A stretch of DNA of 64,000 nucleotides from Candidatus Heimdallarchaeota archaeon. Its GTDB lineage: Archaea > Asgardarchaeota > Heimdallarchaeia > JABLTI01. The notes under the pieces were generated by a model. That model was not told the origin of the DNA. It did not search any database and saw only the letters and a list, made by a program, of their open reading frames with translations. The stretch is from contig JABCTZ010000007.1 of NCBI GenBank assembly GCA_018238155.1, positions 96,001 through 160,000 of the forward strand, read 5' to 3'. Position 1 is the first letter of the stretch. The number at the start of each line of letters is the position of its first letter. The translations under genes were made by a program, and so were the position numbers. Shown here in pieces: positions 1 to 64,000 of the stretch.

Positions 1-1014
1 AGAAATAATTCTCATAGAATTCAACAAATTCTTGGAGGAAAATCCGTTCATCCTGTAACTGCTATTCCTGGTGGAGTATCGAAAGGACTTAAACCAGAAG
101 AACGAGATGAAATTCTGAAACGAGCTAAAGAAATGGTTAAATTCAGTCAGTGGAGTTTAGAGTGGTTCGAAGATTTGATTAAAGAGAAGAAACTTCTGAA
201 GTTAATCACAGGTGATATCTATAAAAACGAATTTAATTACATGGCTTCTGTGGATGAGAATGGTCTCATTGATTATTACAGTAGCGAAGCAGTAATAATT
301 AATCCTGAGGGTAAAGAAATTGATCGTTTCTCACCCGATAAATATTATGAACATATCACTGAACATTGCGAACCCTGGTGCACCGCAAAACAAACCTTCA
401 TTCAAAAAATAGGTTGGAAAGGTTTTGAAACAGGTGCTGAAAGTGGTGTATACAGTGTTGGTCCACTTGCAAGATTGAACATTGGAAAATATTCTACTCC
501 TCTTGCTCAAAAAGCACAAAAACGACTTTTTGAAGTAGTGCCAAAACCATGCCACTTACAATTAGTTTCTAATTGGGCTCGATTAGTTGAGATGCTTAAT
601 GCTGCAGAAATCATAGTAGATTTAGCTAAAAAACCCTACATAACCAATAGCGAATACCGTGTTATTCCTAAAGAAATGGGCGGAAGAGGTATTGGTATGG
701 TAGAAGCACCAAGAGGTACTCTTATTCACGACTATACCGCAGACGAAAATGGTATGATCACGAAAGTTAACCTAATTGTTGCAACGACACACAATATTGC
801 TCCAATCAATATTAGTGTTAGAGAAGCAGCAAAACATGTTATCAAAAATGGCAACTACACAGATCAAGCTGTCTTGAATATGGTAGAAGTTGCATTTAGA
901 TCATATGATCCTTGTTTAGCTTGTTCAACACATACTCCTACGGGAAGTATGCCTCTTGAAGTAAAGATATACGATAAGGATCGAAAGCTCAAGGATGTGC
1001 TAAAAAACCAATGA
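1..1014 (+). CDS. mvhA: [NiFe]-hydrogenase large subunit, group 3 (MvhA-like), 5'-truncated by the window edge
   Basis: Frame is open from base 1 (RNNSHRIQQILGGKSVHPVTAIPGG...). Motifs VGPLARL, EAPRGTLIHDY, C-terminal L2 motif DPCLACSTH followed by a cleavable tail. Adjacent to a maturation protease and hdrCB. Confidence 0.92.
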   Translation, partial: RNNSHRIQQILGGKSVHPVTAIPGGVSKGLKPEERDEILKRAKEMVKFSQWSLEWFEDLIKEKKLLKLITGDIYKNEFNYMASVDENGLIDYYSSEAVIINPEGKEIDRFSPDKYYEHITEHCEPWCTAKQTFIQKIGWKGFETGAESGVYSVGPLARLNIGKYSTPLAQKAQKRLFEVVPKPCHLQLVSNWARLVEMLNAAEIIVDLAKKPYITNSEYRVIPKEMGGRGIGMVEAPRGTLIHDYTADENGMITKVNLIVATTHNIAPINISVREAAKHVIKNGNYTDQAVLNMVEVAFRSYDPCLACSTHTPTGSMPLEVKIYDKDRKLKDVLKNQ

Positions 1015-1526
1015 ATGAAATTTCTTCTCTGAACTATCAAAACAATGGAAAAGCTAAGACACTAATAATTGGTGTTGGCAATCCTATTCTATCTGATGAT
1101 GGTGTAGGGATACATATTGTTAGATTACTCGAGAAGAAATATTCCAACACTCCTGAATTCGAGTTTGATGAAGTATCTATTGGTGGCTTAAGTCTTGTAG
1201 AACGATTTATCGGCTATGATACAGTCATTATGATTGATGGCTTAGCATTACAAGGTGGAACTCCTGGTGATGTTTACAAGTTTTCAATTGATGATTTTAG
1301 AACAACTATACATACGTATTGTGCTCACGACTGCAATTTAGCTACTGCTTATGATCTTCTTAAAACCGAACTAGGAGAGGAAAAATTACCTAAAGAAGTT
1401 ACAATTATTGGTATTGAAGTTGAAAATATCAGTGATTTTAGTGAATCACTTTCTGATAAAGTTCTGAAAGCGGTTCCAGAAGCAATATCAATAATTGAAA
1501 AAGAACTTGAAAAAATCTTGAATTAG
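1011..1526 (+). CDS. Hydrogenase maturation endopeptidase (HyaD/HycI family)
   Basis: IIGVGNPILSDDGVG motif, IMIDG, AHD; overlaps the mvhA stop codon. Confidence 0.93.
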   Translation: MNEISSLNYQNNGKAKTLIIGVGNPILSDDGVGIHIVRLLEKKYSNTPEFEFDEVSIGGLSLVERFIGYDTVIMIDGLALQGGTPGDVYKFSIDDFRTTIHTYCAHDCNLATAYDLLKTELGEEKLPKEVTIIGIEVENISDFSESLSDKVLKAVPEAISIIEKELEKILN

Positions 1527-1574
1527 AAATATGTTATGATTTAATTAGTTGAGATATCAATGGAGTGAAATTAA

Positions 1575-1982
1575 TTGTCAATGGTAAAACTAACCAAAAC
1601 TGAGAAACGCATTGCATTTCGTCAGAAGGTCTTAGATCTCGCCGGTGATAATATTATGCGATGTTATCAATGTGGTGAATGTTCGGGTGGTTGTCCTGAA
1701 TCTGCTGTAATGGACCTTCTACCAAATCAAATAATTCATAAGATTCAACTTGGCGATGAATCCGTTTTGGACACTAACACCTTCTGGGTTTGCTCATCAT
1801 GCTTAGTATGTAGTGCAAGATGTCCAAAAGGAATTGATATTGCTAAAGTGATGGAATCTTTACGAGAAATATCACTGAGAGCAAAGAAGAGCTATGTTAC
1901 ACTTGAAGCTCTTACAAGAGAAGAGCTAGAAGAATTACCTCAAATAGCTCTAATTAGTAGCTTTAAGAAACAAACATCATAA
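1575..1982 (+). CDS. hdrC: Heterodisulfide reductase subunit C-like 2x[4Fe-4S] protein
   Basis: CYQCGECSGGCP and WVCSSCLVCSARCPKGID motifs. Confidence 0.9.
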   Translation: MSMVKLTKTEKRIAFRQKVLDLAGDNIMRCYQCGECSGGCPESAVMDLLPNQIIHKIQLGDESVLDTNTFWVCSSCLVCSARCPKGIDIAKVMESLREISLRAKKSYVTLEALTREELEELPQIALISSFKKQTS

Positions 1983-1999
1983 TCGGAGCGTAAACAAAG

Positions 2000-2920
2000 A
2001 TGACAGAAAAAATAGCCTACTACCCCGGTTGTACAGCAAAATCATACGCAAAATACATGGATTTAACTGCTCGAGAAGTTATGAAGAAATTCGATATTGA
2101 ATTAGTAGAATTGTCAAGATGGAATTGTTGTGGAACTTTCTTTGGTTTAGCTGAAGATAATCTCACAAGCCAATTAGCTCCTATGCGAAATATGATTCGT
2201 ACACGTGAAGATGGTTTTACAGATCTCACAACTACTTGTTCTATGTGCTATAATACTCTAAAACGAGCAAATCTTCTCATTCAGAATGACGAAGAAAAGG
2301 CTTCTCGTTTAAACGCTTTCATGTATGAAGAAGAAGACTATGAAGGTGGGGTGCGTGTATGGCATTTACTTGAACTTCTGCTAGAAAAAGTCGATTTTGC
2401 TGATATAGCAAAGAAAATTGTTAATCCACTTAAAGGATTGAAAATTGCGCCATATTATGGATGCACTTTGCTTCGACCTGAAGAAATAACAATTGACAAG
2501 AATCCTGAAAAACCAACCATTCTCTCTGATTTGATTTTTGCTCTTGGAGCAGAAGCAATTGAGGATCCTTATATGACTGAATGTTGTGGTTCTTATCTTA
2601 CAGTGAAAGATAAGCATTTAGTAGCTGACAGAACAAATAGAATAGTTGGTTCGGTTGCTCGAAGAGATGCAGATCTAATAGTGGTCTCTTGTCCATTATG
2701 TCAATTTAACTTGGATCGACGCCAAAAGGAAGCTCGAGAATTGAATTCAGCACTACCTGAAATTCCTGTAGTGTACTTTACTCAATTAATGGCTTTAGCT
2801 TTTGGTGCAGATGTAAAAGAATTGGGTTTTCATGAACACTATGTTGACCCTACTCCTGTTTTAAGGAAACGGAAGGTATTGGGAGCCAAAGTAAAAGTTC
2901 CCATAAAAGTAAAGAAATGA
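2000..2920 (+). CDS. hdrB: Heterodisulfide reductase subunit B (two CCG domains)
   Basis: YYPGC..WNCCG..CSMC and YYGC..ECCG..CPLCQFNLD motifs; PVVYFTQLMALA. Confidence 0.92.
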   Translation: MTEKIAYYPGCTAKSYAKYMDLTAREVMKKFDIELVELSRWNCCGTFFGLAEDNLTSQLAPMRNMIRTREDGFTDLTTTCSMCYNTLKRANLLIQNDEEKASRLNAFMYEEEDYEGGVRVWHLLELLLEKVDFADIAKKIVNPLKGLKIAPYYGCTLLRPEEITIDKNPEKPTILSDLIFALGAEAIEDPYMTECCGSYLTVKDKHLVADRTNRIVGSVARRDADLIVVSCPLCQFNLDRRQKEARELNSALPEIPVVYFTQLMALAFGADVKELGFHEHYVDPTPVLRKRKVLGAKVKVPIKVKK

Positions 2921-2921
2921 G

Positions 2922-3623
2922 GTGGAAAAAACGACCACTGAAGTGACTTATGAGAAAGTAAAAATAATTGTTGCTAATACTGAATTTGAAGTTCCATCTA
3001 ACCTAACGATAATGAAAGCCCTTGAATATCTCGGATGGAGATTGGATCGTGGTGTTGGTTGTCGTGGAGGTTTCTGTGGAGCCTGTAGTACAATATATCG
3101 TTTGAAAGGAGATCATAAACTCTATACAGGTTTATCCTGTGCAACGAAAGTTGAAGATGGTATGATCATCGCTCAAATACCAATTAGTCCCGCGAACAAG
3201 AAGCTCTATGACTTAGAGTCATTAAAAGCAGTTCCAAATACGATGCTTGAATTTTATCCCGAAATTGCTAGATGTATCTCTTGCAATACGTGCTCAAAAG
3301 CTTGCCCAATGGATATAGAAGTAATGGATTATGTGCAAGCAGCATTAAGAGGTGATATTGCTCTGGCAGCAACTTTGAGTTTTGACTGTATTATGTGCGG
3401 ACTTTGTGCTACTAGATGTCCTGCTGAAATCACTCAATTTAATGTTGGTGTTTTAGCAAGAAGACTATATGGTCGTTATATTCAACCAGAGTATAAACAA
3501 ATGGCCAAAAGAGTCAAAGAAGTTGAGAAAGGTAAATATGATGCTGAATTAGAAAAGCTCATGAAAACCGATAAAAAAGGTCTCGTGAAACTCTATGCAG
3601 AGCGTGTGCGAGAAAAAGCCTGA
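2922..3623 (+). CDS. Fumarate reductase/succinate dehydrogenase-type Fe-S subunit (TfrB N-terminal/FrdB-like)
   Basis: [2Fe-2S] motif GCRGGFCGAC...SC; two complete CxxCxxCxxxCP motifs (CISCNTCSKACP, CIMCGLCATRCP). Confidence 0.85.
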   Translation: MEKTTTEVTYEKVKIIVANTEFEVPSNLTIMKALEYLGWRLDRGVGCRGGFCGACSTIYRLKGDHKLYTGLSCATKVEDGMIIAQIPISPANKKLYDLESLKAVPNTMLEFYPEIARCISCNTCSKACPMDIEVMDYVQAALRGDIALAATLSFDCIMCGLCATRCPAEITQFNVGVLARRLYGRYIQPEYKQMAKRVKEVEKGKYDAELEKLMKTDKKGLVKLYAERVREKA

Positions 3624-3644
3624 GGAACTGAGGTGTAAAAGAAC

Positions 3645-5297
3645 ATGGTAAATGATCCTTATCCAGACTATATGCGAGAATCAATCAAAAACGTTGAAAA
3701 AACTCGTGAAAAACGATTGAAAGTAACTATGGACCATTGTTCACCAGATGAAATTGATGATGTGTTGAATAACTTCCATCCTGATTTCATTAAGGAACAG
3801 AAAGCAAGTCTACGTTTTGGTGTTTCAAAAGGTGAAGTAGTTCCTCTTGAAGTTTCAAAGTTAATTGAAACAAAATCAGTACTAGACCCCAAGAAAGTAG
3901 ATCTCAATAAAATTGATTTTAATGTTGATATGTTAATCATTGGTGGTGGTGGTGCTGGTGCAAATGCTGCACTCTGGGCAATAAAAAATGGTGTGAAAGC
4001 AGAAAACATTCTAATTGCTACAAAATTAAGAATGGGTGATTCAAACACTACCATGGCTCAAGGAGGAATACAAGCAGCAGTAAGAGAAGTTGATAGTCCC
4101 GCAATTCACTATTTAGATGCTATTGGTGGTGGGCATTATGAAAATGATCCCCCATTAACTAGAAGATTAGTACGTGATGCTCCACTATTACTTCAATGGT
4201 ATGAAAAACTTGGTATGATGTTTGATAAATTCGAAGATGGTACCATGGATGCCATACATGGTGGAGGAACTTCTAGAAAGAGAATGCATTTTGCCAAAGA
4301 CTTCACTGGTGCCGAAATCATGAAGACTTTGAGAGACGAAGTTTTTAATCATGAAATTCCAATCATTGAATTCTGTCCTGCAATAGAGCTCATTAAAGAT
4401 GATAAAGGTCAAGTCGCTGGTGCTGTTTTACTTAATCTTGACAGTAAGGAATATATCACCGTAAAAGCTAAAGCAACAGTTGTAACAACTGGAGGTTTTG
4501 GTCGATTACATATTCAAGGCTTCCCAACATCAAACCATTATGGCGCAACTTTTGACGGTTGTGTAATGGGCTATCGTGCTGGTGCTCCACTGAAAATGAT
4601 GAAATCAGTTCAATATCATCCAACAGGTGCTGCTTTTCCAGAACAGATTGTTGGTTTATTGGTAACTGAGAAAGTTCGAGGAAAAGGTGCCCAAGTGCTA
4701 AATAAAAATGGTGAACAATTCTGTTTCCCACTTGAGACACGAGATGTTGAAGCAAGTTTGATCATTAGAGAATGCAGTAAAAGAAATAATGGGCTAGTAA
4801 CTCCCTCAGGACAACCTGGTCTATGGTTAGATTCTCCATTAATTGATCAAATTCATGGAGAAGGCACTATCGCAAAGAATTTCGCCGCTATGGTTAGACA
4901 ATTCGAACGTTTTGGTGTAAACATGATTGAAGATCCTATCTTGATCTATCCTACACTTCATTATCAAAATGGTGGCTTAGCAATTGATGAGAACACTGCA
5001 ACAGCAGTGAAAAACCTCTATGCTGCTGGTGAAGTATGTGGTGGTACACATGGAAGTAATCGTTTAATGGGAAATAGTTTGCTAGAAATTAGTGTATTTG
5101 GAAGAGCTGCAGGTATCGCAGCCGCTAAGAATATACCAAAGGTTTCTCTTGGCAAATTAACTCTTGATCATATTACAAAATACAATGCTCTTTGTGATGA
5201 ACACAAAGTAAAGAATCCGCCCTCGCCAATTCTCTTCCCAGATTATTCTCAAGATAAACATAAAGATAGAGTAATTCCAACTAATTTCTTAGTATAA
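3645..5297 (+). CDS. Fumarate reductase/succinate dehydrogenase-family flavoprotein (TfrA/FrdA-like, non-covalent FAD)
   Basis: IIGGGGAG; SNTTMAQGG (Asn where SdhA/FrdA have the FAD-linking His); dicarboxylate-site motifs QYHPTG, ETRDV, HYQNGG, HGSNRLMGNSL; lacks the C-terminal RxESRG domain. Confidence 0.87.
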   Translation: MVNDPYPDYMRESIKNVEKTREKRLKVTMDHCSPDEIDDVLNNFHPDFIKEQKASLRFGVSKGEVVPLEVSKLIETKSVLDPKKVDLNKIDFNVDMLIIGGGGAGANAALWAIKNGVKAENILIATKLRMGDSNTTMAQGGIQAAVREVDSPAIHYLDAIGGGHYENDPPLTRRLVRDAPLLLQWYEKLGMMFDKFEDGTMDAIHGGGTSRKRMHFAKDFTGAEIMKTLRDEVFNHEIPIIEFCPAIELIKDDKGQVAGAVLLNLDSKEYITVKAKATVVTTGGFGRLHIQGFPTSNHYGATFDGCVMGYRAGAPLKMMKSVQYHPTGAAFPEQIVGLLVTEKVRGKGAQVLNKNGEQFCFPLETRDVEASLIIRECSKRNNGLVTPSGQPGLWLDSPLIDQIHGEGTIAKNFAAMVRQFERFGVNMIEDPILIYPTLHYQNGGLAIDENTATAVKNLYAAGEVCGGTHGSNRLMGNSLLEISVFGRAAGIAAAKNIPKVSLGKLTLDHITKYNALCDEHKVKNPPSPILFPDYSQDKHKDRVIPTNFLV

Positions 5298-5301
5298 AAA
5301 T

Positions 5302-5350
5302 AGTATTAAGAGAATTTTTCTCTTCATACTTTTTCTTTCCTTTTTTTCCT
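5302..5350 (+). terminator. Hairpin plus T-rich tract ending the mvh-hdr-frd operon
   Basis: AGTATTAAGAGAA-TTT-TTCTCTTCATACT followed by T runs directly after the stop codon. Confidence 0.55.
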
Positions 5351-5458
5351 TTCATTGATTAAAATTAATTAAATAATAAGCTTACACATAATAATTGAAA
5401 TTATCATGGTTTATAATATTGATTTCCTTATATTAAATAAGGAACTCGTTTTATTGAG

Positions 5459-5647
5459 GTGAATGAAATCAGAAAAAAGAAAAAAACTAGGAAAGTAACA
5501 ATATCAAGGCACAATCCAAGGGTGAATAGAGTTTCAATGGATATTCATATGAGACAAGGGGACAATCCAATTATTGGAACTATATCTGAACCAATTATTA
5601 TGGAAGTACCAATCAAAGAAAAGAAAAAGGATAAGAAAAAGAAATAA
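5459..5647 (+). CDS. Small basic hypothetical protein (about 60 aa)
   Basis: Only ORF in the gap; GAGGTGA Shine-Dalgarno-like motif overlaps the start; Lys-rich ends around a hydrophobic beta-like core; start uncertain. Confidence 0.45.
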   Translation: MNEIRKKKKTRKVTISRHNPRVNRVSMDIHMRQGDNPIIGTISEPIIMEVPIKEKKKDKKKK

Positions 5648-5754
5648 CCAGAAAAGTTATTTTTTATTTCCTTTCTAATATAAAATCTTTTTATTTAGTA
5701 TTAGGTATCAGATATTTGCTTTTGTTTAGCACAGTTGTTTTTGGACGTCCCGAA

Positions 5755-6975
5755 ATGAGATTTGATACTATTATTATAGGTGCTGGAATTATTGGTACTA
5801 GCACTGCTTATTACTTACAGAAATATTCTCCAAAACAAAAAATACTTCTCATTGACAAGAACTCAAAAATTGCTGGTGGGAATACTTCAAGAAGTGCAGC
5901 ACTTTACCGGAACCTATTTTCATCTAGGACAAGCCAAGTACTTTCAGCCAGTTCAATAGGCTTTTATGAAACAATTGCCGATAAAATCGGTCTTAAAAAT
6001 CTTGGTTATCTTTGGATGTTCTCACAAGACGATTGGAAAAAATCTCAGAAAGGATTACAAAATCTAAATGATCAATCAGAAACCTTCGAAATACTTTCAC
6101 CGAAGGAATTTCCTAAGAATCTTCAACTGAATTTTAATTCCTCAGATGATTTCCCTGCTATTCATCAAGCACTTTATGGGCATCGATGTGGTTCTTTATC
6201 AGCAATAAATCTTGCCAAATATTATGCAAAGCAATTTGAAGATTTAGGTGGAAAAATAGCTTTGGAAAAAAACATCCAGAAATTATCTCTATCTGAAGAA
6301 GAGCGACACTTCCCTCCATGGTCTGGAATAAAACTCCTTTCAATAATGGATCAAAACAGGGATGAGTATCTAGCTGATGATTTCCTTTTCACTACTGGTG
6401 CATGGACGAATGACCTTTTAGCACCAATTGGTATTGCTTCCCAAATATATCCTAAGAAACGTCAACTTTATACTCTTAAATTAGATTCTACACAAATTGT
6501 TTCAAATCCAAAAGAAAGCACACCAATCCTTATACTTCCAACAGGAGGAGTGTATGTTAAACCTATTTTACAAAATGGAATCATTATGGTCGGTTGTGCA
6601 AATGAATTAGGAAATCCATATCAAATGAATATATATCCACCTGCCGCAGAACAAGAATACTTTGAATTCGCTATTAAACCTATTTTGCAATATTACTTTC
6701 CTAAATTAAAAGAATTCAAATTATTCTCAAAATGGGCTGGATATTACGCTTATTACTGGCCCGATAAAAATCCAGTTATTGAAAAAGTGTCCAATATTCA
6801 ATGGATTAGTGGCACATCTGGATCTGGAATAATGAAAGCGGATGCGATAGGAAGGATTTCTGCTGCAAAAGTATTAGGTCTTGAAAAAACGGAACTATTT
6901 GATGGGACAAAATTCAAAATAGACAATTTATCGCTAAAGAAAAGAGCAGTTGATGCGGAAGAACTAATAATTTAA
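5755..6975 (+). CDS. FAD-dependent oxidoreductase, DAO/sarcosine oxidase beta family
   Basis: MRFDTIIIGAGIIG Rossmann start (ATG 5755 preferred to TTG 5716); GNTSRSAA, TTGAW, WAGYY, SGSGIMKADAIGR. Confidence 0.85.
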   Translation: MRFDTIIIGAGIIGTSTAYYLQKYSPKQKILLIDKNSKIAGGNTSRSAALYRNLFSSRTSQVLSASSIGFYETIADKIGLKNLGYLWMFSQDDWKKSQKGLQNLNDQSETFEILSPKEFPKNLQLNFNSSDDFPAIHQALYGHRCGSLSAINLAKYYAKQFEDLGGKIALEKNIQKLSLSEEERHFPPWSGIKLLSIMDQNRDEYLADDFLFTTGAWTNDLLAPIGIASQIYPKKRQLYTLKLDSTQIVSNPKESTPILILPTGGVYVKPILQNGIIMVGCANELGNPYQMNIYPPAAEQEYFEFAIKPILQYYFPKLKEFKLFSKWAGYYAYYWPDKNPVIEKVSNIQWISGTSGSGIMKADAIGRISAAKVLGLEKTELFDGTKFKIDNLSLKKRAVDAEELII

Positions 6976-7079
6976 ACTTCAATCCTTTCTCGAAAGATTA
7001 TTTAAAATGGTTCTTCATATCATTTCTATATATAATTAATTATTAAAAATATTTTATAACAATCTGCGAGTGTGAAAAA

Positions 7080-7520
7080 ATGAATAAAGCAATTTATTAC
7101 AAATATTTGTTTATTATTGCAGGATTTTGGAATATTGGCACAGCTCTTATTTTTGGAATTTTTGCCCCTTTACTTTCTAGTTTCTTACCATTCTTTGGTT
7201 TATCAACATTTAATAATGAAATCTATTTTTGGATGTATGGTTTCTTAATTTTAGCCGCTATATCTGGTTTCAAATATTTTCTTGTTGGATTAGATATAAC
7301 AAAAAACCATCTGGTAGTGTCCTCAGGTTTAATTGCAAAATTTGGTATTTTTATACTTACATTGGTTTTCTTTATTTTAGGTACAATTACTTGGCCACTT
7401 TTTGTAATGGGCATAATCAATTTGATTTTTACCGGTCTTTTCATTGAATTTTATGTCAATTATAAAAAACTACTAGCTAGTGATATCGGTGGAGCATATA
7501 GCTACAGGAAAAATATTTAG
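7080..7520 (+). CDS. Small four-TM membrane protein, function unknown
   Basis: Four hydrophobic segments in 146 aa. Confidence 0.7.
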   Translation: MNKAIYYKYLFIIAGFWNIGTALIFGIFAPLLSSFLPFFGLSTFNNEIYFWMYGFLILAAISGFKYFLVGLDITKNHLVVSSGLIAKFGIFILTLVFFILGTITWPLFVMGIINLIFTGLFIEFYVNYKKLLASDIGGAYSYRKNI

Positions 7521-7657
7521 CTATTTTTCCTAATTTACTATTTTTCATAAATATTACAAATAACAACATTCTTTTACTTGATAGAACATTGTTCCCTCAT
7601 ACTGAGTAAAAAAAATTCTTTGAAAATCCTGTTGTATATCCAAATAAATAGCTGTAG

Positions 7658-8932
7658 GTGAATTGCTTGTCTATTTATGATGACATGCTGAGTGAAGAAA
7701 AATACTTGAAAAAATATAAACTCCATAGAAACCCTTTCGATAAAATATCTGCTGAATCAATGACTGCTGCAGAAATTGTTAAAATGCATGTTGTTACTGC
7801 TGCAGATAAGAAGATAGCTTCTAATTTATCTACTATTCTTAATGGTGGTTCTGCAACAGTTGCTCTTATTGGTGAATATGGATCTGGAAAATCTATTCGA
7901 GCAAGTTCTATCATTGAAACATTGAAGCGAAAAAAAGCATTAGTCTTTTATACAAAATTACCCGGAGGAACACCTGGTATTGTAACATATGCGCTTTTTG
8001 AAAGCGTTTGCATTCCACTAATGGACAACGAAGATGTTCCAGAAGAATTACGAAATTATGCTGAAAAACTTTGGGAACATTATCGTGGCATTGCTTCTCT
8101 TCCAGATGCGAAATTCAAACCTTTTCAAGCAGGAAAAGATTTAGCTAAACTCTTCAAAAAAATCAGTGCAAATAATTTACTTTCAGGATTGATAATAGAT
8201 GAATTCGAGGAAATAATTGAGGCTAGTATACAACGTGAGATTAGGAAAACATTCGAAATTTTGCGTGAATATTTGAGTCATGCAGTTGGTATTCCTGGAC
8301 ATATCACCGTTATTTGTTCTACACCAAATGCTTGGGCTTCTTTGAAGGAGATTCATCCTGCTGTAGCTACTCGAGTCCATGTTGAAATTGAGTTTAAACC
8401 CGTTTCAGATAAAATTGCAATTAAAATCATACAAAAAAGATTAGCTGCATTTCGTCCCGAAGACCCTAATAATTTATCACCATTTGATGAATCCATTATT
8501 TCAAAAGTAAACAAGGAGTATGCTACAGGAAATCCACGAATGTTGTTACTAGTCTTAAGATCTATATTAGATGTTACTGCTCAAAATAATCTTAAGAAAG
8601 TAGATCTTCCATCTGTTGAAGGTGGTGTAGAATTCGCTCGAGAGAAATTGAAAGATGCTCAAAGCGAACGAATCAAACAAATTCTAACACCTAAGATGAG
8701 AGATATTTTAGAATGTATAATCAGTGAAAAAGGAGGAGGTCCTGTTGTTGGAACTTCTCTTTCAGATGAACTTGGGATGGACCAAGGAAACCTCTCACGG
8801 TATCTAAACCAAATGGCTGCACTCAATTTTCTGAATAAACATCGAGATGGCAGAATTGTGTCCTTCGAGATAAAACCCGAGCTCAAATTAATCTTTGCGG
8901 AAGAATTAGGATTAATCGAAGATGAAAAATAA
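7658..8932 (+). CDS. AAA+ ATPase (ExeA/Cdc6-like) with C-terminal winged-helix domain
   Basis: N-terminal LHRNPF; Walker A GEYGSGKS; Walker B LIIDEFEE; GNPR sensor motif; C-terminal LSDELGMDQGNLSRYLNQM...RDGR wHTH. Confidence 0.8.
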   Translation: MNCLSIYDDMLSEEKYLKKYKLHRNPFDKISAESMTAAEIVKMHVVTAADKKIASNLSTILNGGSATVALIGEYGSGKSIRASSIIETLKRKKALVFYTKLPGGTPGIVTYALFESVCIPLMDNEDVPEELRNYAEKLWEHYRGIASLPDAKFKPFQAGKDLAKLFKKISANNLLSGLIIDEFEEIIEASIQREIRKTFEILREYLSHAVGIPGHITVICSTPNAWASLKEIHPAVATRVHVEIEFKPVSDKIAIKIIQKRLAAFRPEDPNNLSPFDESIISKVNKEYATGNPRMLLLVLRSILDVTAQNNLKKVDLPSVEGGVEFAREKLKDAQSERIKQILTPKMRDILECIISEKGGGPVVGTSLSDELGMDQGNLSRYLNQMAALNFLNKHRDGRIVSFEIKPELKLIFAEELGLIEDEK

Positions 8933-9227
8933 AAATGATATGGGATGTGAGTTATCTTATTCATTTATTTCTTTTGGAACTTCGATTTCCTCTTTCCCTT
9001 AACTTGTATTTACATTAATTATTTCAAGTATAATAGGTACAGATATTTCTTTTACTTGATATTTATCTCATTTTTTCTTTCATTGAATTGGATCGTAGTA
9101 AGAATTACCAATTTTTCCCTGTTCTATTACTAGTTTACCTTTACAAATTAATTTTCAGCTTTGCAGTAGCTTTTAAGAGTTAACTAAGTGTAAGTAATAT
9201 TAAATCAATTGTGAAGGGAAACAATAT

Positions 9228-10199
9228 ATGGCTAATATTAGACAAATTTTTCGAGTTCCAGTTAGTATCTTTATTGTTTTATTAATTTGTAATTTCATGC
9301 CTATTGTTTTTTCAACTGCCACACGAAACGTTACCTTCGATCAAAATATAGATTCAATAAATCCTCAAGATCCTTGTTTAACTCCACAAGATAATGCTTA
9401 CAATGCAGACTTACATTGGGTAAAAACAAACGTCACAATAGATAGTAAAGGATTAGGTACAGTATCAATGCTTCTTAATTGTACACCCACTGAAGATCAT
9501 TTTGGTATTTTTATAAGGACTATCGAAGAAGCAAATGAAATCAATTATGGGAAAACATATGCATTTACAGAAGGGGAAATATTGGGGCTCAACATTTCAG
9601 CTACCGGTAAATATGATGTTTCATACTATCTTTATTTACAAAATAGCTCAAAAGTTCAGGCAGGAAAACCTATTCTCTACTACATCTCTTATAATGCAGA
9701 TTTCTTTAAGGAAAGTCAAATTTTCCATTATGGAGTAGAAACAAATCTGGTTGGGATAAATCTTATTCGTCCAGATTGGGATGATAGTTTAGAGTTTGAA
9801 TCTTTGAGAATTCAACTGCCTGTTGCCGTTTCAAATTCAAGTATCTCATCAACTTTTTTGGATGAAATTGATTTCAGTGCTAATCAACTAATGATTGATA
9901 ATTATAATCTTTCATATGTAGGGCAACTAGATAATGATGGTCAATACTGGTTGACGTTTATTTCTTCAAAAGAAAACCTTCTATCAAGAGGGGCCTTTGA
10001 AGCTACTTTCTATCTTTCAATAGAGTATTTCTCTCTTCCAAAAGTATTGAATTGGTTCGTAATTACTTTTTCATTGCTATTCTCATTGATATCTATAGCA
10101 TTATTTGTTGTTGTTATTTCGGTGAAAAATAAATCCCAAGAGGAAAATTCTGAATTCCATGCAGAACTTTATGCTGTCTTGAAACAAGAAGATGAATGA
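9228..10199 (+). CDS. Secreted/membrane-anchored hypothetical protein
   Basis: N-terminal hydrophobic signal, beta-rich body with N-x-S/T sequons, C-terminal TM helix. Confidence 0.75.
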   Translation: MANIRQIFRVPVSIFIVLLICNFMPIVFSTATRNVTFDQNIDSINPQDPCLTPQDNAYNADLHWVKTNVTIDSKGLGTVSMLLNCTPTEDHFGIFIRTIEEANEINYGKTYAFTEGEILGLNISATGKYDVSYYLYLQNSSKVQAGKPILYYISYNADFFKESQIFHYGVETNLVGINLIRPDWDDSLEFESLRIQLPVAVSNSSISSTFLDEIDFSANQLMIDNYNLSYVGQLDNDGQYWLTFISSKENLLSRGAFEATFYLSIEYFSLPKVLNWFVITFSLLFSLISIALFVVVISVKNKSQEENSEFHAELYAVLKQEDE

Positions 10200-10270
10200 A
10201 TGATTTTTAAATTAGTATTGTTTTCTTTTTCTCAATACTAATCGTTCCTATTACTAACTATCTCAATGAG

Positions 10271-11104
10271 TTGATATTATCTATGAATAAAAATAGTAAA
10301 ACGATACTTGTTACAGGTGCAGCTAGCGGCATTGGATTAGCGATTACTAATTTTTTGGTTGAAAAAGGGGACCACGTTATTGCTACGGATTTCAATGAAA
10401 AAGCTCTTGATCTATTATCTAACATCGATTCTATTAGCACTTTTTATTTAGATGTAACAAATCCCCAAAGTATCAATGATGCGTTTGAAAAGATATGTGA
10501 AAAATTCACCACCATTGATGGACTTGTTAATAATGCGGGAATTTTTGTAGGTGGTCCTTTAGTAGAGATTCGTACTGAAGACTTAGAGCGAATCTTTGCA
10601 GTTAACGTTATAGGTGTTTTCAATATAACCAAAGCATTCTTTCCACTATTATATCCCGTTAAAGGGAGAATCGTAAATATTGGTTCAGAATCCGGCAGGT
10701 TTTCATATCCATTGAATGGACCCTATTCAATGTCAAAATATGCATTAGAAGCATTTTCTGATTCTCTCAGAAGGGAACTTATGTTTCTTGATATTTCAGT
10801 AGTTCATTTACAAATAGGTGCAGTAAAAACACCACTCCTTCACCAGACATATACTTGCTTTGCAGAAGATAATGATGTTGAAAATTCGCTTTTTAAGAAG
10901 CAATTAGAACAAGTAATAAAAGTTTGTGAAAAAGAAATTGATAAGGGTGCAGAACCAGAAACCATTGCTAAAGTAGTGTACAAAGCTCTTCATAAAAGAA
11001 AACCAAAATCTCGATATAAAGTTAAGAATGATAAATTGCGTAGATTTTTGGAGTTCCTTCCGACATCTGTGGTAGATACAGCAATGAAAAAAGCACTCAA
11101 ATGA
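10271..11104 (+). CDS. Short-chain dehydrogenase/reductase (SDR)
   Basis: TGAASGIG, NNAG, YSMSK catalytic motif. Confidence 0.92.
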   Translation: MILSMNKNSKTILVTGAASGIGLAITNFLVEKGDHVIATDFNEKALDLLSNIDSISTFYLDVTNPQSINDAFEKICEKFTTIDGLVNNAGIFVGGPLVEIRTEDLERIFAVNVIGVFNITKAFFPLLYPVKGRIVNIGSESGRFSYPLNGPYSMSKYALEAFSDSLRRELMFLDISVVHLQIGAVKTPLLHQTYTCFAEDNDVENSLFKKQLEQVIKVCEKEIDKGAEPETIAKVVYKALHKRKPKSRYKVKNDKLRRFLEFLPTSVVDTAMKKALK

Positions 11105-11233
11105 TTTCTATCCACAAAAAGGGTTCGCTTTTTTTCTACAATGTTTACAAAAAACTTTAATTACTTCTCCCGTCGAAAGATTTCATAAGTACAGAACAAT
11201 TGTACAAGCAAAGATTATATCAGGTGATTAATT

Positions 11234-13120
11234 TTGCGAATTTTAACTGTGCATTCAGATTTCATTGAATTTGAACCAAAAAAGAAAGCGCTAAAAGCAG
11301 CCGAAGAAATTGAGAAGAAACTCAAGAGAGTAGAAGAATGTTTAGTAGTCTTCTCTTCGGTGGAAAAAGGTGATGAAGATCATTTCGAAAATGTTGCTGA
11401 AAAGGCAGTCATTGAAGTTGAATCAATAACTGAACAACTTGGAATAAAGAATGTTGTTCTTTATCCATGGGTCCATATTTCAAATACTCCCTCAAGACCA
11501 GATGTTGCTTTACGTGTGTTGAAAATCATGGAAGCATCTCTAAAAGAGAAAGGTTTCACTATAACTCGTGCTCCATTTGGTTGGTACAAAGCATTTAACA
11601 TAAAATGTAAAGGACATCCACTTTCTGAGTTATCACGTTCTATAATTGCTGATGGTGTTCTTGTAAAGAAAGCAGATGGCTCCCAAATTGAGAGCGAAGC
11701 ATTAAAAGCTGAAGAGGAATCAAAACACGAATTCTTCATTATGGATCCAGATGGCACACTAACACCTGTAAAAGAATATAAGTTTGGCAATAACAAGAAA
11801 TTAGAAAAATTTGCCAAATATGAAACTGATAAGCTCCGTGCTTCTGAGACTCCTCCACCACATGCACTGTTAATGAGAAAATTAGCTTTGGTGGATTATG
11901 AACCTGGAAGCGATGCGGGTAATTTTCGCTGGTATCCAAAAGGGTGGATGGTAAAATATCTCATAGAGGAATTTGTGAAGAATAAAACTATTGAATATGG
12001 TGGCATGCCCATCGAAAGTCCAATTATGTATAGTTATACTCATCCAGCAATTGAGAAATATATGCATAGATTTCCTGCAAGACAATATATGCTAAAATCG
12101 GGAACTGACAATTACTTCCTTCGTTTTGCTGCGTGCTTTGGACAATTTCTAATGAGTGCAGATGCAATAATGTCCTACAATAATCTTCCAATCAAATTAT
12201 TTGAAATGAGCCATTATTCCTTTAGAAGGGAACAAAGAGGAGAATTAGCTGCTTTAAGAAGATTGCGAACTTTCACTATGCCAGATATGCATACCATTGC
12301 TAAAGATCTCAAATCTGCTCAAAAATACTTTAGAGAACAGTTTGATCTTTCGATGGAAACACTAGATGCTTTCGAGTTAGAATATGAATCAGCATTTCGT
12401 TCACAAAAAGATTTCTTTGAGAAAAACAAGAAATGGTTCCAAGAAATGGTTAAAGCTCGAAATAAACCCGCTCTAATTGAAACCTATGAGAAAATGTATG
12501 CTTATTTCATTTGCAAGTTTGAATTTAATTTCGTGGATAATCAAAATAAAGCTTCAGCTTTAAGCACCGTGCAAATAGACATTGAAAATGCAGAACGTTT
12601 TGACATAAGTTACATTGACAAGAATAACGAACCACAAAGACCACTTATCTTACATACAAGTATATCTGGAGCCATTGAAAGAATAGTTTATGCTATTCTT
12701 GAAAAAGCTTATACTGAACAAATTCAAGGAAAAGCTCCTATGTTTCCAGTTTGGTTATCACCAACCCAGGTGCGACTATTACCTGTAAATGAAGATTTCA
12801 TTTCTCATTGTAAGAAACTCGCTAAAAAATTCCAAAAGGAAAACATCAGAATTGACATCGACGATCGTTCAGAACGTGTAGGTAAAAAGATACGTGCTGC
12901 CGAGAAAGAATGGATCCCTTACATAATTGTAGTTGGCGAAAAAGAGCTTGAATCAAAAAATTACAATGTTCGTGTACGAGAAGAAGAAAGAAAAGAAATA
13001 CCAATGACTGAAAAAGAATTAATCAAACGAATAAAGCTTGAAGTTAAAGGTTTACCGTATGTCCCCTTAACTTTACCAATGCTAATGTCATTGAGACCAA
13101 TCTTTTCACAAGTGAATTAA
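11234..13120 (+). CDS. thrS: Threonyl-tRNA synthetase, archaeal type with N-terminal editing domain
   Basis: MRILTVHSD, YPWVHIS, PFGWYKAF..CKGHPLSELS, LRFAACFGQF, FRREQRGE, C-terminal anticodon-binding domain. Confidence 0.97.
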   Translation: MRILTVHSDFIEFEPKKKALKAAEEIEKKLKRVEECLVVFSSVEKGDEDHFENVAEKAVIEVESITEQLGIKNVVLYPWVHISNTPSRPDVALRVLKIMEASLKEKGFTITRAPFGWYKAFNIKCKGHPLSELSRSIIADGVLVKKADGSQIESEALKAEEESKHEFFIMDPDGTLTPVKEYKFGNNKKLEKFAKYETDKLRASETPPPHALLMRKLALVDYEPGSDAGNFRWYPKGWMVKYLIEEFVKNKTIEYGGMPIESPIMYSYTHPAIEKYMHRFPARQYMLKSGTDNYFLRFAACFGQFLMSADAIMSYNNLPIKLFEMSHYSFRREQRGELAALRRLRTFTMPDMHTIAKDLKSAQKYFREQFDLSMETLDAFELEYESAFRSQKDFFEKNKKWFQEMVKARNKPALIETYEKMYAYFICKFEFNFVDNQNKASALSTVQIDIENAERFDISYIDKNNEPQRPLILHTSISGAIERIVYAILEKAYTEQIQGKAPMFPVWLSPTQVRLLPVNEDFISHCKKLAKKFQKENIRIDIDDRSERVGKKIRAAEKEWIPYIIVVGEKELESKNYNVRVREEERKEIPMTEKELIKRIKLEVKGLPYVPLTLPMLMSLRPIFSQVN

Positions 13121-13126
13121 AAAAAT

Positions 13127-13172
13127 AAACAGTTATCCATCTTGAGAGTTACTAAATGGGTAAACTGTTTTT
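13127..13172 (+). terminator. Stem-loop downstream of thrS (terminator or 3'-UTR structure)
   Basis: AAACAGTT-ATCCAT...ATGGGT-AAACTGTTT inverted repeat followed by a T run. Confidence 0.5.
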
Positions 13173-13255
13173 CATCATTTTTTATTATAGAAAATGAATA
13201 AATAGTACTTTTATTTCACTAAAGGATTATAGTAGTAATACACTAGAGGAATTCG

Positions 13256-13891
13256 ATGTCACTATCAAATGGAATATTAATTGCTTTGGAAGGAATTGAT
13301 GGAACAGGAAAAACATCAATAATAGCTGTACTCCAAAAACGTTTAACAGATGATGGATTTAGTGTTGTCACTTTTAAAGAACCAACCAATGAAACGGTAG
13401 CCGGAAAAAAAATACGTAATAGCTACATTGCTGGTCGTGTGTCTCTAGAAGAAGAATTACAATGGTTCATTGATGATAGAGAATGGGATGTGAAAGAAAG
13501 AATTTTGCCATCTTTAGTGGAGAAAAAAATCGTTCTAATGGATCGCTATTTCTTTTCAACAGCTTGTTATCAAGGTGCACGGATGAATGATGATTGGAGT
13601 AGCATTCTGAAAACAAATAGAGCAAAGTTTCCAGAACCGGATCTTACAATAATTATTGATGTTGATCCCGGGATAGCACAACAACGGATAGTAAAAGATC
13701 GACAGAAAAGCAACACCTTTGAAGAGTTGGATTATCAAAGAAATGTCCGACAACTATTTATGGAAATAATAAAAAAAGATCCTATTGGCATTTTTCTACT
13801 AGTAGATGGTGAAGCTCCTCTAATAGAGATAATTGATAATCTCTATCTAAGAATTAAATTATTCATTAAAGAAAAAGAAATTGAAAAGTAA
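13256..13891 (+). CDS. tmk: Thymidylate (dTMP) kinase
   Basis: ALEGIDGTGKT, KEP, DRYFFSTACYQG, PDLTIIID. Confidence 0.94.
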   Translation: MSLSNGILIALEGIDGTGKTSIIAVLQKRLTDDGFSVVTFKEPTNETVAGKKIRNSYIAGRVSLEEELQWFIDDREWDVKERILPSLVEKKIVLMDRYFFSTACYQGARMNDDWSSILKTNRAKFPEPDLTIIIDVDPGIAQQRIVKDRQKSNTFEELDYQRNVRQLFMEIIKKDPIGIFLLVDGEAPLIEIIDNLYLRIKLFIKEKEIEK

Positions 13892-13913
13892 TTAATGATA
13901 CTTTTCATCAAAA

Positions 13914-14681
13914 TTAATCTTTTAGTGCTTTATTTATCTGTGCGGGTGAGAATATCTCAAATTTAGCTTTTGGTAGTATTTTCCCAATTCTTGGTATCAA
14001 ACCCTTAGCATTAGTATTGAATTTACACGTAAGAACATTTTCCATCCACCCCACAGTTTCGATTTCTATAATATCGTTGTGGTGCTTCGTATCTTTGAGA
14101 ACATCTTGTACTGTCTCTTTTGATGTTCCTAAAACAAACAATTTTTCAAGACCATCATCTATCCAGCGTTGAAAGGTTTCAGCTTGAGTATCTGATAAGC
14201 GTCCTTCAATTTTCTTGGTACCAATACTTACCTTTTCTAAAATGACTTCTAGAGGGAAATTGTTTATTAATCCAAATAAATCTATTAACTTTCTAACAGG
14301 GATTTTTTTATCATCAACTAATTGCTTTCTTAAAATAAAAAGGGGAATTAATACATCAATCTGATATGGACTTTTAATTCCTATATCTACAAAAAGACCA
14401 AAACCTACTTTGCCACTTGAACAAATATAGCCTTTTATAATATCGCCTTCTTTCAATTCACCAAATTTTTTGCTCTCACCAAAAAGAGAAGCAATATAAT
14501 TGCTTGCAGCAATTTCATCTTCACCTTCTAAAACAATGGTAATAAACCCATCATCGTCTAGAATGTTAGATGTGATTGTTACGTTCAAATCTTTAGTTTG
14601 TTCTTCTATCTCTCTTTGAATATGGCTAAAAACTCTTTTTTTGCTTGAATAAATTTTTGTCATTAATTTCAATTTTTTCAT
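13914..14681 (-). CDS. DUF2110-family archaeal protein (S1-like), usual neighbour of tfe
   Basis: LEGEDE..A..Y, GKVGFGLFVDIG, HxxDII..E, T.A.GLIP.IG motifs; position next to tfe. Confidence 0.8.
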   Translation of the reverse strand: MKKLKLMTKIYSSKKRVFSHIQREIEEQTKDLNVTITSNILDDDGFITIVLEGEDEIAASNYIASLFGESKKFGELKEGDIIKGYICSSGKVGFGLFVDIGIKSPYQIDVLIPLFILRKQLVDDKKIPVRKLIDLFGLINNFPLEVILEKVSIGTKKIEGRLSDTQAETFQRWIDDGLEKLFVLGTSKETVQDVLKDTKHHNDIIEIETVGWMENVLTCKFNTNAKGLIPRIGKILPKAKFEIFSPAQINKALKD

Positions 14682-14774
14682 TTATTATTCCTTCAGTCAT
14701 TAAATCGTGATTGTCAAAATTCACCTTTCTTATAAAAATAAAAAAGAAAAAGGATGAATAGTTAATCTTTTTCA

Positions 14775-15440
14775 TTAATCAGAACCAAGAAGAGATTCAC
14801 TGTCAATGGTTGCTGCTACTTTACCTGTAGCAATGATTTGACCTAAATCATCTTTTGCACCAGTATCTAGATGATCAATATCTACACCAGACTCCATAAG
14901 AGATTTGTATAATTCGTCAACTTTCTTACTTAGTTTTTCGATAATTTCTTCATTGTTAAATGCTTTCAATTCATTACTACATTCGGGGCATTTGAAATTA
15001 TTCTCCATAGCTTCATCGAAAATATATCTTGGACAATAATCTTGATCACATTTAAAGAAATGGAATCTTTTTTCATAATCTAATCGGGCTTTGAGTTTTC
15101 TGTAAACAGTTTTTTTGCGATTGATAACTAATTCTTCAACTCTATTGGGTTTAAGGCGCCAAAAATAGATGAACCAGCCAGTGCTTTTATCTCTAATTCG
15201 TCTGAATTCTGCCAAACGAGCATCGTATAATCTATAGAGAATTTTACGAACCGCATTGAGTTTCATTTCTGCTCCAGCAGCAATTGCTTCGTCAGTTGTT
15301 TCTTCTTTTGGGTTAAGTAACCCGGCAACTTTAATTGCATCATCTCCACCAATCTCTCTTACAACAGATTCAAGAAGATTATAATCGGAGTCTTGAGTAG
15401 GCATTCTAGAAATCATTTCCTTTAGTAGCAAATATGACAT
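14775..15440 (-). CDS. tfe: Transcription factor E alpha (TFE/TFIIE-alpha)
   Basis: TDEAIA...LNAVRKILYRLY, RDKSTGWFIYFW, Zn ribbon C-x4-C...FKCPEC; the true start may be the MPTQD Met. Confidence 0.95.
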   Translation of the reverse strand: MSYLLLKEMISRMPTQDSDYNLLESVVREIGGDDAIKVAGLLNPKEETTDEAIAAGAEMKLNAVRKILYRLYDARLAEFRRIRDKSTGWFIYFWRLKPNRVEELVINRKKTVYRKLKARLDYEKRFHFFKCDQDYCPRYIFDEAMENNFKCPECSNELKAFNNEEIIEKLSKKVDELYKSLMESGVDIDHLDTGAKDDLGQIIATGKVAATIDSESLLGSD

Positions 15441-15597
15441 ATGATGCGCATGGATATTCCAAAAGGGAAATCAAAGATGTAATAAATCTTTGGGCACATT
15501 CTTTATTCTTATGTATATATATTGTCCTTTATAGTATTTGATTTTTTCTTTCCTTTCAACCATTTTTGAACCTTTTACTAAAATTTAGGCGCATTCT

Positions 15598-16551
15598 TTA
15601 GAGTAAAGAGGCAACTAATAAAGGTAAAGCAATTATTGCATCGGAAATAATGTTAGCTGTTTTAGCTTTTTCATCAACTTTTCCCCAAGAAACACCTTCG
15701 CTAATAGATGCACCACTAACACCACCATGCTCAGGACGATCCATAGTAATTTGGACTGCATAATCTAAGGCTTTGCCGGCAACTTGAGCTGCAAGAGCTA
15801 GGAAATGCTTTGGTACACCACCACCAACAATGAGTGCACCGACTTTAGTATTGTCCTCATCATTTTTCCATGTAAAGTCAAGAAGATCACCTTGGTCAAG
15901 TGAAGGATTAACTTTTAGCTTATGTAGCTGAGAGAACATCCAAATCTGAAATCCTAAAATACTGTCGGGTAAAGATGGGCAAAAAATAGGAATGCCTCGG
16001 TCTGCTGCTAATTTGGGAATACATTTAACGGTCATTTTTTTACCAAGTTCATTAATAAATTTGGAAGAAGACATTGTCTCTTGAGGGAGTTCAGGAAATA
16101 ATGCTTGAAGACCATCTTCCAATACTCTATAACCTTTCGTAGGAACAACGACATTATAGATTCGATTAAGCTCTTCTTTCTGTAATTCATAGTCCGGAAC
16201 TTGTAAAGGGGCATGGAAATGAGCTTCGCCAAAAGCTTCGATTAAATCATGAGTAAGCATCGCACCAGTAACAATTAAGCCATCGACTAAATTGTTCTCG
16301 AGTAAAGCATAAATGACTTTTTTAAGACCACCCGGAATAAGTGCACCAGCAAGAGTAGCAAATTTAATACATTCTTTATCATCAATCATTGCTTTCATTA
16401 CATGATGAGCCTTAGCAAGTTCTTTACCATTGAAACCTGTTTTTTGATATTCAACGAATAAATCGGTTATGGTCATTCCTTTCCATATTTCAGCATGCTT
16501 AACTTTTTTCAACTTCTTAGCTTTTTTTGGCAAATTACATTCCGTCTCCAA
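15598..16551 (-). CDS. dys: Deoxyhypusine synthase
   Basis: TGFNG, THDLIEA, NRIYNV, GGGVPKH, GGVSGA..SEGVSWGKV with the active-site Lys retained. Confidence 0.94.
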   Translation of the reverse strand: METECNLPKKAKKLKKVKHAEIWKGMTITDLFVEYQKTGFNGKELAKAHHVMKAMIDDKECIKFATLAGALIPGGLKKVIYALLENNLVDGLIVTGAMLTHDLIEAFGEAHFHAPLQVPDYELQKEELNRIYNVVVPTKGYRVLEDGLQALFPELPQETMSSSKFINELGKKMTVKCIPKLAADRGIPIFCPSLPDSILGFQIWMFSQLHKLKVNPSLDQGDLLDFTWKNDEDNTKVGALIVGGGVPKHFLALAAQVAGKALDYAVQITMDRPEHGGVSGASISEGVSWGKVDEKAKTANIISDAIIALPLLVASLL

Positions 16552-16823
16552 GTTAAAAACAGAAAAGTATGTGTTTAATAAGATTATTATTATGAAAACA
16601 AAATTTATTCATTAACAACCAAAACTGAAGATACACTAACACATGGTTTCTTCATATACGTTATATTCTTACCTCTTATTATTTTGGCAAAAAGGAAAAA
16701 GAGTAAATAGTTCTTCACTCATTTTTCCCCGCAGAGATTATTTTTAGCTAAAAGGAATATGCAATATTTGCCGTTATCTTTAATAATAAGATATGAAGAG
16801 AAATAAATAACGTAAACACCCTT

Positions 16824-16958
16824 GCACAGGTAGTCTAGCGGCCAGGCGAGGGATTGCAAACGGATGCAAAAGTTTTGCACCGACAACTATCCCTTTTACG
16901 TGAGCCAAATTTAGCTGTTGCTATTTTTGCACGAATTCAAATCTCGCCCTGTGCTCCA
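16824..16958 (+). tRNA. tRNA-Cys(GCA) with two introns (16860-16888 at 37/38; 16905-16935 at 53/54) and encoded CCA
   Basis: Acceptor GCACAGG/CCTGTGC, discriminator T, CCA; D stem GTCT/AGGC; anticodon stem AGGGA/TCCCT with GCA at 16856-16858; T stem GTGAG/CTCGC with TTCAAAT loop after removing the second insert; 75-nt mature tRNA; both inserts form BHB-type junctions. Confidence 0.92.
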
Positions 16959-17099
16959 TTTTTCTTTTACTCCTTGACATTTCTCACTAGTCATCCATGA
17001 TTTTGCTTACTTTGATTGCTTCCTCTTCTAATTTATCGATTTGATGTTGTCAAAATCGAAATTTCACTAATGGCTTAAAAAAAAGAAGTGAAAATGAAA

Positions 17100-17291
17100 T
17101 TAGATTCTTATTCTCGTAGGATTTTGTTTTTTATGCTTTTTCAATTCCTCGATATCATTCGTCATATTTCTAATGGTTTCTTTCAATTGCTCTATCTCTC
17201 AATAGAATTGAATAATTAGCTCATCACGACTGTACTGACTTGCTAGAATTTTTCCAAGTTATTCTTCATTTTTCATTTCATGTATCTCCAT
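17100..17291 (-). pseudogene. Interrupted small coiled-coil ORF downstream of tRNA-Cys
   Basis: Reads MEIHEMKNEE*LGKILASQYSRDELIIQFY*EIEQLKETIRNMTNDIEELKKHKKQNPTRIRI*, with internal TAA (17261-17259) and TGA (17201-17199). Confidence 0.5.
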
Positions 17292-17373
17292 GAAACAGCT
17301 CTCAAATTAAACTAAAAAACTCCTTGAATTTTTTAAGAAAGAAAAAAATGAAAGAAATATAAAGCGTCTAACT

Positions 17374-18102
17374 TTATATGTCCTCTAAATCAAGTACAAA
17401 AATTGCAATTAACTCAGACAAAACCATAATTTTTTGCCACAAAGGAACAGTAAGTACTAACCCTGTTAGTCCTATCGTTTTATCTAAAATAAACAAAATT
17501 CCTACTAGTATCACTAATGAGAAAACAACAACAACGATAAGAACATCAAAGTAAAAACCTGCTGGTTTCTTTTCAAACTTCAAATCATGTTTCCGAGTAA
17601 ACCGTAGTAATTGTTGAACAAAGTTTACTATGGCAAAACTGAACACAAAAAGGAATGCACCAATAACATGATAGAGAGATAATGTTGGATGATCGCCTGG
17701 GATTGTTACTAATGCTGTTCCAATAGAAACTAGAACGTAAAGGCAACCTTTCAGCTTGTTATAACGAAGAACGGGTCGTATGAAATAGAAAATTGCTATC
17801 ATTAAATTCATGAATGATAATATGCTGAAACCCGTGGTCATGATTATCCTAGAAGTTGTGTTGATATTATCAAGATCAAAACTTCTGATGTTGCCTAATG
17901 CGCTTATATACTCATTAACGAATTCATAACTTTCAGCATAGTAAATCCAAGCAAGCCCGAGTGTAATAATGATAACTGGGACTGTTAACCAAATGATTAA
18001 TCGAACGACTTTTTGTGATTTTATTATTTTGTTATCAATCATAGCAGCGCGAGCTTCTGTTGCATCAATCATAGATATCACGAAGTAATTATGGACTCTC
18101 AT
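17374..18102 (-). CDS. Six-TM membrane protein, DUF998/Frag1-like
   Basis: Y.FVNEYISALG motif, H.IGA.LF, WQK; about 6 TM segments. Confidence 0.7.
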   Translation of the reverse strand: MRVHNYFVISMIDATEARAAMIDNKIIKSQKVVRLIIWLTVPVIIITLGLAWIYYAESYEFVNEYISALGNIRSFDLDNINTTSRIIMTTGFSILSFMNLMIAIFYFIRPVLRYNKLKGCLYVLVSIGTALVTIPGDHPTLSLYHVIGAFLFVFSFAIVNFVQQLLRFTRKHDLKFEKKPAGFYFDVLIVVVVFSLVILVGILFILDKTIGLTGLVLTVPLWQKIMVLSELIAIFVLDLEDI

Positions 18103-18318
18103 CTTATTTAACCATTAACATTCAAAACAAAGTAGATACAAAATGGGAAAAAAATAAGAAGATTACACAAAGAGCTCGTTTCGAATGAAGAAAAACTTCT
18201 GAAAGTAAAGAGGTAAAATCCATGATGAGAGGTTTATTAGTTGGTTTTCTCTTATTGAAATATTGTTATACAAAATATTTAGAAAGGGAAAGAACAAAAA
18301 ATATCTTGGTGTAGAACA

Positions 18319-18816
18319 TTGTCTTTTGAAGAACGTTTACAAGAATTAGCCACAGAAATCCTTAACGAATTCACTACTCGTGGATTGACCCTTTCTATTG
18401 CAGAGAGCTGTACAGGAGGTTTAGCAACCTCCCTTCTGACTGATTTAGATGGCTCATCAGAAATTTTATCCTTTAGTATAGTTACTTATTCAACAGATGC
18501 AAAAGAAGAATTTCTAGGACTTCCTTCATACATTATTTCTGATTTTGGTTCTATTTCAATAGAATGCGCTAAGCTAATGGCTGAAGGTTTACTTAGTTAT
18601 GAAGTTGATGTTGGTCTTTCTACTACAGGAGTAATTGGTGAATCTTTCGAAGATAAATTAAAAGGCACTGCTTTTATCGCAATAGCTATTTCAGGTCATG
18701 AAACCTATGCAAAGGAATTAACTTTGGATCCTAAACAAACGCGCATTCAATTAAAACAAGAGATAGTGAAAATACTCTTTGAAGCAACATTACAAGCGAT
18801 CAATCTAACCTTCTGA
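18319..18816 (+). CDS. CinA C-terminal / NMN deamidase (PncC family)
   Basis: SIAESCTGG, VTYS..AK..LG, GS.S.E.A..MAEG, STTGV.G. Confidence 0.88.
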   Translation: MSFEERLQELATEILNEFTTRGLTLSIAESCTGGLATSLLTDLDGSSEILSFSIVTYSTDAKEEFLGLPSYIISDFGSISIECAKLMAEGLLSYEVDVGLSTTGVIGESFEDKLKGTAFIAIAISGHETYAKELTLDPKQTRIQLKQEIVKILFEATLQAINLTF

Positions 18817-18853
18817 TTTTTTAAAAAAAATGATCGAATATTTCTACTTTTCT

Positions 18854-19597
18854 TTATTGTAGAAATACTTCAATTTTGAGCATCTTGCCGTCAGGTAACG
18901 TTTTTGTTCCTTCTTCTGCTAATTTTTCCCGCATATATATGGGCGCAATAGCTTCAAGAATGTCTTTGTTGTGATGTGTTCTACTTGGAATTATGATTGC
19001 TCCCATCGTTCCATCCTCAAATCGAGCTTTGTAACACATAACATCACCAAAATATCTACCCTTCTTTTCAAAACCATGAATAATATAGGGTTCAGATTGC
19101 CTTATTTGAGCGACTTTTTTCAAATCATCAACATTGAGTATTCGTAAATTAATTGTTCCCGGATAAGGGAGAAACCCTAATGTTTCCTCAAATTGTTTTG
19201 TATATTCCTCTTGCATAATATACCATGCTCCTTCTCCTAAACCGTTTTCAATTACACCATAAATTGTAGTTGAGCGTTTTTGCGAGTAAAGAGCCTTTGT
19301 AATCATAATACTGAGATTTTCTAAAAGTTCTTTTCCTAATTTAGTAATATGTACTGCTTGACCTCTTGATGTCCGTGAACGTTCGATGAGATGATTTTTT
19401 TCTAACTCAACAAGATATCTTGCAGCCGTCTGTTGAGATACACCTAAATATTTACCTAATTCACTACTAGTGATATCAATAGGATTGCTCAATGCTCCAT
19501 AAATGCCTAGCTTTAGGACCACTGCTAATTGTTTGCTATCAAAATCAACACTACTACCAAAAAAGAAGCTTTTCTTCTCTTGAGATTTTTTTGCCAT
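18854..19597 (-). CDS. ribK: CTP-dependent riboflavin kinase with N-terminal wHTH (RbkR regulator)
   Basis: SQQTAARYL HTH; G.GEG.WY, LGF.PYPGTIN, P.RTHH...LE.IAP..MR. Confidence 0.93.
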   Translation of the reverse strand: MAKKSQEKKSFFFGSSVDFDSKQLAVVLKLGIYGALSNPIDITSSELGKYLGVSQQTAARYLVELEKNHLIERSRTSRGQAVHITKLGKELLENLSIMITKALYSQKRSTTIYGVIENGLGEGAWYIMQEEYTKQFEETLGFLPYPGTINLRILNVDDLKKVAQIRQSEPYIIHGFEKKGRYFGDVMCYKARFEDGTMGAIIIPSRTHHNKDILEAIAPIYMREKLAEEGTKTLPDGKMLKIEVFLQ

Positions 19598-19640
19598 TAA
19601 CTATCCTTCCTTCAATCCTGTTTTGGATTTTAATAACTAT

Positions 19641-19732
19641 TACTCAAATTTGAGTAAATGGAGGTTGAACTCTTTTCTTAAAAAGATATTTGTACATACT
19701 CAATTTTCTCCTTCCCTACTCATTTTTGAGAG
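19641..19732. promoter_or_regulatory. Palindromic operator sites upstream of ribK/rbkR
   Basis: Perfect palindrome TACTCAAATTTGAGTA (19641-19656), near-copy TACTCATTTTTGAGAG (19717-19732), half-site TACTCA (19697-19702). Confidence 0.7.
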
Positions 19733-19822
19733 CTTATTTTTCATTATACATCAAGTTAAAACAGAAAAAAAGTGGATAATGGGTCCCTTTTATGAGGTTC
19801 CCATGTTTGTGTTAATTAGAGC

Positions 19823-22192
19823 TTATTTTAGCTCTCGAGAGATCGAGAGTGCTTGACGACCGAGCGTCTCACCAATAACGACATTCTTGAATCCATCCGA
19901 AGTGGAGAGAATACCAACCCAATCCTTTTCAGTTTCATCTTTGAAAGCAATGAGCATTTCTTCTCCTCCATCTCTATCAAAAGCGATGTATTCTGCAAAC
20001 CCTTGCATATCTTGCATACCAATCTTTCTTATTTTGGCTCTTCCAAGTGCATCTGATGCTTTGATTTCATCAATAATATTCTTGTCAGCGACTTCATCAA
20101 TTTTTGATATGATGGTCATTTTAGCTTGTGCTTTGACCTTTCCTAAAGTCTTTGTTGGAATATCACTGGGTTCAGGTATGACCATAGTTACATTGGATTT
20201 TATTCTCAAAGTGAGCATATCATCCAATCTATCAAAGATTGCATCTTTACTGTAAAGAATTGCTGTTTCTATTTTTGGTCTTGGATAGGTTGTAACTGTC
20301 GTTTGGAACGCTTCATTTTGACTCTTGAATTCCATCAATAGTTGAGATATTTTCAATGAATCTTTTGAAAATCTATTATAATAATCATTGAATCCACCCT
20401 TTACGGCTTCTATTTCTTTTCTAACAGATGATTCAACTACATCGGTTATTGTTGAAATCGCTTTCAAGGAGGTTTCTTCATTGTTCCTGATACAAGTTGT
20501 TGCTGTGGTATTTACATCACTTATTACCGCAGTGGTTGTACTTCCAATAGTTTCAGTACCGGTAGTGCAATCTTTAGCAACTTTTTGCTTCGTTTTCTTG
20601 GTATCATTGATGAATGAATCCTTAGTCTCTTTCAGATTTTCTTTAGAGCTTGTAACCGTAGCATCTGCCATAGATGCAATATCTGCCGTCATCTGTGTTG
20701 TTGTTGTAGTTGTAGTATCAGAATTAGATGTTGTTAGAGAGGTTAATTTCTCTGTAACATTATTCTTTGTTAAATCGAATTCAGTTTTTGAGGTGTCTAC
20801 AGAGCTATCAATTGATGCATGCATTCCTGTAACTGTTTCTTCAACTTTGGCATTAATGTCTGCTGAGTAGTTAGATTTCAATAAAACAACACTTGAATTT
20901 AAGGTTGCGACTGTAGAATTTGTTGCTTCCAAAGTATTTGCATTTTGTTCTTCAACCTTTGTTAGCATAGATGCAGTTCCATCTTCTACAGCTTTATTAT
21001 CGATATCTACATTTGCAGCTATTTCTTCATTGTGTTTAGTTACTAATTCAGCAACAGAGGCATTAGCGTTCTCCATTAGAGCAGCAATTTCTTTGCTTGT
21101 GTTCGCATTCAAATCGTCAATTTGCTTTTTATATTTTTCAGAAATTTTCGTTAATTGCTTATTGAATTTCCCTTCAAAATCATTCATATCTGAAGCAAAA
21201 TGCTCTTTCACTTGATCAAAATTGGTACTAAGTCCTTCTTTGAATTGATTATTCAAATCAATTCTATTTTTCTTAGCTTCCTCAGCTGTTTCCTTCAAGA
21301 AAGCTCCTTGTTCATTTGTTGCTGTAGTGATTGTTTCACTAAGAGTTGTTACATTGCCTTCTGTTTCATTTACAAAAGTATCCAATCCTGATAAGACATG
21401 ATCTCTTGTATCTTCTAATTTTTCTTTAGAGTCATTTTTCAAAGCATTGCCAAGTTTTTCAACTTCATTGGTGATGGTTTGTGTTGCAGTAGCAATAGCA
21501 TTTGTTCCCTCGTTAAGGAATTCATCATTTCTTCCTTTGATTGTCGAATTCAATTCTTCTAGAGCAGTCTGGGAATTTGACTTTGCATTAGTTGAAAAAG
21601 TGTCTAAATTCTCATTTACATTTCCCTCAAAAGCTTCAACTGTTTCGGTTTGTTTGGTCAAGAAATCGTTTGTTTCTGATTTGATTGCTTTCTTGGTTGA
21701 ATTAACAGCTACATTAACAGACTCTTTTGCTTCGAGTGTTTTACTTTCAACAGAAGCTTTGCTTTCGTTGCTATTTAGAGAAACAATATCACTATTTTTC
21801 TTCTTTTCAGAGTGAACAAATTCTTCTGTATCTTTCATTACTTGATCGAAATGCTTAATCTGATTTGCAACGTACTCTTTCAATTCAGTTACTAGCTGAT
21901 CAATCTTATGTGCATCTTTTCCTGCTTCTTCGGCTATTTCTCTAAAAGGATAAAGACCAATTGCTTTATCTACTAACCCCTCAATATTATAGGCATAATT
22001 CTTTCCAAATAATACTTCAAGAGTTGCTTTTACTTTTGAGATGGGTTTAACTTGGGAATACTTAGAAATCTCTCCTAAAGTTAAAGGGCCCAAAGAAAGT
22101 AATGCGAGATACACCTTTTGTTCTATTTCACTTAAACCAAGTCTCTCAAGAAATGGTGTAGTAGTTGGTGTTGACATAATATATCCCTTCAT
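19823..22192 (-). CDS. TrmB-like wHTH + very long hendecad helical region + TrmB effector (PLD-like) domain
   Basis: LERLGLSEIEQKVYLALLSLGPLTLGEIS N-terminus; about 540 proline-free helical residues; C-terminal KSNVTMVIP...IAFDRDGGEEMLIA. Confidence 0.8.
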   Translation of the reverse strand: MKGYIMSTPTTTPFLERLGLSEIEQKVYLALLSLGPLTLGEISKYSQVKPISKVKATLEVLFGKNYAYNIEGLVDKAIGLYPFREIAEEAGKDAHKIDQLVTELKEYVANQIKHFDQVMKDTEEFVHSEKKKNSDIVSLNSNESKASVESKTLEAKESVNVAVNSTKKAIKSETNDFLTKQTETVEAFEGNVNENLDTFSTNAKSNSQTALEELNSTIKGRNDEFLNEGTNAIATATQTITNEVEKLGNALKNDSKEKLEDTRDHVLSGLDTFVNETEGNVTTLSETITTATNEQGAFLKETAEEAKKNRIDLNNQFKEGLSTNFDQVKEHFASDMNDFEGKFNKQLTKISEKYKKQIDDLNANTSKEIAALMENANASVAELVTKHNEEIAANVDIDNKAVEDGTASMLTKVEEQNANTLEATNSTVATLNSSVVLLKSNYSADINAKVEETVTGMHASIDSSVDTSKTEFDLTKNNVTEKLTSLTTSNSDTTTTTTTQMTADIASMADATVTSSKENLKETKDSFINDTKKTKQKVAKDCTTGTETIGSTTTAVISDVNTTATTCIRNNEETSLKAISTITDVVESSVRKEIEAVKGGFNDYYNRFSKDSLKISQLLMEFKSQNEAFQTTVTTYPRPKIETAILYSKDAIFDRLDDMLTLRIKSNVTMVIPEPSDIPTKTLGKVKAQAKMTIISKIDEVADKNIIDEIKASDALGRAKIRKIGMQDMQGFAEYIAFDRDGGEEMLIAFKDETEKDWVGILSTSDGFKNVVIGETLGRQALSISRELK

Positions 22193-22400
22193 ATCATTTT
22201 TACAAATTGATTTATTGCTTCATTTTTTCATAGTAAATCAAAGGTAGCAAATTTCTGTTATACTAACAAAAATTAACAAGTAAAACAGAAAAGGAGATTG
22301 TATAAATGTATTGCTCTTCATACAAATTTATGGCAAAGAAAAAATAGCTCAAAACACAAATTATGCGTTTTTTCTTAAAAATTAGATGAGAAGATAGGAA

Positions 22401-23165
22401 TTATAATGTTCCTTCTTCAATTGCCTTTATATCTAAGAAGGATTCCAATATGCCTTCATAGATTTTTCCATCAAGAATTGTTAAAGGTCTTTTTGCTTCT
22501 TTTGCAATCATATCTTCATGAGTTACAACAACAAGAGTAACGCCTTCTTCTTCGTTAATCTTCATTAAATAATCAATGATTTCTCGTGAGGTATTGCTAT
22601 CTAATTGACCTGTGGGTTCATCTAAAAGGATTAGTTCAGGTTTATTAGCCAATGCACGAGCAATTGCTACTCTTTGTCTTTGCCCACCACTTAGCTCCAT
22701 TGGAAAATGATCGCCTCTATCTGGTAATCCAATTACTTCAAGAAGTTCATACACTCTCTCTTCTCTTTCAGAAGTTGGAGTTCCATTTATAATCATTGGA
22801 AGTGCGATGTTTTCTGCTGTTGTCAAAATTTCAAGAAGATTAAATGCTTGGAAAACAAAACCAATTTTATTTCTGCGAATATCACGAATATCCTTGTTTG
22901 GCATTTGAGTTAGATTTACTCCATTAAAGAAAATTTCACCTGCAGTAGGATTGTCTATTGTTCCAATCAAATTGAGAAAAGTTGTTTTTCCACTTCCAGA
23001 AGGACCTACTATTGTTGCATACTCTCCTCTCTCGAGAGCAAAGTCAATACCATTAATAGCTTTGATTGTTGCTTCTCCAAAAGGGTATTCTTTTGTCAGT
23101 CCTTTAGTCTGAATAATAAAGTCATTTTTTTCAGCCAATGAAATTCGCTCCAGCTGTTTTATCAA
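22401..23165 (-). CDS. ABC transporter ATPase, LolD/MacB type
   Basis: [44 protein letters not shown]. Confidence 0.95.
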
Positions 23166-23281
23166 AGGATATCAGAATAAAAAGCATTTCTAACAATCTA
23201 ATTATAATTTAAATTGAAAGAAGAAAAGGAACTGATGGAATTAATTCTCTTCTTAATTCATGATTAATGAATTTTCTATCT

Positions 23282-25513
23282 TTAAATAAGCCCCCTTCTT
23301 TTTTTATAGCTATTTTTAACAACAAAGTATCCAGAAATTGCTAGAATTATTATTGTTCCTCCTATTATTGGTCCTAAAGTCCAAAGTGGGAAAGGCTTGT
23401 CGAAAGGATCATTCGGATCACTACCACGTTTAATTTCCACATCATCAGTTATCCCGTCCCCATCCGTATCATCATTAATCGGATTTGTACCGTAAATATC
23501 GATTTCATCAACATTTGAAATTCCATCGCCATCTGAATCCAAATTCGCATCCTGAACAAGAGGATTTGTTAAATATCGTTTCACTTCATCCCCATCTAAT
23601 AGTCCATCTCCGTCCGTATCAGAAATATCTGGATTTGTGCTATGAGTGTACTCTTCAATATTAGTTAGCTTGTCTTCATCTAGATCTTCGTAAGTATCTG
23701 GTACAAACGGATCTGGATTTTCATATTGCACCTCAAACCCATCTGGTAAGAAATCTCCATCTGTATCTGAATTGAGTGGATTTGTTCCCGAAAATAATAC
23801 CTCATACCCATCTTCTAAATCATCTTGATCTGTATCTTTGATTGTTGGATCTGTAAAATAAATATCTGCTTCTTCTACATTTGTTAATAAATCACCATCT
23901 GTATCGAAATCTGTATCATTCTTTGTTGGATCCAAGCGATATCTGTAAATTTCATCTCCATCTAGTAACCCATCTCCATCTGTATCCTTCATTTGAACGT
24001 TGCTCCCAACAATTTCTTCCTCCAAATCACTTAGTCCATCCTGATCCATATCTGCAGTCAAACCGATTCGCTCATTGCCTCCCCGATAGCTTGGCCATGG
24101 TAAGAGTCCAAATGAACCTAGTTTATAACAATAAACATCTGAAAGGTCTCGCTCAGTCCCTGTGCCATGAGTTGTAATAATGATTTCAATTATCCCATCT
24201 TTATCAATGTCGCCTATTACTGGTGCAGAATCAATTCCTTTTATGCTTATTTCTTTCTTATACAGCTCAGTTCCATTATTCGAAATAATTAGTATTTTCC
24301 CAGAAGGCGTCACTTCGACAATTTCAGGAATAAAATCCCCATTTATATCACAAATAATTGAATCTTTGTAAATGACTTCACTATTAGTGCTATTCCAATA
24401 AACGTTCTTACTATTTCTTGCATCAGTAAAAGCAAAGAGTGTGACATTTGTGGGTTGAATTAGGAAGTCATTAATTCCATCCATATCCAAATCACCAATT
24501 GTTACACTATTTAGTATTGCATTTTCTGCCTCCCAAGGCCATTCGCTGAATTGTGAGCCGTTTTGATGATAAATGTACAAATTTCTGTCCCACGAACCAA
24601 TAATTATTTCATTCTTACTATCATTATTCAAATCAGTAACTGCAGGAGAAGCTCTAATATGATATGTTGTATTTTGTGGCCACCCTGGTAGTGGAACACC
24701 ATGACCATCAATAACGTGTATTGCATTGTCATAAGAACCAAAAACAATTTCTAATGCAGAATCTCCACCTAAATCCGCTAAAGCTGGTGTACCAATGATT
24801 TGATCTGTTGCACCTGTATATGGAAATCCTTCTACTTCTGATCCATTAAGCTCAAAAGCATGAATATTGTTATCCCACGTTCCAATAATTATTTCTTTCT
24901 CTCCGTCTCCATCAATATCCCCTGCAGAAAGTGATGATGTAATTTTATTACTTAATTCAATATCCCAGTTTGGAACCTCTGTAGCATTTAAAAACCAAGC
25001 ATGTAACGTTCCTGGATTGTGTGTTGCACAAATAATTTCTTTCTCACCATCTTCATTAAGATCTAAAGCAATTGGATATGGTGATATGCCTAAATCTGAT
25101 GTTAATTTCTCATTTGTAGCAATAGTACCATATGTTCCCCAACCTTCAAGAAAATTTCCTTCATGGTCTAAAATATAGATGAAACTATTTGCAGTCAAGA
25201 TAATAATTTCCATATCTCCATCTCCATCAAGGTCTGATAAAATTGGTGAAGATATTGCCGAGCCAATCAAATCTTCATGTATCCAAAGGGCATTTGTGAA
25301 GAATGACTCTATTTCTGCGCCAGAGTTAATAGAAAATATCGGCTCAGTAATAAACACTTGTTTCTGTTCAATTCGAGGGTTTAGCTGTTTTAATTTCAAA
25401 ATATCAGCGTCAAATGATTGTGCTAAACCAATATTTACACAAATCGTTAGTACAATAAAAATAAGTCCTATTCTGGAAATTATTATTTTATTTACCATTA
25501 AAGCATACCACAA
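23282..25513 (-). CDS. Cell-surface protein: FG-GAP/VCBS beta-propeller + bacterial TSP3 (DxDGDG) Ca-binding repeats + C-terminal TM
   Basis: Signal peptide; repeated SSP...DLDGDG..EII blades with GWP/GFP; about 9 NP...DTDGDGL.DG.E repeats; TM followed by KNSYKKRR. Confidence 0.88.
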   Translation of the reverse strand: MWYALMVNKIIISRIGLIFIVLTICVNIGLAQSFDADILKLKQLNPRIEQKQVFITEPIFSINSGAEIESFFTNALWIHEDLIGSAISSPILSDLDGDGDMEIIILTANSFIYILDHEGNFLEGWGTYGTIATNEKLTSDLGISPYPIALDLNEDGEKEIICATHNPGTLHAWFLNATEVPNWDIELSNKITSSLSAGDIDGDGEKEIIIGTWDNNIHAFELNGSEVEGFPYTGATDQIIGTPALADLGGDSALEIVFGSYDNAIHVIDGHGVPLPGWPQNTTYHIRASPAVTDLNNDSKNEIIIGSWDRNLYIYHQNGSQFSEWPWEAENAILNSVTIGDLDMDGINDFLIQPTNVTLFAFTDARNSKNVYWNSTNSEVIYKDSIICDINGDFIPEIVEVTPSGKILIISNNGTELYKKEISIKGIDSAPVIGDIDKDGIIEIIITTHGTGTERDLSDVYCYKLGSFGLLPWPSYRGGNERIGLTADMDQDGLSDLEEEIVGSNVQMKDTDGDGLLDGDEIYRYRLDPTKNDTDFDTDGDLLTNVEEADIYFTDPTIKDTDQDDLEDGYEVLFSGTNPLNSDTDGDFLPDGFEVQYENPDPFVPDTYEDLDEDKLTNIEEYTHSTNPDISDTDGDGLLDGDEVKRYLTNPLVQDANLDSDGDGISNVDEIDIYGTNPINDDTDGDGITDDVEIKRGSDPNDPFDKPFPLWTLGPIIGGTIIILAISGYFVVKNSYKKRRGLI

Positions 25514-25676
25514 ATATACAAGTCTCCTCTTTCAAATTTAATTTTTGTTAAAAAACCGTTAATATTCCTTACATTTTGATTATCTTTTCTCCTTCAAATG
25601 AATTAACTCTCTAAAATGATATTAGTATAAATGCTTAAAACTGATTTCAACAAATCTTATCTGGGTAGTATATCTG

Positions 25677-28559
25677 ATGAGCTTAATATCTAGAGTTTTC
25701 GAAAAACTTAATCTGTTTTTCAGAATGATTTTCATTAATAAAAAATACACTCTAGTAGCATTTGTGGGCTTAGGAATAAGCCTTTCCCTTATATCTACAA
25801 GTTTAATTTTTCTTTATAGTTACCAATTTAACGCATTCAATAAATATGTCGTTGATCATCCCGAAGAGCAAATAACAATATCACCAAATAATATGCTTAA
25901 TTCTTTTGGGCAAGAGGATACTTTGATTCCTGATTTAAACTCGCTTGTGGATACTTCAATAAGTGATTCTGGGTTACAAGGTCGTGTTTCATATAGAGGA
26001 TGGTATAATCGTCGTGCGGTAGTTCTTCCTTATGAAGATCGAACTCATTATAATACCACTGAACTTTTACCCTTGTCAATGGTTGGTGTCCCAGTAGAAT
26101 TTTTTGATATATTGCAACCATATCTCATTGAGGGTGGAAGAATGCCTGCAAGTTCAAATGAAATTATTATATTGCTACGATCAGAATACTTTTCAACAAC
26201 AAATATTAGTGTCGGCGAACAAAATATCTTTGTTATTTCTAATCCTATAAATATTTGGGCTTCAGTATGGGACGGAGTTCCTAATGGCGGAGTGAGGATG
26301 AATGTTACCGGTATTATCAATGTCTATGATTTACAGAACAGTTTAAACAACACTTCAGATTCCACAACAAAAATCAGCAATCTATTTTCTGTTATTGATA
26401 CTGATGAAATGATATTAACGTTTCATAAAAATGTTATGGATTTCACATCTGGTTTAACTGGCATGCCGTCCTTGGTTGCTCCAAATAAACAAACCTATGT
26501 AGGATCTATTCTTTTCAATTTGAACGAAGTAAATGCTTTTAGAATCAATGATGATATATCTAACTTGATCGCTTTTTCTGAACAGTTACGTACTTCTATT
26601 GAAACTACAAGTTTAACAAATGATGTTCATATCGATTTGGATTTAGTAGTTATCCTTCAAGGGTTCGCATCTGAATTTGAAGTTTTTAAGATTTTTACCC
26701 TGTTATTTATGGTACCCATTATAAGTATGGCTTTATCTTTAACAGCATACTCGACTAACTTGGTCAAAAAACGCAGAAAACGCCAACTTGCTTTGTTAGG
26801 TCAAAGAGGTGTTTCTCAATTTGAGATTCTCTTTATGTTGTTTAGTGAGACCTTACTTTTTACCGTTATTGCAATAGTAATATCATTCATTATTGCGTAT
26901 CCATATTCATTTCTAATTTTAAAGAGTGATGCTTTTCTAAGTTTTCAGGGAGAAATAATTACTCCACAACTATATATTTTCATTATTGAAATTATAATTG
27001 CGATAGGTTTTGGTGGGTCATTGTTAGTAAATTTCAGCAATATCTGGAATTTAAGCAAAATAAGTGCTGAAGAAGCTTTCAGCGAAACGAAAACCAAAAA
27101 GCCATTCTGGGAACGATTTTATATTGATATATTCTTCTTAATTGTAGGAATTGTTGCTTGGATAATAACATTTTACCAACTTCGTAATACAGCTGTATCT
27201 TCTGCTTTTGCTCGAGTATTAGGAACACCGGCACCAATACTAATAATTGTTGGAACAGTTTTATTCATTTCTAGATTATATCCACTAATTACTACTTGGT
27301 TATCTAAAATTTCTTGGAAATATACTAAATTAGAAATGATTAGCATTTCACTAAGAAGTTTAAGTAGAAGAAGAAGTGCCTCGATGCGGTCATTAGTTCT
27401 AATTATGCTTACGTTTACTATGGCAATAATTTCTATTGTAATACCAGATACATATCAAAATTTCGATTATGAAAATGCTGCTTATGACATTGGATCAGAT
27501 ATAGTGATATCAGGGGTTTCTATGAATGATCCTAGTTTCCAGGCAAATATTGAAGCAATTGAGGGTGTTGAAGATACCACATATGTAGCCTTACTAACCT
27601 ATAATCCAATATCCCGGGGGAGTATAATCTATTCTTATTCAATAGTAGGTATAAATACTTCTGAATTTGCTAACGTTGCCTTTTTTGAAGATGAATATTT
27701 GGATGATGATTTAGAGGAAACATTAACTATTTTAGCACAACCCCCAGAATTGGGGTCTTCTGCCAATGTTTTAATTCAAGAGGATCAAGTAAAAGCATTT
27801 AATTTAACTGAAGGGAAAAATTTCAATATAACATATTTGCCCAGTGGTTCAAACGTGGAATACAATTATACCGTTACTACTGTTGGTTTCTATAATTATT
27901 GGCCTACTTTATACAAAATTGCACCAGAACAAGGTTCAACTATTTTCAGACTTGGTATGGTCACCAATTTAGCAACAATCTATGCTCTTGCAATGGATTC
28001 TGCCAACGTCAATGTTCAGTTGTATGTAGATGTAAAAGATGATTATATCGTTGAGACAGTTGCAGATGATATTCGTGGGAAAGTTTTTGGGCGGAGAATT
28101 GAAGACATAGATGAAAGAGTGACTATTTCGACAGGTAGTCTCAGAGCAGCAGTCATATATGGCTCTCTAAATTCCAATTTTATTGCATCTATTTTCATTC
28201 TTATCTTTGCTATGTCGTTAATGATGGTAATACATAGTTTGGAGCGTTCAAACGAAGTAGGAATTTTGAAAGCTATTGGTATATCTCCAAAGCAACTCTT
28301 CTCGTTTTTCTTCGTAGAATCACTCACTGTTATAATTGTAGGTGCAATAGTTGGAACATTCCTGGGGATGATTACTTCATATATGTTTATGTCAATAATA
28401 ACAATCAATAGATTCATCCCACCCTGGGGGATGGTTTTTTCACCATGGAAGATTATTGGAACAATATTAGTTATGTTATTTGCATCCATGCTTAGCTCAG
28501 CAATTCCAGGAGTTCTCTTTTCAAGACGGAAAGAAGCGCAAATTATGCGAGAGCTATGA
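25677..28559 (+). CDS. ABC transporter permease, duplicated MacB/FtsX type
   Basis: RRKRQLALLGQRG and ERSNEVGILKAIG coupling motifs, two large extracellular loops, about 10 TM. Confidence 0.9.
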   Translation: MSLISRVFEKLNLFFRMIFINKKYTLVAFVGLGISLSLISTSLIFLYSYQFNAFNKYVVDHPEEQITISPNNMLNSFGQEDTLIPDLNSLVDTSISDSGLQGRVSYRGWYNRRAVVLPYEDRTHYNTTELLPLSMVGVPVEFFDILQPYLIEGGRMPASSNEIIILLRSEYFSTTNISVGEQNIFVISNPINIWASVWDGVPNGGVRMNVTGIINVYDLQNSLNNTSDSTTKISNLFSVIDTDEMILTFHKNVMDFTSGLTGMPSLVAPNKQTYVGSILFNLNEVNAFRINDDISNLIAFSEQLRTSIETTSLTNDVHIDLDLVVILQGFASEFEVFKIFTLLFMVPIISMALSLTAYSTNLVKKRRKRQLALLGQRGVSQFEILFMLFSETLLFTVIAIVISFIIAYPYSFLILKSDAFLSFQGEIITPQLYIFIIEIIIAIGFGGSLLVNFSNIWNLSKISAEEAFSETKTKKPFWERFYIDIFFLIVGIVAWIITFYQLRNTAVSSAFARVLGTPAPILIIVGTVLFISRLYPLITTWLSKISWKYTKLEMISISLRSLSRRRSASMRSLVLIMLTFTMAIISIVIPDTYQNFDYENAAYDIGSDIVISGVSMNDPSFQANIEAIEGVEDTTYVALLTYNPISRGSIIYSYSIVGINTSEFANVAFFEDEYLDDDLEETLTILAQPPELGSSANVLIQEDQVKAFNLTEGKNFNITYLPSGSNVEYNYTVTTVGFYNYWPTLYKIAPEQGSTIFRLGMVTNLATIYALAMDSANVNVQLYVDVKDDYIVETVADDIRGKVFGRRIEDIDERVTISTGSLRAAVIYGSLNSNFIASIFILIFAMSLMMVIHSLERSNEVGILKAIGISPKQLFSFFFVESLTVIIVGAIVGTFLGMITSYMFMSIITINRFIPPWGMVFSPWKIIGTILVMLFASMLSSAIPGVLFSRRKEAQIMREL

Positions 28560-28798
28560 AACAAATTTTTTTGTTTATAATAATGTAAAAGAGAAAGGAT
28601 AATTGCTACAAACAAAATAGAAGTTACAAAGAAAAACGAATGAAAACTCATAAATGAACAAAAAATTTTAAAACTGAACAAAAGAGACTAAAATATAGTG
28701 AAGTTATTCTTTTAATAACCTCTACAAAACATTATTAAAAGGAAAATGAAACAGCAATTAATATAAGAAAAATTTAACTGTTAATTAGGTGTAAACAA

Positions 28799-30202
28799 AT
28801 GGCAGATGATAAACCGCATTTGAATCTAGTCGTCATTGGTCATGTTGATCATGGTAAAAGTACAATGACTGGACATGCTCTCTACAAAGCAGGAGCAGTC
28901 GACGAAAGGTTGATCCAGAAGTATGCAGAAGAATCAGAGGCAATCGGAAAGCCTTCATGGAAATACGCTTGGGTCTTGCAAAAGCTCCAGGAAGAACGCG
29001 AAAGAGGTTTAACTATTGATGTTTCTTTCTTCAAGTTTGAAACTAAAAATAGCGTTTTTACAATTATAGATGCCCCTGGTCACAGGGACTTTGTAAAGAA
29101 CATGATTACTGGTGCCTCTCAAGCTAACGCTGCAATTCTCGTCGTTTCTGTTGAAAAGAACGACCTTGAGTCTGGTCTTGCTGAAGAGCGAGTTGAGAAA
29201 ACACCAAAGGGTGATCGAAGAATCCCTGGTGGTCAAACAATTGAGCATTTAACACTTGCAATTACTCTTGGCATTACCCAAATAGTTGTTGCAGTAAATA
29301 AAATGGATCTGGTAAAGTTTGAAGAAAAAGCTTACCTTGGTGTTGTTGAAAGAATAACCGCATTACTTCAAGGTTTTGTTAAAAGTGGTCTTGTTTCAAA
29401 AGAACGTGTTGATTCCATAAAATTCGTTCCAACAAGTGGAATGACTGGAGATGGTTTAGTTGGCAAAAGCGATAAAATGACTTGGTATAAAGGTTTAGCT
29501 TTAATGGATGCAATTAATGAATTCAAAGCACCAGAAAAACCAACTAGTAAACCACTCAGAATGCCTGTTCAAGATGTGTATGCAATCAAAGGTGTAGGTA
29601 CTGTCCCAGTAGGGAAAATCGAATCTGGTATATTAAAACCAGGCGATGAAGTTGTTTTCCCAATTTCAAATCAAAGTGCAAAAGTTCAATCCATTGAAAT
29701 GCATCACGAACAACTTACACAAGCAGTTCCTGGTGATAATGTAGGCTTTAACATAAAAGGTGTTGCTCGAAATGAAATCCTCAAAGGCGATGTCATTGGT
29801 CACGCTAAAGATGCTCCAAAGATCGTTGAGACCTTTGTTGCCCGTACCTTCGTTTTGAAGAACCTCTCCAAACCTGGAGCTTCACAACCAACTGGTATGG
29901 CTAAAGGCTATGCACCAATCATTCATCTTGGTCAAGCTGCACAAGCATGCCAAATTGTTGATTGGAAGGTTTTAAAGAAATCACCACAACGTAAATCCTT
30001 AGTTGCAACTGGTGAATATGATCCAAAAATTTACCTTATACAAGGTGATTTTGCTGAGATTACATTCCAACCATTTGCACCATTCATATGCGAAAAATTC
30101 GCTGACTTCCCCGCATTGGGACGTTTTGCCGCACGTGATATGGGACAAACCGTTGCTGTAGGAATTGTTACAGACGTAAAAGCAAAAAAGATAAAAGAAT
30201 AG
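28799..30202 (+). CDS. tuf: Translation elongation factor EF-1alpha (divergent, with insertions)
   Basis: KPHLNLVVIGHVDHGKST, ERERGLTID, IIDAPGHRDFVKNMITGASQA, NKMD, PLRMPVQDVY, LGRFA.RDMGQTVAVG. Confidence 0.93.
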   Translation: MADDKPHLNLVVIGHVDHGKSTMTGHALYKAGAVDERLIQKYAEESEAIGKPSWKYAWVLQKLQEERERGLTIDVSFFKFETKNSVFTIIDAPGHRDFVKNMITGASQANAAILVVSVEKNDLESGLAEERVEKTPKGDRRIPGGQTIEHLTLAITLGITQIVVAVNKMDLVKFEEKAYLGVVERITALLQGFVKSGLVSKERVDSIKFVPTSGMTGDGLVGKSDKMTWYKGLALMDAINEFKAPEKPTSKPLRMPVQDVYAIKGVGTVPVGKIESGILKPGDEVVFPISNQSAKVQSIEMHHEQLTQAVPGDNVGFNIKGVARNEILKGDVIGHAKDAPKIVETFVARTFVLKNLSKPGASQPTGMAKGYAPIIHLGQAAQACQIVDWKVLKKSPQRKSLVATGEYDPKIYLIQGDFAEITFQPFAPFICEKFADFPALGRFAARDMGQTVAVGIVTDVKAKKIKE

Positions 30203-30240
30203 AAATCTAAATTCTATTCTCTTTTTCTTATTTTTATTAC
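30197..30240 (+). terminator. Hairpin plus T-tract after EF-1alpha
   Basis: GAATAGAA-ATCTAAA-TTCTATTC followed by TCTTTTTCTTATTTTT. Confidence 0.55.
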
Positions 30241-30314
30241 TTCTTATATTCATCTGGAAAAGATTTTTTAATTCAATGCCTCTGAAGATTAATTAAAAAC
30301 ATAAATATAACTTG

Positions 30315-30334
30315 GATACCAATATATTGTTATC
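30315..30334. promoter_or_regulatory. Near-perfect 20-bp palindrome upstream of the PadR gene (probable autoregulatory operator)
   Basis: GATACCAATATATTGTTATC (one mismatched pair), flanked by TATAACTTGGA / TATAACTTTGGA direct repeats. Confidence 0.55.
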
Positions 30335-30361
30335 TAACTATAACTTTGGAGTTGTGATTTT

Positions 30362-31033
30362 TTGCCTGGAAAAAGTGAGAGTAGTCATCGCAGTAATAGA
30401 AATTCTGTACCTGAAATAGGACATGAGTTAATATCAGGTTTAACACAATTATTGGTTCTTCTAATCCTTAAAAAAGGCCCTCAGCATGGGTATGAGCTTG
30501 CAAGTATGCTTGAACCAGTTTATGGTCGAAGACTTTCTCCTGGTACTATTTATCCACTTCTCCAAAGGATGAAAACAAAAGAGTATATTCAAAGTAAATC
30601 TACAGTAGTATCTGGTCGTAAAAGGAAAACTTATGTTGTTACTCGTTTAGGTCGAATTGCGATGGATAATGCTCAAGATAGTTTGCATTGCATTATTAAT
30701 AACAAAGCTCCTAATCTAGATACAGATGCCCCTGGAGAAGAGTTGCTGAAAAGTCTAGCTCAATTTAGAATTTTACTAATACTTAAGCTATCTCCTTTAC
30801 ATGGATATGAATTGGTTGAAAAACTAGCTAATTATTTTGGACAGAAAATTGCACTCGGCACCATTTATCCTTCACTTCATCGCTTAGTTGATAAGGGATA
30901 TATCATGGGTAAATCACACTGGGAAGGCGATCGAGAACGAAAAGTCTATGAATTGACAGAAACAGGTAAAAATGCAACCAAAATCGCTCTTGTTGAAGTT
31001 ACACGAATTGTTGATGATACAATATTTAATTAA
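30362..31033 (+). CDS. Tandem double-PadR transcriptional regulator
   Basis: Two copies of HGYEL...GTIYP.L.R...G.R.RK.Y..T..G. Confidence 0.9.
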   Translation: MPGKSESSHRSNRNSVPEIGHELISGLTQLLVLLILKKGPQHGYELASMLEPVYGRRLSPGTIYPLLQRMKTKEYIQSKSTVVSGRKRKTYVVTRLGRIAMDNAQDSLHCIINNKAPNLDTDAPGEELLKSLAQFRILLILKLSPLHGYELVEKLANYFGQKIALGTIYPSLHRLVDKGYIMGKSHWEGDRERKVYELTETGKNATKIALVEVTRIVDDTIFN

Positions 31034-31172
31034 TATTTATGTTCTTTTAATCCACCTCGACCTAAATCGATAATTCTTCGTTAATGAAAAATGCTTTAAA
31101 TCAAGAAAAATAAAAGAAATAGTATCAATCCAGAACATTGAACTTTAATTGCTATTACTATTGGTGTAAATA

Positions 31173-31622
31173 ATGCGTGAAAATCACTTCATTTGGTTCA
31201 TAACTAGCAGCGTATTAGGTGTACTTTTTATTATTTGGGCTTCAATTGCACCAAGCCTTCCTCTTGTTCCTGGCGATATTTGGATGTTAATTCCGGGTAT
31301 AATATTAGTCGTAATCGGTTTATTAGGTATCTTTGATAGTATGGTTTCTGATAGAGTGTTTTTGAAATATCTCTCTAAAATGGAAAACGAGCGAATTAGT
31401 TTGACCAATCTTTCAATAGATCTAAATATTGAAATTTCTGATTTGCGTGAACTTTTACTAACTCTACGTAGTCAAGGTAAATTAAAGGTTTTTTTTGACG
31501 AAAAAACCGGTGAAATAGTTTCTTCAAAGCTATATCAAGGAATAATCTGTTCTTTCTGTGGTGAACCTCAATCTGCAGAACAATTTTGTTCTTTCTGCGG
31601 TACAGAAAAACTTGAAGAATAA
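31173..31622 (+). CDS. Two-TM protein with cytoplasmic wHTH/PCI-like domain and Zn ribbon
   Basis: Two hydrophobic helices; RISLTNLSIDLNI...GKLKVFFDEKTGEI; CSFCG...FCSFCG. Confidence 0.7.
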   Translation: MRENHFIWFITSSVLGVLFIIWASIAPSLPLVPGDIWMLIPGIILVVIGLLGIFDSMVSDRVFLKYLSKMENERISLTNLSIDLNIEISDLRELLLTLRSQGKLKVFFDEKTGEIVSSKLYQGIICSFCGEPQSAEQFCSFCGTEKLEE

Positions 31623-31663
31623 ATCATTGTAAATAGTAAATTGAAAAAACTGAGCTGGAAAAA

Positions 31664-32632
31664 ATGGGTAAAAAGTTCAAAGGAATCGGTTGTCCCTGTG
31701 TTACCCCGTTCAATCAAGATGAAAGTTTAGATTTAATTGGATTAAGAGAGTTAATTGACTTTTTAATTAATTCTGAAATTAATGCAATAATCCCTACAGG
31801 TAGTAGTGGGGAACATTATTCTTTAAGTGATGAAGAATATCATCAAGTAATTGATACGGTACTAGATCAAGTAAATGGTGCTGTGCCAGTCTATATCGGT
31901 CTTCCCTCTGAATCTAAAATAAGGTTACTAGAAATTGCTAAATATGCTACAGATGCAGGTGCAGATGGGTTTGTAGTTTACCCCCCAAAAATCCCTACGC
32001 TTTCAGCTCAAGAATTGATTTCCCATTATGAATCAATAAGTAAGAATATTACTAATTTCACCTTATTTGTGAATAATCCTGATGGGTGTGGTATAGATTT
32101 ACCCGTTGAATCTATTAGAAGGATTTCTAAATTCGCTCATACAGTTGGAATGGTTGAGCTTAGCAGTGATTTCAAGAAAATCTCTCAAATAAGCTCAGAA
32201 GTAAGTGATGATTTTCGAGTATATACTGGTAGAGGTTTGCTGTTTCCTCAAGCTCTAAAAGAAGGTGGAGTTGAGGGCGCTATTATTCCAAGTGCAAATG
32301 TCGTTCCAAATTTACACGTTGAATTATATGAAGCTTTCAATGTTGAGATGAAAGAACGTTTTGAAGAAATACAAACCAAACTTCTCCCTCTTGAAATTGG
32401 TTTAAAGCTTGGATCATTTCCTTCTGCAATAAAAGCTAGTTTGAACCTTCTTGGGGTCAATGTTGGCAATCCACGTAAACCCCTTTTTCCACTTTCTGAT
32501 AGTGATTTAGAGAAATTACGAAATATTTTAGTTGCATCAGGTTGTCTAAGACCTCCAGCTAAAGAAGAGGAAGAATCTCCAAAAAAGAATAAGGAAACCG
32601 TTTCAACCAATAAAAAGAAGAATGGTAAGTAA
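31664..32632 (+). CDS. DapA/NanA-family TIM-barrel protein lacking the Schiff-base lysine
   Basis: TPF..D, GSSGE, DG.VV.PP, G.PR.PL motifs; VGMVELS where the family has VGIK(D/E)S. Confidence 0.85.
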   Translation: MGKKFKGIGCPCVTPFNQDESLDLIGLRELIDFLINSEINAIIPTGSSGEHYSLSDEEYHQVIDTVLDQVNGAVPVYIGLPSESKIRLLEIAKYATDAGADGFVVYPPKIPTLSAQELISHYESISKNITNFTLFVNNPDGCGIDLPVESIRRISKFAHTVGMVELSSDFKKISQISSEVSDDFRVYTGRGLLFPQALKEGGVEGAIIPSANVVPNLHVELYEAFNVEMKERFEEIQTKLLPLEIGLKLGSFPSAIKASLNLLGVNVGNPRKPLFPLSDSDLEKLRNILVASGCLRPPAKEEEESPKKNKETVSTNKKKNGK

Positions 32633-32671
32633 ATAGTATTTATTACAGAATATTGTATTGAGTGTTCTATT

Positions 32672-33949
32672 ATGTCTTTCGAACTTATTTATTCCATCAT
32701 AATTCCCATAGTAACTCTTGCTGCTTTGCTTTATGCAGGAATTGAGGATATTCTCCATAGAGAGATTCGAAGAGAAATTGTCTGGATTATTATGGTTATC
32801 GTTGGATTAGTAATGGATACTTTATATGTCATTAATGCAGAAGATCAAAATAAGGCTCTGCTTCTGATCTTAATTACTGTTGTTTTAGGATTTTTAATTG
32901 GGTTTGTTTTGTTTTATCTTGGTGTATGGGGTGGTGCTGATACCAAAGCACTATGGGCGCTCTCAATACTTACTCCTATTAATCCTCTTACTAGTAATTT
33001 AATAAACATTAATTTGCCCGATTTATTGATAATAAATATCATTGACTCAATGGTATTTTCTTTATTGTTGAATGCTGGACTTGTAGCTATTTTTTATCCA
33101 ATAATTCTGATGGTAGTAAATACTATTTCAGCATCAAAGGAATCACTCTTTGAAGAAGTAAGGGGAACTACATCCCAAAAAATCAGATGTTTCTTCTTCG
33201 GATATAAAAAGAATATAAGCAAAATTAATGAGAAAAAAATACATTTTGATTTTCTAGAAGAATTCAGTGATAGAGAATTTGAAGGTAAATTTGAAGGTGG
33301 TTTTGAAGGTCGATTAGATGGTAAATTCATTGGTATTTTTGATGGTGAGTTAATAGGTGAATTTACTGGAAAAGCAACTGGGGTGATTCAATTGTCTGAT
33401 ACAATAGATTTCGAACAACTATCTTTTGATAATGCTATTGCCAAAGCTAAACAGTTTACAAAAGAATTTGAACTCAGAAAAGATGATGATGAAACAGTAC
33501 CTGCTCTCTTAACGAAATATCGCAGGACGTTTGAAGGAACAGAAGACGCCGTTTTAGATTCTAAGGAATATATAATCAATATTGATGGTAGACATACTCA
33601 TCCAATTAAAGGATGCTTCATTGGTACACTTGAAGGAATTTTCGAAGGCAAGTTATCTGGTAAAATGTTTGGTAAATTAGTAGGCGATTTTGAAGGTCAA
33701 TCATCAAAAGGAAAAATAATTGGCAATACTACCAAGAACTCTCAAAATTGGCAACTAAATATACGAATGGGTTTAGATGAAGATGAAGTTATGGAACAAA
33801 GACAATTGAGAACTCTTTGGCAACTAAGAAAACAAAACAAGAAATCAGTCTGGGTAACCCCTGGAATACCTTTTGTTTCTTTAATGTTTTTAGGCTATAT
33901 TCAGTATTTGTTGTATGGCAATATTGCTCTACTTTTATTCAATTTATAA
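32672..33949 (+). CDS. Prepilin/preflagellin peptidase (A24, PibD/FlaK-like) with Gly-repeat insertion
   Basis: EDI..REI first Asp, GVWGGADTKA GxGD motif, C-terminal VWVTPGIPF. Confidence 0.88.
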   Translation: MSFELIYSIIIPIVTLAALLYAGIEDILHREIRREIVWIIMVIVGLVMDTLYVINAEDQNKALLLILITVVLGFLIGFVLFYLGVWGGADTKALWALSILTPINPLTSNLININLPDLLIINIIDSMVFSLLLNAGLVAIFYPIILMVVNTISASKESLFEEVRGTTSQKIRCFFFGYKKNISKINEKKIHFDFLEEFSDREFEGKFEGGFEGRLDGKFIGIFDGELIGEFTGKATGVIQLSDTIDFEQLSFDNAIAKAKQFTKEFELRKDDDETVPALLTKYRRTFEGTEDAVLDSKEYIINIDGRHTHPIKGCFIGTLEGIFEGKLSGKMFGKLVGDFEGQSSKGKIIGNTTKNSQNWQLNIRMGLDEDEVMEQRQLRTLWQLRKQNKKSVWVTPGIPFVSLMFLGYIQYLLYGNIALLLFNL

Positions 33950-34037
33950 CCAAATTAAACAAGAAACACTATTTTATTTATAAAAATGAGCGAAGAATTT
34001 TTTATTAAGAAGAAAAAATGACACAAGGTAAGGACAA

Positions 34038-35420
34038 ATGAATGATTATGTTATCGTAGGTGCTGGTCCCTCTGGGATCTTTTGTGCACTAGAACTTCTT
34101 AAACAAGGTGTAACTAAAATTACCCTTATTGATCGAGGCAAGGAAGTCTACAAAAGGAAATGCCCTCGACGAGAACGAAATATTGAATGCGTAGCCTGTT
34201 CTATTTGTGACATTACAAGTGGTTTTGGTGGAGCAGGAGCTTGGTCCGATGGTAAGATTACAAAAGATATCACTGGTACCGTTGGAGGTTGGATGACTGA
34301 TTTTCTCACTCATGAAGAACTAGCAAAATATACTGAATATGTTGATGAAGTTGTTCTTTCCTATAGCAATGGTGGTGATCGATATTTCTCTCCTGACCCT
34401 GAATTTGTTGATCAAAAGAAAAGCATTTGCAGAGCGGAAAACATGAAATTGATTACTTATCCTATTCGACATTTGGGAACTGATAATGCTTCTGCAATCA
34501 TGGATAATATTTACCTGTTTTTGAAAGATAAAATTAACATTATTCTAAAATCAACTGTTGATAAAATTCTTATTGAAAAAGGTAAAGCTATTGGTGTTTC
34601 AACAACAAAAGGAGAAACTTTCAAAGCGAATAAAGTAGTTATGGCAGTTGGTCGTGGTGGAACTAATTGGCTTAAAGCAGAATGTGATAGATTAAAAATT
34701 AAATACTCTAATAATGCCGTTGATATTGGTGTTCGTGTTGAAACCTTGAATGAATATTGTGCTGAGTTCACAGATAATTTATATGAATTTAAAATTGAAT
34801 ATGCAACGAAAACCTATGAGGATTCTGTTCGAACTTTCTGTGTTTGCCCTGGTGGATATGTTACAACTGAACGTTATGAGGAAACAACCTGTGTGAACGG
34901 TGAAAGTAGAACTAATGTAAAGAGTCCGAATACTAATTTTGCTATTCTCGTAACCTGCAATTTTACTGAGCCATTTAATCAACCCATTCAATATGCAAAA
35001 CATGTTGCATACCTTTCGAACATGCTCTCAGGTGGGAATTCCGTTTTAGTACAACGATTTGAAGATTTGAAGAATGGTCGACGTTCAACACCTGCTAGAT
35101 TAGCTCGTTCAGTGATCAAACCAACGTTGGAAAGTGCAATAGCAGGAGATATTACCTTTGCAATGCCAAGTAGAGTAATGAGTAATTTAAGAGATTTCTT
35201 GACTCATTTGAATGTTATAATGCCTGGAATTGATGGTCCAAATACTCTATTATATGCTCCTGAGATTAAGCTATATAGTATTCGAATTGATCTCACCAAA
35301 AATTTAGAATCCAAGGACATTAAAAATCTATACTTTTGTGGTGACGGCGCAGGAATTACTCGAGGTGTTATGCAAAGTGCTATTTCTGGAATTGTTGTTG
35401 CCAAAGCTGATAAAAAATGA
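34038..35420 (+). CDS. FAD-dependent oxidoreductase (COG2509-like)
   Basis: IVGAGPSG, GFGGAGAWSDGK, RHLGT, IGVRVE, VRTFCVCPGG, GDGAGITRG..Q. Confidence 0.9.
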   Translation: MNDYVIVGAGPSGIFCALELLKQGVTKITLIDRGKEVYKRKCPRRERNIECVACSICDITSGFGGAGAWSDGKITKDITGTVGGWMTDFLTHEELAKYTEYVDEVVLSYSNGGDRYFSPDPEFVDQKKSICRAENMKLITYPIRHLGTDNASAIMDNIYLFLKDKINIILKSTVDKILIEKGKAIGVSTTKGETFKANKVVMAVGRGGTNWLKAECDRLKIKYSNNAVDIGVRVETLNEYCAEFTDNLYEFKIEYATKTYEDSVRTFCVCPGGYVTTERYEETTCVNGESRTNVKSPNTNFAILVTCNFTEPFNQPIQYAKHVAYLSNMLSGGNSVLVQRFEDLKNGRRSTPARLARSVIKPTLESAIAGDITFAMPSRVMSNLRDFLTHLNVIMPGIDGPNTLLYAPEIKLYSIRIDLTKNLESKDIKNLYFCGDGAGITRGVMQSAISGIVVAKADKK

Positions 35421-35444
35421 TCAATACTGAACTTTGTTTATTTG

Positions 35445-36305
35445 CTAGTATTTTCTTTTCTTTTTACTAGCATTTACTTCTTTTCTTAGCGTATTTAGTT
35501 TCTTTTCTAGTTCTCTTCTATTTTCTCGGAGATTTCTTAATGTACCAATTAAAACCCCCTCGAGAGTAAATACTTCAGCATTTTCAAAATCAATTGCATC
35601 TCTCATTAGTACTATCGTTCTAAAATACTCGCTATCTATAGAATATCCTTCGATATATCTGTTAAATGGGGGAATAATAATATGAATTCTATCCGGTTTT
35701 CCTTCTAAAATATTCAACCATTTTGCTTTTACCCAAACCTTTTGAGTTATTTTAGAGCCTATTTCATCACGAAAGGTATACGCAGGATGAGCATGAGCAG
35801 AAATAGTTATGTCAGCAGTCCATACATCTAATGCAGGTGATGCATGCCCATGCCAAAGACCGATTGATTTATTTGTTTCTTTTTGCGTTAATCGAAATCC
35901 TTCAGCTTGAATAAGATTGATTTCTTCGGGAATGACTTCTTCAATTTTTCCATCATGATTTCCTTTTACTATTATTACATTTGTTTTTTTCACTAATCGT
36001 TTAAGAAACTTCCAAATTCTTCCTGCAATTGGGTGTGGTGTTCCATAAATAGCGTCTTTAAAATCACCTAGAAATATTAACGTGTCCGGTTTTTTTTCAT
36101 CAAGTAACCGAATGATATCATCTTCTGGTCGTTTTGATTCTGGAAGAATGATTCCTTTTTTGTTTCTTCCATAAACATAACCAATGTGTAAATCAGAAAC
36201 AATTAATGTTTTATTCATTTCCTTTTCATTAAACATTATTGCAGGTATCCCTGGAATAATTATTGAATTAGATTGCCCTTTCTTCTCATTGATGGACTTG
36301 GTCAT
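35445..36305 (-). CDS. Calcineurin-like metallophosphoesterase (COG1407-like)
   Basis: SDLHIG, LGD, GNHDG, HGH, AHAHP. Confidence 0.88.
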   Translation of the reverse strand: MTKSINEKKGQSNSIIIPGIPAIMFNEKEMNKTLIVSDLHIGYVYGRNKKGIILPESKRPEDDIIRLLDEKKPDTLIFLGDFKDAIYGTPHPIAGRIWKFLKRLVKKTNVIIVKGNHDGKIEEVIPEEINLIQAEGFRLTQKETNKSIGLWHGHASPALDVWTADITISAHAHPAYTFRDEIGSKITQKVWVKAKWLNILEGKPDRIHIIIPPFNRYIEGYSIDSEYFRTIVLMRDAIDFENAEVFTLEGVLIGTLRNLRENRRELEKKLNTLRKEVNASKKKRKY

Positions 36306-36354
36306 TCTTTCGGAGAATCCTCCTTATTAGTTTATCTAGTAATTATTGAGATTC

Positions 36355-37416
36355 TTAAAAGATTGCAACAAGTTTCACAAATAGAAAATCGATTAATAAC
36401 TCTAAACTTTCACGTGTAATTCCTGTTACAAAGAAAAATTCTGTTAGTTTTTTTCCATCTAATTCTTTTCCAATTATGCATTCTATCCATTCTCCATGTG
36501 TTTCTTTGAAAATAGCAATTTGGTTTGCAATTTCTTCGCTCTTAAATTCGGATATGGTATATGATTCCATTGCAACTAGATATTGCGAGAAAGGCATGTA
36601 ATAGCGAATATCCACATCCTCAAGTAGCAATCTATCTAAAAATTCCAAACAAGATATTATTCTATTCTCTTTATTTGAGAAATCAATTACAACATCTAAA
36701 ATTCTTGATAATATATCTAATCCAATTTGCAAGTTATCTGGAATTCTTCTTTGGACTATAACTTCAATTCGCGTTTTTTCTGTAGAAATACTTATTTCCT
36801 TATGAGAAAAATCTTCTTTTGACTCAAAAAATGCTTCTTTGCTTGCAATAGAAAGGCTATAGTTTGATTGTTTCAAAGAAATGATTACTTTTTGAAACAC
36901 ATTAAATTTTTCACTAACTAGTAAACGTGATGTTTCTTGTTTCGGAATAATTTCACTTTGAGTCTTAATCTTTGGTTTCCTTTCTTGTAGTGAAACAATT
37001 TCATTGTTACTTAATTTGCTTGGAAGTATGAAATTAGCGATTGAAGTTAATAACCCATTTAACATCTTAAAATATGGTCTATTATTACTTCTTTTTTTAC
37101 TTGTAGAAATAAGCACATCTAATATTTTCTCTGCCTCAATCAAATCTATAGCTGGTTGAGCTATTAATCCTAATCCAAACTGTCTTTTCTTTCTGGGGAA
37201 ATTTGGATCATCTAAAGAAATAGCTTTTGCGAATGCAGTTTTATTTCCAACTTTTCGAACAGAGAACTCATTTGCTCTTATTATCCACATTAGTAAATTT
37301 TCATTACTTGTAACATTTGGAATTTGAAAATTCTTTGGATTTTTATTTCGTATAACCGGTCCTTTTAGCGAATCAAATTCAACAAGAATTATGCCCAACT
37401 TTGTACTTTTTATCAT
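36355..37416 (-). CDS. Longin/uDENN (NPRL2/folliculin-like) domain protein with C-terminal wHTH
   Basis: IILVEFDSLKGPVI..NP.NF and DPNFPRKKRQFGLGLI match recalled NPRL2 segments IFFSEFHPTLGPKI..VP.DF and HKKYSRNALLFNLGFV; C-terminal LDGKKLTE..helix resembles NPRL2 IDGFRHIQKI. Confidence 0.72.
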   Translation of the reverse strand: MIKSTKLGIILVEFDSLKGPVIRNKNPKNFQIPNVTSNENLLMWIIRANEFSVRKVGNKTAFAKAISLDDPNFPRKKRQFGLGLIAQPAIDLIEAEKILDVLISTSKKRSNNRPYFKMLNGLLTSIANFILPSKLSNNEIVSLQERKPKIKTQSEIIPKQETSRLLVSEKFNVFQKVIISLKQSNYSLSIASKEAFFESKEDFSHKEISISTEKTRIEVIVQRRIPDNLQIGLDILSRILDVVIDFSNKENRIISCLEFLDRLLLEDVDIRYYMPFSQYLVAMESYTISEFKSEEIANQIAIFKETHGEWIECIIGKELDGKKLTEFFFVTGITRESLELLIDFLFVKLVAIF

Positions 37417-37464
37417 AAACTACACCCAAATCTAATTTAATGTTTTTTTTATTTGCTCTTTTCA

Positions 37465-38424
37465 TTAAATCTTATAGTCATTATAAGCATCTCTCAAATG
37501 TTCTAACCCTGTGCGATTTATGATTCTCGACATTCCCATTTGTGTTTTTGGAAATCCAATTAAAAGTGCTAAATAATCATCTTTTGAACAATTAATTCTA
37601 GATACAATACTATAATTTGACTCGTCCTCATCCTCAAGTACAATAATCTTTATTCCTCCAACTTCCAAATCTGTTTGGAAGTCTTCAATAGCAGAGAAAA
37701 TTTTCGCTACATAAGCAGCAAAAACGGTGGAATTTTCTACTCCTGTAAATGATTCACCAATGAGTAATCCATTTGGGTCTGTTATAAGAACGATTTTTGC
37801 ATTTGTTTGCTTTCGAACCCATTCAGCTAATTTATCAAAACTGATTCTATTTATGCCAACATGTTTAGCAATAACTTTAACAAATGGCTCATGAATTGTT
37901 TCAGGATTATGAAGTGTAGTCTCAAATATCTTGAATTGATAAATAACACTTGGGAAAAGATGTTCTAAAGGGTCAAGAATTTGTTTTTTGATGGTTAACC
38001 CATTTTCCGCTTCTTCTAGGTCTTGTTTATGAGCTAAAAGTAGAAAGTTTTTACATTCAGGGGAAAGCTGCATTAAATCTTCAATTGATCTTTGTAGTTC
38101 TTCTCTAGCTTCATTTATTCTTTCAATCTCAGATGAATCCACAACAAAAATAAATGTGCTAACATTTTCAAAGTACTCGTTTTTCATCGTCCCATGAAAT
38201 TCTCTTAATCGTAAATCTTCTTGTCCTGGTGGAATGAAAAAAATATATTTCTTTTTTAAGAATATTTTTTCTGAAATCTCGAGATCTTTACTAGGTGTTC
38301 TTCTTTGAGCAGCTTCAATTGGGATATATTTCATTATATCTTGAACTGAACTTTTCCCTGCATTATCTAATCCCGCAATTAGAACTTTCTCAATTACCAT
38401 CTCCAATTCTTGCTCTGTTTGCAT
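37465..38424 (-). CDS. Rag/Gtr1-like small GTPase fused to a C-terminal roadblock domain
   Basis: G1 GLDNAGKS, G3-like IPPGQ, YFENVSTFIFVVD, G4 HKQD, G5 ETT; C-terminal VLITDPNGLLIGES..FAAY roadblock pattern. Confidence 0.85.
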   Translation of the reverse strand: MQTEQELEMVIEKVLIAGLDNAGKSSVQDIMKYIPIEAAQRRTPSKDLEISEKIFLKKKYIFFIPPGQEDLRLREFHGTMKNEYFENVSTFIFVVDSSEIERINEAREELQRSIEDLMQLSPECKNFLLLAHKQDLEEAENGLTIKKQILDPLEHLFPSVIYQFKIFETTLHNPETIHEPFVKVIAKHVGINRISFDKLAEWVRKQTNAKIVLITDPNGLLIGESFTGVENSTVFAAYVAKIFSAIEDFQTDLEVGGIKIIVLEDEDESNYSIVSRINCSKDDYLALLIGFPKTQMGMSRIINRTGLEHLRDAYNDYKI

Positions 38425-38761
38425 AAGGAATCAATCTCATTTACTTTGGATTTTTCTTTTACCATTAAATCATGAATAATTGATTTTTTGTTAATGTTAA
38501 AGAATACTATAATTTAATTCAGATTAAAGCATTAAAAAACCACGAATTTATTTTTCATATAATAGAAAAATTTTTGTAGGAGTTAATATACTCGAATATT
38601 GCTAAATTATAAATCATATACAGAAAGCAATCATTTCAACATGAATCAAAAAAACAGGAATATTATCTTTGAACTTAATAAAAACACTTTTTTGTAAAGG
38701 ATGTATTACGGTTAGACTATTTAACGTTAAAACCATGTTGCATTATCAATAATGATAACTT

Positions 38762-38824
38762 ATTGACAAAAAGTAGATAAAAGAATTGACAAAATGGCGT
38801 TTCTTGCATAAGATTTAAAAGATA
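38762..38824 (+). promoter_or_regulatory. Direct repeats and TATA-like box upstream of rpoB
   Basis: ATTGACAAAA at 38762-38771 and 38785-38794, followed by TTTAAAA. Confidence 0.35.
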
Positions 38825-38938
38825 AAAGTTTCCGCATTGATTTCATTGCTCTTCCAGCTAAAAAGTAGCACACTTCATGATTATATTTTTGACATGAAAA
38901 GATAGCCTTAGAAGACCGTATCAGCGAGGATAAACTGA

Positions 38939-41900
38939 ATGTCTGAGACCGAAAAAATAACAATTGAGGATAGATGGGTTCTTATTGAATCAATGGTTAA
39001 GGAACTTGGCCTTGTACGACAGCATCTGGATAGTTATAATGAATTTATTCAAAATGGGATGCAAAATGTTGTAAAAGAAATTGGTAGTATTAAGCCTGAA
39101 ATTCCTAATTATTATGTAAAGATCAATAAAATCGATATGGATCCTCCCAATATACGAGAAGCTGATGGATCATTAAATAATATTTTTCCAAGTGAAGCTC
39201 GAATAAGAAATCTAACATACACAGCACCATTATATCTCGATATGACTCCAATTCGAGTTGATGAAGCTGGTAACGAAATTCCAAGAGAAACTTCTAGAGT
39301 ATTTGTTGGTCGTATGCCAATTATGCTCAAATCTAAAGTTTGCCCTCTTAGTAGAATGACGAAAGAGGAGTTAATAAAAGCCGGTGAAGATCCTAATGAT
39401 CCTGGTGGATATTTTGTCATTAATGGCAGTGAAAGGGTTCTAGTAACTCAAGAAGATTTAGCTCCAAATCGTATTTTGATTGAGAAGAAAACTGGTAGCG
39501 TAACAAGTATGGCTAAAGTGTTCAGCACAGCTCAAGGTGTGCGCGCACCTGTCACTATGGAACGCTCTCGAGATGGTAGTTTAAACGTTAGTTTTCCATC
39601 CGTTCCTAGAAAAATTCCTTTTGTTGTACTTATGAAAGCTTTAGGCTTATCTTCCGATAAAGCAATTGTAGAAGCAGTTTCAGATAAAACTGATGTTCGG
39701 AAAGAATTAATTCCATCATTGGATGAAGCCTCAGAGGTTAGTGATGAAGATAGAGCTCTTGATTTTATTGGCAAACGAGTTGCTGTAGGTCAAACAATTG
39801 ATTATCGAATTAAAAGAGCTCGTGAAATATTAAATCGATATTTACTCAGACATATTGGGACGAAAGAAGAACATAGATTTGGTAAAGCATTCTTTCTCGG
39901 TCAAATGGCACAACGTTTACTCGAGCTTGAATTAGATAAGCGTGAGGAAGATGATAAAGATCATTATTCAAATAAAAGGCTTAAACTCTCTGGAGAATCA
40001 CTTATTTCTCTATTCAGAGTAGCTTTTATGAGCTTATGCCGAGATATTAAATATCAACTCGAAAGAACAGCTGTACGTGGTAGAACACCTAACATTAGAA
40101 CTGCTGTAAGAGCTGATGTTATTACTGAAAGATTAAGACATGCCCTAGCAACTGGTAATTGGGTAGGTGGAAAAGCTGGAGTTAGTCAATTACTTAATAG
40201 AACTAATTACCTCTCAACTCTGAGTCATTTGAGAAGAGTTGTAAGTCCATTAAGTCGAAACCAACCTCATTTTGAAGCAAGAGATTTGCATCCAACTCAC
40301 TTCGGTAAGATATGTCCAAGTGAAACACCTGAAGGACCAAATTGTGGTTTAGTAAAGAATCTTGCATTAGATGCTTACATCAGTGTTGGGACAAATGAAA
40401 AAAACATTGAAGATTTCCTTTATACTCTTGGTTTAAATAAACTACAAAACTTACAATCAACTGATTCAACAAAAATATTTCTTAATGGTCGCTTACTAGG
40501 CTCACATCCAGATCCTAAGGGATTTGTTAATGATGTCCGAAAAGCGCGGAGAAAAAATTTGATTAGTTCTGAAGTTAATATCAACTTTTATGATGATATT
40601 CAAGAAGTTCAAGTTAACAGTGATCATGGTAGAGTAAGAAGACCAATTATTGTTATTGACAAAGGAAAGATTAAACTTGATAAAAAACATGTTGAAAAGA
40701 TCACTTCAGGTGCTTGGAGTTGGCATGATTTAATTCAAAGAGGAATTCTAGAATACATTGATGCAGAAGAAGAAGAGAGTGCCTATATTGCTATGCAAAT
40801 AGAGGATTTAGAAAAAGATACTGGTCATACACATTTAGAGATTGCTCCAAGTTCAATTTTAGGTATTTGTGCTTCACTTATTCCTTTTGCTGAGCATAAT
40901 CAATCTCCAAGAAACACTTACGAGTCTGCAATGGCTAAACAAGCATTAGGTATGTATGCTGCAAATTATCGAATAAGAGTTGACACTCGATCTCACATTC
41001 TCTTTTATTCCCAGAAACCACTTGTTAAAACTCATGGAATGGACATTATCAATTTTGATAAACGTCCCGCAGGGCAAAACGTGGTAATAGCTTTATTGAG
41101 CTATGAAGGCTATAATATGGAAGATGCAATCATTTTCAATAAACAATCAATTGAACGTGGATTAGCTAGATCAGCTTTCTTCAGACGATATGAAGCAGAA
41201 GAACGACGATATCCCGCAGGTCAAGAAGATAAATTTGAGCGTATGAGTAAAGAAGTCAGAGGCTTTAGACCACCTGAAGCATATGTTCATTTAAGTTCTG
41301 ATGGTATTGTTGAACCAGAAAGTCAACTTAAAGGCGATCAAGTACTTATTGGTAGAACTTCTCCACCAAGATTTCTTGAAGAATATAGTGAATTTGAAGT
41401 ACGTGCTCCAATTAGACATGAAACCAGTATTAGTATGCGTCATAGTGAAGAAGGGTTTGTCGATACTGTTATCTTAACCGAAACAAGCGATGGTAATCGT
41501 TTAGTTAAAGTTAAGATGAGAGATATGCGCATTCCTGAATTGGGTGATAAGTTTGCTTCACGACATGGACAAAAAGGCGTAATTGGTTTAATCGCACCCC
41601 CCGAAGACTTACCATTTACTTCTGAAGGGATCGTTCCTGATATTATTGTTAATTGCCATGCTATACCTTCAAGAATGACCATTGGTCAAATTCTTGAGAC
41701 TATGGCTGCAGTGTACGGAACAAAAATAGGCACAGTGGTTGATGCAACACCTTTTGAAGGAATTCCTTCCGATTATTTAGTTCAAGAAATGAAAAAATTA
41801 GGCTTGAACTATTATGGAAAACAAGCAATGTATAATGGCATTACAGGTAGAAAATATGATGTTGATATTTTCATGGGTATTGCTTATTATCAAAAACTTC

Positions 41901-42280
41901 ACCATTTAGTAAAGGATAAAACTCATGCTCGTGCAAGAGGTCCTGTCCAAATTCTCACAAGGCAACCAACAGAGGGTCGTGCAAGAGAAGGTGGTTTGCG
42001 ATTTGGTGAAATGGAACGTGATTGTTTAGTAGGACATGGAGCAGCTTTGCTCCTGAAAGAGCGTTTACTTGAAGAATCAGATAAAACGAACATCAACGTT
42101 TGTGGTAACTGTGGAGTAATCGCGACTTATGATAGAAACAGAGACAAATACCTTTGTCCAATATGCAAAGGTGAGTCTGAAGTATCAAATGTAGTGATGA
42201 GCTATGCATTCAAATTGCTTTTACAAGAACTAACATCTCTTGGAATGGCTCCAAAATTAATATTAAAGGATATGGCTTAG
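38939..42280 (+). CDS. rpoB: DNA-directed RNA polymerase subunit B (Rpo2, unsplit)
   Basis: GGYFVINGSERV, ETPEG.NCGL, GDKFASRHGQKG, GGLRFGEMERD, Zn ribbon. Confidence 0.98.
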   Translation: MSETEKITIEDRWVLIESMVKELGLVRQHLDSYNEFIQNGMQNVVKEIGSIKPEIPNYYVKINKIDMDPPNIREADGSLNNIFPSEARIRNLTYTAPLYLDMTPIRVDEAGNEIPRETSRVFVGRMPIMLKSKVCPLSRMTKEELIKAGEDPNDPGGYFVINGSERVLVTQEDLAPNRILIEKKTGSVTSMAKVFSTAQGVRAPVTMERSRDGSLNVSFPSVPRKIPFVVLMKALGLSSDKAIVEAVSDKTDVRKELIPSLDEASEVSDEDRALDFIGKRVAVGQTIDYRIKRAREILNRYLLRHIGTKEEHRFGKAFFLGQMAQRLLELELDKREEDDKDHYSNKRLKLSGESLISLFRVAFMSLCRDIKYQLERTAVRGRTPNIRTAVRADVITERLRHALATGNWVGGKAGVSQLLNRTNYLSTLSHLRRVVSPLSRNQPHFEARDLHPTHFGKICPSETPEGPNCGLVKNLALDAYISVGTNEKNIEDFLYTLGLNKLQNLQSTDSTKIFLNGRLLGSHPDPKGFVNDVRKARRKNLISSEVNINFYDDIQEVQVNSDHGRVRRPIIVIDKGKIKLDKKHVEKITSGAWSWHDLIQRGILEYIDAEEEESAYIAMQIEDLEKDTGHTHLEIAPSSILGICASLIPFAEHNQSPRNTYESAMAKQALGMYAANYRIRVDTRSHILFYSQKPLVKTHGMDIINFDKRPAGQNVVIALLSYEGYNMEDAIIFNKQSIERGLARSAFFRRYEAEERRYPAGQEDKFERMSKEVRGFRPPEAYVHLSSDGIVEPESQLKGDQVLIGRTSPPRFLEEYSEFEVRAPIRHETSISMRHSEEGFVDTVILTETSDGNRLVKVKMRDMRIPELGDKFASRHGQKGVIGLIAPPEDLPFTSEGIVPDIIVNCHAIPSRMTIGQILETMAAVYGTKIGTVVDATPFEGIPSDYLVQEMKKLGLNYYGKQAMYNGITGRKYDVDIFMGIAYYQKLHHLVKDKTHARARGPVQILTRQPTEGRAREGGLRFGEMERDCLVGHGAALLLKERLLEESDKTNINVCGNCGVIATYDRNRDKYLCPICKGESEVSNVVMSYAFKLLLQELTSLGMAPKLILKDMA

Positions 42281-42293
42281 GAGGAAAAAAAGG

Positions 42294-46233
<3,940 letters not shown>

Positions 46234-46243
46234 ATAACAATTC

Positions 46244-46275
46244 AACATTAGGGAATAATTTAAATTCCCTATGTT
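46244..46275 (+). other. Intergenic stem-loop between rpoA2 and rpl30e
   Basis: AACATTAGGGAAT-AATTTAA-ATTCCCTATGTT inverted repeat. Confidence 0.5.
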
Positions 46276-46328
46276 AAAACAACAAAAAGTTACTTTGAGA
46301 TAACTAACAAATGTTGGAGTAAAGTAAA

Positions 46329-46634
46329 ATGTCATTCGATTTGAATAGAGAAATACAAATTATCGCTAGAACCGGTAAAAAAGATTATGGTATAAAACGA
46401 ACACTCAAAGCTTCAAAGCTTGGTAGGTCAAAATTGGTCATCCTTGCAAAAAATTGCATGGCTACCGAGAGATCACATATAGAATATTACTGCTCTTTAG
46501 CTTCTATACCAATTGTTGAATACAATGGAAATGGATATGAGCTTGGTGCTCTTTGTGGTAGAGAACATGTTGTATCTTCAATTTCTGTGTATGATACTGG
46601 TGACAGTAAAATATTGAAAGCGTTGAAGAAGTAA
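46329..46634 (+). CDS. rpl30e: 50S ribosomal protein L30e (eL30)
   Basis: TGK..G...T.K....G.SKLVILA.N, ELG.LCGR, D.GDS.I; operon position. Confidence 0.96.
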   Translation: MSFDLNREIQIIARTGKKDYGIKRTLKASKLGRSKLVILAKNCMATERSHIEYYCSLASIPIVEYNGNGYELGALCGREHVVSSISVYDTGDSKILKALKK

Positions 46635-46672
46635 CACTAGAAAATTTCTAATAATGTAGGTCGTGTAGTGAA

Positions 46673-47113
46673 CTGTCTTCTGGCATAAAAATTAACCTTG
46701 ATGAAATGAAAACTATGGATATATTCTCCAGTATAACACGAATCAGCCCCAAAGACTGTATAATAGACAAAAGACTCGATCGAATTATTTTTCTGGTGAA
46801 ACAAGGATACGTTGGTAATGCAATTGGTCGCAATGGAATATACATCAAAAAACTCAAAACTGTTTTAGGAAAAGAAATAGAGATTGTTGAGGATGATGAA
46901 CAACCCGAGAGATTCATTCAGAATGCTCTGGTTCCTGCTTCAATTGAAAAAGTTGCTGTTGTTAAAAGAAAAGATAAACCAACATTAGCTTTTGTTACAA
47001 TAAAACGTGATCAAAGAGGTTTAGCTATTGGTAAAGAAGGACGTAATATTGAGCGTGCAAGATTACTAGCTAAACGGCATTTTGACATAGAAAACGTTAT
47101 CTTAAGCGATTAG
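46673..47113 (+). CDS. nusA: Archaeal NusA (KH domains); probable CTG start 11 codons upstream of ATG 46706
   Basis: DCII, AIGRNG..IK, GKEIEIVE, AIGKEGRNI.RA..LA.RHF; the upstream in-frame segment (M)SSGIKINLDEMK resembles the usual NusA N-terminus. Confidence 0.93.
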   Translation: MSSGIKINLDEMKTMDIFSSITRISPKDCIIDKRLDRIIFLVKQGYVGNAIGRNGIYIKKLKTVLGKEIEIVEDDEQPERFIQNALVPASIEKVAVVKRKDKPTLAFVTIKRDQRGLAIGKEGRNIERARLLAKRHFDIENVILSD

Positions 47114-47140
47114 CGTTTTCCTTATATTATTTTTAAATCA

Positions 47141-47367
47141 AACCATTATTGAGTTTAGGAACCCGAATACTTTCGGTTAACTCCATTGTTGGTTCTTTTA
47201 TAATCTAATCCTTATAGTCTTATACATAAGAAGAACACATAACTTTTGGATTGATACCTCGGCAATATCATCTCCTCGGCAAGAGACTTAAAATTTAGTG
47301 ATCTTCTTATGTGCACCTCGCACATACTTTGCTACTATGAAAAGGGGCTTTTTTCCCGCGCCCCTCA
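47141..47367 (-). ncRNA. Candidate structured non-coding RNA of unknown class
   Basis: Minus strand has a TATA-like AATATAAA about 25 nt upstream; 5' hairpin AGGGGC/GCCCCU; long stem ACAUAAGAAGA/UCUUCUUAUGU enclosing two hairpins with identical UGCCGAG loops; 3' multi-stem hairpin. G-U pairs favour the minus strand. Confidence 0.5.
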
Positions 47368-47427
47368 TTCATTTTAATTGTAGCTTTATATTGAAAGTTT
47401 ATCATAGAAAATTGAGGATGTCATTCA

Positions 47428-48831
47428 GTGAGCAAAGTTGATCGGAAAATTGTGCCCAGAGGTTATCAAAAATTAATTCTTGATTTAATAAAATTCCATT
47501 TAGACAAGGACAAAAGTGTTATCTTGGAATTAGATTGTGGTATGGGGAAAAGAGTAATCACTTACGAATTATTGACTTCATTATTTCCAGACAAGAAAAT
47601 ATTGTTAATTGTTCTTTCATCTTCATCACTTGTTGAGACAAAGGAATTTTTAGTCAATGAATATGGAGGAGTTGAAGGCTTTAATTGGATAGGTCCAGGC
47701 ATTGGTAATTCATATGCTCAAAAGATGTTGAAAGACTCTCGAGTAATATTATGTACTCCTCAAAAATTGGCAAATACCCTGCAGAAAGCTGCTGCAGGAA
47801 TTGCAGAAAGTTTTGATTTAGTTCTCATTAATGAAGTAGATAAATTAGTTCGAAGAGTCGGTTCCAGAAGGGTTCTTGTATATCCTTGGACGACACTTTT
47901 TGAAAAATTAAAAAATTCACTTGTTATTGGAATGAGTGGAACTCTGCGAGATTCACACTATATTCTCGATCAAGATCAAATAGAAATGCGTCAAGAGCTT
48001 GATACTCTGATGGAATATATTCCAAATACTGAATTAATTTACATGGATTATTTAGCTGGAACTGATGTTGGTGAATTTACTAAAGAAACCAGTGTAGAAG
48101 CGGTTCCAGTAATAGATTCCACAATAGCTGAAATATCATGTATTATTGGTGACCAATTAAGAGAAGCATATAAAGAAATCAGGTTAGAACTCGAGAGAGA
48201 AAATCCTTCTTATTTAAAGCAAGTTCAAGAAATAGGTCCACAGGCTTTATTACAAGCACCTGTTTCAGAAGAAATAAGAGGGAAGGCCCAATCATTGACT
48301 TTGATTCGAAAGTATCTGTTTGCAATGGTTCCACAACAGTTGAAAAAATTCCTTTGGAAAATACCTGATGTGAATGCCAATAACTTATCAGTAACTCCTC
48401 AGAAAATATTGAAAGTAGTTGAAATAGCTCAGTCTTCTAAAAAAACAGTTGTTATTTGTTCATATATAACCACAGCAAAAAAAGTTGTTAGTTTTCTAAC
48501 AAAAGTAAAGATAAAAGCTTTTTTACTTACAGGTCAAGTTTTTGATAAAAATGCTGTTTTGCAAGCATTTAGAAATTATGATGGGCGTGCTGTTTTAATA
48601 ATGTCTCCTGTTGGAGAACGTGATATTGATTTACCGGAAGCAGAGAAATTGATTATTTTTGATTGTGTTAGAACAACAAAAACAGTGTACCAACAGCTGA
48701 AAAGAATTCGTGGTGGACGTGGAATTTTTCTCTATTATGAAGATACATATGAAGCTAAAAAAGTTAATTCTGTAATAAACACAATACTCGAAAGATATCC
48801 ATGGAGCACAAAATTAATTGATGTTCAATAA
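47428..48831 (+). CDS. SF2 helicase-like protein (Hef/FANCM-type core) with degenerate ATPase motifs
   Basis: PRGYQ; motif I LDCGMGKR; TPQKL; motif II INEVD; GMSGT; motif V SPVGERDIDLP; motif VI QQLKRIRGG. Confidence 0.8.
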   Translation: MSKVDRKIVPRGYQKLILDLIKFHLDKDKSVILELDCGMGKRVITYELLTSLFPDKKILLIVLSSSSLVETKEFLVNEYGGVEGFNWIGPGIGNSYAQKMLKDSRVILCTPQKLANTLQKAAAGIAESFDLVLINEVDKLVRRVGSRRVLVYPWTTLFEKLKNSLVIGMSGTLRDSHYILDQDQIEMRQELDTLMEYIPNTELIYMDYLAGTDVGEFTKETSVEAVPVIDSTIAEISCIIGDQLREAYKEIRLELERENPSYLKQVQEIGPQALLQAPVSEEIRGKAQSLTLIRKYLFAMVPQQLKKFLWKIPDVNANNLSVTPQKILKVVEIAQSSKKTVVICSYITTAKKVVSFLTKVKIKAFLLTGQVFDKNAVLQAFRNYDGRAVLIMSPVGERDIDLPEAEKLIIFDCVRTTKTVYQQLKRIRGGRGIFLYYEDTYEAKKVNSVINTILERYPWSTKLIDVQ

Positions 48832-48865
48832 CACCAAAAATAAAAAGAAAAATTAAATGAGTTGA

Positions 48866-50155
48866 TCACTCATTTTTACTTGGTATTTGATTGGGAATAT
48901 CCTTCATTAATTCCAATTGTAATTGAAGAAGTTTTGCCCATGATTTAGCGTTTTGAACAGCACCAACATCAACAAATCCTTCAACTTGGTCAAAGATTTG
49001 GTTTAAAATGTCAAAGATTTTCAAAATTAATAATTCACTGGACTCAGTCGGTACAGCTAACAGTTTTTCTTTGGTTTTCTGTATATTCTCCTTTATTGCT
49101 TTAAGTTCAACACGCAATTGATCCTGTTCTTTAGGACTTACAGTAGTAAAAGCTATAGGACTTATAGAAATAGTCTGACGCATATCTTTAGAATCTGAAA
49201 AGCTTAATCGAGCAGAAAGATTCAATTTTTGTGTTTCTTCTAAAACATCTTGAGATTTAACAATACATCTCCAAGTTAACGCTGTCGCAGAATTTGGTTG
49301 TATTTCTTTGACTTTCAATTTACTAAATTCTCTTACAATTGTTACTTCTTTCTTTGGAACCATTTCCAATTCAACGTCGTAAGCAATATCTTCACCAGTA
49401 TTAGTGATTAAAACTTCTATGTCGAACCCATTATCAATGGTTACTTCTCCATCCAACTTTAATTCATAATTTAATACTGGATATTTTTGTGATGAATTGA
49501 TGAAGTTTTCTACACCAAGAACAGTTCGCTCAACATAGGCGGTAAACTCTGACAACCCACTATTAGTTAAAGCGGGAACAAGACTTGTATAAATCAACGT
49601 TTTTACATTATTCATCAGTCTTATGTCGAGCTGATTTTTTGCTAACATTAATTGTATTGGTAAATCGACTATTGCATTTGCCGCAGAATCGTGTCGTAAA
49701 GCATCAATGCGTGTTCGCACTTGCTCAACAACCTGTTGTGCCTGTTCATCTTGAGATACTAGTATGAACAAAATCGATGAAGTAGCATAACATACACCTG
49801 CACCAACGGGTTGTTTCCAGACAATGTATTCATCACCTGCAACAACTAGATCTTGTGCAGCAAGAGAAATAGCTTGAGCGGCTTCATTTTCAATGCCTAA
49901 TTTTGCAAAAATATCTGCTGCGTGCACTAAAGCTTTTGCGGAATTTTTATGGGTTTTACCATCACGCAATGCTTGGGACCATTCCAGAAAGAGCTTTGCA
50001 GCATCCATCCAAGCTTCTTTAGCTTTTTCTTGATCGTTTGTTCCTTCATAGTACGTGGCCACTTGTTCAGCCTTCGCTACTGCACTCGTATAATCTTTTT
50101 CATTAACAGCTGCTCGTAATTCTTCTCGTAGCATTCTTTCATTCTCGCCGGACAG
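48866..50155 (-). CDS. Cytoplasmic alpha-SNAP/TPR-like solenoid + Ig-like domain + C-terminal helices; probable CTG start at 50155
   Basis: Ala-rich repeats A..AW..AA, SA.AL..AA.IF.KLG, AG.CY..S; Ig-like ITNTGE..A.DV...IQPN; no signal peptide; GAGGAGG 8 nt before an in-frame CTG. Confidence 0.7.
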   Translation of the reverse strand: MSGENERMLREELRAAVNEKDYTSAVAKAEQVATYYEGTNDQEKAKEAWMDAAKLFLEWSQALRDGKTHKNSAKALVHAADIFAKLGIENEAAQAISLAAQDLVVAGDEYIVWKQPVGAGVCYATSSILFILVSQDEQAQQVVEQVRTRIDALRHDSAANAIVDLPIQLMLAKNQLDIRLMNNVKTLIYTSLVPALTNSGLSEFTAYVERTVLGVENFINSSQKYPVLNYELKLDGEVTIDNGFDIEVLITNTGEDIAYDVELEMVPKKEVTIVREFSKLKVKEIQPNSATALTWRCIVKSQDVLEETQKLNLSARLSFSDSKDMRQTISISPIAFTTVSPKEQDQLRVELKAIKENIQKTKEKLLAVPTESSELLILKIFDILNQIFDQVEGFVDVGAVQNAKSWAKLLQLQLELMKDIPNQIPSKNE

Positions 50156-50190
50156 TATTGTTGCCTCCTCAAACGAAAATATGAATTAAC

Positions 50191-50213
50191 CATCATTAAT
50201 TCGATTAATGATG
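50191..50213. promoter_or_regulatory. Perfect 10-bp inverted repeat upstream of the SNAP-like gene
   Basis: CATCATTAAT-TCG-ATTAATGATG. Confidence 0.5.
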
Positions 50214-50498
50214 AAAATTGTTCGCTTCTAGTATTTAATGAGAATATCCCTTTTTATGAATTATGTTAGCTAACTTCCATTTCATAAATCTATTTTTATC
50301 AAATTACATGTATATAATGGTCCTCTCACAAGAAAACAAAATTAAACAAGTAATCTGCAATAACAAAATCTACAAATCTGTTTATTGATAAAAAGTATTA
50401 TTTTCTATTCTCAAGTTGTTTATCTTTTTGTTTATTTTTCCTCCCCATTTGCTTTAAATAAAAGTATTGAGGAGAATAGCTTAACTATTAGATATATA

Positions 50499-50801
50499 GT
50501 GAATAAATTTTTGAAAATTACAGAAATTGTTACATACGTAAAGGAAGAGCTTAAAGAAAAATACAATCTTGACTTTCAAGTAGAAGAAAAATATGGAGAT
50601 GGAAAAACCTTTGGAATAGAAGTTGCTTTTCCAGTAAAATTATTAGAATTAATTAAATCAAAAAACAGTTATTTTATTACCGGTGATGATGTTTTTAATT
50701 TACTCTGTAAACATGGATTTACAAGTGAACTATATCTGATAAATACAACATCTGACTTTCTATACTTGATTTTTAGTAATGAAAAAAAAGGTAAAAAATG
50801 A
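50499..50801 (+). CDS. Small hypothetical protein (about 100 aa)
   Basis: The 3' part of ORF 50385..50801 has protein-like composition; the 5' part overlaps AT-rich promoter-like DNA, so GTG 50499 is preferred. Confidence 0.55.
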   Translation: MNKFLKITEIVTYVKEELKEKYNLDFQVEEKYGDGKTFGIEVAFPVKLLELIKSKNSYFITGDDVFNLLCKHGFTSELYLINTTSDFLYLIFSNEKKGKK

Positions 50802-50835
50802 GTAAAAGATGATTAAGAGGATTTCTGCTTACTAT

Positions 50836-51177
50836 TTACCGAAGATACGATGCTATTTCATTAGCAATTTCTTCACGTAATCTAGCAACATCACGAATTT
50901 CTAATTCTTCTGCTTGTTTTATTGTTTCCTTTAATTGAACAACACCACCAATAGTTGCTATAGAATCAAAAGATAGTTGAAACTCTACATCTAATCCCTT
51001 AATAATAACATTAACTTTAGTAGGTGGAAAAGTTATTTTTACATTTCTTATTACACCGATTTTACGAGCAGAAGAATCAATGACTTCCTTGCCAATTAAT
51101 TGACCTGGAATACTTAGTTCATATAGCTCTGCCATTATGCTAGCTGTTTCAGCTGTTTTATTATTCTTTTTAGGCAT
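50836..51177 (-). CDS. PRC-barrel domain protein with C-terminal amphipathic helix
   Basis: LIGKEVIDSSARKIGVIRNV...SFDSIATIGGVVQLK PRC-barrel pattern; GGAGG before ATG 51177. Confidence 0.82.
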   Translation of the reverse strand: MPKKNNKTAETASIMAELYELSIPGQLIGKEVIDSSARKIGVIRNVKITFPPTKVNVIIKGLDVEFQLSFDSIATIGGVVQLKETIKQAEELEIRDVARLREEIANEIASYLR

Positions 51178-51318
51178 TTTAATCCTCCATACGCAATTTT
51201 GATACTCGCTCAAATCATTTCTGCTTTCTCAATAAAAAGAGTTTTAGAACTAGTTAATAAAGTATTTTGTTATAGAGATGACACTTATTTAAAGAAAAAA
51301 GAGGAAAGTAAATGGAAG

Positions 51319-53259
51319 CTAAGATTGAAATTCTTGAGCTTTCATTTGTGAAAAGACTTTTTGATTTGTTAAATCAAAGAAGAGTTTGAATAATTTTGGA
51401 TTGGTAGTAACAAAAGCAATATTTTTCTCAGGGTGTATTTTTGGTGCATAAAGAATTTCTTCATTATCTTTAATTGCAATCCAATAGTCCATTCCTTTGT
51501 AATTCATTGTGTTAACATTTCCTCTTTTAACTAAAGAAGTCAGTAAGCTTACATCTTCTTCTTTAATTTTAGAAACAAGCTGATAGTTTGTTATCTGTGG
51601 TTGTTTCTCAATTTCATAGAGGAAATCCGTGAGTATTTCAGGTGTGATAATAGTAATTTCTTCTTTTGCGCGTAATAACATATCTTTCATAGCTCGAACT
51701 ATACACTCATTCCCGTAAATTAGACTAATTTCGAGATCTGCAAGAGGCATAACTTTCTCAGACATATTGACAATACCATCAAAGGTCTTTCCAGAATCAT
51801 CAAGGAGAAAAATAGTATTTCCAAGAGTATTATCTAATTTTGTTCCTGCTTCTTCCATGATTGTTGTCGTTGTATTAATTTTCTCTGAGTTTTCGTTGAT
51901 AACATTCTTAATTAAATTTTGAATGATGTCTTCTGTGTCTATTCTTGAAAGTGATATTATATCTTTGATCTCCAGCTTGCTTAGGTCAGTTTTTTCTTCA
52001 ATTTTTGCAAGTCTATCTGTAATCGAAGCACGAGCAATTTCATCTTGTTTATGTGCTTGTTTGGTTATATTTTCCTTAAATTGAGAAATGTCTTGAGTAA
52101 TGTCACCTTTCATTTTCTCAAGTTCTTTGAAGGGCTCAGTAATTTTTTGGTCAATAAATTTAGCTGACTCGTCTCTACTCTCTTCAAGATGAACAGTAAC
52201 TACTTCCAAAACATCAGGAACAGTAGATTCAACAGTAGTATTTACATATCGAATAAATTTGGTTACTTCTTCTGAATGCTCTTCTAGGAGAGTTCCTAAA
52301 GTAGTTTTAACTTCACTTTGTAGAAAATCAAATTGCCTAAATAATGGACCAAGTGAGTTGTTTATCATTTGAGAAGTATGGCTGCCAATATCGCCTTCCA
52401 TATCACGTGCGAGAATAACTACATTCTTGATTAGTTCACTGATAATTTGAGCAGCGTTTTCCCTAGCAGTGATGTCTTTCTCATCAAGATTAGCACTATA
52501 GCTAGATGTTGTTGTGAAATTTTGTTTAACTATATTATCACGAAGTTCAGTCAGAGAATCTTCAATATCCCTTTTTAATTTCTCAAGCCTTTCTGCAACA
52601 AGGATTTTATGGTGAATAGTTGATTTCTCTAATTTATCTCGAATCTCTCTGGAATCAATAACAAGCGAGTCTGCGTATTTGGAAATTGCACCAACAAAAT
52701 CATCCTTACTTGTTTCTAAATCTTTATCAAAAGCAGGTATTGTTTTTGCTATGCTATCTGAGGGCCATGCACTAAGGGTTACTCCCAAATGGTTCAATTG
52801 TTGAAAATTGTTATCAACCATTTGATTCAAACTGTGTTCCAAGCGGTCAAATTTCTTTGCTAACTCATCAGTCCGAGTATTTTTTTCCAGTTCACAAAAA
52901 TCGGCTAATTGAGGGACAACAGTTTTGATTTTAGTATTGAACTCATTTACTTGAACATGAAAATTATCCTTAATACTTATCAGTCCTAGTTTAACTTCAG
53001 AACTTAGCTGTGCATAATCTTTCAAGAAGGGTTCCATAGCAATGTAACGGGGGACTCTACCTGGAAGTTTTTTGATATAACTGATCTCCTCTAATTGCTT
53101 AATTTGAATATAAATTTCGGGAAGTTCCATTTTAATAGCTAAGTTGATTTCTCCAATAGTAGCATTACCAAGACCCAATACAGTAGAATAAACTAGAATC
53201 TCAGATTCGCTTAAACCACGAGCACGTAAGTAATCAGAACTAACTTCTTTCAGTGACAC
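51319..53259 (-). CDS. Second TrmB-like wHTH + long helical region + TrmB effector (PLD-like) domain; paralog of 19823..22192
   Basis: GLSESEILVYSTVLGLG.AT.GEI...PGRVPRYIAMEP; about 430 aa helical middle; IYG..I...KDML.RAKEEITIITP...IAIKDNEEILYA. Confidence 0.8.
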   Translation of the reverse strand: MSLKEVSSDYLRARGLSESEILVYSTVLGLGNATIGEINLAIKMELPEIYIQIKQLEEISYIKKLPGRVPRYIAMEPFLKDYAQLSSEVKLGLISIKDNFHVQVNEFNTKIKTVVPQLADFCELEKNTRTDELAKKFDRLEHSLNQMVDNNFQQLNHLGVTLSAWPSDSIAKTIPAFDKDLETSKDDFVGAISKYADSLVIDSREIRDKLEKSTIHHKILVAERLEKLKRDIEDSLTELRDNIVKQNFTTTSSYSANLDEKDITARENAAQIISELIKNVVILARDMEGDIGSHTSQMINNSLGPLFRQFDFLQSEVKTTLGTLLEEHSEEVTKFIRYVNTTVESTVPDVLEVVTVHLEESRDESAKFIDQKITEPFKELEKMKGDITQDISQFKENITKQAHKQDEIARASITDRLAKIEEKTDLSKLEIKDIISLSRIDTEDIIQNLIKNVINENSEKINTTTTIMEEAGTKLDNTLGNTIFLLDDSGKTFDGIVNMSEKVMPLADLEISLIYGNECIVRAMKDMLLRAKEEITIITPEILTDFLYEIEKQPQITNYQLVSKIKEEDVSLLTSLVKRGNVNTMNYKGMDYWIAIKDNEEILYAPKIHPEKNIAFVTTNPKLFKLFFDLTNQKVFSQMKAQEFQS

Positions 53260-53341
53260 TTTTTTTTCCTCAATAGGATTTAGGATAAGTATATCAAAAT
53301 CATTTCGGTAGGGGACAAGCGAAAATGAAGAACATTAAGAT

Positions 53342-53375
53342 AAAAAAAAGAGAGGTCAGAGAAAATCCGACCTCT
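53342..53375 (-). terminator. Intrinsic-type terminator of the S-layer-like gene
   Basis: Minus strand AGAGGTCGGA-TTTTC-TCTGACCTCT followed by CTTTTTTTT. Confidence 0.7.
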
Positions 53376-53405
53376 ACATCATTTGAGGGGAGATACTTAA
53401 GTAAT

Positions 53406-56400
53406 CTAATGTTTTTTTCCGTTTGCACGGAAATAGATAAGCACTGCTACACCTGTGATAGCGATAAGCCCTACACCTATATAGATGAAGTTGAGCCAAC
53501 CTAAATTATTATCTCCAAATGATTGTATCGAAAATGACAAACTATTGGAATAGGAACCCCAACTATTTGTAGATGAACTACTAAAGTCATTCATGGAAAG
53601 ATCTCTGATGATGTCACTAGATTCGCTCGTAGTATAGAGAACGCCAAGCATTGATTCTCCTGTTTCATTTGTTGGTGCAGTAGAATCGTCATTTATTCCA
53701 TTTCTAGATGTCATATTGTATTTACTATTGTAACGAATCTCTGCAGATGGGATGTAAATTTCTCCAGAATCTTTGACTAAGAGATTTACTTCAATTACCA
53801 TTGTTTCATTTACACCAAGTGTAATGCCAACCGCTTCGTTAGAATTATAAAATCTTGCAATTCTACCAACAGTCATACCAATTTGAGGATTAATCCAATC
53901 CTTGACGTAAGAGGAGACTTCAACACCTTCAACAGCAACACTATCTGTATCTGCAACGAATCCTAAGTTTCCAGGAATTCTCTGAATATAGATGATATTA
54001 GTTGGTTCATTACCAATATTGGTAATTGTTGTTCTAAGAGTTATTTCATCTCCAACTTTTGTGTTATTTGTTAGACCAATAAGTTCAGTAGTAACTTCAA
54101 CTTCTGGAGTCGGATATAATGGATCAGTTGAGCCATCTTTTCCAGGTGGTGGTAAAACAAATCCAAAATCCATGGAACTAATAACATATTTATGTCTCGT
54201 AGTGTTGAATATTGGGTGAGAATAAATTAGTGTTTCAATTTCTGCAATTGATTCATTTGACATTCCACGAGTAAGGAACTCTGGTAAAGGTTGATAAACA
54301 TCTCTTGGGTCTGTACCTGTTTCATTACTTGTATAGCCAAATACTGCAAACACTGGTTGTAATCCAAAATAACCTTGAGCTGTAAAGGTGAATTCAATTG
54401 AGACAGTTTCACCGGCTTTAACTAATGGAAAAGTTCCATATGAGTCTTGAACTAGATGAATCTCCTCTAATTCTAAGTCACTAGTAATAAGTGCTTGATA
54501 GAATCGATAATCTATATCAATTGCATCTGCATTGCCAATATTTTCTAGCTCTAAAGTGAAAGTTAGGTTATCACCAAATTGATAAACGTCTTTGTCTAAA
54601 CTGACTTTACCAACTAATACAGCTTCATCATCATAGAGTTGTATTACTAAACCATTTGTTAATCCCATGAATTCTGTACCATCTTCTTCATAATAGACGA
54701 AAGGTGATCCTACAACATCCTGAGGGAACAAATTGGTCCAAGTAACTTGGTCTTCAGGAATATGCAATGTTGAACCTCCCATTCTAAGCATTAGTGTGAA
54801 ATATTCCTCCCAATCTACTTGCTCTTGTATGAAAATAGTAGCATTAGTTGTTATTCCATCGTCATAATTGTAATAATTGAAAGTACCTGTTGGTATATCT
54901 CTTACAGCAAAGCTCTTGGTTACATTCTCTCCAGGCGCTAATTCGTCTATAATTGTTGTCAATGTGAAATGGTCTGGAACACCCGTGATATTTGTTACAT
55001 CAAAATCACCATTATCAAGCTGTAAGAACGTTTGATCTACATGAGCTAAATCAATTAAATCATCTATACCTTCATCAGGATGATATTCACCTGCTCCTAA
55101 CCAAGTGCCAGAAGTGCCATTAAAGAACCAGCCTTCAATTGTATAGATATCTGAACCTGTAATCATTGTATCAGAAATATATCCATCTGTTAAATTATAA
55201 TAAATGATTTTGTTTTCATCAAAGTTTAATTCTTGGTTTTCTACGGGAGCTGAATATCCTGTCAATTCCTCATATGCAAAATCTCCATAAGATAGAGTTA
55301 TATTATATGCTGTTTCAACAGCATCAACATTTTCCCAAGTGAAAACATACTCGATATCTTGAGAACCATTAATTGGTAAACTTGAGTTTAATGACAATTC
55401 GCCAATAACTTGTGGGTATGAACGCTTGTCGGATAAATTAAGATCATAAGATACAAAAATATCCTCATAATTAAAATCTATACCGAAATCAATGAATTTT
55501 ACAAGCCAGAAATATATCCCTCGGTTCTCGTTATATGGCTGATTTGTAATTGGATTAACATCTAACATATCAACAATATAGGGCAAGTTCAATCTGACTA
55601 AACTAGCCCAAGCATTAGATGCTCCAGTAATACTGGTTAAATCTGGCATGGTGTTAAGCAAGCTGAAATCCATAATCGTGCCATCTTTCTCTAATCCATC
55701 GGGATTGACCCAAGCACATTGAAGAACTGGAACTAAACCCAAATCAATGTGCATAGCATCCAAAAACTTGGCCTTTATTAATGTGATAGCCATGGCTTTA
55801 ACAGGAGCCTCATTTAAAACACTTGTAGTAATTCCTTCGCCAAATCCCTCATCTGATATATAACTTGCATAGACATCAGTAAATGAATCAAGATAACTTT
55901 CTGATATTATACTCTGATAAACAAGAGTAGATACTCCATCATATCCATTCCATTTACCATATATTAGTGTAAATGAGAGATTATAGCTTGTTTCTATCAT
56001 TGAAGCAATAGCATTCCCTTGAGTGAGGCATTCGCTTGTGGTCAAACCTTGGAAGGTTAATGATAATGTTGCTCCATCTCCAATATCCCAGAATCTTCTC
56101 TGAGAATATTCTCTCCAAGATATTTGATTTGCAACAATAAAATTCAAAGCTTCTAAATTGTCATATGATGTAACATCAAAAGGCAACTCTACAGTTCCTC
56201 CAAAAAATCCTACATGAGCACCAATAGCTGTATCCTTTAGTGGATGTATATCAATCTGTTCAAAATATCTGCTTCCTGTATATTCCGCTTCAGCTAATTG
56301 TACATTACTTTCATTTAATGAATTACCTTTAAGCTGTGCTGTCGAAATAGACATGGCAATAAATAGAAGTGTGATTACTATTACCATTGATCCTTTGATT

Positions 56401-56417
56401 ATTCTATTTTTTGTCAT
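53406..56417 (-). CDS. Large acidic cell-surface/S-layer-like glycoprotein with Ig-like domains and C-terminal TM anchor
   Basis: Signal peptide; repeated GD.LT.TL.LENIG / GDEIT.RTTITNIG Ig-like (DUF11/CARDB-type) motifs; many N-x-S/T sequons; TM plus basic tail; own terminator. Confidence 0.8.
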   Translation of the reverse strand: MTKNRIIKGSMVIVITLLFIAMSISTAQLKGNSLNESNVQLAEAEYTGSRYFEQIDIHPLKDTAIGAHVGFFGGTVELPFDVTSYDNLEALNFIVANQISWREYSQRRFWDIGDGATLSLTFQGLTTSECLTQGNAIASMIETSYNLSFTLIYGKWNGYDGVSTLVYQSIISESYLDSFTDVYASYISDEGFGEGITTSVLNEAPVKAMAITLIKAKFLDAMHIDLGLVPVLQCAWVNPDGLEKDGTIMDFSLLNTMPDLTSITGASNAWASLVRLNLPYIVDMLDVNPITNQPYNENRGIYFWLVKFIDFGIDFNYEDIFVSYDLNLSDKRSYPQVIGELSLNSSLPINGSQDIEYVFTWENVDAVETAYNITLSYGDFAYEELTGYSAPVENQELNFDENKIIYYNLTDGYISDTMITGSDIYTIEGWFFNGTSGTWLGAGEYHPDEGIDDLIDLAHVDQTFLQLDNGDFDVTNITGVPDHFTLTTIIDELAPGENVTKSFAVRDIPTGTFNYYNYDDGITTNATIFIQEQVDWEEYFTLMLRMGGSTLHIPEDQVTWTNLFPQDVVGSPFVYYEEDGTEFMGLTNGLVIQLYDDEAVLVGKVSLDKDVYQFGDNLTFTLELENIGNADAIDIDYRFYQALITSDLELEEIHLVQDSYGTFPLVKAGETVSIEFTFTAQGYFGLQPVFAVFGYTSNETGTDPRDVYQPLPEFLTRGMSNESIAEIETLIYSHPIFNTTRHKYVISSMDFGFVLPPPGKDGSTDPLYPTPEVEVTTELIGLTNNTKVGDEITLRTTITNIGNEPTNIIYIQRIPGNLGFVADTDSVAVEGVEVSSYVKDWINPQIGMTVGRIARFYNSNEAVGITLGVNETMVIEVNLLVKDSGEIYIPSAEIRYNSKYNMTSRNGINDDSTAPTNETGESMLGVLYTTSESSDIIRDLSMNDFSSSSTNSWGSYSNSLSFSIQSFGDNNLGWLNFIYIGVGLIAITGVAVLIYFRANGKKH

Positions 56418-56527
56418 TTTTAGTTTTCATCTCTCTTAAATTATTGCCTTCATCATGTTGTTCCTGAGAATCTCATGATTAAGGGCATTTTATTAGATGA
56501 ACATCTTACTATATAAGCATTCATTTA

Positions 56528-56565
56528 AAGAAAAGTTGAATTTGGAGTTCAAGAAAAGTTGAACT
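56528..56565. promoter_or_regulatory. Direct plus inverted repeats in the divergent S-layer/tldD promoter
   Basis: AAGAAAAGTTGAA at 56528-56540 and 56551-56563; palindrome AGTTCAA-N6-TTGAACT at 56546-56565; minus-strand TTATATA just downstream. Confidence 0.5.
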
Positions 56566-56661
56566 ACGGAAAACGTGTTTTTTATAACAAAAACAAAATC
56601 TTAGATAGTATTAAAATTGTTATCAAATAAAAATGCTTTAGTTTGGTGTCTGTGATTAAAA

Positions 56662-58053
56662 ATGATGGATAAAACCCAGAAGATATTGGAAAAATTTAGT
56701 TTTAAGAAGGGGGATTTCGCAGATATTAGAATTGAGAAAGGGAAAGGAATTTCAATTGCTATACAAAACGGAAGACCAGAGCAAATTAGTTATGATCATG
56801 ATATTGGCGTGGGTGTTCGAGCATTAATTGATGGAGGGTGGGGTTTTGTTTCAATGGTTGGAACTAAGTCAGATGAAATTGAAGCAGCATTATATAAAGC
56901 AATTAAAATCGCTAAAGCAGTTGCAACAAAAACTAAAGAAAAAGGCATGATTACTGAGGATTATGTTGTAGAGGGCTCATATAAAGTAAAATACAAAAAT
57001 GATCCTAGAGATATTCCATTGGAACAAAAGTATGAAATCATAGAGGAATTTGAAAAAACAACAAGAACCTTCTCAGATAAAATTGTCTCTACTAATGCTT
57101 CAATAAAGAATTGGTTTCAGAAGGAAATCATTGTTAATTCTCTAGGCACAAAAGTTTACACAGAATATGGAAACTTGAACATATTATGTATGGCTACAGC
57201 ACGCCAAGGGGATACAATGCAAAATGTTTACCTCTCAAAAGGAACCACTTTTGGTTGGGATGAAATTGAGAAATTTAACACTACACAAAAAGGTGTTGAA
57301 TTAGCTGAACGCGCTGTCATGCTGCTTAATGCACAAAAACCACCAAGTGGAAAAATGGATATTGTAATGGATCCTTCTCTTGTAGGAGTATATGTTCACG
57401 AATCATTTGGGCATGCTGAAGAAGCAGATAGTATACTCGCTGATGATTCTATTCTCAAAGGAAAAATGGGTGAACAATTAGGTTCAGAGAAAATAGATAT
57501 CTATGATGATCCTACTATTCCTGGTTTACGTGGTAGTTACTGTTATGATTCTGAGGGAACAAAGACAAGTAAAAGGCAACTAGTAAAAGAGGGAATACAA
57601 ATCGGTTATCTTCATTCATTAGAAACTGCAGCAAAAATGGGTACTAAACCAAATGGTGCTGCAAGAGCAATGAACTTTAATCATCGTCCTGTTGTAAGAA
57701 TGGGAAACACCTACATCGATGCAGGTGACCATACATTAGAAGAATTACTTGAAACAATCAAAAATGGCGTTTATCTTGAGAATTCATATGGTGGATATGT
57801 TGATACCGCAAAAGGAGAATTCTATTTCTCTGCTCAAGGAGGTCATCTCATTGAGAATGGTGAGCTTGGTGCAGCGATACAAAATGTAAGTATGAGCGGT
57901 CTTTGTCTAGAGGTATTAGAACGCACCATTGCTCTTGGAAAGAATCTCGAATTTGCTTTTCCAGGTAGTTGTGGAAAGGCTTCTCAATGGGTTCCTGTTC
58001 ATGCTGGAGGTCCACCTTTAGCTGTTAAACAAATTGTTGTTGGAGGTCTCTAG
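56662..58053 (+). CDS. tldD: TldD metalloprotease
   Basis: FADIR, GVGVRA...G.WGF, VHESFGH, D.EG, RMGNTY, C-terminal GSCGK..QWVPV..GGP. Confidence 0.93.
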   Translation: MMDKTQKILEKFSFKKGDFADIRIEKGKGISIAIQNGRPEQISYDHDIGVGVRALIDGGWGFVSMVGTKSDEIEAALYKAIKIAKAVATKTKEKGMITEDYVVEGSYKVKYKNDPRDIPLEQKYEIIEEFEKTTRTFSDKIVSTNASIKNWFQKEIIVNSLGTKVYTEYGNLNILCMATARQGDTMQNVYLSKGTTFGWDEIEKFNTTQKGVELAERAVMLLNAQKPPSGKMDIVMDPSLVGVYVHESFGHAEEADSILADDSILKGKMGEQLGSEKIDIYDDPTIPGLRGSYCYDSEGTKTSKRQLVKEGIQIGYLHSLETAAKMGTKPNGAARAMNFNHRPVVRMGNTYIDAGDHTLEELLETIKNGVYLENSYGGYVDTAKGEFYFSAQGGHLIENGELGAAIQNVSMSGLCLEVLERTIALGKNLEFAFPGSCGKASQWVPVHAGGPPLAVKQIVVGGL

Positions 58054-58056
58054 TAA

Positions 58057-59388
58057 ATGAATGATTTATTTGAAAAAGGTATAAAATATGGCATTAAGAA
58101 GGGTGCAGATCAAGTTGAGATTTTTGTTCTTGAAGGAGCTTCAGATATCGTTCAATTAGAGAAGAATGCAATCTTTGCCTCTGAAAGTAAAACTATTACC
58201 GGATTTGGCGTTAGAGCTTACACAAAAAAGGGTTTGGGCATTGCTACCACATCATTGCTTGATAAAGATTCAATAAAAGATTCTGTGAGTAAGGCAGTGA
58301 AATTAAGCAAGCTATCACCACCAGATGATTTATTCTCATCATTACCAGGTCCCTTTACAAAATATCCAAATGTGAGAGGGTTAGAGGATAAGGCTATCAG
58401 TGAATTGCCCACAGAAAATTTAACAGAAATGGCTATTGAAGCAATAGATTCTGCAATAGAAAAAGATGATGTAATTGTTAGTGGGAATTTCAAGCGAGTT
58501 GGTGTAACTGAATCTATTTTCAATAGTTTAGGTATTGAGATTTCTCAAACACTGAGTTCCTTAACAGGAGTTATTTTTGCTAAAGCTGAAAGAAATGGTG
58601 ATATTGCGACATCTTGGGATTTTCAAAAAGTTCGAGTAAAAACTGATTTCAAACCAAAACAAATTGGAAAGATAGCTGCAAAAAATGCCATTTCTTTACT
58701 AGGCTCAAAGAAAATCACGAGCGATGAATTACCGGTAATTCTTGATCATAGAAGCACTTTGGATACCTTTTCTTCAATTGTTGCTGCGGGTTTAGATGCT
58801 TATGAAGTAATTCTTGGTACTGCTTACTTTAAAGATCGTTTAGGAGAAAAAATCACTTCAGAAGAAATAACGATTAAGGATAATCCGCTTTATGAAGGCG
58901 GAGTTGGTTCTGCAATTTTTGATGATGAGGGGGTACCTCATCAGGAATTAACCCTAATTGATAAAGGAGTTGCCAAAGCTTATTTCTCAAATTCCTATTG
59001 CGCAAATGTATTAGGGGTTGATAATACAGCAAACGCACAAAAAAGTAGCCTTGGTAGTAAACCACATCCGGATTTGACCCAAGTGCAAATTGAAGCAGGT
59101 AATTGGTCTCTTGAGGAAATGATTGCTGAAACTAAAAAAGGTATATATCTCAAAGATAGTGCGCTAGGACCATCAGCAGGTTCACCGAATATTTCTGTTT
59201 TAATTGATCAAGGATTTTTAATCGAAAATGGTGAAATCTCTTATCCTCTGAAAGAGACTATGGTTGGTACAACAATTTTTGAATTGTTCAAAAGTGTAGT
59301 GGGAGTATCAAAGAGTTTGATAAATGAATCTGGTTCAATTTCACCCGCAGTAAAAATTAGCAAAGCCTCTATTGCAGGGGGAAAATAA
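58057..59388 (+). CDS. pmbA: TldE/PmbA
   Basis: GADQVE, GVR, FDDEGVP, LIDKG, GFLIENGEI.YP, SPAV; no HExxxH; paired with tldD. Confidence 0.9.
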   Translation: MNDLFEKGIKYGIKKGADQVEIFVLEGASDIVQLEKNAIFASESKTITGFGVRAYTKKGLGIATTSLLDKDSIKDSVSKAVKLSKLSPPDDLFSSLPGPFTKYPNVRGLEDKAISELPTENLTEMAIEAIDSAIEKDDVIVSGNFKRVGVTESIFNSLGIEISQTLSSLTGVIFAKAERNGDIATSWDFQKVRVKTDFKPKQIGKIAAKNAISLLGSKKITSDELPVILDHRSTLDTFSSIVAAGLDAYEVILGTAYFKDRLGEKITSEEITIKDNPLYEGGVGSAIFDDEGVPHQELTLIDKGVAKAYFSNSYCANVLGVDNTANAQKSSLGSKPHPDLTQVQIEAGNWSLEEMIAETKKGIYLKDSALGPSAGSPNISVLIDQGFLIENGEISYPLKETMVGTTIFELFKSVVGVSKSLINESGSISPAVKISKASIAGGK

Positions 59389-59475
59389 TTTTTCTTTAGG
59401 AAAGTTTTTGTTATCAATAGATTATTTTTTCATAGTAATAGATAAAGATCAATAAAATTGACGAAGGTAAGACAT

Positions 59476-60165
59476 ATGGGCGATGATAGTGCTTTTAGAA
59501 TTCTGGGTCCAATAATGACTGGACCATCTAGTTCACATACCGCTGGTGCGGTAAGAATAGGTAGAACAGCGAGGTTGCTCTATGGTAAAGATCCAAAAGA
59601 AGTAACCGTTTATTTTCATGGTTCTTTTGCCGAAACTTGGAAAGGGCATGGTAGCGATAAAGCAGTAATTGGTGGATTGTTAGGTTTCAAAACATTTGAT
59701 GAACGAATTAAAATTGCTGATGAACTTGCAAAGAAAGCAAAAGTAGACATTAAATTCAAACGAATAAGACTAGGAGCAAATTACCATCCCAATAGTATTA
59801 AAATTGTTATTGAAGACCCAGAGCAACCAACTGAGATAATCGCTGAGTCTGTTGGTGGTGGAGATATTGTAATTAGAGAAATACTAGGTTTTCAAACTGA
59901 AATTACTGGAAATGAAGTTACATTAATTTTACGGCATAAAGATTTTGTTGGAACATTATCAAGAATAACTGGAATAATCTCTGAATTCAATCTTAATATC
60001 GTATCACTTAGCAGTAGAGATATTCCACGAGAAGATATAGCAATGACCACTATTGAAATTGAAGAAAAAGCACCTGCTGAATTGAAAGCAAAATTAGCTA
60101 AAATAAAAGGTATGGATTTAGTGCGCATACTACCAAGATTAACTGAAGGAGAAGAAATGTTTTGA
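59476..60165 (+). CDS. sdaAB: Fe-S L-serine dehydratase beta subunit with ACT domain
   Basis: GPIMTGPSSSHTAGA.RIG, GSFAET.KGHG.D.A, HPN, S.GGG, C-terminal ACT. Confidence 0.95.
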   Translation: MGDDSAFRILGPIMTGPSSSHTAGAVRIGRTARLLYGKDPKEVTVYFHGSFAETWKGHGSDKAVIGGLLGFKTFDERIKIADELAKKAKVDIKFKRIRLGANYHPNSIKIVIEDPEQPTEIIAESVGGGDIVIREILGFQTEITGNEVTLILRHKDFVGTLSRITGIISEFNLNIVSLSSRDIPREDIAMTTIEIEEKAPAELKAKLAKIKGMDLVRILPRLTEGEEMF

Positions 60166-61067
60166 CAATTACAAGCGTTGAGCCATTTATTTTACGGGCA
60201 GAAAATGAAGGTAAATCATTAGGCGAAATAATGATTGAACATGAAATGGAGATACAAGAAGTAAGTCGAGAGGAAGTAATGTCTGCAATGGGCAAAATTT
60301 GGAAGGTTATGGTAAGTTCAATTACTAATGGTGTCAAAATTGAACAAAGATCTCCAAGTGGTATGAGCGGTGGTGATGCCACTAAATTACTAAAAAACCG
60401 AAAAAGTAAATCTATAACGGGTTCAACAATTGTCAAGGTAGTTGCTCGAGCAATTGGTGTTGGTGAATTTAATTCTTCAATGGGTACTATAGTTGCTTCT
60501 CCAACTGCTGGATCCTCTGGTGTTGTTCCTGCAGTTGTTTATACTGTCGCTGAGAAGCTTAAATCATCTGAAGAAACAATTATCAAAGGACTATTTGCTT
60601 CATCATTGATTGGACTTGTTTGTGATGCAGTTGCTTCAACAAGTGGTTCAGAGCACGGTTGTCAAGCTGAAATTGGTGTATCTGCTGCAATGGCTGCTGC
60701 TGCTGCAGTTGAAATAGCTGGTGGCACTAGTAAACAAGCTGTGAATGCTGCTGCAATAATGCTAAAAAATTCTTTGGGATTAGCTTGTGATCCAATTGCT
60801 GGTTTAGTGGAAGTACCTTGTATTAAGAGAAATGGTGTTATGGCTGCCAGTGCTCTTGTATCTGCAGATATGTCATTAGCAGGTATCGAAAGTGTTGTTC
60901 CATTTGATGATGTCGTAATAGCTATGGATGAAATAGGTCGAATGATGCCTTGTGAGATCAAAGAAACATCAGAAGGTGGCTTAGCTAATACTAAAACTGG
61001 TCGAGGTTACAAGAATTGGTTGAGAAGTAGTGGAGCTAACCAATTACAAGATGCTAGCGATGAATAG
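60162..61067 (+). CDS. sdaAA: Fe-S L-serine dehydratase alpha subunit
   Basis: PTAGSSG, GCQAEIG, LGLACDPIAGLVEVPCIKRN, KETSEGGLA. Confidence 0.95.
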   Translation: MTITSVEPFILRAENEGKSLGEIMIEHEMEIQEVSREEVMSAMGKIWKVMVSSITNGVKIEQRSPSGMSGGDATKLLKNRKSKSITGSTIVKVVARAIGVGEFNSSMGTIVASPTAGSSGVVPAVVYTVAEKLKSSEETIIKGLFASSLIGLVCDAVASTSGSEHGCQAEIGVSAAMAAAAAVEIAGGTSKQAVNAAAIMLKNSLGLACDPIAGLVEVPCIKRNGVMAASALVSADMSLAGIESVVPFDDVVIAMDEIGRMMPCEIKETSEGGLANTKTGRGYKNWLRSSGANQLQDASDE

Positions 61068-61086
61068 TCTAGCTCTTTCATTTCTT

Positions 61087-62358
61087 TTATTGCTTAAAGC
61101 ATTCGCTATTCAACTTTTGCAACAAATCGCATAGTTCGTAATATTTTTGTTTATGGATTTTGCTCAGTAATGTAGCAAAATAGTCTTGGACTTTGCTGTC
61201 GCCATATTCGATTTTCTTTAAGAATTGACTGATTTCGTGCAAAACTTGAATAAATTCTTGAGAGACTCCTCGAGTTTCCCGAGTAAATTTATCGATTTTC
61301 TTGCGAAGATCAATGATATTTGTTGACTCTTCTGTACTTGAACAACTATTCATTATTTCTAATAATTCTTTCATAGATCTATTTTCGGACATAACTTTAA
61401 GGTTAAACCCTTTCACTCCGGAATGGAGAAGATCTAAGTTTTTCATGGTTTCGTAATCTGTTAAGGTAAATGTTTCGAAATTTTTGATAGTTTGTTCTTT
61501 TAGTGAGGAACTTACTCTTATTGATTTCACTATCTCAGTTGCTCTCTCTTTAATAAATTGAAAATTTTTCTCTTGATTTTCAGGTTCTAAGTTCATTATC
61601 ATAAGAGCAATGTATTTCAAAATACAGTCATTAATTCTATTCTGCCAATAAAGGATGTCATTTGATGAACCTGATTCCCTTTGCTCAATTTCAACGAGTC
61701 TCAAACCAATTTCAAGTAATGCTTCGCTACAGATATAAACTAAATCAATCTCTTTTATCTTAATTGCTTGTGAAATACCTGCCCTTAATAAATTCCATAA
61801 AATTCTAATGAATGCTTTATCTTGATTTAATTTATCTACTACAATCTCAGGTGCAATTTTGCTCTTTAATTCTGGTTTATTCTCAGAAACTTGAAAAATA
61901 GATTTGACAATGAAATCTTGAGGTGTTTTTCCTGCAAGTTGCACGCCTCTAATGAAACCAATTACTTGCTGTGTTGGAAGCTTTTCTTCGAAATCTGCTT
62001 TATTTAGGAAATCAAATTCGAAGTGTTGTAGTGCTTTTTTTAATTCTTTTGTAACTAAATGTTCTATTATTATTTGAGAAGCTTTACTTACAATTTCTCT
62101 GAGTGTCTCAGAGGCACCTTTAGTAAAAATTAGAGCTGCAGGAATTATTTTTGCTGTTCTCTTTTTCAGCAACCTTCCAGAAACAATAATTTCAGTAACT
62201 TGTGAGGGATCAAAAGCAATCGAACTAGAATTTTGAAGCTCAAATCTAGCAAATCTGTCTGAATAGATTTTTTTGATTACTCCAATTTCTGCTCCACTTT
62301 CATTAAGAATAATTGTACCGCTTTCGATTTTCTCTTGATTCATTGTAATTCCTCGCAA
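61087..62358 (-). CDS. Hypothetical protein; possible N-terminal PRC-barrel-like domain, otherwise helical
   Basis: GTIILNESGAEIGVIKKI resembles the PRC G..V.D..G..IG.V pattern. Confidence 0.6.
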   Translation of the reverse strand: MRGITMNQEKIESGTIILNESGAEIGVIKKIYSDRFARFELQNSSSIAFDPSQVTEIIVSGRLLKKRTAKIIPAALIFTKGASETLREIVSKASQIIIEHLVTKELKKALQHFEFDFLNKADFEEKLPTQQVIGFIRGVQLAGKTPQDFIVKSIFQVSENKPELKSKIAPEIVVDKLNQDKAFIRILWNLLRAGISQAIKIKEIDLVYICSEALLEIGLRLVEIEQRESGSSNDILYWQNRINDCILKYIALMIMNLEPENQEKNFQFIKERATEIVKSIRVSSSLKEQTIKNFETFTLTDYETMKNLDLLHSGVKGFNLKVMSENRSMKELLEIMNSCSSTEESTNIIDLRKKIDKFTRETRGVSQEFIQVLHEISQFLKKIEYGDSKVQDYFATLLSKIHKQKYYELCDLLQKLNSECFKQ

Positions 62359-62506
62359 TTTTGAGTATAATTTTGTGCTGGTATGAAAAAGGACTTCCAG
62401 TTTTAATGCTTCTTAATCCTTTCTTGCTTTAAACTAAAATCGGTCTCTATAGGATACCTAAAGAATCTTTCCTTAAATTCTATTGTATCATTCCAATTAT
62501 GTTCTT

Positions 62507-63265
62507 TTAATCTTTTATTGGAAGCCCAATACCAATCTCTACATTTTGTTCATGTTGGATTTTCAATCTCTTCAACTCAGTGATTTTAGTAATTGAGGAA
62601 TCTGTTGCTTTGTTAAGTATACGAATGTATTTCCTTTGATCTTCGGATAATTCTGCAGAAGATAGAAGTTCTAATGCGAGTGCTATTGATTGCACATCAT
62701 TTGCAAAATCGTGACGTATATGTTTAATTGTATCTTGAAGTTCATTAACTCTTTTTTGAAAATTCTCTTGAAGAATCATGTTTCCAATTGATGTACTTAC
62801 TAAAATACTAATATTTTCGAAAAAAAGCATTTCATCATGGCTGAATTTTTCCTTTTTTCGATAGCCGACTGTTATCAATCCAAGAATATTTTTTTTGAAG
62901 ATAACAGGTGCAATGGCTACAGATTTGAACTTAACGAACTCAGGCAATAATTTATTGTGTTTGGGTCTTTTGGTCCAATTTTGATAAATAAATAATTTCT
63001 GTTCTGAAAGGTTATCAATGATAATATCATAATCTTGTGTTTTTGTCTTTTCAATTTCTTTTTGAATATTGATTCCAAAATTAGCTCTCAATTGAAGCTT
63101 CTGTTCTAAATTGAAGATGTGAATAGTAACTGCATCATAAAATAGACAATCTTGAATTACTTTTATTGTTTCCTCCATCAACTTTTGAGAAGTATTACAA
63201 ACTTGCAATGTTTTAGCTATTTCATTTAAACATTGAATTAGTTTTTTTGAGTTAGATTGATCCAA
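62507..63265 (-). CDS. GAF + HisKA (H-box) protein without HATPase domain
   Basis: FKSVAIAPV....ILGLITV....FS.DE GAF motif; IRHDFANDVQSI H-box helix pair; stop follows. Confidence 0.75.
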   Translation of the reverse strand: MDQSNSKKLIQCLNEIAKTLQVCNTSQKLMEETIKVIQDCLFYDAVTIHIFNLEQKLQLRANFGINIQKEIEKTKTQDYDIIIDNLSEQKLFIYQNWTKRPKHNKLLPEFVKFKSVAIAPVIFKKNILGLITVGYRKKEKFSHDEMLFFENISILVSTSIGNMILQENFQKRVNELQDTIKHIRHDFANDVQSIALALELLSSAELSEDQRKYIRILNKATDSSITKITELKRLKIQHEQNVEIGIGLPIKD

Positions 63266-63351
63266 TTTAACACATCCGTAATTATTGATTGTTCAATTAT
63301 TCTTGAATCTTCTGTCAATATACCATACTATATGAACGTATCACTGCAATA

Positions 63352-64000
63352 TTAAGAATTTTCTTGCTGCTGAGAAGTATTAGCTCGAAGTGCATTGTAC
63401 TTTTCAATTTCTTTTGGTCTAACGAAAAAGAACATCAGTATTACACTGACTATATAGAAGCCCATTGCTGTGTATCCGCAATATATGTAATTTCCAGTAA
63501 AGTCAAATATTATTTTACCAAGGATGGCAGCAGCAGCAGCTTGGCTAATTTGACCAAAAGTATTGTTTATTGCTAATGCTGTTCCTTTTGAGGATGGAGT
63601 AACTTCTGTTATAAATGCATTATAGCTCCCCATCGAAATGGCGCCTACGAAATTTAGTATCAGAATATTTACAATAGCTAAATTTGATGTGAATGAAATC
63701 AATGGAAATATTCCAATCCAAATAGCGGTTAAACTTGTACCTACAATGATGATTAGTTTTTTACCAACTTTATCTGCAAGCCAACTGAAAAAAGTATTAC
63801 TAATGAGAGCTGCTATTCCTGCTCCCATAAAGATAAATCCAATTGTTGTAGTTTCTAATTGAAATTTCTTATAAAGCCAAGTTGATAATAAGGTAGTCAT
63901 AGCAAAAAGACCTCCTCTTTGAAAAAGAGTGATGAAAAAGGTTCCTAATGCATATTTATTTGAGAGGACTCGTTTCATTCGATTGAAATACGAGAGCTCA
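63352..64000 (-). CDS. MFS transporter (C-terminal half; 5' end beyond the window)
   Basis: WLADKVGKK motif A, six TM helices, P...G.A.A motif. Confidence 0.85.
   Translation of the reverse strand, partial: ELSYFNRMKRVLSNKYALGTFFITLFQRGGLFAMTTLLSTWLYKKFQLETTTIGFIFMGAGIAALISNTFFSWLADKVGKKLIIIVGTSLTAIWIGIFPLISFTSNLAIVNILILNFVGAISMGSYNAFITEVTPSSKGTALAINNTFGQISQAAAAAILGKIIFDFTGNYIYCGYTAMGFYIVSVILMFFFVRPKEIEKYNALRANTSQQQENS

Follow-up and report, generated by a model that had tools for sequence, protein, structure and literature searches.

What could a TrmB-family protein do with a helix of several hundred residues set between its DNA-binding head and its C-terminal domain? The question was raised by an open reading frame in the window, a stretch of Asgard archaeal DNA of 64,000 nucleotides. 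The original prediction had read the encoded protein (P0001) as a TrmB regulator scaffold carrying an insert of about 540 helical residues, and had noticed a paralog (P0002) 29 kb away. It had suggested that the protein might act as a chromosome tether, a lamina-like filament or a DNA-membrane linker. The two genes and the candidate control elements of the first lie as follows.

19823..22177, minus strand: coding sequence of the putative rod protein (P0001), 784 aa counted from M6, with its stop codon at 19823-19825
22185..22190, minus strand: Shine-Dalgarno-like GAAGGG, about 8 nt before the M6 ATG
22301..22306, minus strand: TATA-box-like TTTATA, about 125 nt before the start codon, proposed from sequence only
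51319..53259, minus strand: paralog P0002, 646 aa, with TrmB wHTH, hendecad tract (residues 72-488) and TrmB-type C-terminal domain

The full open reading frame of the first gene is 19823..22192(-), 789 aa, and all residue numbers of P0001 follow this frame, starting at 22192. Translation almost certainly begins at M6 (22177) and yields 784 aa, because the database orthologs are 781-787 aa long, a GAGGGG or AGGGG ribosome-binding motif precedes the M6 ATG by about 8 nt in 7/7 ortholog upstream regions, and the upstream ATG is not in frame in ortholog L007. The leader between TTTATA and the start is conserved in part. An inverted repeat at 22252-22291 was considered as a conserved operator and rejected, its right arm not being kept in orthologs of 56-66% identity. 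Gene neighbourhood was likewise set aside as a functional clue to either protein: it gave no link and is conserved only inside the genus or family. P0001 lies near an ABC ATPase, riboflavin kinase and CinA, P0002 near a PRC-barrel ORF and a surface protein, and other paralog families sit by different genes again (endonuclease III, small GTPase).

We started the dissection of the protein from its two ends, which are the following.

21947..22156, minus strand: TrmB-type winged helix-turn-helix (wHTH), residues 13-82; Pfam PF01978
19826..20284, minus strand: C-terminal alpha/beta PLD-like domain, residues 637-789; fold match to TrmB and TrmBL2

The N-terminal wHTH that had been predicted was borne out by Pfam: PF01978 matched residues 15-72 with an E value of 5.5e-10, scoring 39.4 bits where the cut-off is 25.6, and recurred in 22/22 orthologs of P0001 and 28/28 orthologs of the paralog. 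The AF2 model places the helices of this domain at residues 13-17, 22-34, 39-46 and 51-63. The wing residues G72-P82 are almost invariant in the ortholog alignment. With a net charge of +1, the domain is not obviously a non-specific DNA binder.

The C-terminal domain (about 150 aa) is the best-conserved portion of the protein in the ortholog alignment, and the Pfam search gave it no match of its own. Because TrmB (3qph) reached only E 0.47 in a profile search against PDB sequences, homology of this domain to the first of TrmB's effector subdomains rests on fold and on the paralog, the sequence link being indirect. By fold, VIA matched it to 3qph (Z 10.7), 2f5t (Z 10.6) and 5bqt (Z 10.3), with rmsd values of 2.5-3.5 across 110-121 residues, and the best Foldseek matches were TrmBL2 (E 2e-5). 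By sequence, BLASTP linked the C-terminal domains of P0001 and P0002 (E 2e-5), and P0002 in turn has a weak match to PF11495 that is confined to profile positions 2-121 of 233, which fits the TrmBL2 architecture; PF11495 was matched in 4/28 P0002 orthologs, with a best E value of 3e-5. The VIA alignment covers TrmB residues 108-236 only, and P0001 stops about 150 residues past the helix, so the TrmB sugar-binding subdomain is absent. The effector-like domain of the original prediction thus stands as to its PLD-like subdomain and falls as to its sugar-binding one. Since only the PLD-like subdomain is present, the head is TrmBL2-like. A catalytic PLD reading was rejected, as no histidine is invariant among the orthologs and there is hence no HKD motif.

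TrmBL2 (5bpd, 5bqt, 5box, 5bpi), a chromatin protein of Thermococcales, consists of an HTH, a helix for dimerisation and, at the C-terminus, a domain without the sugar-binding subdomain; it coats dsDNA non-specifically, forms tetramers and is highly abundant (PMC4877046). The order of parts in P0001 (wHTH, amphipathic helix, PLD-like domain) is identical. However, sequence identity between the two is only 10-14%, P0001 is an Asgard protein, and TrmBL2 has about 260 aa and one dimerisation helix, whereas the helix of P0001 spans 551 residues and is predicted to be folded or paired antiparallel. TrmB and TrmBL1 (3qph, 2f5t) share the PF01978 wHTH and the first effector subdomain with P0001, but their sugar-binding subdomain and their sugar-transporter context are both absent.

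The part in between can be divided into two arms around a centre.

21140..21943, minus strand: stalk arm 1, residues 84-351 (268 aa), an unbroken hendecad amphipathic helix (AF2; period 3.68)
21122..21139, minus strand: centre of antiparallel symmetry and predicted tip, residues 352-357, in the conserved KFKKQIDDL
20291..21121, minus strand: stalk arm 2, residues 358-634 (277 aa), a hendecad helix (AF2; phase tracking)

As in the TrmB family, an amphipathic helix begins right after the wHTH, here at residue 84, but it runs for 551 residues to position 634 instead of about 30. The very long insert was therefore real, and the estimate of 540 residues was replaced by 551. There is no proline from residue 82 to 637, in line with the predicted proline-free tract, and the 11-mers quoted with that prediction were found at residues 317-382. 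Fourier analysis of hydrophobicity over residues 86-640, which had been suggested as a check for a 3.67 period, returned a sole peak at 3.68 with a power of 446. The top power in 200 shuffles averaged 52 and never exceeded 94, and the power of the real sequence was 18 at a period of 3.5 and 12 at 3.6. The 11/3 phase continues uninterrupted from about residue 83 to about 632, and the BLOSUM autocorrelation of the tract peaks at multiples of 11 and at 11k+4. P0001 thus shows the 3.67 periodicity over many turns that characterises the hendecad (11/3) class. The hydrophobic face of the helix is about 120 degrees wide and bears about 2.6 large hydrophobic residues per 11, with K/R enriched along one flank; a run of Thr lies within arm 2 at residues 493-499. 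AF2 assigns a pLDDT of 85-90 across residues 130-300. Not a single indel occurs in the tract among 22 orthologs (56-88% identity). The arms carry net charges of -18 and -16, or -34 for the whole stalk, and so strongly acidic a composition speaks against binding of DNA or of anionic membranes by the stalk itself. A periodicity near 11/3 leads to helix packing that is nearly straight or slightly right-handed (PMC6131620).

How such a helix is arranged depends on what its two halves pair with. In the AF2 monomer of P0001, helices H84-351 and H358-634 are joined by a turn at 352-357, in a model whose pTM is only 0.33 and whose pLDDT is about 50 near the turn. Long helices are often folded back on themselves in AF2 monomer models. 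The alignments supplied two further lines of evidence. First, the conservation profile mirrors at position 355.5 (r 0.75, where block shuffling gave a null of 0.51 +/- 0.09), and conserved patches mirror each other along the stalk at 260-281/430-451 and 304-328/386-412; by itself this mirror statistic is modest, with z about 2.7, 1.2 and 2 in three families. Second, APC-corrected mutual information (MI) is highest on anti-diagonals centred on 356.5 (z 5.2), where i+j sums of 709, 712 and 716 stand out as peaks, and column-shuffled controls were flat. The MI signal is strong in the P0001 family only, where phylogeny acting on mirrored variable blocks could inflate it.

The paralog and a third family gave their own centres. 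P0002, confirmed to have the same three parts as P0001 (TrmB HTH at E 1.2e-7; period 3.68, power 398), shows no tract indel among 28 orthologs. In its family, the AF2 turn at 287-292, the mirror centre at 287-288 and the MI centre at 286.5 fall on a conserved motif.

52384-52401, minus strand: conserved turn REK[P/S]GDIS of P0002, residues 287-292, with Pro/Ser-Gly at the tract centre

The symmetry centre of P0001 has neither Gly nor Pro, nor a CxxC. In the third family (17 genomes, 39-82% identity), the mirror centre lies at 358-359.5, and the sole indel of the tract is a 7-residue insertion at its midpoint. When distant cluster representatives (15-28% identity) were aligned instead, the mirror and indel results were unreliable and were dropped. 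On this basis, the sequence comparisons and the model favour antiparallel pairing of the two halves of the 551-residue helix about residue ~356, and argue against a simple parallel coiled coil of 80 nm. Of the rod lengths first proposed, 40 nm for a folded-back chain is favoured, together with a strand-swapped antiparallel dimer, over the simple parallel 80 nm rod. The AF2 turn, the mirror conservation and the covariation fit intra-chain and inter-chain (strand-swapped) antiparallel pairing equally.

We then asked how widely such proteins occur. The genome encodes five of them, of 646-1196 aa and with differing stalk lengths. The family was present in 11/11 other scored genomes of the window's own taxonomic family, in 62/71 genomes from five further families in the class and in 0/1 of a sixth (f2). 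Phylum-wide, 136/400 Asgard genomes gave matches, mostly open frames of 600-2092 aa, and the relatives are spread over Heimdall-, Hod-, Hel- and Lokiarchaeia-type genomes; the family is thus not sporadic. Every long relative that was checked (87/87) keeps the 11/3 period, with a peak at 3.645-3.685, and in all 87 the spectral power grows with tract length, which implies that no tip resets the phase. Hendecad stalks in relatives reach about 1700-1900 residues. In the Protein Atlas, a search with the whole ortholog P0026 found unnamed Promethearchaeota clusters, ordinary TrmB clusters and nothing else, and literature searches found no description of this TrmB-head/long-stalk family.

Overall, we favour, with confidence somewhat short of even, the reading that P0001 joins a TrmBL2-type head to an acidic two-helix stalk of about 40 nm and works as an architectural, DNA-anchored rod. 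The protein is probably a structural rod of this kind and not a regulator that senses sugar. The one dimerisation helix in TrmB and TrmBL2 would have been expanded into the 551-residue proline-free hendecad helix, whose halves would pair within one chain. The stalk would return the chain to its base, bringing wHTH and C-terminal domain together there as in TrmBL2. This base may dimerise in the manner of TrmB and bind DNA through the wHTH, and the acidic stalk would then stand off from the DNA as a fixed-length rod, serving either as a spacer or, through its mirrored patches, as a docking arm. The five paralogs of differing stalk length and the Asgard relatives suggest a set of such rods of defined length, with an architectural role on the nucleoid.

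The alternative that survives best keeps the antiparallel pairing and places it between chains: a strand-swapped dimer (or tetramer) of straight 551-residue helices, forming a rod of about 80 nm. The wHTH of one chain would sit beside the C-terminal domain of the other at each end, and the assembly would bridge two DNAs at a fixed distance like a giant Sso10a. Archaeal proteins of the Sso10a type are architectural DNA-binding proteins made of a wHTH and an antiparallel coiled coil (PMC4941522, PMC11841832); they are likened to P0001 by architecture, but have about 95 aa, a rod of a few nm and no C-terminal domain. A strand-swapped dimer predicts the mirror conservation, the anti-diagonal covariation and the central indel equally well. 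Moreover, hendecad phase and peak amplitude pass through the centre of P0001 and KFKKQIDDL contains no helix breaker, which favours a continuous helix there. The tracking of spectral power with tract length in the long relatives points the same way, as does the closest profile match of P0001, apolipoprotein A-IV. On the other hand, the P0002 family has its conserved Pro/Ser-Gly exactly at the centre, AF2 predicts intrachain hairpins in both families, and the strand-swapped form would lack the wHTH pairs on adjacent major grooves that are normal for the TrmB family (PMC4877046). We consider the strand-swapped form unlikely.

The preferred intra-chain stalk also resembles other long hairpins, and this likeness bears on a regulatory reading. 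Like the modelled P0001, SMC/Rad50 arms and chemoreceptor hairpins are long two-helix antiparallel stalks of conserved length. Structural matches of P0001 included 5xg2 (Z 11.5), the chemoreceptor hairpin 2ch7 (Z 11.7) and also 7zr1, with Z values that are usual for any long helices. SMC and Rad50 have an ABC ATPase head and a hinge or zinc hook at the apex of the coiled coil, none of which is found in P0001 (no SMC_N, Rad50 or hinge domain in Pfam and NCBIfam searches), and the repeat of P0001 is hendecad, not heptad. Chemoreceptor cytoplasmic hairpins tolerate indels only at their symmetry centre, and the indel pattern here is similar, with indels apparently allowed only at that point. However, methyl-accepting chemotaxis proteins combine an MCPsignal domain, with a conserved tip to the hairpin, and a heptad register (3.5), against a period of 3.68 in P0001; the structural match is only that of a generic antiparallel hairpin.

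P0001 could accordingly be an ordinary sequence-specific TrmB regulator whose stalk is a sensor or partner scaffold, signalling along its paired helices as chemoreceptors do, with no structural role on the chromosome. The TrmB-family head, the near-neutral wHTH, the chemoreceptor match and the mirrored patches, as possible partner sites, are compatible with this. But P0001 lacks the effector-binding subdomain, the Pfam search found no MCPsignal or HAMP, the upstream inverted repeat is lost in more distant orthologs and leaves no conserved operator, and there is no conserved regulon-like neighbourhood. Nor are five paralogs, and relatives whose stalks reach about 1900 residues, easy to square with sensors. 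A regulator with such a stalk is unlikely in our judgement, and an ordinary metabolite-sensing regulator is the less likely reading beside the structural rod.

A third possibility is a DNA-membrane or DNA-lipid tether, in which an apolipoprotein- or perilipin-like helix would open on a lipid surface and the wHTH would hold DNA. ApoA-IV and ApoA-I (PF01442) share an 11/22-residue amphipathic periodicity with P0001: the profile of P0001 matched ApoA-IV with an E value of 4e-7 over 214 residues, and PF01442 (Apolipoprotein A1/A4/E) hit 22/22 orthologs. P0001 itself scored 50.8 bits, under the cut-off of 90, and two distant relatives exceeded the gathering cut-off (P0065, 105 bits; P0115, 93 bits). 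The 11/3 period, which gives a straight hydrophobic stripe, and the K/R flank would also suit a lipid surface. Apolipoprotein 22-mers are, however, punctuated by proline, whereas P0001 has no such punctuation, no signal peptide, a cytoplasmic location and a DNA-binding type of head; the likeness is best explained as convergence of periodic sequence. A net charge of -34 would not suit anionic archaeal membranes, large hydrophobic residues are few on the hydrophobic face (about 2.6 per 11), and the strict intolerance of indels, the mirrored conservation and the covariation speak for specific packing between helices. We regard a lipid tether as improbable.

Other hendecad rods include the A/V-ATPase peripheral stalk EG, the 51-residue repeat of Streptomyces Scy/FilP, tetrabrachion and the ZorA tail. 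They have neither a wHTH head nor a PLD-like domain, and their partners, oligomeric states and contexts differ. In PADLOC, P0001 matched the long ZorA tail (E 4e-10), within ZorA profile positions 222-544 of 692 only. Identity with Zorya ZorA, raised by PADLOC and NCBIfam matches, was rejected as driven by periodicity: the N-terminus is a wHTH and no transmembrane stator of the MotA/ExbB type, and defence genes are lacking from the context. A hendecad coiled coil of parallel, in-register chains, homodimeric or of higher order, that measures about 80 nm and forms lamin- or FilP-like filaments, would agree with the continuous register, the ZorA-tail match and the parallel helix through which TrmB and TrmBL2 dimerise after the wHTH (PMC4877046), but is very improbable, since it predicts no mirror conservation, anti-diagonal covariation or midpoint-only indel, would put the C-terminal domain 80 nm from a wHTH that it touches in TrmBL2-type proteins, and would have to be held by a hydrophobic stripe narrow for a stable long two-stranded coil.

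To our knowledge, the archaeal chromatin proteins described to date are all small. Here, orthologs down to 56% identity keep a 40 nm (or 80 nm) stalk whose length has not changed by a single residue. Should these proteins serve as DNA-anchored rulers, tethers or bridges, nucleoid organisation in the lineage closest to eukaryotes would gain a new layer. We find it quite doubtful, and state it as a speculation, that the Asgard family as a whole forms a nucleoid scaffold of rods whose lengths are fixed and specific to each paralog (from about 30 to more than 120 nm), acting as chromatin-membrane or chromatin-cytoskeleton spacers or as DNA bridges of set distance. If it were true, such a scaffold would match in function, among the prokaryotes most closely related to eukaryotes, the nuclear architecture of the lamina or linker type. 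The family also offers an unusually clean example from nature of very long, phase-coherent hendecad helices, useful to the structural biology of coiled coils.

Homologs are encoded in closed single-contig genomes, part of which may come from cultured strains, and this could open the idea of DNA-anchored rulers, tethers or bridges to direct testing.

The open reading frame 19823..22192 on the minus strand, which encodes the rod protein P0001, translates to 789 aa, and residues are numbered here in that frame. Database orthologs have 781-787 aa, a GAGGGG-type ribosome-binding site lies ~8 nt 5' of the sixth-codon ATG in all seven ortholog loci (7/7), and the more 5' ATG falls out of frame in the ortholog locus L007. 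Because of the conserved ribosome-binding site, the ortholog lengths and the frame in L007, we took the gene as 19823..22177, with a predicted start at the sixth codon and a product of 784 aa. The leader is ~110-125 nt long, conserved in length, with a strong SD motif, and the following elements were located in it or just before it:

22301-22306, TATA-like box, directly upstream of the inverted repeat
22252..22291, inverted repeat (13-nt arms, 14-nt spacer), just downstream of the TATA-like box

The repeat is identical in the closest ortholog, and its right arm is unconserved in more distant ones.

Pfam confirmed the predicted TrmB-type wHTH at the N-terminus (residues 15-72, E 5.5e-10, 39.4 bits, cut-off 25.6). 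An AlphaFold2 model built with 22 orthologs (mean pLDDT 72.6, pTM 0.33) comprises a wHTH (13-63), an alpha/beta domain (644-787) and, between them, two very long helices (84-351 and 358-634). The top PDB matches by Foldseek were TrmBL2 chains (E 2e-5), followed by TrmB and PLD-fold proteins. For residues 641-781, VIA-align gave Z 10.7 against TrmB 3qph (rmsd 3.5, 121 residues aligned), Z 10.6 against TrmB 2f5t (rmsd 2.5, 110 residues) and Z 10.3 against TrmBL2 5bqt (rmsd 3.2, 120 residues), with PLD-type nucleases ranking just below. This C-domain, the most conserved part of P0001, has no Pfam match by sequence. It is homologous to the C-domain of the paralog P0002 (BLASTP E 2e-5), and 4 of 28 P0002-family members reach PF11495 Regulator_TrmB (best E 3e-5), with the match confined to profile positions 2-121 of 233. 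A catalytic HKD domain was rejected, since the ortholog alignment contains no invariant histidine in this domain. TrmBL2 consists of an HTH, a helix and, C-terminally, a domain lacking the sugar-binding subdomain (PMC4877046), and P0001 has the identical succession. Therefore the effector-like domain of the original prediction stands as a fold (Z 10.3-10.7) but without the sugar-binding subdomain, and the P0001 head is shown here to be of the TrmB family, TrmBL2 type.

The hendecad tract between these domains is real and far beyond chance. No proline occurs between residues 82 and 637, and the 11-mers that had originally drawn attention lie at residues 317-382. The predicted period of 3.67 was recovered: for hydrophobicity over residues 86-640 one spectral peak dominates, at period 3.68 with power 446 (18 at 3.5 and 12 at 3.6), whereas the maximum for shuffled tracts averaged 52 and never exceeded 94 in 200 shuffles. 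In a sliding 44-residue window the 11/3 phase is unbroken from residue ~83 to ~632, drifting by ~-130 degrees overall, equivalent to ~four 4-residue stutters, and similarity autocorrelation has maxima at lags 11, 22, 55 and at 11k+4. The hydrophobic face is ~120 degrees wide, with ~2.6 large hydrophobic residues per 11, K/R enriched along one of its flanks and D/E at the back. P0001 also showed a sub-threshold Pfam match to Apolipoprotein A1/A4/E (residues 231-387), a profile match to ApoA-IV (E 4e-7) and matches to ZorA tails, a likeness for which the shared 11-residue periodicity is the best explanation.

Several partly independent lines make it probable that the two halves of the stalk, arms of 268 and 277 residues, pair antiparallel about its midpoint. 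In the AlphaFold2 model the helix is interrupted at residues 352-357. Conservation along the tract has mirror symmetry, with the best centre at 355.5 (with 11-residue smoothing, r 0.75, against a block-shuffle maximum of 0.51 +/- 0.09); this centre stays best at all smoothings of >=4 residues and after detrending, and conserved patches oppose each other at 260-281/430-451 and 304-328/386-412. The anti-diagonal mean of APC-corrected mutual information (MI) peaks at centre 356.5 (z 5.2, 680 possible sums; column-shuffled controls, n=12, z -0.9 to 1.1). Single peaks at i+j = 709, 712 and 716 have the 3-4 residue spacing expected of helix-helix contacts, and the MI could be inflated by phylogeny acting on mirrored variable blocks. 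For the P0002 family (28 orthologs of 644-646 aa, 64-89% identical) the AlphaFold2 turn lies at 287-292, the mirror centre at 287-288 and the MI centre at 286.5, and REK[P/S]GDIS is conserved exactly at the centre. A third family, taken from another Heimdallarchaeia family (17 genomes, 39-82% identity, ~800 aa), has its mirror centre at 358-359.5 and, as the sole tract indel, a 7-residue insertion after position 364 (tract midpoint 363.5); its MI is weak (rank 32 of 714). Taken by itself, the mirror symmetry scores modestly (z about 2.7, 1.2 and 2 in the three families). Neither the 22 P0001 orthologs (56-88% identity) nor the 28 P0002 orthologs contain a tract indel, as expected if each residue pairs with one on the other arm.

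At 0.15 nm per residue, the hairpin stalk would be about 40 nm long and a straight 551-residue helix about 83 nm. If straight helices of two chains paired antiparallel as a dimer, all the pairing lines would be expected equally, except the AlphaFold2 monomer, and such models have a tendency to double long helices back. Three features count for the straight form: the hendecad phase, at its highest amplitude, passes through the P0001 centre; KFKKQIDDL at that centre contains no helix breaker; and spectral power grows with tract length in 87 of 87 long relatives, so that the phase is never reset. The Pro/Ser-Gly at the centre of P0002, the AlphaFold2 hairpins in both families and the need of TrmB-type heads to act in pairs (PMC4877046) count for the hairpin. 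The rod of the original prediction, ~80 nm or ~40 nm if folded back, is thus retained, with the folded-back or antiparallel form favoured.

P0001 defines an undescribed Asgard-wide family of TrmBL2-type proteins with a giant antiparallel hendecad stalk; full-text literature searches found no description of it. The source assembly (4.08 Mb, Heimdallarchaeia-type; window on contig C39) encodes five wHTH-hendecad proteins: 784 and 646 aa in the window, the latter being the paralog noted 29 kb away, and 752 aa (C4), 766 aa (C16) and 1196 aa (C17) elsewhere. The C17 rod (locus L073, 147600-151800, minus strand; TrmB HTH 38.1 bits) continues for ~1100 residues after the HTH with period 3.665 and power 977, remaining helical up to its final residue and lacking a C-terminal PLD-like domain. 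Ordinary TrmB-size frames in this genome have 274 and 349 aa. Across the phylum, where paralogs were to be counted, the P0001-ortholog profile matched 136 of 400 genomes (E<=1e-5): all 11 others scored in the window's own family, 26/31, 3/3, 9/12, 22/22 and 2/2 in the same-class families f3 to f7, 0/1 in f2, and just 4/135 in one large family. Most matching frames have 600-2092 aa. Relatives with a like N-terminal wHTH and first helix have frames of ~1794-1811 aa, in 13 genomes of a single genus, and of 2092 aa; long-frame examples from other Asgard families are:

G103:C78:26299-26787
G305:C178:15071-15547

Among 1.84 billion cluster representatives, only 173 clusters matched at E<=1e-3. Representatives of 752-1907 aa all had TrmB HTH and Apolipoprotein-like matches, two passing the PF01442 cut-off, and those of 1788-1907 aa kept a coherent 11/3 period over their full length. 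Named members come from Heimdall-, Hod-, Hel-, Prometh- and Asgardarchaeia MAGs and are annotated as hypothetical or HTH-containing. The closest ESM-Atlas clusters are unnamed Promethearchaeota proteins, and the nearest database proteins to P0001 carry the names Candidatus Heimdallarchaeota or Asgard group.

The stalk is shown here to be a rigid-looking, length-invariant, antiparallel hendecad. It is strongly acidic (arms -18 and -16), and the wHTH is near neutral (+1). We infer that P0001 is an architectural, DNA-anchored rod, whose head would bind DNA and whose stalk would extend outward from it as a spacer of fixed length or an arm for docking. A less likely reading is a specific regulator that uses the stalk as a scaffold arm. 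That the stalk lies along DNA or an anionic membrane is made less likely by its acidic charge, its narrow hydrophobic stripe and the signs of specific packing between helices. An ordinary sugar regulator is disfavoured, as P0001 lacks an effector subdomain and a regulon context, and no conserved operator was seen among the ortholog upstream regions compared.

Comparison of ortholog neighbourhoods found no conserved operon partners of rod genes. The neighbours in the window are:

18854..19597, minus, CTP-dependent riboflavin kinase (PF01982) with N-terminal MarR/Crp-like HTH
22401..23165, minus, ABC ATPase, clustered with genes to 28559
23282..25513, minus, FG-GAP/bacterial TSP3-repeat surface protein, 743 aa, C-terminal anchor
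25677..28559, plus, FtsX-type permease, 960 aa
50836..51213, minus, PRC-barrel ORF, 125 aa (PF05239, 22.5 bits, cut-off 21.2)
53406..56417, minus, membrane-anchored surface protein, 1003 aa (TRAP_beta 25.1 bits, cut-off 22.4; weak CARDB)

The riboflavin kinase fusion, of the archaeal RibK-regulator type, is the downstream neighbour of P0001, and the ABC ATPase is a conserved upstream neighbour within the genus. TRAP_beta is the eukaryote-type family name for translocon-associated protein beta, and the match of this Asgard surface protein may reflect only a shared Ig-like fold. Rod paralogs of f3 (765-783 aa, loci L035-L052) have an endonuclease III-like gene next to them in 17 loci and a small Ras/Arf-like GTPase gene in 12; all the loci are close kin, and the linkage may be plain synteny. 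The PRC-barrel ORF lies ~105 nt downstream of P0002 on the same strand, a pairing seen in 10 loci, all of one genus or family; PRC-barrel proteins have been linked to archaeal cell division.

What the first reader, a model, noticed from the sequence alone, without database searches (positions are those of the whole stretch)
35445..38424. Candidate proto Rag-GATOR1/folliculin module: Rag-like GTPase next to an NPRL2-like longin protein that keeps the arginine finger
Seen: 37465..38424 is a GTPase + roadblock fusion with RagA-like segments (YFENVSTFIFVVD, LSPECK..LLAHKQDL, ETT), followed 48 nt later by 36355..37416. By eye against recalled human NPRL2, the second protein matches at EF...GP.I...P..F, at F-P-R75-x4-F-G-L-G (NPRL2 Y-S-R78-x4-F-N-L-G; codon 37194-37192) and at a C-terminal DG-wHTH. 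Known: Rag GTPases are GTPase+roadblock proteins; NPRL2 R78 and folliculin R164 are their GAP arginine fingers in this longin loop; Asgards encode Rag-like, roadblock and longin domains. Inference: an operon-encoded cognate GTPase/GAP pair, a minimal ancestor of the nutrient-sensing switch upstream of TORC1. The co-oriented metallophosphoesterase 49 nt downstream could be an output or just a neighbour.
Basis: partly seen in the sequence, partly recalled or inferred. Interest (0 to 1): 0.88.

Follow-up and report, generated by a model that had tools for sequence, protein, structure and literature searches.

The report
Archaeal Rag-like GTPase with NPRL2-like partner
An Asgard archaeon encodes, side by side in a conserved two-gene unit, a Rag-type GTPase and a protein whose first domain looks like the catalytic part of the eukaryotic Rag-inactivating protein NPRL2, down to its key arginine; this gives a small, directly testable candidate for a pre-eukaryotic version of the switch that sits upstream of TORC1.

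Summary
In detail: three co-oriented minus-strand ORFs at the stated coordinates, with the stated gaps (48 and 49 nt), motifs and R75 codon. P0001 (37465..38424) is a Rag/Gtr-type GTPase with a C-terminal roadblock domain. Its family profile hits the Asgard RagA-like LokiRagO (E 1e-25), then RagA and Gtr1 (about 1e-19, alignments running into the roadblock), ahead of Arl3. Its G3 Asp is replaced (F[IV][PT]PGQ). P0002 (36355..37416) has no Pfam hit, but its N-terminal longin fold matches NPRL2 best in three searches. It carries the GP motif specific to GAP-type longins, and a weak profile alignment places the invariant R75 on human NPRL2 R78. The C-terminal half is not specifically NPRL2-like: it is a second longin-like domain plus a helical end.

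The new element is context. The GTPase-then-longin pair is adjacent in every genome that has either gene, across one heimdallarchaeial family and two Njordarchaeia families with unrelated flanks. The metallophosphoesterase is a lineage-specific neighbour. Asgard NPRL2-like longins (2020) and their GP and Arg motifs (2025) were already published, but the partner GTPase was left open. Binding and GAP activity remain untested. Other first-stage notes of this scan flagged the same stretch of this genome.

The parts
37465..38424 (-). P0001, 319 aa: Rag/Gtr-type small GTPase (about residues 1-190) fused to a C-terminal roadblock domain (about residues 196-319)
   Evidence: Pfam Arf 2.2e-15 and Gtr1_RagA 2.7e-15. 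Family profile versus PDB: LokiRagO 8yl2_A 1.3e-25 over the full length, RagA 8.5e-20 and Gtr1 3e-19 with alignments running into the roadblock domain. Robl_LC7 in 12 of 20 orthologs.
38347..38373 (-). P-loop G18-S26 (GLDNAGKSS)
   Evidence: G18, G23, K24 and S26 are invariant in 20 orthologs from three families.
38221..38238 (-). G3/switch II F63-Q68 (FFIPPGQ region). The catalytic Gln68 is kept, but the canonical G3 Asp is replaced by Ile/Val.
   Evidence: F63, P66, G67 and Q68 are invariant. The Asp position is I or V in all 20 orthologs.
38020..38031 (-). G4 motif H132-K-Q-D135 (the Rag-type HKxD rather than NKxD)
   Evidence: Invariant in the alignment. It aligns to RagA HKMD and LokiRagO HKFD.
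37417..37464 (-). 48-nt spacer between the GTPase and longin genes, with an SD-like GGGTG at 37427..37423
   Evidence: Sequence read directly. In the Njordarchaeia cassettes the two genes overlap or are 0-4 nt apart.
36355..37416 (-). P0002, 353 aa: GAP-type (NPRL2-like) longin domain, disordered linker, second longin-like domain, helical C-terminal end
   Evidence: No Pfam, NCBIfam or PDB sequence hit. AF2 models with pLDDT 79 (whole protein) and 91 (C-terminal half). Fold searches.
37036..37404 (-). Longin domain 1, residues 5-127, topology bbabbbaa
   Evidence: DSSP of the model. VIA-align: NPRL2 8fw5_B Z 10.6, rmsd 3.3, 130 aa; Npr2-sized SEA-complex chain 8adl_S Z 9.8. Foldseek to NPRL2 chains E 3.5e-6. 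Atlas rank 1 is an NPR2 cluster.
37357..37380 (-). E13-F14-D15...G19-P20: the GP motif at the b1-b2 turn and start of b2
   Evidence: F14, G19 and P20 are invariant in 37 sequences from three families. The position matches the GP motif defined for GAP longins in PMC12290439. It aligns to NPRL2 G20-P21.
37192..37194 (-). Codon of R75, the candidate arginine finger, in the b4-b5 turn (DPNFxRKKRQFG)
   Evidence: Invariant in 30 of 30 family members. It aligns to Arg in the f25 Njordarchaeia proteins, with a register uncertainty of about one residue in f24. It aligns to NPRL2 R78.
36934..37020 (-). Low-confidence, variable linker, residues 133-161
   Evidence: pLDDT 25-40. Length-variable and poorly conserved in alignment A1.
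36613..36933 (-). Second longin/roadblock-like alpha/beta domain, about residues 162-268
   Evidence: Sub-model pLDDT 91. VIA-align: synbindin Z 7.8, SRX Z 7.7, VAMP7 longin Z 7.3. These are generic longin matches.
36358..36612 (-). Conserved helical C-terminal end, about residues 269-353, possibly winged-helix-like
   Evidence: High pLDDT and many invariant residues. Only weak fold matches, Z 4.4-4.7.
35445..36305 (-). P0003, 286 aa: calcineurin-like metallophosphoesterase (SbcD-related archaeal type). It is a co-oriented neighbour with an AAGGAGGA SD at 36325..36318, and is not part of the conserved core.
   Evidence: Pfam Metallophos 1.1e-9; TIGR00024 7.7e-21, below its cut-off. It follows the longin gene in all family-f1 loci examined and is absent next to the Njordarchaeia cassettes.

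Best explanation
The two genes encode a cognate small-GTPase switch and its regulator. P0001 is a Rag/Gtr-type GTPase that carries its own roadblock domain. P0002 uses an NPRL2/folliculin-class longin domain to bind the G domain and to speed up GTP hydrolysis. It would do this by inserting R75 from the b4-b5 turn, which lies next to the GP motif, towards the nucleotide, where it would act together with the GTPase's own Gln68.

The genes are probably co-transcribed. The metallophosphoesterase downstream is a lineage-specific passenger.

Shown here: the folds, the motifs, residue conservation, adjacency and co-occurrence. Inferred: physical binding, the GAP direction of regulation, the catalytic role of R75, and co-transcription. 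The cellular output is unknown.
For: GTPase identity:
- The family profile hits LokiRagO at 1.3e-25, RagA at 8.5e-20 and Gtr1 at 3e-19, through both domains, ahead of Arl3 at 1.5e-17.
- HKQD and Gln68 are invariant.

Longin identity:
- NPRL2 is the top hit in three searches: Foldseek E 3.5e-6, probability 1.0; VIA-align Z 10.6, 130 aa, 17% identity; Atlas rank 1 is an NPR2 cluster.
- The Atlas feature search scores 0.94 to an Asgard cluster in which 19% of members carry PF06218.
- The only recurring sub-threshold Pfam hits among 37 family longins are Folliculin (4 members, 4.8e-5), C9orf72-like (3), NPR2 (1, 0.002) and Afi1 (5).

Catalytic-site features:
- G19-P20 is invariant in 37 of 37 sequences. 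It sits at the start of b2, where PMC12290439 places the GP motif that is found only in GAP longins.
- R75 is invariant in family f1 and is Arg in the f25 Njordarchaeia relatives, whereas R78 is Lys in one of them.
- The profile alignment to human NPRL2 puts R75 on R78 and GP on G20-P21.

Linkage:
- In all 8 loci checked (own genome, five f25, two f24), the longin gene lies directly downstream on the same strand, with a gap of -26 to +48 nt.
- The flanking genes differ between classes: rpoB and a FAD protein versus an aIF2-gamma-like gene and rpL15e.
- Both genes have the same phyletic pattern. Family f1 has the longin in 11 of 11 genomes and the GTPase in 10 of 11, and the missing one is at a contig edge. 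The other 72 genomes of the class have neither.
- SD-like motifs precede the internal genes.

Precedent: MglA is a functional GTPase without the G3 Asp (PMC3000849).
Against: - No sequence-level match to NPR2 is significant. P0002 has no Pfam hit, and the NPRL2 alignment has E 0.69.
- The C-terminal half is not specifically NPRL2-like or DENN-like.
- No second paralogue that could act as an NPRL3 or FNIP partner was found in the genome at E <= 10. All known longin GAPs act as heterodimers.
- Most longin and roadblock proteins are GEFs or platforms rather than GAPs.
- The GTPase lacks the Mg-supporting G3 Asp, so its hydrolysis chemistry may be atypical.
- Within family f1 the whole neighbourhood is collinear, so adjacency there adds little. 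The case for linkage rests on the seven Njordarchaeia loci, which are kin of one another.
- The loop register of the Arg is uncertain by about one residue in family f24.
Confidence: 0.55

Rival explanations
1. The two proteins are true partners, but P0002 is a GEF, a scaffold or an effector platform for the GTPase rather than a GAP. Most longin and roadblock proteins (Mon1-Ccz1, TRAPP, DENN, Ragulator) work this way. On this view R75 and the GP motif serve binding or folding.
For: The conserved adjacency and co-occurrence support partnership, not the direction of regulation. Fold matches also include GEF longins: DENND1A Z 8.8, Lst4 Z 8.6, Mon1-Ccz1 Z about 7. The tandem longin-like architecture recalls multi-longin GEFs such as Mon1, Ccz1, Fuz and HPS1. 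Afi1/DENN-type weak Pfam hits occur in 5 of 37 members.
Against: According to PMC12290439, the GP motif is absent from non-GAP longins. The best fold matches are the GAP subunit NPRL2/Npr2. The invariant Arg aligns with the catalytic R78.
Confidence: 0.2
2. P0001 is a pseudo-GTPase or a constitutively nucleotide-bound protein, because its G3 Asp is lost. The pair would then form a static complex, for example a longin/roadblock platform, with no GTPase cycle.
For: The G3 Asp is replaced by I or V in all 20 orthologs. An earlier first-reader note on this genome made the same suggestion (e1-5497729).
Against: All other nucleotide-binding and catalytic residues are invariant across two classes: the P-loop GK[ST], PS in switch I, G67-Q68, HKQD and T169. 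That degree of conservation is not expected for a dead site. MglA lacks the same Asp and is an active, GAP-regulated GTPase (PMC3000849).
Confidence: 0.12
3. The adjacency is inherited gene order without functional coupling. The longin protein would then act on another of the many small GTPases in the genome, or on something else entirely.
For: Within family f1 the entire region from rpoB to DHDPS is collinear, so adjacency there could simply be inherited. Published work states that Asgard GTPases are generally not in operons with longin or roadblock genes (PMC10933270).
Against: The pair, and only the pair, is retained in Njordarchaeia with different flanks and with overlapping or abutting reading frames. 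Neither gene was found without the other in 83 genomes of the class.
Confidence: 0.08

Closest known systems
GATOR1 catalytic subunit NPRL2 (yeast Npr2) acting on RagA/Gtr1
   Same: The N-terminal longin domain is the best structural match. The GP motif sits at the start of b2. The Arg in the b4-b5 turn aligns with R78. The neighbouring gene encodes a Rag-type GTPase with a roadblock domain.
   Different: No significant sequence similarity: Pfam NPR2 is not hit by P0002. The C-terminal half is not shown to be the NPRL2 TINI/CTD. No NPRL3-like paralogue was found, and DEPDC5 was not searched for. The system is encoded as a two-gene prokaryotic cassette. The GTPase lacks the G3 Asp.
Folliculin-FNIP (RagC/D GAP) and C9orf72-SMCR8 (Arf GAP) longin-DENN complexes
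   Same: Same class of GAP longin with a GP motif and an Arg finger (PMC12290439). There are weak Pfam Folliculin and C9orf72-like hits in some family members, and fold matches at FLCN Z 7.6 and C9orf72-SMCR8 Z 6.7.
   Different: No DENN domain was recognised after the longin; a second longin-like domain and a helical end follow instead. The fold match is weaker than to NPRL2.
Asgard GP-motif / 'FLCN/SMCR8-type' longins (PMC12290439, 2025) and Asgard NPRL2-like longin families (bioRxiv 10.1101/2020.10.19.343400)
   Same: An Asgard longin protein with a GP motif and an Arg finger, resembling eukaryotic GAP longins. This is the published kind to which P0002 belongs.
   Different: Those papers report no partner GTPase or conserved operon. 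The 2025 paper asks explicitly whether ArfR or Rag/Gtr GTPases are the partners. Here the longin sits in a conserved cassette with a Rag/Gtr-type GTPase. I could not check whether P0002's family is among their 15 proteins, because their sequence file is not held.
LokiRagO / LokiRagM, solved Asgard Rag-like GTPases (PDB 8yl2, 9m28/8zla)
   Same: LokiRagO is the best sequence match for P0001 over both the G and roadblock domains (E 1.3e-25). It has the same architecture and an HKxD G4 motif.
   Different: LokiRagO keeps the canonical DxxGQ (WDLGGQ in the alignment), whereas the P0001 family has F[IV][PT]PGQ.
MglA-MglB (bacterial polarity GTPase and its roadblock GAP)
   Same: A prokaryotic small GTPase without the G3 Asp (PMC3000849), and a regulator from the roadblock/longin superfamily.
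   Different: P0001 matches Rag and Arf. The MglB mechanism relies on residues of MglA itself rather than on a GAP-supplied Arg finger (my own knowledge, not tested here).

Membership tests
Rag/Gtr GTPases | G domain matching Gtr1_RagA | tested here: met
   PF04670 scores 56.8 bits against a cut-off of 22, spanning 206 of 232 profile positions, and is hit by 20 of 20 orthologs. Arf scores equally for single sequences, but with the family profile RagA and Gtr1 (about 1e-19) rank above Arl3 (1.5e-17).
Rag/Gtr GTPases | C-terminal roadblock domain (CRD) | tested here: met
   Robl_LC7 is hit in 12 of 20 orthologs, best E 2.5e-5. Profile alignments to RagA (to residue 259), Gtr1 and LokiRagO (to residue 337) run through the C-terminal domain. 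A single-sequence search of residues 190-319 alone was weak.
Rag/Gtr GTPases | G4 motif HKxD (His in place of Asn) | tested here: met
   H132-K-Q-D135 is invariant in the alignment and aligns to RagA HKMD.
Rag/Gtr GTPases | Canonical G3 DxxGQ | tested here: not met
   The Asp position is I or V in all 20 orthologs, while G67-Q68 are kept.
Rag/Gtr GTPases | Function as a heterodimer of two Rag paralogues | tested here: inconclusive
   There is only one close ortholog per genome at E <= 1e-28. More distant Rag-like paralogues were not surveyed.
Rag/Gtr GTPases | Placement inside the RagGtr clade in a phylogeny with eukaryotic sequences | not tested
   No eukaryotic sequences were available to the tools used.
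NPRL2/Npr2 (GATOR1/SEACIT catalytic subunit) | N-terminal longin domain of the NPRL2 type | tested here: met
   NPRL2 chains are the top hits by Foldseek (E 3.5e-6), VIA-align (Z 10.6, rmsd 3.3, 130 aa) and the Atlas (NPR2 cluster at rank 1). The identity of chain 8fw5_B as NPRL2 is given.
NPRL2/Npr2 (GATOR1/SEACIT catalytic subunit) | GP motif and arginine finger (R78) in the longin domain | tested here: met
   G19-P20 and R75 are invariant and align to G20-P21 and R78 of human NPRL2. That alignment has E 0.69 and is weak on its own.
NPRL2/Npr2 (GATOR1/SEACIT catalytic subunit) | Significant match to Pfam NPR2 (PF06218) | tested here: not met
   P0002 has no hit at E <= 1. Only 1 of 37 family longins hits NPR2, at E 0.002.
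NPRL2/Npr2 (GATOR1/SEACIT catalytic subunit) | NPRL2-type middle and C-terminal domains (TINI, CTD) | tested here: inconclusive
   Foldseek aligns the whole protein to NPRL2 over about 400 columns, but with TM 0.25. The C-terminal half searched alone gives generic longin matches (Z 7.8) and weak helical matches, with nothing specific to NPRL2.
NPRL2/Npr2 (GATOR1/SEACIT catalytic subunit) | Paralogous NPRL3 partner and DEPDC5 | tested here: not met
   No second match to the P0002 family profile was found in the own genome at E <= 10; the genome is 91% complete. DEPDC5 was not searched for.
NPRL2/Npr2 (GATOR1/SEACIT catalytic subunit) | GAP activity towards a Rag GTPase | not testable with these tools
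   This needs biochemistry.
Folliculin/SMCR8 longin-DENN proteins | Longin domain followed by a DENN domain | tested here: inconclusive
   The longin domain matches FLCN at Z 7.6. Pfam Folliculin is hit below threshold in 4 of 37 members. The C-terminal half gave no clear DENN match.
Asgard GP-motif GAP-type longins (PMC12290439) | Longin fold with a GP motif before or at b2 and a spatially adjacent conserved Arg | tested here: met
   The topology is bbabbbaa, with GP at the start of b2 and R75 at the start of b5. In the usual longin sheet order (2-1-5-4-3, from my own knowledge) the b1-b2 and b4-b5 turns lie on the same edge of the sheet beside each other. Conservation is shown.

The most novel reading that the evidence does not exclude
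The cassette is a minimal archaeal Rag GTPase/longin-GAP switch that shares ancestry with the RagA-GATOR1 (NPRL2) module of eukaryotes. In this reading the second longin-like domain of P0002 (or the GTPase's own roadblock domain) plays in cis the role that NPRL3 or FNIP plays in trans. That would mean Rag inactivation by a longin arginine finger predates eukaryotes and the lysosome.
Probability: 0.3. Interest if true: 0.85.

Novelty: new variant of a known kind. Interest (0 to 1): 0.62.

Why it matters
Longin-domain GAPs (GATOR1, folliculin, C9orf72-SMCR8) control TORC1 and lysosomal signalling, and they are disease genes. Their origin is unclear.

Published work has found look-alike longins in Asgard archaea, but it could not say which GTPase they act on, and it noted that Asgard GTPases are rarely in operons with their regulators.

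This locus supplies a specific, conserved one-to-one pairing of a Rag-type GTPase with an NPRL2-like longin that keeps the GP motif and the arginine. A two-protein in vitro experiment (wild type versus R75A) could therefore test whether the Rag-GAP mechanism existed before eukaryotes.

Tried and rejected
- **Complex prediction.** P0001 full length plus P0002 longin domain plus GTP and Mg scored 0.02 against a mark of 0.32. The tool returned no verdict, so this is not evidence either way.
- **RNA evidence for co-transcription.** No RNA holder was listed.
- **Fused longin-GTPase forms of this family.** None was found with the longin profile at longer lengths. The tool says this is weak evidence.
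- **Sequence searches of P0002.** Pfam, NCBIfam and PDB gave nothing. The full-length family profile against PDB gave only chance-level hits.
- **Exhaustive phmmer.** Only 12 representative clusters were found, all the same family.
- **Supplementary sequences of PMC12290439.** They are not held, so I could not check overlap with that paper's 15 Asgard longins.
- **Shen et al. 2019 on Arg-78.** The paper is not held.
- **Weak longin-profile hits in family f20.** These hits (E 1e-3 to 1e-4) have no GTPase within 1.5 kb. My crop of them did not align to the profile, so they are left as unclear.
- **Similarity between the C-terminal halves.** None was detected between the Njordarchaeia proteins and P0002.
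- **MglA-type identity for P0001.** No MglA chain is among the 60 best PDB rows shown for the family profile. This does not exclude a distant relationship.
- **The metallophosphoesterase as an 'output'.** Rejected as a core component, because it is absent from the Njordarchaeia cassettes.


Full report
**Observation.** The three minus-strand ORFs exist exactly as described.
- P0001 is at 37465..38424 (319 aa).
- P0002 is at 36355..37416 (353 aa) and starts 48 nt after the stop of P0001.
- P0003 is at 35445..36305 (286 aa) and starts 49 nt after the stop of P0002.
- The quoted peptide segments, Q68 and the R75 codon (37194..37192) are all correct.

**The GTPase.**
- P0001 hits Pfam Arf (57 bits) and Gtr1_RagA (56.8 bits, spanning 206 of 232 profile positions). 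It also hits Robl_LC7 weakly.
- I built a profile from 20 orthologs taken from three taxonomic families (alignment A5) and searched it against PDB sequences.
  - The best match is the Asgard 'RagA-like' LokiRagO (8yl2_A, E 1.3e-25, aligned from the P-loop to the end of the roadblock domain).
  - Human RagA (8.5e-20) and yeast Gtr1 (3e-19) follow, with alignments that extend into their roadblock domains.
  - Arl3 follows at 1.5e-17, covering the G domain only.
- Robl_LC7 is hit in 12 of the 20 orthologs.
- The P-loop, a Pro-Ser in switch I, G67-Q68, the Rag-type HKQD and T169 are invariant.
- The G3 Asp is replaced by Ile or Val in every member, giving F[IV][PT]PGQ.
- MglA shows that a small GTPase without this Asp can be active (PMC3000849).
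- So P0001 is a Rag/Gtr-type GTPase-roadblock protein with one non-canonical motif.

**The longin protein, N-terminal domain.**
- P0002 has no Pfam, NCBIfam or PDB sequence hit.
- It belongs to a narrow family: 47 relatives, or 12 clusters at 50% identity, all from Asgard MAGs.
- An AF2 model from 30 sequences (pLDDT 79) gives residues 5-127 the longin strand and helix order bbabbbaa.
- Three searches rank NPRL2/Npr2 first:
  - Foldseek against PDB: NPRL2 chains of GATOR1 structures at E 3.5e-6 to 1e-3, and an Npr2-sized chain of the SEA complex.
  - VIA-align over 48,161 chains: 8fw5_B, which is NPRL2, at Z 10.6, rmsd 3.3, 130 residues and 17% identity; 8adl_S at Z 9.8.
  - The ESM Atlas shape search: an NPR2 (PF06218) cluster at rank 1.
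- Other longins score lower: FLCN Z 7.6, C9orf72-SMCR8 Z 6.7, and a Loki roadblock-longin protein Z 9.6.
- The Atlas feature search agrees.
- Among 37 family longin domains, the only recurring weak Pfam hits are Folliculin, C9orf72-like, NPR2 and Afi1.

**The longin protein, C-terminal half.** I modelled it separately (pLDDT 91). It is a second generic longin/roadblock-like domain (Z 7.8 to synbindin, 7.7 to SRX) followed by a conserved helical end with only weak winged-helix-like matches. I could not show that it is NPRL2-like beyond the first domain.

**Catalytic-site features.**
- R75 and R78 are invariant in 30 family members, inside DPNFxRKKRQFG. G19-P20 is nearly invariant there.
- Adding distant relatives leaves F14, G19 and P20 invariant in 37 of 37 sequences. 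An Arg-Lys pair is always present in the b4-b5 turn.
- R78 becomes Lys in one relative while R75 stays Arg. The loop register is uncertain by about one residue in one family.
- PMC12290439 defines a GP motif at the end of the b1-b2 loop or the start of b2. It describes the motif as present in NPRL2, FLCN, SMCR8 and C9orf72, absent from non-GAP longins, and next to the arginine finger. G19-P20 lies exactly there in the model.
- The longin profile, searched against all PDB sequences, returns human NPRL2 as its second and third best hits. The alignment places EF on EF, G19-P20 on G20-P21, P..F on P..F and R75 on R78.
- With E 0.69 that alignment is not significant alone.

**Linkage.**
- In six loci carrying P0002 homologues down to 37% identity, the trio is kept. 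In five of them the GTPase gene is present immediately upstream of the longin gene; in the sixth the contig starts at the longin gene.
- However, the whole region from rpoB to DHDPS is also kept in those loci, and all of them belong to one GTDB family (f1, 11 of 11 genomes). Adjacency there is therefore weak evidence.
- The informative result comes from distant relatives found with the family profiles. In two other families (f25 with 5 of 5 genomes, f24 with 2 of 7), a 228-291 aa protein with the same longin domain lies directly downstream of an ortholog of P0001. NCBI record names identify these lineages as Njordarchaeia.
  - The P0001 ortholog shares 26% identity over 289 aa with P0001 (E 1e-16) and has the same PGQ and HKQD motifs.
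  - The two reading frames overlap or are 0-4 nt apart.
  - The flanking genes are unrelated to those in f1, and no metallophosphoesterase is present.
- Searching from the GTPase side, close orthologs occur once per genome in f1 (10 of 11, the exception being at a contig edge) and in none of 72 genomes of the other six families of the class. This is the same pattern as the longin.
- The pair therefore behaves as a unit. The metallophosphoesterase does not.
- SD-like motifs precede the two internal genes in the window. That is compatible with an operon but does not prove one.

**Mechanism.** The best-supported reading is a cognate GTPase/regulator pair in which the longin domain acts as an arginine-finger GAP, as in GATOR1 and folliculin.
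- Shown: folds, motifs, conservation, adjacency and co-occurrence.
- Inferred: binding, direction of regulation, the role of R75 and co-transcription.
- Rivals:
  - The longin is a GEF or a platform instead of a GAP.
  - The GTPase is a pseudo-GTPase.
  - The adjacency has no functional meaning.
- Arguments against the strict NPRL2 analogy:
  - No NPRL3-like paralogue was found.
  - The C-terminal half is unassigned.
  - The G3 Asp is missing.
  - The phyletic range is narrow, which does not by itself indicate an ancestral Asgard trait.

**What is already known.**
- Liu et al. (bioRxiv 10.1101/2020.10.19.343400) described NPRL2-like longin families in Asgard archaea and Rag GTPases fused to longins. 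They stated that most eukaryote-like genes are not in conserved neighbourhoods. The operon they highlight is a different one (LAMTOR1-like, Rab-like, DENN).
- Tran et al. (PMC10933270) noted that Asgard GTPases are generally not in operons with roadblock or longin genes. They pointed out that this makes partners hard to predict.
- PMC12290439 reported the GP motif and the Arg finger in 15 Asgard longins and asked whether ArfR or Rag/Gtr GTPases are their partners.
- I found no report of this cassette. The preprint on Asgard Arf-family GTPases contains no neighbourhood analysis.
- The finding is therefore a new variant within a published kind. Its value is that it nominates a specific partner and a two-protein test.

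**Verdict.** The 'proto-GATOR1' label goes beyond the evidence. Confidence in the GAP-pair reading is 0.55. Confidence that the two proteins are functional partners of some kind is higher.

Noticed in passing
window 32672..33949 (+): A 425-aa prepilin-peptidase-like membrane protein (homologues carry Peptidase_A24 and Arc_PepC_II). It has two blocks of period-4 Gly repeats (FEGKFEGGFEGRLDGKF... and LEGIFEGKLSGKMFGKLVGDFEG) in its central soluble region. The gene is conserved as a neighbour in all family-f1 loci where the contig reaches that far.
   Followed up: no
window 33949..42280, and L001, L002, L004, L006, L007: The whole block is collinear across the family even where the longin protein is only 37-40% identical. 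Its order is rpoA'/rpoB (divergent), GTPase, longin, metallophosphoesterase, then convergent genes for a FAD-dependent protein (PF21688), peptidase A24 and DHDPS. There is an AT-rich intergenic region of about 500 nt between rpoB and the GTPase gene.
   Followed up: partly
L007 4841..5000 (P0046/P0042 gene calls): In one sub-lineage the longin gene is called as 311 aa, starting at MIRAKEFS. That call lacks b1-b2 and the GP motif, and it leaves a 160-nt gap after the GTPase gene. This is probably a mis-called start or a real N-terminal truncation; I did not resolve which.
   Followed up: no
L043 1471..1875 (+) (genome G397, family f32): A stand-alone 134-aa ORF begins with LVEFDPIQGP, an EFD..GP motif like that of the cassette longins, and has no GTPase within 1.5 kb. 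It may be another GP-motif longin subfamily.
   Followed up: no
L039 1823..2929 (-) (Njordarchaeia, family f24): The GTPase ortholog is called with an N-terminal extension of about 45 aa, which is hydrophobic and may be an artefact of start choice or a membrane anchor. A shorter 325-aa form is the cluster representative.
   Followed up: no
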